Shown here: positions 1 to 62,371 of the stretch, piece by piece
How positions within the stretch are numbered: position 1 is the stretch's first letter
Layout: every line of letters begins with the position of its first letter
DNA from: an uncultured Clostridia bacterium
GTDB taxonomy: Bacteria > Bacillota > Clostridia > TANB77 > CAG-508
DNA length: 62,371 nt
NCBI GenBank assembly: GCA_949280815.1
Contig: CASDJM010000003.1
Coordinates: 1 to 62,371 of the forward strand
Reading direction: 5' to 3'
Notes under the pieces: model-generated
What the model saw: only the letters and a program-made list of their open reading frames with translations
What the model was told of the DNA's origin: nothing
Databases searched by the model: none
Translations under genes and position numbers: made by a program

Positions 1-11221: not shown

Positions 11222-11258
11222 AAAAAGAACTACTATTTTTTATTTTAGTAATTCTTTG
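11222..11258 (-). terminator. rho-independent terminator, copy 1 of a duplicated 37-bp unit
   Basis: On the minus strand the hairpin AGAATTACTA...TAGTAGTTCT is followed by a T-run, directly after the ATPase stop. It is identical to 12661-12697 apart from one A in the run. Confidence 0.6.
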
Positions 11259-11269
11259 TTTTATTATTT

Positions 11270-12535
11270 CTAAAGTAATTCAATTGGTATTAAATTATTA
11301 TCTTTATCAATTGGAAATATATCTTTTGTTAAACATATTACTCCACCATTCCCTATTTCCATTCCCAATTTTTGCGTAACATCAAAATTCTTTACTGCTT
11401 GTTTTCCTGGGTTATAGCTTTTCTTTATTTCTAACGGATATACCTTATTATTATAGATAATAATTAAATCTATTTCCTTTCCATTATTATCTCTATAATA
11501 ATATAAATATTTTCTACTATCTAAACCTTGGTTTGAAAACGATTTAATAATTTCTGTTACAACATAAGTTTCTAAAATTGCGCCATTAAATGCACTTCTT
11601 TCTAATGTTATACTGTCCATATATCCTGCTAAAAAACAAGCTAATCCTGTGTCCATAAAATAAATTTTAGGTCTTTTTACTATCCTAGATACATTATTGT
11701 TTGAATATGGTTGTAATAAATACACTAATCCTGTACTTACTAAAATAGATAACCAATTTTGTGCTGTCATATTGTTTATTTCTATTGAATTCGATATGTC
11801 ATTTATGTTTAATTCCTGTCCTGTTCTTACTGCGATTGATTCAATAAATTTCAGAAATTTTGTTTCATCTTTTACATTAATAAGTTCCCTTATATCTCTT
11901 TCTATATATGTTTTTATATAAGTTTCAAAAAAGTCTTTTGGTTCTATGTTGGGATTTGAATATAATTCTGGATAACTTCCCTTTAGTATTTTTTCATATA
12001 ATTTATCGACTTCTAATCTATTTGTCTTTTCTCTTTTTTCAAGTTCTTCATATATTGGTAAAAACATCTTATCCTTTTTCTTCTCTATTTCCCTATTTGA
12101 TAAAGGATATAGTTCTAATATTCCAACTCTTCCTGCTAAAGATTCACTAACATTTTTCATGGTATGAAATACTTGTGAACCTGTTAAATAGTATAATCCA
12201 GATGTCTCTAATTCTTTGTTTTCTAAATGTTCCTGTCTTTTCTCATCTACTATTATTTTTATATAGGATAATAATTTAGGTGCATATTGAAATTCATCTA
12301 TTATTAGTGGCGGTTTATATCTTTCTAAAAATATTTCTGGTTCTTCAATAGCTAATGCTCTTATTGATAAATTATCTAAAGATATATAATTTATTTTTCC
12401 TTTTTCTTGTTTTCGTATATTATTTAATAGTGTAGTTTTTCCCACTTGCCTCGAACCTGTAATCATTATAACTGGAAATGCTTTTGCTAATTTATTAAGT
12501 CTTTCTTCTATACTTCTTTCAATATAATCACTCAT
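11270..12535 (-). CDS. AAA-type ATPase (AAA_14 N-domain, DUF4143-like C-domain)
   Basis: 421 aa with Walker A GSRQVGKTTLL, Walker B-like LIIDEFQ, and C-terminal architecture typical of DUF4143 ATPases. Confidence 0.7.
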   Translation of the reverse strand: MSDYIERSIEERLNKLAKAFPVIMITGSRQVGKTTLLNNIRKQEKGKINYISLDNLSIRALAIEEPEIFLERYKPPLIIDEFQYAPKLLSYIKIIVDEKRQEHLENKELETSGLYYLTGSQVFHTMKNVSESLAGRVGILELYPLSNREIEKKKDKMFLPIYEELEKREKTNRLEVDKLYEKILKGSYPELYSNPNIEPKDFFETYIKTYIERDIRELINVKDETKFLKFIESIAVRTGQELNINDISNSIEINNMTAQNWLSILVSTGLVYLLQPYSNNNVSRIVKRPKIYFMDTGLACFLAGYMDSITLERSAFNGAILETYVVTEIIKSFSNQGLDSRKYLYYYRDNNGKEIDLIIIYNNKVYPLEIKKSYNPGKQAVKNFDVTQKLGMEIGNGGVICLTKDIFPIDKDNNLIPIELL

Positions 12536-12660
12536 ATTCTCACCTTCTTTTAATTATTTATTCTATTTATATTATATACTTTATTATGTTTTTTTGCAAT
12601 ATTTTTATACATATTTATACTAACACTATATTTTTGTATAAACATTGTTCTTGAATTATA

Positions 12661-12697
12661 AAAAAGAACTACTATTTTTTATTTTAGTAATTCTTCC
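12661..12697 (-). terminator. rho-independent terminator, copy 2 of the duplicated 37-bp unit
   Basis: Same hairpin and T-run as 11222-11258, located just downstream of the PAS-like pseudogene. Confidence 0.55.
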
Positions 12698-12723
12698 ATA
12701 TTTGTTAAATTCATAGGCAAAAA

Positions 12724-13059
12724 TCACATTTGTAAATTTAATTCAAATCTTTCTATAAAGCCTATCCATTCGCCTTTTTCATTTTTAACTCCTTGCATAT
12801 ACACTCTTTGATTTTTAGAATTTACAAATATAAATACATCTTTTCCAGTTTTTTTATCTCTTCATAAGTGTCCTTTATTTTTTCAACAGATTTTTCATTG
12901 TGACAATCAAATATGCTTTTTCCTATTAGCTCTTTGCCCTTTACGATAATGGGCTTCCGCCTTTTTATTCATAAAACTAATAATATAATCATTGTTTACA
13001 AAAATTATATTATATGGGTAGCTATCTAAAATTCCTTTTACTATTTCTAATTTTTCCAT
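12724..13059 (-). pseudogene. small PAS-like domain protein disrupted by two compensating homopolymer indels
   Basis: Own translation (AAGGAG RBS, ATG at 13059) gives MEKLEIVKGILDSYPYNIIFVNNDYIISFMNKKAEAHYRKG. The frame is lost at a GGG run, continues as KELIGKSIFDCHNEKSVEKIKDTYEEIKK in +1, and returns to frame 0 at an A7 run as TGKDVFIFVNSKNQRVYMQGVKNEKGEWIGFIERFELNLQM. Confidence 0.55.
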
Positions 13060-13101
13060 GTTGTTTTTCTCCTTCAACTACTTGTACTCTGATTTCTTAT
13101 T

Positions 13102-13434
13102 TTAGTTAACTATATCTTGAATCTGATTTTCTAATTCTTCCAATTCTGTATCAAGAAATCCCCAAACCATATTTAAGTTTACCCCTTCATAATCATGGAC
13201 AATTCTATTTCTTAAAGCTTTTAGACCTCTCCATTCAATATTAGGATTTTCCTTTACCGTTTCTTCACTAATTTTTCCCACTAATTCTCCAATTTGACTT
13301 AAATTAAAAACGCAAGCATTTACTGTTTTTCTATCTTCGTTAAACTGTTCGTGAGAATACCCAGTTATAAATTCTTCAATTTCTTCAATATATTTTAAAA
13401 CTTTCGTTAATATTATCTTATCTTTACTTTTCAT
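13102..13434 (-). CDS. HepT-like (DUF86/HEPN) ribonuclease toxin
   Basis: 110 aa with the RX4HXY motif (RNRIVHDY). It overlaps the upstream MNT gene by 11 nt. Confidence 0.8.
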   Translation of the reverse strand: MKSKDKIILTKVLKYIEEIEEFITGYSHEQFNEDRKTVNACVFNLSQIGELVGKISEETVKENPNIEWRGLKALRNRIVHDYEGVNLNMVWGFLDTELEELENQIQDIVN

Positions 13435-13732
13435 AAATAACTACTCCTGTATTTTCTATTTCTTTTTCTATTTTTGAATTTTTATCAATTTCTAGCTTTT
13501 CAATAACATCAACTTCTTTGTCTAGTTTTTCTCTTATTTTATCTACTATAGCAAAAAATTTTAACCCTTTAATTTTACCTTTGCTATCAATTAATATATC
13601 TATATCACTATTTTTAGTAGGCTTATTCTTGGCATAAGAACCAAATAATATTGCTTTTTCAACTTCTGTATTTGCTAAAATTTCATATACCATATTTTTT
13701 ATATCTTCAATGGAATATATTTTTGTAGTCAT
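13424..13732 (-). CDS. MntA-like minimal nucleotidyltransferase antitoxin
   Basis: 102 aa with the GSYAKNKPTKNSDIDILID nucleotidyltransferase motif (GS...DxD), paired with HepT. Confidence 0.8.
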   Translation of the reverse strand: MTTKIYSIEDIKNMVYEILANTEVEKAILFGSYAKNKPTKNSDIDILIDSKGKIKGLKFFAIVDKIREKLDKEVDVIEKLEIDKNSKIEKEIENTGVVIYEK

Positions 13733-13800
13733 ATACTTGTCCTCCTTAATTTCTTCTTTTTTAATATATCACAATTTACTTTAAATTACTATATTTCGGC

Positions 13801-13962
13801 TTAATTATTTTGTAAATATTCTAAAATTTCATTTTTTATTTGTACTTTTTCTTCATAACTTACATCTAAATTTTCGATACTTTCTTTTATTAATAATGCT
13901 TTTACAAATGCTAAATTATGTATATACTCTTTGTTATTTTCTGTATTAATTTTTATCTGCAT
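13801..13962 (-). CDS. conserved 53-aa hypothetical protein (homologue in element E2)
   Basis: GAGGTG RBS. The product MQIKINTENNKEYIHNLAFVKALLIKESIENLDVSYEEKVQIKNEILEYLQNN is about half identical to the 18242-18403 product. It is below the ORF-track length cutoff. Confidence 0.6.
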   Translation of the reverse strand: MQIKINTENNKEYIHNLAFVKALLIKESIENLDVSYEEKVQIKNEILEYLQNN

Positions 13963-14152
13963 CTTACACCTCTTATTTTAAATGTATGCCTACTATTATT
14001 TAGCTATTCAAATATTGGGGTTAATTTTTTACTAACAACTTTTAGGCATGACTTGACTATATAACACTTTATCATGTTATATTTTGTCCTTCACTTTATA
14101 AGAGTGCAATTATAAAATCAAAATGAGCATCTTTTATAGATTTTTTTAATAT

Positions 14153-15136
14153 TTATTTTTTAGCAATATACAATGTTGCTGAACTTGGCATTTTATCAAT
14201 TCTTTCTATTTCTTTAAAGTTATTTTCTTTCATTAAATTTTCAATTTCTTTATGTGTATATACTTTTCCATTGTTTGAATTCATTAACATTTCAACAGCA
14301 AATTGTACTGAAAATTCTGGACTAGCTCTATCTTCATTTAAAAAGAAACTTGTTAAAAATAGTCTTCCATTTGGTTTCAGTATATTATAACTATTATTTA
14401 ATAGCTTATTCAGATTTCCTTCTGGTTCTTGATGAGCTACTGCAAATAAAAATACATCATCATATTTTTCTGTTGGAAAACTAATATTATAGTTACATTC
14501 TTCAGCTATTATTCGCTCTTGCAATTGTTCTTCTTCTATTTTTATATTTTCAATTTTTACCATTCGTAGTAAATCAATCATTTTTCCTTTTACTGTATTA
14601 TATTTCTTTGCTACTGTTATTAAATATGTACCTGCTCCTGCTCCAATATCTAGTATATTATGATTTTCAAAATCATAGCTTTCTGCAATAAATTTAGCTT
14701 GTGATATTGCATTTGCTTCCATTCCTCTCATAAAACTTTCTGCATTATTTTCTGTCAATTCTTTGAAGTTATCTTTAGCAAAGTTTTTATTTCTTATACT
14801 ATTTTCTAAAACTTGATATTTTTTCATTATCGTTTTTGCAAAATCGATGTAGCCTTTTTGATTATATTTAGAATCTTTATTTAATATCTCGTTGTATTCT
14901 CCTAGATAATATCCATTTTTATTTTTATCTATAATTTTATAAAATGTTAATACATTTAATATTGGCTCTAATCTATTTTCTTCTATTTGTAATTCTTTTG
15001 ATATTTGTAATAATGACTTACTCTCTTTACTTAAACAATCAAATATTCCTATATCGTTTGATGAAATAATTATATAGGTTAACTTATAATTATTTACCAT
15101 ATGTTTAAAATTGCTTGTTTGTTCCTTTATATCCAT
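14153..15136 (-). CDS. class I SAM-dependent methyltransferase (O-methyltransferase-like, winged-helix N-domain)
   Basis: SAM motif I is ILDIGAGAGTYL. AGGAG RBS precedes the ATG at 15136 (MDIKEQ...). The listed ORF start at 15157 is an upstream TTG. Confidence 0.7.
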   Translation of the reverse strand: MDIKEQTSNFKHMVNNYKLTYIIISSNDIGIFDCLSKESKSLLQISKELQIEENRLEPILNVLTFYKIIDKNKNGYYLGEYNEILNKDSKYNQKGYIDFAKTIMKKYQVLENSIRNKNFAKDNFKELTENNAESFMRGMEANAISQAKFIAESYDFENHNILDIGAGAGTYLITVAKKYNTVKGKMIDLLRMVKIENIKIEEEQLQERIIAEECNYNISFPTEKYDDVFLFAVAHQEPEGNLNKLLNNSYNILKPNGRLFLTSFFLNEDRASPEFSVQFAVEMLMNSNNGKVYTHKEIENLMKENNFKEIERIDKMPSSATLYIAKK

Positions 15137-15360
15137 TTTTCTCCTACCTTTCAACAAAATTAATATTACTTTGAATAACTGTTTTATTGGTTAAATTCTA
15201 TCATCAATTAACCAATATTACAATTAAATTATCTCTTATGACTAAGCAAATTTTATTATTACATTTATTTATATTATTACTACATCGTAAATTTTACAAC
15301 TCTAAATTATATTTTTTATAATTATAATTTATATCATATACAGTAAAAAATAGTTCACTA

Positions 15361-15465
15361 TTTTTTGCAGGAAAAGGGCGAGTCACAAATCGCCCATACA
15401 CAGCTTAAAAATGAGGTTTTTAACGGATGCACTACAAGAAAAATGGAGGTCAAATGTGAGTCATC
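15361..15465. other. conserved non-coding block shared by E1 and E2
   Basis: Aligns with 22493-22597 through TTTTTGCAGGA..GCGA.TC....ATCGCCC..ACAGCT.AAAAA...GTTTTTAACGG....TGGAG.TCA...GAGTCA. It contains a GGGCGA/TCGCCC hairpin. Confidence 0.6.
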
Positions 15466-15514
15466 TTTTTTGCCTATTCTTTTTACTATACAGTTCTATT
15501 TTTTTCTTATTTCT

Positions 15515-15778
15515 TCATAATTCGAATTCTTCTTCCCTCTTAACATGCTTTTTAGTTTTCCTTTTTGTACTTTTATTTTTCCTTTGCAATGTTATTTTAT
15601 CTATTTTATATTTAGCTTGTCCATTTAAAATAATTGTTTCATTCAATATTCCTTTGTTTTTAATCTTAGAAAATACATCTGCAATATCTTCACAAGTAGC
15701 ATGATAATTTTCTACTTTTACTTGATTTTTCAATGTTTCTTCCTTTTTAGAAAATGCTGTCAGCAAGGAAGGGGTGTT
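15515..15778 (-). CDS. terminal ORF of E1, homologous to the N-terminal part of the E2 terminal HTH protein; has no ATG and is open up to the att core
   Basis: The frame is open from the core to the stop at 15515 and contains no in-frame ATG. The segment EDIADVFSKIKNKGILNETI resembles E2 RDIVTGFFRQIKNNKIIANPI. The C-terminal tail is basic. A possible TTG start follows AAGGAAG. Confidence 0.45.
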   Translation of the reverse strand, partial: NTPSLLTAFSKKEETLKNQVKVENYHATCEDIADVFSKIKNKGILNETIILNGQAKYKIDKITLQRKNKSTKRKTKKHVKREEEFEL

Positions 15779-16008
15779 TCTGCTCCTTGCCCTGTTGTTA
15801 GTTCTATGTTCATTCCTTTTTCTTTAAAATATCCCTTGTTAATAGCTACATATTGTGGTGCGTAGAAAACAGAACGAGTTACTTCATTCACTTTAATATT
15901 TTTTAACTCTACGCCATCTTTATTTTTTTGATTAACAATCACTCCTACCATACTAAATACCATAGCAAGAATAATAATTACTATAATTACAATAACTTTT
16001 TTCTTCAA
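15779..16008 (-). pseudogene. ABC substrate-binding protein, 5' fragment (signal/anchor region)
   Basis: AAAGGAGG RBS and TTG at 16008. The product (M)KKKVIVIIVIIILAMVFSMVGVIV...NIELTTGQGA then hits the att core, and read-through into E1 stops after 7 codons. Confidence 0.75.
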
Positions 16009-16092
16009 AGTTTTTCCTCCTTTTGGCAATGATTTTAAGTAATAGAGATGATTTTGAGAACGGAGGAAAAAATCATCTCTGTCTCAAAATCA

Positions 16093-16468
16093 TTATTTAA
16101 ATTTTTTTGAATGTAGGATAAATTTTTCTAATAACAATACTGCTGCATACATGATACCAGCTACCATACCTAAAATAATTACACTTGCCATAACCAAATC
16201 TAATTTAAACACTTGACCTCCATAAACAATTAAATATCCGAAGTCCTGCTTTTGATACTAAAAATTCTCCTGAGATTACGCCTACTAGTGAAAGTCCTAT
16301 ATTGACTTTTAGAGAATTTATAAAGGTAGAAAGATTAGCAGGTATGACAATTTTGGTTAATATTTGAAACTTATTAGCTTTAAAAGTCTTTGCCATTTTA
16401 ATTACTTCTTTGTCTGTTTTTAAAAATCCATTCAAATTTTCTAATATCGTTACAATTAAGGAAATTGC
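16093..16468 (-). pseudogene. ABC permease (NitT/TauT family), 3' fragment, with a CGG frame break at 16240-16238
   Basis: Own translation gives AISLIVTILENLNGFLKTDKEVIKMAKTF...EFLVSKAGL-(cgg). The +1 frame continues GYLIVYGGQVFKLDLVMASVIILGMVAGIMYAAVLLLEKFILHSKKFK to the stop at 16093. Confidence 0.8.
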
Positions 16469-18214
16469 TTTTCCTTTGTGTTTGCGACTTTTGAATTAGA
16501 AGATTGGGCTATTTCTTGATAATTGTTTGAAAACAGCCATTTTGTGTTATCTTCTATTTTCGTATTTAATAAGCTGATTTCTACTTTTTTACCTTCTCCT
16601 TTCATATCTTCAATCAATAACTTTAAAATATCTTTTTTTAATTTTAAATCTAAACATTCAAAAGTTTCAAAATAATTATGTATAATATCCATTACCAAAT
16701 TTGCATTTTGTTTCTCATGTTTCTTTTTGGTTTTATTTTTTTCTATTCGTTTTAGTTTTTCCTCAATTTCCTTATTTTCTTCTTTTATTTTTATTAGTTC
16801 CCTATTGACAAATTCTACTACCTCTTCTCCCATATTTTTTAAACTATAAATCAAATTTTTTATTTCTTCTTGATTTTTCTTATATTTTTTGTTTAATTCT
16901 TCTTGTTCTTGCTCTTGGTCATTTTCTTTACCTATTGATAATTTTTTAAGTTCTTTCCCAATTTCTGAATTTAGTACAAATAAATCTTTTAATTTTTCCA
17001 TTACTATTTTATCGAAATCTAAACCCGCTATATTTTTGCTATCACATTTTACTCCCTTACTCTTATCTTTTAGTTCACAAGTATAATAAAATCTTCTTGT
17101 CTTCCCTTTTTCTTGTTTTCCTCCTGCCATTTTTGGTCTCATATAAGAACCACACTTTGAACATTTTAAAATGCCAGAAAATAATGCCTCATTTTTGATA
17201 TTGGCTCGATATCTTTTATCGGCATTCTTTTCTATTAATTCTTGCGAACGTACCCAATCTTCCCCATTAATTCTTCCTTTATGAAGTCCCACAGCAATAA
17301 TCCATTGTGACATATCTCTTGTTTTTTCTCCATCTAATTTATTGTATGCCATAAATCCATAGTTTCCATCAAATTTTGCTCGTTCTCCTTCTGCGAAAAT
17401 CTCTTGTATTCCTTTTGATTTAAAATATTGAACGACACATTTATCATTTTTTGCATAGACAGGATTGGTTAGAATGAATCTTAATGTTCCTGCTGAATAA
17501 TTGGCTCCTTGTTTTGTTGCAATTTTATTTTGTAAAAGGTAAGTTTCTAGCTTGGTTAGTGATTTTAATTCTTCAAATTTATGATAGATTAAATCAATAA
17601 CTTTTAGTTCTTCTTCTACTTCTACTAATTTACATGCTTTTTTCTTTTTCTTTTCTATTACATTTTCATTGTCTTGCTCGTAGATATCTATCAATTCATA
17701 CCTTTGGCTAGTGTATCCAGTAGGTGTTATTCCGCCGAAGCCATCTTCCTGTCTTGGCAAGTTCTATCATATTATCTCTTATTCTTTCTGCTATGACTTC
17801 TCTTTCTAACTGTGCAAATACACTAGCAATAAACATCATGGCTCGCCCCATAGGCGTGCTTGTATCAAATTGTTCTTTGATGGATATAAAACTTGTATTC
17901 TTTTTGGTTAGTTCTTCCATTAAATTGGAAAAATTAGCAATGTTTCTGCTAATTCTATCTAGTCTATAACAAATTAAAATATCATAGGGCTCTTTTTCTT
18001 CTTCTGCTAAAAATTTTTGAAATTGTGGTCTGTCTATATTCCCTCCTGAAAAACCTTCGTCTTCATATATTACTATTTCTGTTTCGTATTCTTCTTTTGG
18101 ATAGTTCTTTTTTATATATTCTTTTATTAGTTCTATTTGATTTCCGACTGAATCTCCTTTATCTGTATATTTGGATTTTCTGGAATATAAAGCAATTCTG
18201 ATTTTCTTTTTCAT
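16456..18214 (-). CDS. large serine recombinase (paralogue of the E1 enzyme) with a CGG frame break at 17737-17735
   Basis: The protein starts MKKKIRIALYSRKSK... and runs to ...AKTGRWL-(cgg cgg). The +1 frame continues GGITPTGYTSQRYE... into the 434-aa ORF. The E1 paralogue reads RWLGGDTP at the same place. The stop codon lies 2 codons beyond the att core. Confidence 0.9.
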
Positions 18215-18241
18215 GTTTTACTCCTTGCTTTCTATTCTTAT

Positions 18242-18403
18242 TTATTTTGTTTCTAAATATTTTATTATCTTTTGTTTGATTTCTTCTTTTTCTTGATAAC
18301 TTACTTCTAAATTATCTATTGTTTTTTTGATTAAAAATGCTTTTATAAATGCTATATTTTGCATAACATTTTCTTCTCTTCTATTTTTTATTTCTATTTC
18401 CAT
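18242..18403 (-). CDS. conserved 53-aa hypothetical protein (homologue of 13801-13962)
   Basis: Own translation gives MEIEIKNRREENVMQNIAFIKAFLIKKTIDNLEVSYQEKEEIKQKIIKYLETK. It has the same length as the E1 copy and a GAGGTG RBS. Confidence 0.6.
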   Translation of the reverse strand: MEIEIKNRREENVMQNIAFIKAFLIKKTIDNLEVSYQEKEEIKQKIIKYLETK

Positions 18404-18471
18404 ATAACACCTCTAAAAAAAGTGTATGCTATTTTTTAGGCAATAGCACACACTTTTTATTCTTTTATTTT

Positions 18472-18822
18472 TTAGTCTTCTACTTTTTCTGCATCTATAA
18501 TTTTTTGTATATCTTGTTTTAGTTGTTTAATATCATGATTTAACACATACCATATACTTTTTAAACTAATTCCTTCATAATCATGCACAATTCTATTTCT
18601 CAATCCTTTTATCATATTCCATTCAATAAAAGAATATTTTTGCATAGTTTCTTTTGAAATGTTTTTCACTAATTCTCCAATTTGACTAATAGAAAAAACA
18701 GTTGCATCTATTGTTTTTTCATCATTACAAAATTCTTCAAATGTATATCCTTTTGTATATTTAGTGGCTTTATCGATATATTCTATCATTTTTATAAAAG
18801 AAATATATTCTTTATTTTTCAT
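18472..18822 (-). CDS. HepT-like (DUF86/HEPN) ribonuclease toxin
   Basis: 116 aa with RNRIVHDY (RX4HXY). It overlaps the MNT gene by 11 nt. Confidence 0.8.
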   Translation of the reverse strand: MKNKEYISFIKMIEYIDKATKYTKGYTFEEFCNDEKTIDATVFSISQIGELVKNISKETMQKYSFIEWNMIKGLRNRIVHDYEGISLKSIWYVLNHDIKQLKQDIQKIIDAEKVED

Positions 18823-19120
18823 AAACTACCACTCCCGTTCTTTTTATTTCTTCATCTATTTTAGAATTCTCTATGATTTCTGTTTTTTCAAAAGCATCTA
18901 CTTGTTTGTTAAAGGCTTCTTCTATTTTTGTAATCAAACTGAATAATTTGAATCCCATTAAGGTTTCTTTGGTATCTATCACAAAATCCAAATCACTATT
19001 TTTGTTGGCTGAATTTTTTGCATAAGATCCAAATAGAGTTACTTTATATACAGGCATATTATTTAATATATTTTTTAATATTGTTTTAATCTCTTCTATT
19101 GAATATATTTTTTCGCTCAT
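18812..19120 (-). CDS. MntA-like minimal nucleotidyltransferase antitoxin
   Basis: 102 aa with the GSYAKNSANKNSDLDFVID motif, paired with HepT. Confidence 0.8.
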   Translation of the reverse strand: MSEKIYSIEEIKTILKNILNNMPVYKVTLFGSYAKNSANKNSDLDFVIDTKETLMGFKLFSLITKIEEAFNKQVDAFEKTEIIENSKIDEEIKRTGVVVYEK

Positions 19121-19449
19121 ATCTAGGTAATCCTCCTTTTCTTTTCGTTTTTAGTATAACACGAATCATAAAAAAATGCTATACTTTTTGATTAACTTAT
19201 TGTTTGATGCTTTTGATACTTAATTTTTTACTAACAACTTTTTGGCATGACTAGACTATATAACAAATTTCTTGTTATATTTACTTTTGATATTTGGACT
19301 CTCCTCCTTTCTTTCGCCTTCAATATATAAGAGTGCATTTATAAAATGAATATGGTCATTTTTTTAAAAAATTTTTATTTTTTGAGGTGATTATAACACA
19401 AAAACAGATAATTTTTTCAATTACCTGTTTTGTTATTGTAATATTAAAA

Positions 19450-27464: not shown

Positions 27465-30400
27465 CTAGAGTGGCGACTTTGTGCCTGTCCCAAACTCGCC
27501 ACATCTCGCTACATCTAAAAATTCTGTTACATCATTTAGAATTTGTCTTTCGTTATCTGTTCCTATTTCTAGGGTTATCATAGGTTTGATGCCTGCTGAA
27601 AATTTGATTTTGTTGCCATATTTTTTTACGATTTCGGTGATGTCTAGTTCAAATTGGTTTGGTTCAAATGTGAATACAGTTGCTGTTTTTTTGCCTGCAT
27701 TTTTACTGGCTATTTTACTGATTTTTAATTGTTTTGCTAAATATTTAATTCTGCTAATTGCAATTAGGTTTTCTACTTCAGTTGGCATGTTTCCAAAACG
27801 ATCAATAATTTCGTCAATGACATTTTGTATATTTTCTTCATTTTGACAAAGTGCAATGTTTTGGTAGATTTCTATTTTTTGATTAGCATCTGCTATGTAT
27901 TCATCTGGTATATAACTTGTTACATTTAAGTCAATTTGAAGTTCTACTTCTGGCTCAACTTGAATTCCTTTCATTTCTTTTACGACTTCATCTAATAAAT
28001 GGCAATAGGTGTCATATCCTACTTGCTCTAAATGTCCTGATTGAATTTCTCCGAAGTAGACTTCCAGCACCTCTAATTTCTAAGTCTCTCATGGCAATTT
28101 TGAATCCTGAACCAAATTCCGTAAATTCTTTAATGGCTTTTAACCTTTTATCTGCTACCTCTGTTAATAGTTTGTCTTTTTTATAAGTAATATAGGCATA
28201 AGCCTGTCTTTCTGCTCTTCCTACTCTTCCTCGTATTTGATATAATTGCGCTAGCCCCATTCTGTCTGCATTTTCAACGATAATGGTGTTGGCATTTGGT
28301 ATGTCAATTCCCGATTCTAGTATCGTTGTACATACTAATACATTGGACTTACCTTCTATAAATTCCCTCATAATTTCTTCGATTTTAGTTCCAGTCATCT
28401 TTCCATGAGCATAAACGACATTTGCTTCTGGTACTAATCTTGCTATATCATCTGCTTTTTTCTGAATTCCTTCTACATTGTTGAATAGATAAAATATTTG
28501 ACCATTTCTTTCTAATTCTTTGGTAATTGCTTCTTTGATGACTTCTTCGTCATATTCTAGTACATAGGTTTGAACAGGTCTCCTATTGTGTGGTGGTTCA
28601 TAAATGACTGACATGTCTCGAATTCCTACAATTGACATATGCATCGTTCTTGGAATTGGTGTTGCAGTCATGGTTAAAACATCAACATTTGTTTTCAATT
28701 GCTTGATTTTTTCCTTATCTTTTACACCAAAGCGATGCTCTTCATCAATAATTAATAGTCCTAAATCTTTAAATTCGATATCTTTGCTCAGAATTCTGTG
28801 GGTTCCGAATTACAACATCGACTTCACCTAATTTCAGTTTTTTAACTACTTCATCTTGATATTTTTTGCTTTTAAATCGATTTAGAATTTCTACTTTGAT
28901 AGGAAAATCTTTCATTCTTTCTTTGAATTCTTGGTATTGCTGTTCTGCCAATACCGTAGTTGGTGCTAGGTAAGCAACTTGTTTGTGATCCATAACGGCT
29001 TTAAAGGTAGCCCTTAGAGCTACTTCCGTTTTTCCATATCCTACATCACCACATAGCAATCGGTCCATTGGTTTTGTCATTTCCATATCTTTTTTTACTT
29101 CTTGGATACAACGTAATTGGTCATCCGTTTCTTGATAAGGAAATTTTGCTTCAAATTCAGTTTGCCAAGGAGAATCTTGACTAAAACTAAATCCTTGTGC
29201 TTTTTCCCTTCTCGCATATAATTCAATAAGTTCTTTTGCTACTTCACGCAAATTATTTTTTACTTTTGTTTTTGTATTTTCCCATTCTTTGCTTCCCAAA
29301 CGATTGATTTTAGGCTGAATGGAATCTCCTCCAATATATTTTCGAATAGAATCTAAGTCATTGGTTGGTATATAAAGGATATCATCATCTTTATACTTTA
29401 TTTTGATGTAATCTTTTATGGTTCCATCTGCTTTAATGGTATTGACGCCAATGTAGATACCAATTCCATATCTTCTGTGAACTACGTAATCTCCTACTTT
29501 TAAGTCTGCAAATACTACTTTTTCTCCTTCTTTAAAATCATTATTTACAATTCTTTTTCTTCTTTTCTCTCCATCAATCAGATTATCAGCAACTATTACT
29601 AATTCTTTTAAATCATAAGCTTCCAATCCTGCTGATAAACTTCCAATGGTAATGGTTACAATGGATTCGTTTGCTTTTACAATAATGGTTTGGTTCAATT
29701 TTTCTTCTATTTTATTGATGATTTCTTTTTCATTTAATAAAGTTTGTAGCTTTTTTGCTTTTTCTTTTGTCGATACTAACATATAAACTTTTTTCTTTTC
29801 ATTGATTGCTTTTTGTAAATCTTCTATCAAATTTTCTAACTCGCTTTTGTAGTAATTTACTTCTCTATATGAAAATTTATATTTTTCAGTTACTAATTTA
29901 TTTTCGATATCTTGTTTTTCAACATAAACAATTTGTTTGTTTGCTAACTTTTCTTCTATGTTTTCATAGGTTAATAAATTGGCAATCACATTTGGTATGA
30001 TTTTTTCTTTTTCTACGAGAGCTTTTGTCAAATTATTGTTATCAATGGCAATGTTAGTTGCTCTTTGTTTTATTTTTCCAATTTCGTCTAAAAATATACA
30101 ATAATGAGCAGATAAATAGTCTAGAATCGTTTCTTGTTTTTCATAAAAACAATCAAAATATTTATCAATTTTGCTGATATAATTTCCTGCTTTGATTTGC
30201 TCAATATCTTCTTCTATGATTTCTCTTTGTTTCTGATTGCTAGCCGTTTCTTTTATTTTTTGACAAATCTTTTCAATGGAATTTTCTAAAATGTATTCAT
30301 GTGCTGGATAGATGGTAGCTTTTTCTAGTGTATGGATTGACCTTTGGCTTGTGATATGAAAGTTTCGAATAGAATCTACCTCATCTCCCCAAAATTCAAT

Positions 30401-30970
30401 TCTAACACCTGTTGTTTCATCGGTAGCGATATCAACAATTCCTCCACGGATACTAAATTGTCCTCTTCCTTCAATTAAATCACATCTTGCATATCCTAAC
30501 TTGACTAATTTTTGCTTGATTTCTTCTAAAGAATACGTTTCTCCTATTTTAAAATTTAGTTCATTGGCATATAAAACTGTTTTGGTTGGCAATTTTTGAA
30601 GACTTGCTTCTATGGTAGTTACTACAATTAAATTTTTCCTAAATTTTATCTGATTTAAAGCTTCAATTCTCTGGTATGGGAGCTCTTTGCTTTCTGCCAC
30701 ATAATCATAGGTTACGATTTCTTTTTTAGGAAATAATACAACATTGTCTGTAAAATATTGAATGTCTTGATATAGCTTCTTTGCTTGGATTTCATTATAG
30801 GTAATAATGCAAATTGGCTTTTTCCCGAATTCGTGAAGAGCTGTTCCGATGTGTATCATTCCCACGTCAGTTAAGCCCGATATGGCTATCGGACTTGTTT
30901 TGTTTTCGATTTGTTTTAGTAAATCAATGAATTTCTCTGATTTACCTAGTTCTCCTAAAATGGTGTTCAT
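27465..30970 (-). CDS. mfd: transcription-repair coupling factor Mfd; two +1 frame breaks at in-frame CGG codons (28807-28805 and 28053-28051)
   Basis: Three consecutive ORFs join as ...GEVDVVI-(cgg)[28 protein letters not shown]... and ...EIRGAGSLL-(cgg)[17 protein letters not shown]... It has a UvrB-like N-domain, helicase motifs and a TRG region. Confidence 0.9.
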
Positions 30971-31175
30971 TTTTTTCTCCTAGTAAATCTTGATTGCCAA
31001 AAGGATTCTTCCCTTTTGGCAATTGTATTATACTATATTTCATCCAGAAAGAAAAGCGTTATTTTGGCATTTTTTTAAAATTTGATTTTTATGTTAATTT
31101 ATGATATAATTGGATTGTAGTTTAAAACTTTGCAAAAAGTCCTCTATCATAGGATATAGGCAGAAAGGAACAGTT

Positions 31176-31367
31176 ATGCAACCAATTAAAATTACAGTTA
31201 CTAATACTCCTTTAGAGTGTCGCCAATGTAAAGGCAAATGCTGGGTACCAGACAATCAGAGCAAAACGCAACAAAATGCTTTGAATTATTTTGGGTATAT
31301 TCCCAACAATTGCATAAATGATTCAAATGGCAGGACTCATTGTCCAGTAGCTTTGAGAAATCTGTGA
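31176..31367 (+). CDS. small Cys-rich hypothetical protein (63 aa)
   Basis: ATG at 31176 follows GAAAGGAA. The product is MQPIKITVTNTPLECRQCKGKCWVPDNQSKTQQNALNYFGYIPNNCINDSNGRTHCPVALRNL. A clean terminator follows. Confidence 0.45.
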   Translation: MQPIKITVTNTPLECRQCKGKCWVPDNQSKTQQNALNYFGYIPNNCINDSNGRTHCPVALRNL

Positions 31368-31399
31368 GCATGGAAACCGTTCACATTTAAACTGTTCAG

Positions 31400-31432
31400 G
31401 AGGATATTGATTTTTTCGATATCCTCTTTTTC
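31400..31432 (+). terminator. rho-independent terminator
   Basis: GAGGATAT-(11 nt)-ATATCCTC is followed by TTTTT, convergent with the topB stop. Confidence 0.75.
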
Positions 31433-33421
31433 TTACATTTTTACAACTAATTTATCAAACTTAGCATGAATATAACTCTTCAACTTTGTCATAAACTCCT
31501 CTGGCTGAATCTCCTTCTTAGCCACCAAATCTAAGCCCTTTTCCCAACTAGCAGTAAGCTTTGGATTCAGCATATCTGGCATAGAGTGGTACACAATATC
31601 ATAAATTCTTTCTCCTTTTTCTGTTGGTGTAATAATTTGTGTTTTGCTATTTATGTCAATATATCGAATTTTCTCTAGCTTTTTCATAATTTCAGCTCTT
31701 GTTGCACTCGTTCCAATCCCTGCTCCTTTGATTTGTTCTCTCAATTCTTCCTCTTCAATTAGTTTTCCTGCATTTTCCATTGCTAAAATAATAGAACCTG
31801 AATTGTATCTCGTTGGTGGTGAAGTTTCTGCATCTTTTATTTCAAAGTTTTTAACTTCAATATTTTGGTCTTTTTTTAAATTTTTTAAAATTTCCAAGTT
31901 ACTGTTATCCTGTTTTATATCTTCTGCTTTTTTATTTTCTGTTTCTTCTGTGCCGTTGTCCACATTTTTTGCATCTTCTGTGGGTTTTTTGTCTCCTTTT
32001 TCAGTCGGTTTTAAAATTTCTAGAAATCCTTGTTTTACACATACTTTTCCACTACAATGAAAAGTCTCATTTTCAATAGCAACCGTTACTTGTATTTTAC
32101 TATATTCAGCTGGTGGATAGAAAATAGCTAGAAATCTTTTTACAATAACCTTATACACTTGTTTTTGCAAATCTGGCAATTGATTGTAATTTTCATATCC
32201 TTGTCCAGTTGGTGTAATTGCATAGTGGTCGGTAATTTTGCTATCATTGACATATTTCGTTTTCATCAAATCAGAAGAATACTTCTCATCTACCATTTTT
32301 TTAATATAACCTTGTATTTCTTCGTCCTTAAAACCTCTCGCTATGCCATTTAGATTTTTCGATATTTCTTTAGCGACTGCCTTTGAAAGTACTCTTGCAT
32401 CTGTTCTTGGATAAGTTACCAGTTTTTTTTCATATAGATTTTGTATGATTTCTAATGTTTGGTCTGGTTTGATTTTAAATCTTTTGGTACATTCATTTTG
32501 AATCTCTGCTAAATTAAATAAAAGCGGAGCATTTTCCTTTTGCTTGGATTTTTTTAGTTCTGTTATGGTTGCTTGTTTTCCTGTTAAACTGGCAATGAAA
32601 TCTTTGGCATCTTGTTCTTTTTTAAATCCTGTCTCATTATATAACTTTGTGGATTCATACATTTCTGATTTTTCATTTACTTTCCATTCTGCTTTAAAAG
32701 AGGCTTTGTCATCTCCAAACTCTCCCAAAATTTTATAATATTTTGTCTTGACAAAATCTCTGATTTCTCTTTCTCTTCCTACTATCATTCCTAATACACA
32801 TGTCATTACTCTACCTACTGATATAGAAACTTTATCCTCATGGATACTTTTCGCCAATTGTCTTCCATAAATAATGGATAATAATCTTGAAAAATTAATG
32901 CCAATCAAATAATCTTCTTTCGCCCTTAAATAAGCACTATCTGATAAGCTATCATATTCAGACAAATCTTTGGCTTCTCGAATTCCTCTTGTGATTTCTT
33001 CCTCTGTTTGGGAGTCAATCCAAACTCTTTTCATTTTTGCATTTGGATTTGGTTTTGCCATCATAAATACTAATCTTTGTATGTACTCTCCTTCACGCCC
33101 AGAATCCCCAGCATTATAGATTTCTTCAATATCTTCTCTTTGCATTAATTCTTTTACGATATTAAATTGATTTTGCACCGCTGGAATAATCTCATATTTC
33201 CAATCCTCTGGAATAAAAGGAAGTGTCTCTAATCGCCACAACTTTAATTTTTCATCGTATTTATCTGGATAACTCATCGTTACTAAATGCCCTACACACC
33301 ATGTAATAATCCAGTTCTCTGATTCTAGGTATCCATTTTTTCGATTCGTGGTTATTTTTAGTGCCTTTGCAAATTCCATAGCTACTGATGGTTTCTCTGT
33401 TATCAATAATTTTTTACCCAA
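31433..33421 (-). CDS. topB: DNA topoisomerase III
   Basis: 662 aa with a TOPRIM N-terminus (LLITEKPSVA...WCVGHL) and active-site region LVTYPRTDARVLS. Confidence 0.85.
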   Translation of the reverse strand: MGKKLLITEKPSVAMEFAKALKITTNRKNGYLESENWIITWCVGHLVTMSYPDKYDEKLKLWRLETLPFIPEDWKYEIIPAVQNQFNIVKELMQREDIEEIYNAGDSGREGEYIQRLVFMMAKPNPNAKMKRVWIDSQTEEEITRGIREAKDLSEYDSLSDSAYLRAKEDYLIGINFSRLLSIIYGRQLAKSIHEDKVSISVGRVMTCVLGMIVGREREIRDFVKTKYYKILGEFGDDKASFKAEWKVNEKSEMYESTKLYNETGFKKEQDAKDFIASLTGKQATITELKKSKQKENAPLLFNLAEIQNECTKRFKIKPDQTLEIIQNLYEKKLVTYPRTDARVLSKAVAKEISKNLNGIARGFKDEEIQGYIKKMVDEKYSSDLMKTKYVNDSKITDHYAITPTGQGYENYNQLPDLQKQVYKVIVKRFLAIFYPPAEYSKIQVTVAIENETFHCSGKVCVKQGFLEILKPTEKGDKKPTEDAKNVDNGTEETENKKAEDIKQDNSNLEILKNLKKDQNIEVKNFEIKDAETSPPTRYNSGSIILAMENAGKLIEEEELREQIKGAGIGTSATRAEIMKKLEKIRYIDINSKTQIITPTEKGERIYDIVYHSMPDMLNPKLTASWEKGLDLVAKKEIQPEEFMTKLKSYIHAKFDKLVVKM

Positions 33422-33462
33422 TTTTACTACAAATCCCTTCTTTTTTTATTACTTTATTTTTT

Positions 33463-33585
33463 GCAAAGTTTATTATATTTTTTATGAAGTGACAATTCGG
33501 GGAGGGCCAACAAGTTACAGTCTGTTATACTATTACAGACTGTTCGAAGTTGGGAGTCACAAATAAAAAATATAATAAACTTTGC
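33463..33585. repeat. MITE-like palindromic element, copy 1
   Basis: 23-bp terminal inverted repeats GCAAAGTTTATTATATTTTTTAT / ATAAAAAATATAATAAACTTTGC enclose an imperfect long hairpin (..CCAACAAGTTACAGTCTGT..ACAGACTGTTCGAAGTTGG..). It is related to 40498-40632 and 38884-39115. Confidence 0.65.
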
Positions 33586-34349
33586 TAATAAATATTATCC
33601 ACAATATATTCATTCACTATTTTCTTAACCTTCATCATTTGGTCTTTCGTCTCTGGTATCTGGTAGTGAAACTTATCAATCATCTTACTAACATAATCAT
33701 TTTTCTTCAAAACTATAAGACTATAAGAAAAATTAACATCAAAAACATAAGAAGCAAATCGTAAAATTTGGTCTGTTTCACTAATTTTATTTCTACCATC
33801 TGCTAATCTCTTTTGATATATGTCTTCTAGCATTTTTTCAGATAATCTTCCTTCTTCCACTTGTTTCATTCTTTCTGGTTTTTCCCAATAAATGACTGCT
33901 CCTTCATAGATAAGGTCTAATTTATCTGCATCTCTTATAATTTTGCAAAACAGTTCCTTCTCTTGTGATAATCCCTCTGATAATTGATACTTATTATGCT
34001 CATAGACAGCTGTATAAATAATATCGTCATAAGTATCTTCTTCTATATATTTTCTAATATAATTATCTTTTTTTAAAACCTCTACTCCTGCTTCTCCATG
34101 GTCAAATTTTTCTTTTTTATCTTTGTCTAATATTTTATATTGTTCAAATCTCCCTATATCATGAAGTAACCCAATTAATTCTGCTAATTGAATTTGCTCC
34201 TCTGTTAATTTCAAATTAGTTGCTAACTTCTTACAATTTTCTGCTACTCTTATAATGTGTCCTACCTTCATCTGTGCTCTTGGATTGTCTATTTGTAATT
34301 CGTTAACATGATTTATTAACTCTTTTTTGGCATTTTCAATATCTATCAT
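33585..34349 (-). CDS. HD domain-containing phosphohydrolase
   Basis: 254 aa with H...HD motif LIGLLHDIGRFEQ. Confidence 0.75.
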   Translation of the reverse strand: MIDIENAKKELINHVNELQIDNPRAQMKVGHIIRVAENCKKLATNLKLTEEQIQLAELIGLLHDIGRFEQYKILDKDKKEKFDHGEAGVEVLKKDNYIRKYIEEDTYDDIIYTAVYEHNKYQLSEGLSQEKELFCKIIRDADKLDLIYEGAVIYWEKPERMKQVEEGRLSEKMLEDIYQKRLADGRNKISETDQILRFASYVFDVNFSYSLIVLKKNDYVSKMIDKFHYQIPETKDQMMKVKKIVNEYIVDNIY

Positions 34350-34700
34350 AATCCCACCTCGCTTCGCATTGTATCATTTTTGTAATTTAAATTCAATAAT
34401 ATTTAAACTCAAAATAAAAAATTAGAATATTTAGATTAAACGTCATATTTTACTTGAATCCCTAAGGATTTTGTTATATAATAGACAAAGTTAGATAGAA
34501 ACGAAATAACAAATTCCAAATAACAAAATTAGAACAATAGTGGGCTGATTAATATTTTATAAAATTTAATAGGTAGAGTTCAGCCCACGTTTAATTGTTC
34601 GTCCGCGAAAATTGTAAAGCAATTTTCTGTGAAATGCTTTCTATTATAGGAAGTTCGGAGAACTTTTCTATAATAGAAAAAATGAAAGGGGTTTCAATTT

Positions 34701-37088
34701 ATGGAATACAAATTTAATGAAATCGAACAAAAATGGCAAAATTACTGGGACGAAAAAAGAACCTTTTTTACAGATGTATGGGACTTCTCAAAACCAAAAT
34801 TTTATGCATTAGACATGTTCCCTTATCCATCTGGTCAAGGTCTACATGTAGGACACCCAGAAGGATACACAGCAACCGATATTATGTCTAGAATGAAGAG
34901 AATGCAAGGATATAATGTTTTACATCCAATGGGTTGGGATGCTTTTGGCTTACCAGCAGAGCAATATGCTATTAAGACGGGAAATCATCCAGCTGGTTTT
35001 ACCGCTAACAATATTGCAACCTTTAAAAGGCAATTAAAAATGCTTGGACTTTCTTTTGATTGGGATAAAGAAATTTCCACTTGCGACCCAGATTATTATA
35101 AATGGACACAGTGGATTTTTAAACAATTATATCAAGATGGATTAGCTAAATTAGTGGAAATGCCTGTTAACTGGTGTGAAGAATTAGGTTGTGTTTTATC
35201 CAATGATGAAGTAATTAATGGCAAAAGTGAAAGAGGTAGCTTCCCTGTTGTTCGTAAGAATATGAAACAATGGGTTTTAGACATTCCTCAATATGCTGAT
35301 ATTTTATTAGATGGACTAGATGAAATTGATTGGCCTGAATCTACCAAAGAAATTCAAAGAAATTGGATTGGTCGTAGTGAAGGTGCTGAAGTTATTTTTA
35401 AAGTAGCCAATAATAATTTAGAATTTACCATTTTTACAACGAGACCAGATACTTTATTTGGTGCTACTTATTGCGTATTAGCACCAGAATTGGAGTTAGT
35501 AAATCAAATCATAACAGAAGAACAACAACAATCTGTTAATGAATATAAAAAACTAACTGCTAGTAAATCTGATTTGGAAAGAACCGAATTAAATAAAGAC
35601 AAAACTGGGGTATTTACAGGTGCCTATGCCATTAATCCAGTCAATGGAAAAAAAATTCCTATTTGGATTTCCGATTATGTTTTAGCGACTTATGGTACAG
35701 GATGTATTATGGCTGTTCCTGCCCATGACCAAAGAGATTATGAATTTGCTACTAAATTTGATATTGACATTATCCCCGTTTTACAAGGTGGCGATATTTC
35801 AAAAGAAGCTTTTACGGAAGATGGACCTCACATCAATTCTAGTTTCCTAGATGGTTTAGGAAAAGAAGAGTCGATTCATAAAATGATTGCTTGGTTAGAA
35901 GAAAACAAAATTGGTACAAAAAAAGTAAATTATAAACTCCGTGAATGGATTTTTGCAAGACAACGTTATTGGGGTGAACCAATTCCAATTGTGTATGTAG
36001 ATGATGAAATGAAGGCATTAGCAGATAGTGATTTACCTTTAGTTTTACCTAAATTAGAAGACTATGCTCCATCAAAAGCTGGTGCTTCTCCTTTAGATAA
36101 AGCAACTGATTGGGTGAATACTGAATTTAATCATAAACCTGCTAAACGTGAAACAAGTACCATGCCAGGAGCTGCTGGTTCCAGTTGGTATTTCTTAAGA
36201 TATATCGACCCTAAAAATCAAGATGAATTAGCTAATAAAAAATTACTAGAATATTGGTTACCTGTTGATTTATATGTTGGCGGTCCAGAACATGCTGTTG
36301 GACATTTATTATATTCTAGATTCTGGAATCAATATTTGTACAATAAAGGGGTAGTTCCTGTCAAAGAACCATTTGCTAAACTTCGTCATCAAGGTATGAT
36401 TTTAGGTACCAATGGCGAAAAAATGAGTAAATCCAAAGGAAATGTTATTAATCCTGATGATATGATAAAACAATATGGTGCCGATAGCTTGAGAGTTTAT
36501 GAAATGTTTATGGGACCAATTGATGCTGCCAAGCCATGGGATCCAAATGGAATTGATGGATCTAAGAAATTCTTAGATAGAGTGTGGAGATTGTATACGG
36601 AATCTGAAAAAATAAAAGATGAAGTAAATCCAAATCTTGAAAGAGTTTATCACTATACCGTAAAAAAGGTAACAAATGATTATGAAACGATGAATTTCAA
36701 TACAGCTATTTCGCAAATGATGATTTTTATTAACACGGTTAATAAAGAAGAAGTCTTCCCTCTTACTTATGCAGAAGGATTTTTGAAATTATTAAATCCT
36801 ATTGCACCTCATATCACAGAAGAATTGTGGAATATTTTAGGGCATACTGCTACTATTACTTACGAAAAATGGCCTGAGTATGATGAAGAAAAAACAATTG
36901 CCAATGAAATAACATTACCAATTCAATTTAATGGTAAATTAAAAGCAACAATTCAAATTATTCCTGATGAAAGTGATGAAGTTGTGAAACAAAAAGTGCA
37001 CGAAACAATTGATTCTAAATTAGAGGGTAAAAGGATTATAAAAGAAATTTATGTAAAAAATAAGATTTATAATATAGTTGTAAAATAA
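34701..37088 (+). CDS. leuS: leucine--tRNA ligase
   Basis: 795 aa with the HIGH motif (HVGHPEGY), KMSKS, and CP1 editing domain. Confidence 0.95.
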
Positions 37089-37137
37089 TTTATTTAGCCT
37101 ATTAGGACTGTGTTTTTATCTAAGTTCTAATAGGCTT

Positions 37138-37551
37138 TTATAAACCTTGAACTTTATTTGTTAAATAATCAATTTCTATATCATGATTTTCTAGTTTTTT
37201 CTCGCAAAAGCTGATTTTTTCTTCTTGTGTTTCTATCTTTTCTGTATTTACTGCAAAAGCATCAAATACTGCCCTTAATTTGTCTGCATGCTCGTGCTCA
37301 ATGACAGCTACACTTCTGCTGATATTTCTTATATCTTGTTGCATTTCTGGTATCTTTGCTACTTCTTTCTGCATTTGTGCTATGTCTTTCTGCATTTCTG
37401 GTATCTTTGCTATGTCTTTCTGCATTTCTGGTATCTTTGCTATCTCTTTCTGCATTTCTGGTATCTTTGCTACTTGTTCCTGGATAATATCTATTTTTAC
37501 ATTAATATTTTCGATAGCCGCCAAGATTTCATTTTTTGCATACTCCTGCAT
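37138..37551 (-). CDS. coiled-coil hypothetical protein with tandem 10-aa AKIPEMQK(D/E)I repeats
   Basis: 137 aa intact ORF with an RBS. It contains 4-5 decapeptide repeats encoded by 30-bp DNA repeats. Confidence 0.6.
   Translation of the reverse strand: MQEYAKNEILAAIENINVKIDIIQEQVAKIPEMQKEIAKIPEMQKDIAKIPEMQKDIAQMQKEVAKIPEMQQDIRNISRSVAVIEHEHADKLRAVFDAFAVNTEKIETQEEKISFCEKKLENHDIEIDYLTNKVQGL
37338..37475. repeat. 30-bp tandem repeats (about 4.5 units) inside the 37138-37551 CDS
   Basis: The unit CTGCATTTCTGGTATCTTTGCTATGTCTTTC is repeated with 1-3 substitutions. Confidence 0.85.
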
Positions 37552-37780
37552 AAAACTTCCTCCTTTCCTATTTTTTTACAACTAATTGTGTTATTATTAT
37601 ACCTAGCTAGAACTAATATGTCAAGAAAAATCTATAGACAATTTTCGACTTTTACTTCCTTGCATCTTCTTTTTTTATTACTTTCTGTCATAAAACTGTA
37701 AATAACATTTAATATTCCTGAAACACATTTCCTCTATTTTTATAGTATAATAGGCTTAGATTGTACTAAGGAGAATATCT

Positions 37781-38884
37781 ATGAGTGTAGAAACAGATTT
37801 AAAAAAAGACGGAATTGAAGTAATAGAAACATTAAATACTCTAAAAATCAATTCAATTGCACGAAATATATCACAAAAAATTTGTGCAACATTTCCTGAA
37901 TATGGTTTTAATCAAAATGAGTTATTTATCCGATTATCTCGATTAAATATGTATCGAGCAAAAATGCCAGAAGGAATGGCAGAAGCAAATTATTTTTACA
38001 AAAATACCTCTATTTATTTTAATTCACACATTGCAGATGAAGACTTAGAAGAATTTGCTGTTCATGAATGTATTCATTACATTCAAGAGGTAAAAGATAA
38101 AAGAAATTACCTGATAAGAATGGGACTTTGTGATTATACAGAATTTAAAGTATATGGACTAGGCATAAATGAAGCTTCTGTTCAATTAATAGCTTCTAAA
38201 ATCAACTCCATTCCAAAAGACTATGTAAAATATTTCGGTATTAGTTTTGAAACGACTAGTCCTTCTTATTATCCTTTAGAATGTTGTTTGGTCAATCAAT
38301 TAGCTTATATTACTAGTGAAGATGTTTTGTTTGAAAGTACCTTAAAAAGCAATGATAACTTTAAAAAAGTATTTTCTGAATTAACCTCTCCAAAAGTTTT
38401 TATGGCTGTTCAAAATGCTATTGATGATATCCTTTATCATGAAGAAGATATTATCAAAATGAATAATAAAATTGCTCAAATTGAGGATAGAAATAAAAAA
38501 GTAGATGGAATGATTAAAAAGATAGATGAATTAAAAAATGAAATTACTTTAATTTTTATGAGAACACAAAATCTCATCATTTCTAGTTATTTTGATACTG
38601 CTTTTGATAGAATTATAGATTTAGAAGGTATTGAAGCATATAGAAAAAAATTATATACCTTCAGAGATTTTATTGGATTTACAGATGGATATACCTTTTT
38701 TAATGATTATTATGTTGCAAAAATGGAAAAACTAGAACACAAATATAACTTATTAGAGAATGGACAGTTTGAGACAGCTCTTAAAGTTGTTACAAAAAAA
38801 GAAAATATATTTATTCGTGTTATTAAAACATTGAAAAAACTTATCTTCGGTGCACCTACCGAAGAAGAAAATATGCCATATTAA
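37781..38884 (+). CDS. hypothetical protein with an HExxH motif (possible metallopeptidase-like fold)
   Basis: 367 aa with AAGGAG RBS. A single HECIH occurs in EEFAVHECIHYIQE, and the C-terminal half is predicted helical. Confidence 0.5.
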   Translation: MSVETDLKKDGIEVIETLNTLKINSIARNISQKICATFPEYGFNQNELFIRLSRLNMYRAKMPEGMAEANYFYKNTSIYFNSHIADEDLEEFAVHECIHYIQEVKDKRNYLIRMGLCDYTEFKVYGLGINEASVQLIASKINSIPKDYVKYFGISFETTSPSYYPLECCLVNQLAYITSEDVLFESTLKSNDNFKKVFSELTSPKVFMAVQNAIDDILYHEEDIIKMNNKIAQIEDRNKKVDGMIKKIDELKNEITLIFMRTQNLIISSYFDTAFDRIIDLEGIEAYRKKLYTFRDFIGFTDGYTFFNDYYVAKMEKLEHKYNLLENGQFETALKVVTKKENIFIRVIKTLKKLIFGAPTEEENMPY

Positions 38885-39115
38885 AAAGTTTATTCTATTT
38901 TCTTATATTGTAGGAAAGTTCTACACAACATACTTTATCTGTAATTTCTAAAGCTCAACAGCTAAAAAATCCTAGTAGGAGAACTCTCTTTACAAAATAA
39001 ATATGGGAATTTATAGAATTTCTTTGCGGTTGCTATCGCTTAGAAATTCTTAAATTTGTTTTTATGAAGTAACAATTCGTTGAGAGTTACTTTAAAAAAT
39101 AGAATAAACTCTTTT
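38884..39115. repeat. composite MITE-like element, copy 3
   Basis: The inverted ends are AAAAGTTTATTCTATTTT / AAAATAGAATAAACTCTTTT. The interior carries the TTATCTGTA..GCTCAACAGCTAAAAAA repeat and the TTTTTATGAAGTAACAATTC module seen in copies 1 and 2. Confidence 0.55.
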
Positions 39116-39122
39116 CTTTATA

Positions 39123-40382
39123 TTAAATCCTTTCACTTATATTTCTTGCTGCTTCTCTTCCAGAATGTGCTGCCCAAGCCACCGTTGCTTTTACGCCAGC
39201 TAAGTCTCCACCAGCATATATTTTAGAATTCGAAGTTTGATAATTCTCGTTTATTTCAATATTTCCCCACTTATTTGTTCCTAATCCTAATTCTTTGACA
39301 TATGGTTCTACTTGCGAACCAAGTGCCATTACAACATTGTCTATCTTGATTGTATAATTACTATCTTCCACATTGACAGGAACTAATCTAGCATCATTTT
39401 CTTTTTGTACTAATTTTGTTTTAATTAACTCAAGTTCTTCTACTTTATCTTTCCCTATGATTCTTACAATATTATTTTGGAATAAAAACTCAATTCCTTC
39501 TTTTACGGCTTCTTCTACTTCTTTATCTTCTGCTGGCATCTGTTCTCTAGCTCTTCTATAAATAACTTTTACTTCTTTAGCACCTAATTTTTTAATTGTC
39601 CTAGCACAATCCATTGCTACATTTCCGCCACCAACTATAGCTACTGTTTTGCCTTTGTAATCCGGATGTTGATTGTATTCTAAAAGTTCATTTCCGCCAA
39701 ATACACCTTCTAAACTTTCACCTTCTACTCCCATTTTAGAAGATTGATTCGCACCAAAACTTAAAAAAATAGCATCATATTGATTTTCTAAATCTTTGAA
39801 AAAAAGATTCTTCCCTAATTGTTGATTATATTTTACTTCAATTCCTAATTGCAAAATTTTATCTACTGATTTCTGTACAATTTCTTTTGGTAATCTAAAT
39901 TCAGGGATGCCATGCACTAATAATCCACCTAAATAGTCGTATTTTTCATATATAGTTACATGTATTCCTTTTTTTGCTAAAAAAGCACTTGCCGTTAATC
40001 CAGCTGGCCCTCCTCCGATAACTGCTACTTTTTTATTGTTTTTATTCTTGTTAATTTCCTCTTTATAACAGTTTCGTAAACTTTCTTTATCTTCTATTAC
40101 CGTATCAAAGATGAAAGCTTCTAAATCTCCTATCGAAACTGCCTCTCCTTTGATACCTCTTACACAAGAACCTTGACATTGCTTTTGATGGGGACATATT
40201 CTTCCACAAATACCTGGTAAGACTGTTGTCTCCGATAATATCTCATATGCCTTTTTGTAATCACCTTGTTTGATTTGCTCTATAAATTGGGGAATATGAT
40301 TTCCCAATGGGCAACCTTTTATAGAACATGGCTTTGCTTTGCAATTTAAACAATAATTAGATTTTTCGTTTATTTCTTCCAT
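39123..40382 (-). CDS. GltD-family NAD(P)H-dependent oxidoreductase (glutamate synthase small-chain-like, homotetrameric type)
   Basis: N-terminal Fe-S cysteines (CLNCKAKPC...GCPLGNHIPQF..CPHQKQCQGSC) and two Rossmann motifs (VAVIGGGPAGL, VAIVGGGNVAMD). The start was chosen at MEEINEK; the listed ORF start at 40463 is further upstream. Confidence 0.8.
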   Translation of the reverse strand: MEEINEKSNYCLNCKAKPCSIKGCPLGNHIPQFIEQIKQGDYKKAYEILSETTVLPGICGRICPHQKQCQGSCVRGIKGEAVSIGDLEAFIFDTVIEDKESLRNCYKEEINKNKNNKKVAVIGGGPAGLTASAFLAKKGIHVTIYEKYDYLGGLLVHGIPEFRLPKEIVQKSVDKILQLGIEVKYNQQLGKNLFFKDLENQYDAIFLSFGANQSSKMGVEGESLEGVFGGNELLEYNQHPDYKGKTVAIVGGGNVAMDCARTIKKLGAKEVKVIYRRAREQMPAEDKEVEEAVKEGIEFLFQNNIVRIIGKDKVEELELIKTKLVQKENDARLVPVNVEDSNYTIKIDNVVMALGSQVEPYVKELGLGTNKWGNIEINENYQTSNSKIYAGGDLAGVKATVAWAAHSGREAARNISERI

Positions 40383-40497
40383 TTTTAATACATTCCTTCC
40401 GAAATTATATAAATTTAGTTTTTGATTTATCTGCATTTTATTATAGATATTTCTGTCTGTCAATTTATTTGACTCCTTTGTGCAATAAGTTTATATA

Positions 40498-40632
40498 AAG
40501 GTTATTTTGTTTTTTATTTGTAACTCCCAACTACATAACAGACTGTAAACCAAATTTTTTATAAAAATTTAGTAACAGTTATAATTTGTTGGTCCCCCTG
40601 AATTGTTACTTCATAAAAAATAAAATAACCTT
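40498..40632. repeat. MITE-like palindromic element, copy 2 (inverted relative to copy 1)
   Basis: The inverted ends are AAGGTTATTTTGTTTTTTAT / ATAAAAAATAAAATAACCTT. The interior matches copy 1 at TTATGAAGTAACAATTCAGGGGGACCAACAA... and ...GTTGGGAGTTACAAATAAA. Confidence 0.65.
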
Positions 40633-40653
40633 TTTTAAAAAATCATTAAATTA

Positions 40654-41200
40654 TTAACATTTATCTAATACTAATTTTAAATCATGAATAAAATCAATTT
40701 TTTTCGTTTCATCACGAAGCAAGGCAGCAGGATGCCAAGTTGGCATATAGTGAATTCCCTTCTTTTCAATCCATTTCCCTCGAGAAGCTGTTATTCCATA
40801 CTCTTTCCCTAAAATGTTTTTAAGTGCCACACTTCCGAAGTAACACAATAATATCAGGTTGTACCAAAATAACCTGATTTCTCAAATAATTCATACAAGC
40901 AAAAGCCTCATCTTCCTCTGGATTTCGGTTAGCTGGTGGTCTACATTTCACAATATTAGCAATATACACCTCTTCCCTTTTAATACCAACCGTTTGAAAA
41001 GCCATATCCATTAATTTTCCAGCTCTTCCCACAAATGGTTCACCGAGTCTATCCTCATCTGCACCTGGTCCTTCTCCGATAAACATAATCTTTGCTTTTC
41101 TATTTCCTACTCCAAAAACAATATTTTGCCTTGTTTTACACAACTTACACCTATTACAATCAACAATTGATTCTTCTAATTCTTCCCACGTTTCAAACAT
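40654..41200 (-). CDS. uracil-DNA glycosylase, family 4; +1 frame break at in-frame CGG (40837-40835)
   Basis: The protein starts [33 protein letters not shown]...GEGPGADED, then ...QPDIIVLL-(cgg)[22 protein letters not shown]...[10 protein letters not shown]. Confidence 0.85.
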
Positions 41201-41251
41201 ATGGTTACTTTGTGCCTGTCCCAAACTCGCCACTTCTCCTTTTCTCCTTTT

Positions 41252-42169
41252 CTATTTTACACATTGTTCTATTAATTTTATTTTTCTGCTTTGGTTAGTG
41301 TCTATTCTAGCTTTTGTTCCAATTGGTATAACGGTTTTGGTTTCGATGTGCCCAAAATTGTTGGATTTGATGATTGGAAATTGATATTTTTCTTCTAATA
41401 TATCTAATACAATTTGTTCTAATGTGATATTGCTTTCATGTTGATAATTGCCAATCCATAATCCTTTTATTTTTTCAAATACTCCATTTTGTTTCATATG
41501 TGCTAGAGTATGACTTGCCATAGCAGGTTCTGTTTCAAATCCCAGTTCTTCTATAAATAATATTTTATCTTGAAAATCGACTTGGTATTTGCCACTTACT
41601 AAACTATGCACCATAGTAAGATTTCCGCCTATAAGTTTTCCTTCTACTTGTCCTTCTTGGATTGTTTTATATTCTTCGTTTTCTCTTCCTAATTCTAAAC
41701 TTCCTTCTACGAACCTTTTTATTGCTTCTTGATAACTATAATCTGTTTCATCTGTTGCAATGGTTTTAAAGTTCGTTCCACTAAAAGTGACTAATCCTGT
41801 TTTTGCCTGAATTACATTAGTGATAGAAGTAATATCACTATAGCCACATATGATTTTAGGATTTTGTTTGATTACTTCATAATCTAAAAATCCAAATGTA
41901 GTATTAGAGTTGTTTCCTCCTTTGGCACACCATATCATCTTTACTTCTTTATCTCGAAACATTTCATTGATATCTTCTGCTTTTTCCTTAGCTGTACTGC
42001 TATAACCATTTGTATTAGAAAATATATGATTAGAAAATTTCACTTTAAAGCCACTTTTTTCAACTATCTGTTTGGCTTGTTCTAACTCTTCTATATTATG
42101 CCCTATAATTGGATTTGACGGTGCTACCACTCCAATCGTATCACCTAGTTTTAATCTATTAGGAATCAC
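41252..42169 (-). CDS. LD-carboxypeptidase (peptidase S66, LdcA/MccF-like)
   Basis: 305 aa with GVVAPSNP and nucleophile motif GYSDITS. Confidence 0.8.
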
Positions 42170-42219
42170 TCTTACTCACTCTCCTTTTTTTGAGACAAGT
42201 GGCACAGGTCCATTTTATC

Positions 42220-43506
42220 TCATTGCTCATCATATTTAGTTTCTTCTTTTGAATATTGTTCTGGTTTTAGCCCTACACGACTACTCATATATTTTTCTGT
42301 TAGTATAAAAGCTATTGTAAAAATAACACCGATAATAATCATACAGTAAGCTGTTGTCATTTTATCTAATAAGAAGGAAGCAAATAATCCTCCTATTACT
42401 CTAATTATGCCACAAAATAGATTGTTAGCAGCAAATATTTTAGTATCTATTTCTTTATTTGTAAAATTTCTTAAATATCTATCAATAATGGTATAATACA
42501 TTCCATTTGCAAATCTGAAAATTATGTTTGTTATAATTATAATTCCTATTAATAGGATATATTCTTCTCCCTTCAATCCACAAATTCCTGCTATCATTGT
42601 ACTAATTGATAATATTATAGCAACAGTAATCAAATATTTATTTCTTAATTTCTTGTGAAATAGTTCTTGCTTTTTGGAAGCAAAGGAGCTAATATAATTT
42701 CCTAAAGCTGTTACAATTCCAATTATTACAGAAGATATGTTTAGTTGTTCTAATAGACTAACATGATAATTGCCCAAAATTGATAGCAAAGAAACAATTA
42801 GTGAAGCACACAATATTAATGCTTTTAATCTTTCTGACTTTAGAACATAAATAAATCCTTCTTTTATCTCTTTTAATTGCTCCACTCCTAACATTTTGTT
42901 AGCACTCTTTTTCTTTTTTTGAATTGGCTCAATCAATCCTATTGATAAAATAACTACGATAATTAGAATAGCTAATGAACATATGACTGGTAAATAGCCA
43001 TTTATAGTAAATAGATAACCTGCCATTACTATTGATATGGCATTAAATAAATAATACCCTGCTGCCCCTTTTGCACTTATTTTCGAATATATTTTACTTT
43101 TATATCTAGAAGGTGGTATAGATTCATTTAGTAAACTTGGCTCAGCAATATTTTTAATAGAAAATGCTATTGCTGATATGAATTCTGCAAATACTAAATC
43201 AAATAAGTTTCGACTTAACATCACAATTACCATATAAAAACAGTTTAAAATATTTCCTAAAATAATACTATTTCTTCTTCCCAAAAACTCTATAATGATA
43301 TTAGATGGAATTTGCATGATAATGCTGAAAAAGGCATAAAATGTACTTTTTAGCACGACATCTGCTGCACTAATTCCCTTTATCTGCGTTAAAAATAAAA
43401 AGTCAATGGTATAAAAGAATAGATAATCCCATGCTAACTTTTTATAAGTTGGAAAAATTCTCATATTCACTTTTCGCATTTTTTGTGTTTCTTCTTTTGT
43501 ACTCAT
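42220..43506 (-). CDS. MFS transporter
   Basis: 428 aa intact, about 12 TM segments. Paralogue of 44423-45731. Confidence 0.75.
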   Translation of the reverse strand: MSTKEETQKMRKVNMRIFPTYKKLAWDYLFFYTIDFLFLTQIKGISAADVVLKSTFYAFFSIIMQIPSNIIIEFLGRRNSIILGNILNCFYMVIVMLSRNLFDLVFAEFISAIAFSIKNIAEPSLLNESIPPSRYKSKIYSKISAKGAAGYYLFNAISIVMAGYLFTINGYLPVICSLAILIIVVILSIGLIEPIQKKKKSANKMLGVEQLKEIKEGFIYVLKSERLKALILCASLIVSLLSILGNYHVSLLEQLNISSVIIGIVTALGNYISSFASKKQELFHKKLRNKYLITVAIILSISTMIAGICGLKGEEYILLIGIIIITNIIFRFANGMYYTIIDRYLRNFTNKEIDTKIFAANNLFCGIIRVIGGLFASFLLDKMTTAYCMIIIGVIFTIAFILTEKYMSSRVGLKPEQYSKEETKYDEQ

Positions 43507-43586
43507 AATACTCCCTTTCTAAGATAAAATAGTCTTTTTGCTATTAGAACAGACCTTTTGGGTAAAAATAATCAATCTAGCCAATC

Positions 43587-44429
43587 TCATTTTAATTCAA
43601 TTAATGCGGTATTTAGTCCATATCCTTGTTTTTCCACTCGATAGGAATGTACGAAATCTGAATGGCATACACTACAAATTTTACTATCTATAATATTTTC
43701 TGGTCTTAGTCCTTCTTTTTGTAGAATAATTTGATTAATTTTTACTGTATCAATGTTCCATTTTCGATTTGGAATCGTTTCTTTTATGATTTCATCTATG
43801 GTATCAATATCTTGAAACTCTTTTTCAAAACTTTCTTTTACTTCTTTTTCCACTTCGAAATGGCATTTTCGAATGCTTGGGCAAATACAACATAGAATAT
43901 CCTTTGGATTGCAATTAAATTGCATCTTCATCTTTTTTATCGTCTCGACAGAAATTCTCTGTAAGGTCCCTCTCCAACCCGAATGTGTATTAGCGATTAC
44001 TTTTTTTACAGGATCAAAAAATAACAATAAAATACAATCTGCATTGGTTGTTGCTAATAGGATATGTTTTTGGTTTGTGATTAATCCATCTGTTTTATTA
44101 TATTGTTCTAAGTTAAAATCTGGCTCATTGAAATTGACTTTTTCCTTTACTACTTTCACTTGATTAGTATGCTCTTGATTGGTTTTCACCAAATGCTCTG
44201 GTTTGCTATCTATTGCTTGGCATAAATTTTTGTAATCTTGTAGTGCTTTTTCATAATCTTCTTCCGCTAATTTCTCCTTACTTGCTTTTGCTGTTCGATA
44301 ATTTTTGTCAATTCCTAAACTATAGGCATGATTGATAATATCTTCGTATTTTAATAATTTTCTGAATTGTAAATATTCCACACCCTCTTTTTGAATGTGT
44401 ATTACATTTTCATTTGATAAATTCACCAT
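43587..44429 (-). CDS. pgeF: peptidoglycan editing factor PgeF (YfiH / laccase-domain family)
   Basis: 280 aa with EHTNQV, TNADC, NTHSGWRGT, CICPSIRKCHFEV and VHSYR motifs. Confidence 0.8.
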   Translation of the reverse strand: MVNLSNENVIHIQKEGVEYLQFRKLLKYEDIINHAYSLGIDKNYRTAKASKEKLAEEDYEKALQDYKNLCQAIDSKPEHLVKTNQEHTNQVKVVKEKVNFNEPDFNLEQYNKTDGLITNQKHILLATTNADCILLLFFDPVKKVIANTHSGWRGTLQRISVETIKKMKMQFNCNPKDILCCICPSIRKCHFEVEKEVKESFEKEFQDIDTIDEIIKETIPNRKWNIDTVKINQIILQKEGLRPENIIDSKICSVCHSDFVHSYRVEKQGYGLNTALIELK

Positions 44430-45731
44430 TCATTCCTCCTTAACATGATTTCCTTCATTTTGTCATATTTTGTCTCTTCCTTTGAATATTCTTCTGGTTG
44501 TAAGCCAACTCTACTTTTCATAAACTTGCTTACTAGTATCATTAATATAGAAAATATAAGACCAACGATTATCATACAATAAGCTGTTTCCATTCTATCT
44601 AGCAAGAACGCTCCTAAAAAACCTGCTACCGCACCAACAATTCCCTTTAAAAAATTATTTGCTGTAAAAATTTTTGTATCAATCTCTTCATTTGTAAAAT
44701 TACTTAGGTATTTTTCTATCAAAGGGTCATACATGGCTGAAAAAATATATTTCACAACATAAAACACAACAACTACACATATAACGATTGGATATTGTTT
44801 TGTTATCACTCCTGCTATTCCTGCCAAAATGCAAGTTCCTATGATTGAGAATGCTAGAACAGAAAGTGATTTGTTTCGTAATTTGTTATGAAATTTTTCT
44901 TGTTTCTTAACAGCCATTCCTCCCATAACTCTTAGTATTGCAAATAAAATTCCTAAATAGCTAGCTGAAATTTCCAAATCTTCTAACATACTAATTTCAT
45001 AATTAGATAATATACCAAATATTCCTGTCATAACAGCTGAATATAATAAGAGACTTTTTACTCTTTCTGACTGTAGTACGAATTTAAAAGCTTCACCAAT
45101 CTCTTTTAACTGTCCTACACTTTCCACTTTCTCTTTCTTTGTTCTCCTAACTGGTTCTATAAATAATGTTGACAGGAAAGTGACAATTATTAAAGTAGCT
45201 AGTGATAAAAGAATTGGAATATAGGGATTTATTTCATATAAAATTCCCGCTATAATGGTAGAAATTGCATTAATGATATAATATCTAGACATTCCTTTTT
45301 CATTTATTTTGGCAAATATCTTACTTTTTAACTTAGTTGGTGGTATTGATTTCATTCAACAAGCTTGGCTCTGCACTTTCTTTAATAGCAAAAGAAATGG
45401 CACATATCATTTCGGCAATAATCAAATTAAATAAATGATTACTAAATATAACTACCACCATGTACATACAACTTAAAATGTTTCCTAAAATAATACTATT
45501 TTTTCTTCCTAAAAATTCTATGATAAAAGTTGCTGGTATTTGTGAAAACACAGTAAATAAATAATAAAAAGAGTCAATTATCACAACATCTGCTGGATTG
45601 ATATTTTTCACTTGTGTTAAAAATAGGAAATTTATCGTATAGAAAAAAATATAGTCCCAACTCAAGGTTTTATAGGCTGGAAATAATTTCATATTTCGTT
45701 TTCTCATTTGTACTTTGCTAGTTTCTTCCAT
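44423..45731 (-). pseudogene. MFS transporter paralogue with a frameshift in an A-run (not CGG-associated)
   Basis: The sequence ...AEPSLLNE-(aaa)-SIPPTKLKSKIF matches the intact paralogue AEPSLLNESIPPSRYKSKIY only after dropping one A at 45350-45352 (T-run on the plus strand). Confidence 0.7.
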
Positions 45732-45818
45732 TGTTACTCCTTATACTAACTCTAACCATGATTTTGGGTGATTTTGGGGACAGAGAAAAAAATCATGGTT
45801 CTTTATTTTATTAAACTT

Positions 45819-48800
45819 TTATTTAGGCATGATTTTTTCCTCCGTCCCCAAAATCATGTTTTGTTTCATCTTCTGTATCATATCATCTTTTGATTTTTTG
45901 TCAATATAATGATAATTATTATGATTTTGTTTCGTATTAAAACCACAAATTGCCTTATACTCACAATATTCGCATGGTGTCTTACCATTTTTATTATATG
46001 GTTTTAAATCGATTTTACCACTTAAGATTTCCTTTGCTATTTGTTTGATAACAAAGTCAATATAATCCTGTAAAATCTTAAATTCCTCCTTATTCACACC
46101 ATTGGTCCATTTTTCATTGACACTACCAGATGCCGTGATAGCTGCTGGTATCAATTTTGAACTACCAGATGTTAAAGTGTTGTCATTCATTTTAATAATT
46201 TTGACATCTGCTAAAATTAGACCTTTCATTCTAAAGTTTTTTCTAATTAATTCTTCAATTTCTTCCTCTGAAATCTTCTTGTCTGCTTTTATCATTTGTT
46301 CTAGCAAAGAAAAATAAAAAATTCCAGCTGGCATAACATCTTCTTCTTTGCAAATTGCATCTGAGTAAGTCAACAATTGAATTTGAAGTCCCGCATATAC
46401 TTCATTTAAATCAATATTTTTACTAGAAGATTTGTAATCAATAATTCTTAAATATTTCCCATCTTCTCCGCATAGCTGTATCAATTCGATCGATTTTACC
46501 CGTAATCTCTACTCTTTTTCCATCTTCTAACGTTAATACAATCGGTTGATAGGTTCCCTTTTTGCCAAATTCAACTTCTGTTCCTTCTATCGAAAAATCA
46601 CTATAAATTAAGGTTTGTATAATATATTTTAATGCTTTACTAACAATTCTTTTCAGTCTTTTGACAAGCACTTTGTACTTTGCCGTTGAAGTGAAAATAA
46701 AATTCTTACTTAATTGCAAGTTCTGATTAATGATATCTGAAACCATTTGCTTAATTTGATTTTCTTCTATTTCTGCTAACCCCAGTCCTTTATCTCTTAC
46801 TTGTTCAAAAAATTCATCGATTGTCTCATGCATAAAAGATCCTGTTTCAAAAGTATGTATTTTTAGACTTTCTTTTTCTTTTAATTTTAGTCCATATTGC
46901 AAGTAATAAGAAAAGGCACAACTTCTATATTTCTCTAATCTTGATACACTCGTATTTAATGTATTTCCATATAATTTCTCTATATTTTCTTTTTTTATAT
47001 CTTGTGGCAAATTGGTATATGTTAATCCTTGTAAATCATCTCGTAGTTTTGCTTGCCATTCATTTTTTTCTTTATAATATTGATAGATAGTATACCAAAT
47101 TCCAGTAATCGTTTCTTTATCTCTTAATTTTGCTATATTTTCAAGTAATGCTTCATAGGTAACTTGTTCATTGACAAGCTCATATTCTTTGCTTATCATA
47201 TCACTTTTTTCTTGTAAATTTGGATATAGTTTTTTTATCTTGTGTACTAGCATAGATGGTCTTAAGGATTTTCCTTCTTTGTCTGATGAAGGATAAGATA
47301 AATAAATGCTATTTTCAGCTGTCGTAAAGGCTTTGTAAATATTAAAATTATCTTCGTATAATCTCTCTAATGTTCCCTTCGCTAATTCGATTCCATCTTG
47401 TTCTAACTTTTCTCTATCTTCATCATCGAAAAAGCCTTCCTCTTTGTTGACACTTGGGAAACTACCATCATTTAGCCCTATCATAAATACAGTTTTCACC
47501 TTATGACTTCTTGACCTATCAATATCTCCAAATATCACTTGGTCTTGCGTTCCCGGAATTTTACCTAACTCACTATTTTTTAATCCTACTTTTAATATTT
47601 TGCTATATTTGTCGATAGTCGTTTGATCTTCTTTAAATACTAAAATCATTTCATCCAATAAATCTAATATGATTTTATAACTAGTTACATATTCCTTTGC
47701 TAAATCTAGCATAAATCTTTCTTCTAATTCATGCACTTTTTGAGCGATTTTTTCTTCCATTTTTTGTTCTTGTAAAAAATCGTATAAGCATCTTGTTGTA
47801 TTTTCTACTGTTTTATTTTGATTGATTTTCTCCTTTAATGCTAATAATGGCTCAATTATTTGTTTTCTTAATTCATTGTACCTTTCTATTTTCTGCTTTC
47901 TGTCTTCCTTTTCCATTTCATAAGTAAAGTCTTTTTTCCATTTATTTTGTTTGATGCCCCATTTATTACAATAATTTTCTAATTCAAATATTTCGTCTGG
48001 CTCTATGTCAGAAAATCCTAATTTTAGATAATGAAACACTGCTTCTGAGGTAAAATTTTTATTCAAAACCTCTAATAAAGAAAGCACATATTGTATTACA
48101 ATATTTTGATTAACATCTCTTTTTTCATCAATAAACACAGGTATTTTATATTTTGGAAAAATGCTTCTTACCAAAGAAGAATATTCATCTATATTTTTGG
48201 TAATAATGGCGATATCTTTATATCTCATTTTCTCATTTTTAATTAATTTTGCAATTTGTTTCGCTATATTTTCTATTTCTGAATAAGGATTTTGTGCTAA
48301 AAATAGCTCTATGTTTTCCACATTTTTCTCATATTTTGTTGATTTAAGATTGTTCATATTTTCACTTAAATATTGTAGTTCGTCTGTTTGAAAACGATAT
48401 TGTTTTTGTAAATGGACTGGCTTCTCTAATGTAAAGTCATTCTCATTTACCATATTCCAAATTTTAGCTATGGTAGCTTTATTGGAGTAAAAAATGTCCC
48501 TATTTGGATTCGTGTTAATGTCTAGGTCATCCGTGCAAATCGTTATATTAACTTGCTTAGCCAGTTTTACAAATTCTTGAATCACTTCATATTCTTGTTT
48601 CGTAAATCCTGCAAATTCATCAAAATAAATCATACTATTTTGCACTAAATTGGTTTCTTCAATATGCTTAGTAAGTATGGTTAAAAGGTCGGTCTCTTCT
48701 ATGTATTTTTCTTCTATCTGTTCTTGGAATTTCTCATAAATCAAGACCATATCTTGTAGTTTCGTTCTTAAATAGGTATCTTCTACTTTTTCCATCTCTT

Positions 48801-49206
48801 GCTGTAAGTCTTGAACTGTAATGCCATGCTTTTTGAATTCTGTAATAGCTGTCATACTTAAGTCAACATTTTCATCTGATTTTCCTAGAAACTTGAGTTC
48901 TTTTTTGTATTGATTTAAAATAGAATAAATTAACATCGCTTTCCCTTGTTTGGATAGATGTGTTTTACTACCTCCTCCAACTTCCCCTAAAACTCTATAT
49001 GCCATTCTACTTAGCGTTACAACTTCAGCATTCAGGATGGCATGCGATGTAACAGTTTCCATTAGCTTCGTTTCAGCTGTAAATGAAAACTGTTCTGGTG
49101 TAATCATATATATTTTTGTTTCTTTTTCTATTTGATTAGCAATTTCCTGAAAGCAGTATTCACTTTTTCCACTTCCTGGCTTTCCGTATATGATTCTTAG
49201 TCCCAT
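45819..49206 (-). CDS. addB: helicase-exonuclease AddAB subunit AddB; +1 frame break at in-frame CGG (46470-46468)
   Basis: It has Walker A GKPGSGKS at the N-terminus, then ...GKIDRIDTAM-(cgg)-GEDGKYLRIIDYKSS..., and a C-terminal Fe-S cysteine cluster (CEYCEYKAIC). Confidence 0.85.
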
Positions 49207-49265
49207 TGTTTTCTCCCTTTTTTCAACTACATTCTATACGAATTTTACAAAAATAGCAAGTAGCA

Positions 49266-49430
49266 ATGCTGTCAACTTAAGGTGTAATCTATTATTTTTG
49301 CAACACCGCATAAGCGACTAAACGAACACATTCGCGAGTGCGATTGGAGCAACCTACTATCCTTAAAATTAGAAGGTTGCGACACACAAGGTGTAAAAAA
49401 ATAATAGATTACACCTTAAGTTGACAGCAT
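49266..49430. repeat. 165-bp element bounded by perfect 34-bp inverted repeats
   Basis: ATGCTGTCAACTTAAGGTGTAATCTATTATTTTT at 49266-49299 is the exact reverse complement of 49397-49430. The ~97-bp core is comparatively GC-rich and has an inner GCAACC/GGTTGC hairpin. Confidence 0.8.
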
Positions 49431-49449
49431 GAGATAGTAAGACGTTTCT

Positions 49450-50319
49450 CTATCCTGTTTCTCTTCTCCAATAAAACAAATATTGTTGTGCCAGTCCTGC
49501 TAAATCACCGAATTTCTCTGTTGCTATTCTTTCAATCTGTTTTTTACTTACTTGATTCTCATTTGGTTCTTGTATATATAAATCATTCATGACCCTTCTG
49601 ACCCATACATCAATCGGAAAAACCTCTAATCGTTTTAACGTTGAAAATAATAAAATACAATCTGCTACTTTTGGTCCTATGCCAGACAAGGTTAATAATT
49701 GTTCTTTTAGTTCAAAGGTATTTGAATTCTTCTTCATTGCTTCTAAATCTACTTTTTGATTAACAATCATTTGCGTTGTTTCATACAACCTTTTATCTCT
49801 AAAACCTAATCCTAAATCTCTATATTCTTTTATCGTAACATCTTTTAACTGTTCTGCTGACGGAAACGTATAATACTTTTTCTCTCTCCAAATTATTTCA
49901 TTTCCGTAGGTTCGAGATAGTCTTTCTATAATTCCTCTAATCCTTGGTATATTATTATTAGCAGAAATGATAAAAGAAAGAATCGTTTCCCATAAATCTT
50001 GATTTAATAGTCGAATCCCTTGCCCATACTTTATACTAGCTTCCATATTCTCATCAATTTTAGCTAACTTCTCTTTTATTTGTTTATAATCTCTCTTTAA
50101 ATCAAAATATTCTTCTATCGTCTCTTTAATATCGTTTTTACATAGTCCTTCCATGATAATGTCTTGCTTTTCTTGTTTTACATTTAATACATTTTCGCCA
50201 AATACGCCTGTATAACTTCCATCTTCTTGCAAATTCCAACGAAAACATTGCCCACATTCAAAGATATCTTGCAAAACAAATGAATCTATATTTTTTAATA
50301 TTATTTTTTGTTCTTTCAT
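49450..50319 (-). CDS. 8-oxoguanine DNA glycosylase / HhH-GPD family N-glycosylase (Ogg-type)
   Basis: 289 aa with an OGG_N-like start (FECGQCFRW) and HhH-GPD motif LSGIGPKVADCILLF...FPIDVW. Confidence 0.7.
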   Translation of the reverse strand: MKEQKIILKNIDSFVLQDIFECGQCFRWNLQEDGSYTGVFGENVLNVKQEKQDIIMEGLCKNDIKETIEEYFDLKRDYKQIKEKLAKIDENMEASIKYGQGIRLLNQDLWETILSFIISANNNIPRIRGIIERLSRTYGNEIIWREKKYYTFPSAEQLKDVTIKEYRDLGLGFRDKRLYETTQMIVNQKVDLEAMKKNSNTFELKEQLLTLSGIGPKVADCILLFSTLKRLEVFPIDVWVRRVMNDLYIQEPNENQVSKKQIERIATEKFGDLAGLAQQYLFYWRRETG

Positions 50320-51043
50320 TCGTTACTCCTTTATTTTTGTGTATTTATTATACTATATTTTTTAGATTTTTTATAGTATTTTTATGTAATTAATATCTTT
50401 TATTACATTTTTTAACAAATTGTTTTTATCATAATGTTTTAATATCCCTAAACCAGGACAAAAGAATGAAATTTTTTTAAAAAGGCTTAAAAGTATTGAA
50501 ATATAAGAATTATACGCTTTTATCTTGTTTAAATTCCATCCTTTCTTTTTTGCTATACAAAACATTTTTGGTACTTCTATTTCTGGATTCAAATATGCTT
50601 TAAATCTTATTTTTTCATACTTAATTTGTATTCTTCTTTTACCATATTTATATACTTAATGAATTTTTCTTTATTATCTGTAAATTATATAATTCTTTCT
50701 TTTCTACCATGTATTATTGTCACTTTTGAATGTGAAATCATTTACCACTGTAATTTATTTTCTACACTCCATTGACTTCTTATTGCTCTTGAAAATAACT
50801 CTATATTTAATAATAAACTTGATATGTATTATCTTTTTTCTACTGTTTTATTTCCTTCTTTATTATTAGTAATCTATCTTCATCAAAATGTTTTTCACAG
50901 AGGATTAGACAGTTTGTCTTTCTATATGTTTTTTGGAAATCCTCTGCTTTCCTTATCCTGCCCTTTAAATTTTACGGAAATTTAAAGGGCAAAAAAATAA
51001 ATTAATATCTAAAAAAATATTGTTTCATATTTATCTTTTTATA

Positions 51044-51077
51044 AAATTAAAAATTCCTCGTACTTTTATACGAGGAA
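51044..51077 (-). terminator. rho-independent terminator downstream of yitT
   Basis: On the minus strand, TTCCTCGTA-TAAAAG-TACGAGGAA is followed by TTTTTAATTTT. Confidence 0.65.
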
Positions 51078-51265
51078 CGTATATTGTTTCGTGACAGTAC
51101 ACAATATAAAATATATTGCATAGCAAATGTATTCTAAATATATTAAAATATATATTATGCACTTAAGTTAAGAAAAATACTCCATTTTTTATAAATATTT
51201 TTTCATCTTATCATCTATTAGATTTAAATTTTCCTTAGTTTGACATTAACTTAATAAAAATATCT

Positions 51266-52109
51266 TTATGTCTTTTTAAAGCCCAATCCAACAACTTCTC
51301 TAGAATTAGTAATAACAATAAAACTATCTGGATCTATCTTTCGAGCAATCATTTTTATTTTCGAGATATCTCCTCTAGATGCTGCACACATTAGAACCAA
51401 TTTATCTTCATTTGTATACATTCCTTTTCCGAAAAGTCCTGTTGTACCTCTTTTAATTTTACCTCCTATTTCTTTTGCAATTTCCTCATTTTTATCTGAT
51501 ATAATTAATAGCAATTTGGTAAAATAAATTCCTTCAAACAGAATATCAATCATTTTTCCCATTGCATAAATAGCAATAGCTGAATACAAACCTATTTCAA
51601 TCTCTCTCAAAAAAATTACATTTAAGGCAACAATTACAGTATCTATGATAATAATAGCTCTACTCAAGCTAATTGTTGGTTTATATTTTTTTACAATATA
51701 ACTAGCCAAGTCAGTTCCACCAGTAGAAGAATTTACTTTTAAAAGAAGTGCTGTACCGTAATCCCATGATAATTCCTCCATAGATACATGCTAAAAATCG
51801 ATCATTTGTCAATGGCTGTAATCTTTCTAAAAAATCAATAAAAACAGATAGCGTTATAGTTCCTATCATAGATTTAAAGAAAAAACTCTTTCCTATTTTA
51901 AAAATTGCCAAAATAAATAATGGCACATTAATTAATAATATCATTGTTCCCATTGGTATATTCAATAAGTAATAGGTTATGGTTGCAATACCAGCTATTC
52001 CTCCAGATGATAACTGATTTGGTAATAAAAAGAGAGATACTGCTATCGCCATAATAAATGAACCTATTATCGTCCCTATTAATTCAATGACTAATTTTTT
52101 TACTTTCAT
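51266..52109 (-). CDS. YitT-family membrane protein (DUF2179 C-domain); +1 frame break at in-frame CGG (51758-51756)
   Basis: AAAGGTG RBS and ATG at 52109. The sequence ...IYGGIIMGL-(cgg)-GTALLLKVNSSTGGTDLASYIVKKY... joins the two listed ORFs. Confidence 0.8.
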
Positions 52110-52333
52110 AAATAAAATCACCTTTATAGCATTATTTGCATATACTGGTGATTTTATGCAGTTCCTAAAAAACTTTGTTGTAGAAGAATCGTATTCATCT
52201 CATAAAAAATTCACTCAAAATTTTGCATTCGAACAAAAATGCGACATAAGAATTAGCAAAAAATTTCATCATATTGCTCTTGTCATCTCCCCATTTAACC
52301 CCAAAACCAGTCAATGCTGTTCAATAGGGACAT

Positions 52334-53389
52334 TTATTCTTCTAAAAAGTCATTATAAGTTTTTGTAATCTCTATTTTGGACTTACCTTGCTTAATATTC
52401 TCATCTTGTTTTAAAATTAAATCTACATCATAAGTATCTTTTAATTTTGAAATATTTTCTTTTTTATGACCTATTACATTATTGGCATCAATTGGATTTA
52501 CTGTAACTTCTACTTCTTTTACTTTTACATTTAATTTTTTTATTTTACCAACAATAGCATCATACCACATAGCGGATTCTACTAATTGTCGGAAAGCTGG
52601 ATGATAAGGGCCTGCTACTACTTCACTTGTTTCTTTTCCTGGTTCTGCTATTTCATCTGTATTTTGCAAACCAACTCTGATAATCTCAATATTTTTATTG
52701 GCAAATATTCTAACTAATTCCTTACAAATTTCAACCGCCTGCACAAGTGGTAAGGCATCATATTTCCCCTCTTGATAATCTTTTTCCAATTGTGTATTCT
52801 TCACTACTAATACTGGATAAATTCTTATCATCTTAGGTTTTAATTTAATCAGTGCCTTAGCTGTATTCATCTCATCAATTCTAGTACTCTCTGGTAATCC
52901 TACCATCATTTGATGACCTAATTTAAACCCATTCCATCTTATCAATCTAGAAGCTTTTTTCACATCTGCGAAAGTATGACCTCTATTGGTTCTTTTTAAA
53001 ATATAGTCATTCGCAGATTGAACACCAAGTTCTATAGTTTTTACTTTATATTTCTTCAATCTTTTTAGAATTTCCTTATCAATATAATCTGGTCTGGTAG
53101 AAATTCGGATTGATTCTACTTTCCCTCTTTGTATATATTCATAGGCTGTTTCTAGCAATTCTTCTTGTAAATCTGCTTCTATCGCTGTAAAACTTCCTCC
53201 ATAAAAAGCTATTTCTATTTGTGCATCTTCGTCTTTTATACTTGCTAAGTAATCATCTATTATTTTTTTTGCTTCTTCTTTTGTCATATTCTTTTTTTGT
53301 CCACTAATTGATTTTTGATTACAAAAAATACAATCATTAGGGCATCCTAAATGTGGTACAAATATGGGTATGATATATTGTTTCATCAT
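52334..53389 (-). CDS. radical SAM protein (ELP3-like / COG1243 family)
   Basis: 351 aa with the CPNDCIFCNQ (CxxxCxxC) cluster near the N-terminus. Confidence 0.75.
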   Translation of the reverse strand: MMKQYIIPIFVPHLGCPNDCIFCNQKSISGQKKNMTKEEAKKIIDDYLASIKDEDAQIEIAFYGGSFTAIEADLQEELLETAYEYIQRGKVESIRISTRPDYIDKEILKRLKKYKVKTIELGVQSANDYILKRTNRGHTFADVKKASRLIRWNGFKLGHQMMVGLPESTRIDEMNTAKALIKLKPKMIRIYPVLVVKNTQLEKDYQEGKYDALPLVQAVEICKELVRIFANKNIEIIRVGLQNTDEIAEPGKETSEVVAGPYHPAFRQLVESAMWYDAIVGKIKKLNVKVKEVEVTVNPIDANNVIGHKKENISKLKDTYDVDLILKQDENIKQGKSKIEITKTYNDFLEE

Positions 53390-53408
53390 ATACTTTTACC
53401 TCTCTTTT

Positions 53409-54078
53409 CTACTTTAAATTTTCTAATGCTTTCTGAGCTGCACTCATATGAGCTTCTTTCTTACTTTTCCCCTTTCCTTTTGCCAAAACTTTTCCATTGC
53501 AACTTACTTGTGCTTCAAATTGCTTGTTATGGTCTGGCCCTTTTTCTTTTGTGATTTCATATTCAATTTTTACTTCTCCATGTTGTTGTAATTTTTCTTG
53601 CAATACCGTTTTATAGTCTTTATCCCCTACATGTTTTGTTGCTATTTCAATTTCATCTTTTAAATTATCAACAATAAATTTTTCTACTTCTTCTATTCCA
53701 CCATCTAGGTAAATAGCTGCAATAACTGCCTCTACACTGTCCGCTAAAATGGCAGGTCTCTTCTCTCCTCCTGACTTTTTTTCTGATTTTCCAAGATATA
53801 AGAAATCACTAAAATTATGCATTTGGGCTATTTTGTATAAACTTTTTTCACAAACTACAGTTGCTCTAACTTTAGTCATTTCTCCTTCTTTTAATTTAGG
53901 ATAGTTTTTGTATAGATATTTACTAGATATGAACTCTAATATACTATCTCCTAGAAACTCTAATTTTTCATTGCTTTCTATTTTATTTTCATAGGCATAT
54001 GATGTATGTGTTAAAGCTTTTTTTAATAAACTTTTGTCTTGAAATGTATATCCGTATGCTTTCTTCTACTTTTCGCAT
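53409..54078 (-). CDS. rnc: ribonuclease III; +1 frame break at in-frame CGG (54054-54052), codon 9
   Basis: AGGAGG RBS and ATG at 54078. The sequence MRKVEESI-(cgg)-GYTFQDKSLLKKALTHTSYAYENK..EKLEFLGDSILEF... joins to the listed 156-aa ORF, which carries the dsRBD. Confidence 0.9.
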
Positions 54079-54356
54079 GTTACACCTCCTCATTTTTTCT
54101 TCCTTTCCATTATATACTATTTTACAAATTTTGCAAGAGGAAAAAAGATAAGAGAGTTAGGAGGACTCCTTTGCCAACCAACAGGGAGGTACTTTACCTA
54201 TTCTGCATAAATAACGAATCCGACTGAAATAGTTTATCAAACTCTCTTGTCTCTTTTTACCAGCTTTTTTTTTACTATTTTTATGGACAAGTTTTAACTA
54301 TTATTGTATAATAAATATGTATTATTTTAAGCAAAATTAAGAAAGAGAGAAAAACT

Positions 54357-55700
54357 ATGTTGGATAATTATAATAACAGAAATTTATCTGATGTATTTAG
54401 GGAATTGCAACAAGCACAAACTACTAGTACAGACAAACATAATAGAAAACGCTATGTACCAAAAAGGAATTTCACTTCTTATTTTCGTACAAGTAGCCCA
54501 TACAAAAGCTATGATTTGAAACTTTCTCATATTATAGTGGGTTGTGGTATTTTGATTGTCGGATTAGCTGTTTTATTTCCAAAAAACACCTCTTTTACAC
54601 AAAGTTATGCAAAAGAAGAAACCATAGAAGAAATTTCCGAATATGAATTAAATCGTCATCGATTAAACATACAAAACATCATTTCTGAAAATGCTGACAT
54701 GGATAGAGTAAAAGAACAAGTTACGGAAGAACGTGAAATCGAATTTGAAACAAAATATAATAATAATCCTACCCTTCCAAAAAGTGAAGAAATTGTAACC
54801 CAAGAAGGTAGTCTTGGTAAAGAAAATGTAACTGCTGTAAAAACTTATGAAAATGGTAATTTCGTCGAAGAAATCATTCTAAGCAAAGAAAAATTAGTGG
54901 AGCCAGTTTCTAAATTGATTGACGTTGGTACTTCTGAATTCTTAGCGAAACATAAAGTACATATTGGCGATACCATGTATTTTATTGATACTGCTAAATT
55001 AAAAGAAACTGCTGATGTCTCATCTTCTGATGTAGCTGAAGTAAAGAAGAGCTTAGATGTCAAATTACTAGAATTACCGAGTGAAGAATGGTGTAAAGTC
55101 TCCTTTGATAATGTAGAAGGTTATACAAAAACTTCTAATTTAACTTCTTCTTATTCAACACCAAATATTACAGAGAAAAACAGAATACAAAAGATTTTAA
55201 TCAAAGTAAATATTGATATGGAATTGAATAAAGCTAGTGGTTTAACCTTAAATGATTATAAGAAAATATTTACAGATATTCCAAATGATACCAATAAAAT
55301 ATTCCAAAATAATTACACTTCTTTCTATAATGCAGAAAAGAAATATAATATTAATGGTATTTTCTTAGCCTCTATTGCTATTCACGAAAGTGGTTGGGGT
55401 AGTTCTCAAATCGCTAATGACAAGCACAACTTATTTGGTTATGGCTCTTATGATGCCACACCTTATGAATCTTCTTTTCAATTTACTGATTACTCAGAAG
55501 GAATTGAAACAGTTGCTAAATCTTTAGTAAAATATTATCTAAACCCATCTGGAACTAAGATTTATGATAATGAAACCGCTGCTGCTTGGTATTATAATGG
55601 ACCTACTTTGAAGGGTGTTAATACAAGATATGCAAGTGACGAAAATTGGCATTCAAAAGTATTTAAGTATATGGAAACTTTATATGGTAGACTTCAATAA
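54357..55700 (+). CDS. cell-wall hydrolase: TM anchor + G5 domain + SH3-like domain + N-acetylglucosaminidase (LytD-type) domain
   Basis: 447 aa. The G5-like segment is VTEEREIEFETKYNNNPTLPKSEEIVTQEGSLGKENV, and the glucosaminidase motif is GIFLASIAIHESGWGSS...NLFGYG. Confidence 0.75.
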   Translation: MLDNYNNRNLSDVFRELQQAQTTSTDKHNRKRYVPKRNFTSYFRTSSPYKSYDLKLSHIIVGCGILIVGLAVLFPKNTSFTQSYAKEETIEEISEYELNRHRLNIQNIISENADMDRVKEQVTEEREIEFETKYNNNPTLPKSEEIVTQEGSLGKENVTAVKTYENGNFVEEIILSKEKLVEPVSKLIDVGTSEFLAKHKVHIGDTMYFIDTAKLKETADVSSSDVAEVKKSLDVKLLELPSEEWCKVSFDNVEGYTKTSNLTSSYSTPNITEKNRIQKILIKVNIDMELNKASGLTLNDYKKIFTDIPNDTNKIFQNNYTSFYNAEKKYNINGIFLASIAIHESGWGSSQIANDKHNLFGYGSYDATPYESSFQFTDYSEGIETVAKSLVKYYLNPSGTKIYDNETAAAWYYNGPTLKGVNTRYASDENWHSKVFKYMETLYGRLQ

Positions 55701-55778
55701 CAATTATTTTTGTATGGAATGTATTTCTATTATAGGAAATTTAAATAACTTTCCTATAATAGAAAAAAGAATGAAAGG

Positions 55779-56624
55779 ATGTGTAATGAAGTGAAAAAAT
55801 TTAAACTACAAAATGAAAGATTATTTTTTACCATTTTAATCCTTGCTCTATTTATCATATTTCTTCTATATTACAATTTAGTATTTTCTGTCGTATTTGC
55901 TAGGAATGCTTTTGCAAATGAAATGATAGAAATTGCAGATCAAAACGAAGATACAATTTTTAATGTTCAAAAAATATTGTTATATAGCAGTGCCAATGCC
56001 ATTGATAATTCGGAAGATCAATCCTTAAAAGATATGAGTATTTGCCAATATACTGACATTTCTATCTATATTGATAATACCAGTTCTATCACTGAATTAA
56101 CGAATGAAAATACCATCAAACAATTATATATTGACAATATTGTAGCCACTTCTAATGCTGATATAGGAACTAAAATTTTAAATTATAAAAATCCTTTAGA
56201 TTTTGGTAAATATAAAATGATAGAACCTCCTGAAAATAACAGAATTGATTTTAAAATTATAAATACCAATTCAGAAAATGAAAATAATGATTATGCAAAT
56301 CCTACTTTTTATACAGATTGTTCTAATCCTATTTCTTTAGGTTATATGAATAAAGACATCTTAAAAAATTATGCCGTTTCTCAAGATGCTAATACCGTTT
56401 CTTTTAATGGCAAAGTTTTACAAGAGGCAAATATTAATTTAGACGATATCAATTACACTCTAACTTTTAAAATTCATATTGTGAATAATCTAAACCAAAA
56501 ATTTATATATAATATGAAATTAGACATCAATTTAAATGATAATAATGGTGGCATTTATAATGGATATGTCTATAGAGGAAAAACTACAACAGGTAATGAA
56601 TATAGATTTTTTAAAGAGATTTAG
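55779..56624 (+). CDS. membrane-anchored hypothetical protein
   Basis: 281 aa ORF with an N-terminal TM segment (FFTILILALFIIFLLYYNLVF). The start is uncertain (ATG 55779 or GTG 55791). Confidence 0.5.
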   Translation: MCNEVKKFKLQNERLFFTILILALFIIFLLYYNLVFSVVFARNAFANEMIEIADQNEDTIFNVQKILLYSSANAIDNSEDQSLKDMSICQYTDISIYIDNTSSITELTNENTIKQLYIDNIVATSNADIGTKILNYKNPLDFGKYKMIEPPENNRIDFKIINTNSENENNDYANPTFYTDCSNPISLGYMNKDILKNYAVSQDANTVSFNGKVLQEANINLDDINYTLTFKIHIVNNLNQKFIYNMKLDINLNDNNGGIYNGYVYRGKTTTGNEYRFFKEI

Positions 56625-56670
56625 TATCTAACTAAATCTCTTTTTCATATGATAAACTGAGGTGTTGATT

Positions 56671-56823
56671 TTGAACTCATGTGAATTTGTTAGTTTTATA
56701 ACTTCTATTGCTTGTGTTATTTCACAAGATAAATCTGCTGATGAATTAAATTTATTAGGTACTCTTTTTTCGCAACTAGGCGACACATTGCAAACCATAG
56801 CCGCTACTAAAGCTTGTGAATAA
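56671..56823 (+). CDS. small conserved-looking hypothetical protein (50 aa)
   Basis: GAGGTG RBS and TTG at 56671. The product is (M)NSCEFVSFITSIACVISQDKSADELNLLGTLFSQLGDTLQTIAATKACE. It is below the ORF-track cutoff. Confidence 0.45.
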   Translation: MNSCEFVSFITSIACVISQDKSADELNLLGTLFSQLGDTLQTIAATKACE

Positions 56824-56830
56824 TTGTAAA

Positions 56831-57895
56831 TTATTTAATCTTTTTTGAAATATACTTGTGAAAAGGACGGGATGTAATTGCTAATTTCAAAATTTGAGCT
56901 AATCCTAGATAACCAAAGATAGGATATAACAAGCTAACTAAATTAGAAAATCCAATTTTAGAAATGATAATAGAGATTATACACATAATTAACGCAATTT
57001 GTGTATAATTTTTTTTATATTCTTTACTTTTTACTGTGTTTTGTAAAAAACTCGTACCTAATGAAATAGCCGTAGTAAAAATAGAACCTAATATAATAAA
57101 TCCATAAATATATTTCAACATTTGAAACATATTAGAAACCACATAAACAGCTGGCATCTCTAATTGTGTAATATCAACATCTACTCTTACCAATAATAAA
57201 AATATAACTATAGATAGTAAAATAATAATAATGCTACTAATACTTGCTATTTTTAAAATTTGTTTTTTATCTTGAATATAATTTTTTAAAGTCAGTAAGA
57301 CTGGTATTAACAAAATGCTATTATAGCTTCCATATAAAACAGCATCTAAAATAAAGCTAGAAGAATTATTTTTCACAATGTAATCTCCTAATTCTAATAA
57401 ATGCAAGTCTTTTAAATTGATAATTCCAATTACAAATAGAAATCCAATTAATATGGGAACTAACAATTCATTTGCTTTTACAAATCCTTTTACACTTGTT
57501 AAAAAAACAATAAAACATGCTATGGCTAAAATAGTACTTCCTATTAGGCTATTAACTCCTAATTCTTGTTCAAAATAAGCACCAAATCCAGCTATCATAA
57601 TAAAAAACGTAATTAAAATAAAAATATTAATTATCAAATTGATAATTGGTTTTAATTTTTCATTTTTTCGAATTAAAATATCCAGAAAATCTTTGTAGGT
57701 ATCTACACCATATTTGTTTACAATTTGAAAAGTTTTGTAAATAACAAAACCTATAATAAAACTAGAAATTAAAATTCCTATTAATCCTTCGATTCCATAG
57801 GAAAAGAAAAACAGATACACCTCTTGCCCAGAGGCAAATCCTGCTCCAATCATAGTTCCTATAATAACAAATACTACTTTAAAAATATTACGCAT
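56831..57895 (-). CDS. YkvI-family membrane protein (putative transporter)
   Basis: The protein starts MRNIFKVVFVIIGTMIGAGFASGQEVYLFF and has about 10 TM segments. Confidence 0.65.
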   Translation of the reverse strand: MRNIFKVVFVIIGTMIGAGFASGQEVYLFFFSYGIEGLIGILISSFIIGFVIYKTFQIVNKYGVDTYKDFLDILIRKNEKLKPIINLIINIFILITFFIMIAGFGAYFEQELGVNSLIGSTILAIACFIVFLTSVKGFVKANELLVPILIGFLFVIGIINLKDLHLLELGDYIVKNNSSSFILDAVLYGSYNSILLIPVLLTLKNYIQDKKQILKIASISSIIIILLSIVIFLLLVRVDVDITQLEMPAVYVVSNMFQMLKYIYGFIILGSIFTTAISLGTSFLQNTVKSKEYKKNYTQIALIMCIISIIISKIGFSNLVSLLYPIFGYLGLAQILKLAITSRPFHKYISKKIK

Positions 57896-58050
57896 AAAAA
57901 TCAAACCCCATATTATTTTATGGAGTCTTTTGGAATTTATTCAAAAATCTCCCCACTGGTTCCAGGATAAACTGGGGACATTAAAAATAGAATTAAATTA
58001 AATGCCCCCATTTAATCCCGTAACCAGTGGGGAATTATTGGGGACATTTT

Positions 58051-59607
58051 TTATTTCTTTCTTCTTCTAATTTGCCATACGACAATTCCTATTATAATGA
58101 TAATAATTGGTACTGCAAATATAATCACTCTAATAATCGTATCTTGTGCTTCCGTTGCTGTATAAGTTACTGTTCCTGTATTTTTTCTTGCTGTGATATC
58201 TTCTTCTCTATCTACTAAATAAGCAATAGAATTTAGAATTAAGTCTTTATTATAGCTAGCAAGTTGAATCGCTGCATATTGAGAAGTTTGGTTTAATGGA
58301 AGGTCTGACACAAAGTAGTTTTCTCCATAAATCACTAATTTTGATGTAACAGCACTTTCTCCATTTTCTTCATTCGCTTCTTTGATAGTTTTTTCTAATT
58401 CAGCTCCTACTACAAAAGTTCCTTTTTCTTCATTATGACTTATACTGTCAGATTGAATTTTAAAGTCTGTTCTATAATATGAACTTTCACTTGCTAATAG
58501 CAAGTCTGTTTCTTCTACCTTTAACTCCTCTAATTTATCTGTATCAATATTTATTTTAGTTGCATTAATGAAGATAACCCCTGTTGTATTATATAAATCT
58601 TTTGTTACTGTTGCTTGTTCTATTTCTGGTAGAATTAAGTCCGGAGAATTTGTTACCATTTTATTGGCATCTGTTTCTCTTATAATACCTACCTCAAATG
58701 GTTTTACACCATAATTGGCTAATACTTTATTAACATTTGGCATATCTTTTTGACTTGTTATGGCAGAATTTAACCATAAAATATTTTTTCCTGATTGAAT
58801 ATAGTCTATAATAGCATTTGTTGCAATTTCATTAAAATCTTGATTAGGAGTTGTAATAACAAGAGTATCACAATCATCTGGAACTTTTCCTGTTGTTAAT
58901 AAATTTAGAGTAGCTATTTCATTAATTTCATTTGCTAAATACATATTTAAATAATTCATATTTTGACTTAATGAAAATTCGCTATATCCCTCTAGGAAAT
59001 ATACTTTTGGTACTTTTTCACTAGTAACAGAAACGATACTGCTTGTTAGCTTTTCTTCTGCTATACTAATAGTTTCATAGGTAGAAGTATCATAAGTTAC
59101 TAAGTCGTTAGTAGATAACACCTTTGATTTTTCTCCACATTCTACAATAATTCCTTGGGTTCCGCTTTCAATTCCATATTTGTTGACTAAATCCGGTCTA
59201 TTATTAGCATCTACCGCTTCTGCTACAATTCTTTCATTTGCCTTTTTATATTGTTTCGCTAAATCAAGGTTAGAATCATCATCTGTAGAACCTACAAAAT
59301 AGATATTAACATCTTTATCAATATTTTTTACTTTTTCTTTACTTTCCTCTGTTAATGTGTACAACTTTTCTTGTGTAAAGTCGATTGGTGTTAATTCTAA
59401 TTTTTGCATAATTATATTAATGGCTATAAAAATTGCTATGATAATAGCTACTAAAAGACATGTCATTGTTCCATTGATTAACCATTTCTTTTTAATTATT
59501 TCTACGAATTTATTTGTTTTCTTATCATTCTTGTTTTTCTCTTTTTTCGTTTTTTCCTGTTTTGTCTCTTTTGTCTTATTTTTTAACTCTTCTTTTCTCT
59601 CTTCCAA
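58051..59607 (-). CDS. GldG-like auxiliary component of an ABC-2 type transport system
   Basis: 518 aa with N- and C-terminal TM anchors around a large extracytoplasmic domain. It lies downstream of the ABC ATPase and ABC-2 permease. Confidence 0.55.
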   Translation of the reverse strand: MEERKEELKNKTKETKQEKTKKEKNKNDKKTNKFVEIIKKKWLINGTMTCLLVAIIIAIFIAINIIMQKLELTPIDFTQEKLYTLTEESKEKVKNIDKDVNIYFVGSTDDDSNLDLAKQYKKANERIVAEAVDANNRPDLVNKYGIESGTQGIIVECGEKSKVLSTNDLVTYDTSTYETISIAEEKLTSSIVSVTSEKVPKVYFLEGYSEFSLSQNMNYLNMYLANEINEIATLNLLTTGKVPDDCDTLVITTPNQDFNEIATNAIIDYIQSGKNILWLNSAITSQKDMPNVNKVLANYGVKPFEVGIIRETDANKMVTNSPDLILPEIEQATVTKDLYNTTGVIFINATKINIDTDKLEELKVEETDLLLASESSYYRTDFKIQSDSISHNEEKGTFVVGAELEKTIKEANEENGESAVTSKLVIYGENYFVSDLPLNQTSQYAAIQLASYNKDLILNSIAYLVDREEDITARKNTGTVTYTATEAQDTIIRVIIFAVPIIIIIIGIVVWQIRRRKK

Positions 59608-59622
59608 TCTAATTCCCTCCTT

Positions 59623-60303
59623 CTATCTCACACTTTTTCTTCTTTGCATAAATATAATCGTAAGTAGTAAACATGCTACTGTAAATCCTATAAATGTTAC
59701 TGTGTCTGCAATATCAATTTGTCCTGATGGGAATTTTGAGAACATATTGATTAATGAAAAGTTGGTAAATATGGTACTAAACTGTGGTAAAAACCATGTC
59801 AATATGAAAAATCCTATTGTAATAACTCCTGCTATAATTTGATTCTCTGTTATGCTAGAAGCCAATATCCCGAAGGAAATATAACTAATCGCTAATAATA
59901 AAAATCCTAACATGGTGATTAATGCTGTTATGATGTGTGGTTTTCCAAAGAAACATAGGATAGCAAAATACATAAAGGTGCAAACTAAAGTAATTACAAC
60001 AATTAATGTTGCCGCCATAAATTTTCCTATTACTATTTTTGTAATGCTAAGTGGTGACGTAAGTAATAATTGCTCTGTTCCACTTTTTCTTTCTTCTGCC
60101 ATTGTTCTCATCGTAAGGATTGGAACAATAAATGTCAATATAGTTGCTCCTGAATAGAATATGTATTCAAAATTTGTACTTTGATAGTTAAATACATCAG
60201 TATAGAAAAATATACTAAACATGATTAAAAATAATCCTATAAATACATATCCAACTGGAGAATAAAAATAAGATTTAAACTCTTTTTTAATAACTGCCCA
60301 CAT
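59623..60303 (-). CDS. ABC-2 family transporter permease (GldF-like)
   Basis: 226 aa with 6 TM segments. The start overlaps the ATPase stop. Confidence 0.7.
   Translation of the reverse strand: MWAVIKKEFKSYFYSPVGYVFIGLFLIMFSIFFYTDVFNYQSTNFEYIFYSGATILTFIVPILTMRTMAEERKSGTEQLLLTSPLSITKIVIGKFMAATLIVVITLVCTFMYFAILCFFGKPHIITALITMLGFLLLAISYISFGILASSITENQIIAGVITIGFFILTWFLPQFSTIFTNFSLINMFSKFPSGQIDIADTVTFIGFTVACLLLTIIFMQRRKSVR

Positions 60304-62371: not shown

What the first reader, a model, noticed from the sequence alone, without database searches (positions are those of the whole stretch)
15515..15786. E1 recombinase ORF crosses the att core; the excised circle would fuse it in-frame to the 88-codon terminal ORF
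In the integrated state the recombinase reads ...SSEKGS-R and then about 12 host-encoded codons before the stop. Joining the two element ends at the shared core gives ...gaa aag ggg agc aga | aac acc cct tcc ttg ctg aca gca ttt tct..., the exact frame of ORF 15515-15778. That ORF contains no ATG at all and is open right up to the core. Integration would therefore swap or truncate the recombinase C-terminus, a possible built-in directionality control. There is precedent for tyrosine integrases whose attP lies inside int (phage Mx8).
Basis: inference. Interest (0 to 1): 0.7.

Follow-up and report, generated by a model that had tools for sequence, protein, structure and literature searches.

The report
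Recombinase gene split by its own integration site
A small mobile element in a gut Clostridium carries its integration site inside the reading frame of its own serine recombinase, so the integrated and circular forms would encode different versions of the enzyme; this is known for other integrase types, but I found no report of it for this one.

Summary
E1 (window 9361-15778, 6.4 kb) is an integrative element inserted in an ABC-transporter binding-protein gene; 77 of 80 related genomes hold the empty site. Its large serine recombinase (LSR) ORF runs through the P arm and the GGAGCAGA core, then reads 11 host codons. Joining the ends gives one 687-codon ORF that continues into the 87-codon terminal ORF.

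Relatives show this is more than an accident of frame. Contiguous 780-aa LSRs carry the same extension. A separate element (L122, in yabG) rebuilds a 772-aa ORF that aligns end to end with them. A third (L123) is also in frame.

The fusion is not universal. In the E2-type group, including E2 in this window, the terminal gene is one base out of frame and has its own ATG in the P' arm. About half of the E1-type copies keep that ATG. The E1 extension is a shrunken remnant without the HTH domains, under relaxed constraint, and broken in 3 of 8 copies.

No circular junction was found in public contigs. Directionality control remains untested. I rate it a new variant of a known kind (Mx8, SSV1, integration-dependent immunity), interest about 0.6.

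The parts
9361..15778 (-). Element E1 (6418 bp, 24.9% G+C): terminal ORF, methyltransferase, 53-aa ORF, MNT/HepT pair, DUF4143 ATPase, recombinase.
   Evidence: Bounded by identical cores. The empty attB is contiguous in 77 of 80 related genomes. Gene content from Pfam. G+C.
9317..11152 (-). Large serine recombinase ORF as it stands in the integrated state (611 aa).
   Evidence: Pfam Resolvase 8e-35, Recombinase 7e-18, Zn_ribbon_recom 1e-12. pN/pS 0.10-0.14 across 10 loci.
9355..9376 (-). attP P arm TTGTCATCAGAAAAGGGGAGCA, translated as L-S-S-E-K-G-S-(R) within the recombinase ORF.
   Evidence: Conserved in 11 loci. Forms an inverted repeat with the P' arm.
9353..9360 (-). Core copy GGAGCAGA at the recombinase end; the inferred crossover dinucleotide GA is 9353-9354.
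   Evidence: GA lies at the centre of symmetry of both attP and attB (AGCA-GA-TGCT). The choice of GA is inferred, not shown.
9317..9352 (-). Eleven host-derived codons (CCYDSCVSKSM) plus the stop. They are an out-of-frame reading of the binding-protein gene and form the recombinase C-terminus only in the integrated state.
   Evidence: Homologues carry host-allele-specific versions of this tail.
15779..15786 (-). Core copy GGAGCAGA at the other end of E1.
15757..15778 (-). attP P' arm AACACCCCTTCCTTGCTGACAG, the first 7 codons of the terminal ORF. It holds TTG at codon 5 and CTG at codon 6, where many relatives have ATG. It also holds the TGA that ends the truncated host ORF.
15515..15778 (-). 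Terminal ORF (87 codons plus stop): P' arm, variable linker, conserved helix motif, basic stretch, acidic end EEEFEL.
   Evidence: Homologous to residues about 582-621 of the contiguous 780-aa recombinases. There are 37 database clusters of this type.
15638..15691 (-). Conserved motif EDIADVFSKIKNKGILNE, the one piece shared by every version of the terminal module.
   Evidence: Alignments. Also present in L122 (DIGNLFRKLRNKGVLNE) and L123 (AISNLSRKIKKKGIVKYE). Predicted as a helix, but with low confidence.
15779..16029 (-). 5' part of the host ABC substrate-binding protein gene. Its truncated ORF runs into the P' arm and stops at TGA 15760-15762.
8569..9354 (-). 3' part of the same host gene.
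16469..23275 (-). Element E2, a related element in the adjacent ABC permease gene. It has a frameshifted recombinase (16456-18214) and a terminal HTH ORF (22665-23273) that is open to the core GCAATT but 1 nt out of frame with the recombinase.
   Evidence: Intact relatives lie in the same attB (L030, L031).

Best explanation
E1 belongs to a family of Clostridial integrative elements moved by a large serine recombinase. In this family the attachment site lies inside a composite reading frame.

In the circular (attP) form the order is: recombinase body, variable linker, P arm, GA crossover, P' arm, conserved helix motif, variable DNA-binding module. In one frame group this whole stretch is a single ORF. 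That group includes E1, the yabG elements L122 and L123, and the P0074 type.

Integration cuts the ORF at GA. The recombinase keeps all of its catalytic and DNA-binding domains and ends in a few host codons (11 in this window). The downstream module is left at the far end of the element. There the P' arm supplies a stop for the truncated host ORF that overlaps a start codon (TGATG in most relatives; TTGCTGA in this window). The module can therefore be translated on its own.

So the DNA state decides whether the helix motif and its module are joined covalently to the recombinase (687 aa in E1, 772 aa in L122) or are separate.

In E1 the module has shrunk to 87 codons: helix motif, basic stretch and acidic end, with no HTH domain.

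Shown: the anatomy, the exact ends, the in-frame junction, the homology to contiguous proteins, and the repetition in other lineages. Inferred: that the circle forms, that the fused protein is made, and that joining or separating the module tunes recombination or regulation.
For: Ends and empty site. In-frame 687-aa junction ORF.

Contiguous 780-782-aa homologues with the same extension. One of them sits intact in an integrated element. Its att site is about 85 bp after its stop, and the window's trmL gene is the empty site. The fused architecture is therefore a real protein.

Independent lineages. L122 has the same attP geometry (22 + GA + 22). Its junction ORF of 772 aa aligns with P0047 at 49% identity over 1-762 against 1-761. 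L123 has a 128-codon terminal ORF in frame, while the other two frames close after 5 and 1 codons. The tails of P0074 and P0087 contain an attP-like palindrome collinear with E1's attP (28 of 46 identical, no gaps; shuffle P 0.001-0.006). It is read in the same frame and is followed by a helix-like motif.

All 34 close recombinase clusters and 12 loci (window included) read through the P arm, despite a 22-codon in-frame indel in the linker.

The terminal ORF keeps its frame through several indels and keeps the end EEEFEL in most of the 37 clusters.

In four different target genes, the host frame ends at the TGA of cTGATGac, overlapping the module's ATG.
Against: The E2-type group has the same P' arm, but its recombinase is 1 nt out of frame. 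In the circle it would stop 8-12 codons past the centre. There the module has its own conserved ATG (MTT.../MTN...), so the module works in trans.

The in-frame state of group 1 could be an inherited 1-in-3 accident fixed by att-site geometry. The three lineages share ancestry and are not independent trials.

Within the E1 clade, pN/pS is about 0.9 for the terminal ORF and 0.7-0.9 for the recombinase tail, against 0.10-0.14 for the body. Three of 8 copies are truncated, frameshifted or absent although their recombinases are intact. The test for avoidance of stop codons in the linker is not significant (P = 0.16).

No attP junction was found in genome, metagenome or viral contigs. No fused E1-type protein was found among 5.8 billion clusters.

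AlphaFold2 gives the linker and helix low confidence in the natural fusion, so it gives no hint of docking.

Frameshifts in the neighbouring permease gene and in the E2 recombinase suggest that this locus is old and partly decaying.
Confidence: 0.6

Rival explanations
1. The terminal ORF is simply the first gene of the element. It would be a small accessory or regulatory protein translated from a start in the P' arm and coupled to the truncated host ORF. The recombinase merely overlaps attP at its 3' end. On this view the in-frame relation in E1 is a by-product of site geometry, and the fused product, if ever made, has no role.
For: In group 2 elements the two ORFs are out of frame, and the ATG in the P' arm is conserved. 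Eighteen of 37 E1-type clusters start at codon 5 or 6. The TGATG stop-start overlap recurs in four different host genes. The circular form is transient, so little protein would be made from it. Constraint is relaxed and the E1-clade copies decay.
Against: Permanent natural fusions of 780 aa exist and are kept intact. The frame is kept across three lineages whose linkers differ in length and whose modules differ. The P0074 type reads an attP-like site and a helix motif as part of the recombinase. The window's copy, L008 and L017 have no ATG at the P' arm, yet they keep the full ORF.
Confidence: 0.3
2. E1 is a fixed, immobile relic. On this view the long recombinase tail and the terminal ORF are leftover open frames with no present function.
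For: The adjacent permease gene and the E2 recombinase carry frameshifts that are shared with other genomes. No circular junction was found. pN/pS is near 1 in the tail and in the terminal ORF.
Against: The E1 recombinase is intact and under strong purifying selection (pN/pS 0.10-0.14). Both att arms are conserved in all loci. Cargo and length differ between copies (3.3-6.4 kb), as expected for an active element. Most related genomes have an empty site. Most of the 37 terminal-ORF clusters keep their frame and the EEEFEL end.
Confidence: 0.1

Closest known systems
Myxophage Mx8 integrase (intP becomes intX)
   Same: attP lies inside the integrase coding sequence. Integration creates a recombinant gene with a new 3' end, so the free and the integrated element encode different integrase forms (PMC6070905).
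   Different: Mx8 Int is a tyrosine recombinase with a complex attP. Here the enzyme is a large serine recombinase with a simple palindromic site of about 46 bp. The part exchanged is a separable module that also exists as a free-standing gene in sister elements.
SSV1-type 'suicidal' integrases of archaeal viruses and plasmids
   Same: The att site lies within the integrase gene, so the gene is split on integration (PMC8371274).
   Different: In SSV the split separates the multimerisation part from the catalytic part and inactivates the enzyme. Here all catalytic and DNA-binding domains stay together. That review calls the suicidal type exclusive to archaea, and those enzymes use tyrosine chemistry.
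Integration-dependent immunity of mycobacteriophages (BPs, Brujita, Charlie)
   Same: attP lies inside a coding sequence next to int, so viral and prophage genomes express different protein forms, and the switch depends on this (PMC3694055). The module next to attP here is an XRE-type HTH protein in most relatives.
   Different: In those phages the split gene is the repressor, and integration removes a degradation tag. The integrase is a tyrosine recombinase. Here the frame that is cut is that of the recombinase itself, and no tag of that kind is evident.
Engineered serine integrase-RDF fusions
   Same: An accessory protein joined covalently to the integrase C-terminus changes which pair of sites is recombined (PMC12286644). 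The same paper suggests that natural C-terminal extensions may occupy the RDF site.
   Different: Those fusions are man-made, and the fused partner is a proven RDF. Here the fusion would be natural and would depend on the DNA state. The activity of the module is unknown.
TnpX (Tn4451) and TndX (Tn5397) elements of clostridia
   Same: From my own knowledge: these are large serine recombinases at the very end of small or conjugative clostridial elements, with a GA crossover and a circular intermediate. The only sequence tie found here is a catalytic-domain match to TnpX.
   Different: This is a resemblance recalled from memory, not a test. For Tn4451 the joint is reported to create a promoter, not a fused reading frame. 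Identity to E1 outside the catalytic domain was not measured.

Membership tests
Large serine recombinases (serine integrases) | N-terminal resolvase-type catalytic domain with the serine nucleophile. | tested here: met
   Pfam Resolvase, E = 8e-35, residues 7-158. The motif IYSRKSK is read directly from the sequence. Matches to solved catalytic domains of TP901-1 integrase and TnpX.
Large serine recombinases (serine integrases) | Recombinase domain followed by a zinc-ribbon domain with a long helical insert. | tested here: met
   Pfam Recombinase 7e-18 and Zn_ribbon_recom 1e-12. The model of homologue P0047 has long helices at 435-526.
Large serine recombinases (serine integrases) | Short, imperfectly palindromic attP and attB that share only a small central identity. 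| tested here: met
   The rebuilt attP is 22 + GA + 22 with 28 of 46 positions self-complementary (P 0.0005). attB is AGCA-GA-TGCT and is contiguous in 77 of 80 genomes.
Large serine recombinases (serine integrases) | Catalyses attP x attB unaided, and the reverse reaction needs a directionality factor. | not testable with these tools
   This needs recombination assays.
Integrases with attP inside their own gene (Mx8 type) | The crossover point lies within the integrase ORF. | tested here: met
   The ORF reads through the P arm and the core. The same holds in 34 close clusters and 12 loci, window included.
Integrases with attP inside their own gene (Mx8 type) | Integration gives the gene a different 3' end. 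| tested here: met
   In silico: 11 host codons in the integrated state against 87 element codons in the circle.
Integrases with attP inside their own gene (Mx8 type) | The two protein forms differ in activity. | not testable with these tools
   No assay is available. AlphaFold2 gave no confident contact for the extension.
Integrases with attP inside their own gene (Mx8 type) | Tyrosine recombinase chemistry. | tested here: not met
   Serine recombinase domains only. This locus works like the Mx8 type but is not a member of it.
SSV-type suicidal integrases | Integration splits the gene into two inactive parts and separates the catalytic domain from the rest. | tested here: not met
   All three recombinase domains (residues 7-408) and the conserved body up to LLNTKI stay in the 611-aa product.
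Integration-dependent immunity | attP lies inside the repressor gene, so integration removes a C-terminal degradation tag. | tested here: not met
   The crossover lies upstream of the HTH-type module, not inside it. The E1 copy has no HTH domain. The conserved acidic end stays with the terminal ORF.
Integrase-RDF fusion | The C-terminal partner is a directionality factor that activates attL x attR. | not tested
   The function of the helix motif and module is unknown. A separate 53-aa ORF next to the recombinase is an alternative RDF candidate.

The most novel reading that the evidence does not exclude
In a large group of clostridial elements the DNA state itself (circle or integrated) sets whether an accessory module is covalently tethered to a large serine recombinase. 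This would be a natural, self-resetting counterpart of engineered integrase-RDF fusions, and it would bias the enzyme towards integration in one state and towards excision or silence in the other. The same att arm would also wire the freed module to the promoter of the disrupted host gene through a TGATG stop-start overlap.
Probability: 0.25. Interest if true: 0.8.

Novelty: new variant of a known kind. Interest (0 to 1): 0.6.

Why it matters
Large serine recombinases are prized genome-engineering tools, and they are usually mined from integrated copies.

If the attachment site lies inside the reading frame, the annotated protein ends in host-derived residues and lacks whatever the circular form adds. 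The enzyme that actually performs integration is then mis-described. In this family that applies to at least the 34 close clusters, and probably to many more.

A state-dependent tether between the recombinase and an accessory module would be a new natural answer to the directionality problem. Two constructs per element would test it directly.

The finding also links three gene layouts as stages of one system: a separate HTH gene, a gene fused only in the circle, and a permanently fused gene.

Tried and rejected
1. The TTG after AAGGAAG (15733) as the conserved start was rejected; L006 and L017 lack it.

2. Circularity of the contigs that carry the 780-aa proteins: they have no terminal overlaps. 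One such gene proved to sit in an integrated element with its att site downstream, so these proteins are not circle-form artefacts.

3. Searches for the attP junction in genome, JGI metagenome and viral contigs found nothing. Scans of viral and metagenome contigs with the module alignment also found nothing.

4. E2 as an internal replicate: it is out of frame, and this was confirmed with intact relatives in the same attB.

5. A test for avoidance of stop codons in the E1-clade linker was not significant (P = 0.16).

6. pN/pS of the terminal ORF came from five sequences only and has low power. It conflicts in part with the frame-preserving indels seen in 37 clusters.

7. Fold search of the free-standing module returned only generic XRE-type HTH proteins such as HipB, SinR and P22 c2.

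8. The AlphaFold2 model of the natural fusion gives low confidence for the linker and helix, so it says nothing on docking. A first alignment that included free-standing modules was misaligned by MAFFT and was discarded.

9. Phage and plasmid relatives are at most about 46% identical locally (at most about 40% over 80% or more of the protein) and were uninformative.

10. Rfam found nothing in the conserved non-coding block.

11. The elements carrying P0100, P0087, P0074 and P0095 did not have their far end within reach.

Full report
**What is there.** The window is AT-rich (28.7% G+C) and comes from a gut Clostridium-like genome. The closest public matches are uncultured Clostridium MAGs.

On the minus strand, an ABC-transporter substrate-binding protein gene is interrupted by a 6,418-bp element, E1 (9361-15778, 24.9% G+C). 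The 8-bp sequence GGAGCAGA occurs at both ends: 9353-9360 and 15779-15786. Joining the two host halves gives ACAACAGGGCAAGGAGCAGATGCTGTTATGACAGC, which encodes TTGQGADAVMT. That sequence is contiguous in 77 of 80 related genomes. The ends are therefore exact, and most relatives carry an empty site.

E1 carries these genes in order: the terminal ORF, a methyltransferase, a 53-aa ORF, an MNT/HepT pair, a DUF4143 ATPase, and a 611-aa large serine recombinase at the far end. The recombinase has Resolvase, Recombinase and Zn_ribbon_recom domains.

**The observation.** The recombinase ORF (9317-11152) reads ...NVLSSEKGSR through the core, then 11 host codons (CCYDSCVSKSM), then a stop. The ORF at the other end (15515-15778) has 87 sense codons and no ATG, and it is open to the core. 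Joining 9353 to 15778 gives a single ORF of 687 codons.

The rebuilt attP is TTGTCATCAGAAAAGGGGAGCA-GA-AACACCCCTTCCTTGCTGACAG. It is an imperfect palindrome: 28 of 46 positions are self-complementary, with shuffle P 0.0005. attB reads AGCA-GA-TGCT around the same GA. I infer that GA is the crossover dinucleotide. The whole attP therefore lies inside the composite reading frame.

By chance the in-frame relation is 1 in 3, and an open 39-codon recombinase tail has P about 0.024. The other frames are full of stops.

**Do relatives carry the extension?** A search with the fused protein found 34 close clusters (78-95% identity). All end a few codons after ...SSEKGSR, with tails that depend on the host allele, so they are all integrated copies.

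Three clusters at about 50% identity (P0047, P0056, P0060; 780-782 aa) are contiguous recombinases with a C-terminal extension of about 190 aa that contains two HTH domains. The first conserved piece of that extension (SEEISNIFKKVKDKGILTEP) matches the E1 terminal ORF (CEDIADVFSKIKNKGILNET). The extreme acidic C-terminus is also shared. The fused E1 protein aligns to P0047 as one segment, 1-649 against 1-620, straight across the junction.

These long proteins are not circle-form artefacts. In L022 the 780-aa gene sits in an integrated element inside trmL. Its att boundary is about 85 bp after its stop, and the window's own trmL (25993-26493) is the empty site. Recombinase plus module is therefore a genuine protein architecture.

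**Independent split elements.** L122 is a complete element of about 11.5 kb in the sporulation gene yabG. Its left end holds the host 5' fragment and then a 180-aa ORF (MTTNKKEQF..., helix motif plus two HTH domains). Its right end holds a 598-aa recombinase (P0043, 56% identical to E1's) that runs into the host 3' part.

The L122 attP, TTGTCATCAGATAGCACACGCA-GA-TGCTCCACTAGTCTGATGACAA, has the same 22 + GA + 22 geometry as E1's. The rebuilt junction gives one 772-aa ORF. That ORF aligns end to end with P0047 (49% identity, 1-762 against 1-761) and with P0056.

L123 is a 5.9-kb element, also in yabG, with E1-like cargo. Its terminal ORF is open for 128 codons from the core in the recombinase frame, while the other two frames close after 5 and 1 codons. 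It consists of the P' arm, the helix motif (AISNLSRKIKKKGIV) and a MobC/NikA-like domain.

The tails of P0074 and P0087 contain a 46-bp attP-like palindrome collinear with E1's attP. It is read in the same frame and is followed by a helix-like SEIFKNQK, upstream of their working P arm.

So the layout 'recombinase, attP, helix motif, variable DNA-binding module in one frame' recurs across lineages that differ in target gene and in module.

E2 (16469-23275) lies in the neighbouring permease gene. Its terminal HTH ORF is homologous and open to the core, but it is 1 nt out of frame with the recombinase tail. This is not decay. Intact relatives in the same attB (L030, L031), and ICE-like elements in a sleB-like gene, have the same P' arm (TGCGACGGTGGTCTGATGACAA). 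The module in them starts at the ATG of that arm (MTT..., MTN...). Recombinases of this group (tails ...VA(I/N)RTGEQL) read the P arm in the other frame and would stop 8-12 codons past the centre.

A motif count suggests roughly 53 of 117 family tails are E1-frame and 22 are E2-frame; this count is rough.

The E1-type terminal ORFs also differ in their first start codon. Of 37 clusters, 18 keep a start at codon 5 or 6 (an ATG in all but P0174), 8 start at the TTG at codon 16, and 5 start at codon 20. In this window codon 6 is CTG and codon 5 is TTG.

In four different target genes the host frame (Ala-x-Ala across the crossover) ends at the TGA of cTGATGac, overlapping the module's ATG. This looks like translational coupling of the freed module to the truncated host ORF. 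That reading is inference.

**Selection.** Across ten loci the recombinase body has pN/pS of 0.10-0.14 (pS 0.30). The tail after LLNTKI has 0.7-0.9. The E1-type terminal ORF has about 0.9, from five sequences with small counts.

Three of eight E1-type loci have a truncated, frameshifted or missing terminal ORF beside an intact recombinase. Against this, most of the 37 clusters keep the frame through several indels in the basic stretch and keep the end EEEFEL.

My reading is that the E1 module is a shrunken derivative (helix, basic stretch, acidic end) under weak constraint. It is neither a tightly conserved domain nor pure junk.

**Mechanism.** The anatomy, the exact junctions, the frame, and the homology to contiguous proteins are shown. 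Excision to a circle, translation of the fused form, and any effect on recombination are inferred.

Engineered C-terminal integrase-RDF fusions switch serine integrases to attL x attR and block attP x attB. Natural C-terminal extensions have been suggested to occupy the RDF site (PMC12286644). A state-dependent tether is therefore mechanistically plausible. The permanent natural fusions argue that the module does not simply block integration.

AlphaFold2 predicts the linker and helix with low confidence, both alone and in the natural fusion, and Foldseek sees only generic XRE-type HTH folds.

A 53-aa ORF sits next to the recombinase in almost every lineage. It is an alternative candidate for a directionality factor.

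**Comparison with known systems and novelty.** The closest concepts are three. Mx8 has attP inside int and gains a new 3' end on integration (PMC6070905). SSV-type suicidal integrases are split by integration, and the review describes them as exclusive to archaea (PMC8371274). Integration-dependent immunity has attP inside the repressor gene (PMC3694055).

All three use tyrosine recombinases. Seven literature searches, plus targeted term searches in two relevant papers (the large LSR survey and the RDF paper), found no report of a large serine recombinase whose ORF spans attP.

This locus fails the SSV criterion because its catalytic and binding domains stay together. It fails the Mx8 criterion of tyrosine chemistry. 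It works like the Mx8 type but is not a member. I rate it a new variant of a known kind.

**Verdict.** The split-on-integration, fused-in-circle reading frame is real and recurs in one frame group of the family. It is not universal, the E1 copy of the module is degenerate, no circular junction was found, and a role in directionality is untested.

Noticed in passing
window 16456-18214 (about 17737): The E2 recombinase is broken by one extra C (CTT-C-GGCGGA) at codon 159 or so. The same frameshift appears in three other assemblies (L017, L018, L019), so it is inherited and not a sequencing slip in this window.
   Followed up: partly
window about 23335-23345; L022 13334-14144: The host ABC permease gene carries an extra C (TTG-C-GGACC) that shifts its frame. 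L022 has the same shift and has no E2 insertion. In the window the shifted frame runs on into the E2 terminal ORF, giving the 380-aa ORF 22665-23807.
   Followed up: partly
window 13801-13962 and 18242-18403; L003, L004, L114, L115, L120, L123, L125: A conserved ORF of about 53 aa lies directly upstream of the recombinase in nearly every lineage. In E1 it has been separated from the recombinase by the MNT/HepT pair and the ATPase gene. It may be a small directionality factor or a regulator.
   Followed up: no
window 11221-11256 and 12660-12695: A perfect 36-bp direct repeat flanks the DUF4143/AAA_14 ATPase gene of E1, as if the gene were a separately inserted cassette.
   Followed up: no
window 15340-15460 (hairpin 15376-15395, minus strand) and about 22440-22560: A non-coding block of about 110 nt downstream of the terminal ORF is conserved between E1 and E2. 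It contains a terminator-like hairpin, GGGCGA...TCGCCC followed by TTTT. It has no Rfam match. It could be a terminator or an origin-of-transfer-like site.
   Followed up: partly
window 25993-26493; L022 8213-10705: The window's trmL-like methyltransferase gene is the empty target site of a third related element. In L022 that element carries the permanently fused 780-aa recombinase-HTH protein.
   Followed up: yes
L123 5879-6262: In a small yabG element the terminal ORF joins the conserved helix motif to a MobC/NikA-like relaxosome accessory domain instead of HTH domains. This hints at a link between the module and DNA transfer.
   Followed up: partly
proteins P0167 and P0173 (E1-type attR junctions in other genomes): In some genomes a 1-nt difference puts the N-terminal fragment of the host binding protein in frame with the terminal ORF (...TTGQRSRNTPS...). 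The result is a signal-peptide-bearing fusion protein.
   Followed up: no
L114 11744-11789; L115 7815-7860: The recombinases P0087 and P0074 contain a second, internal attP-like palindrome about 30 codons upstream of their working P arm. It could be a fossil site or an alternative site.
   Followed up: partly
L026-L033, L122, L123, L114-L117: Several relatives of these elements sit in sporulation genes (yabG, and a sleB/cwlJ-like cortex hydrolase gene). This recalls the gene-intervening elements that are excised during sporulation.
   Followed up: no
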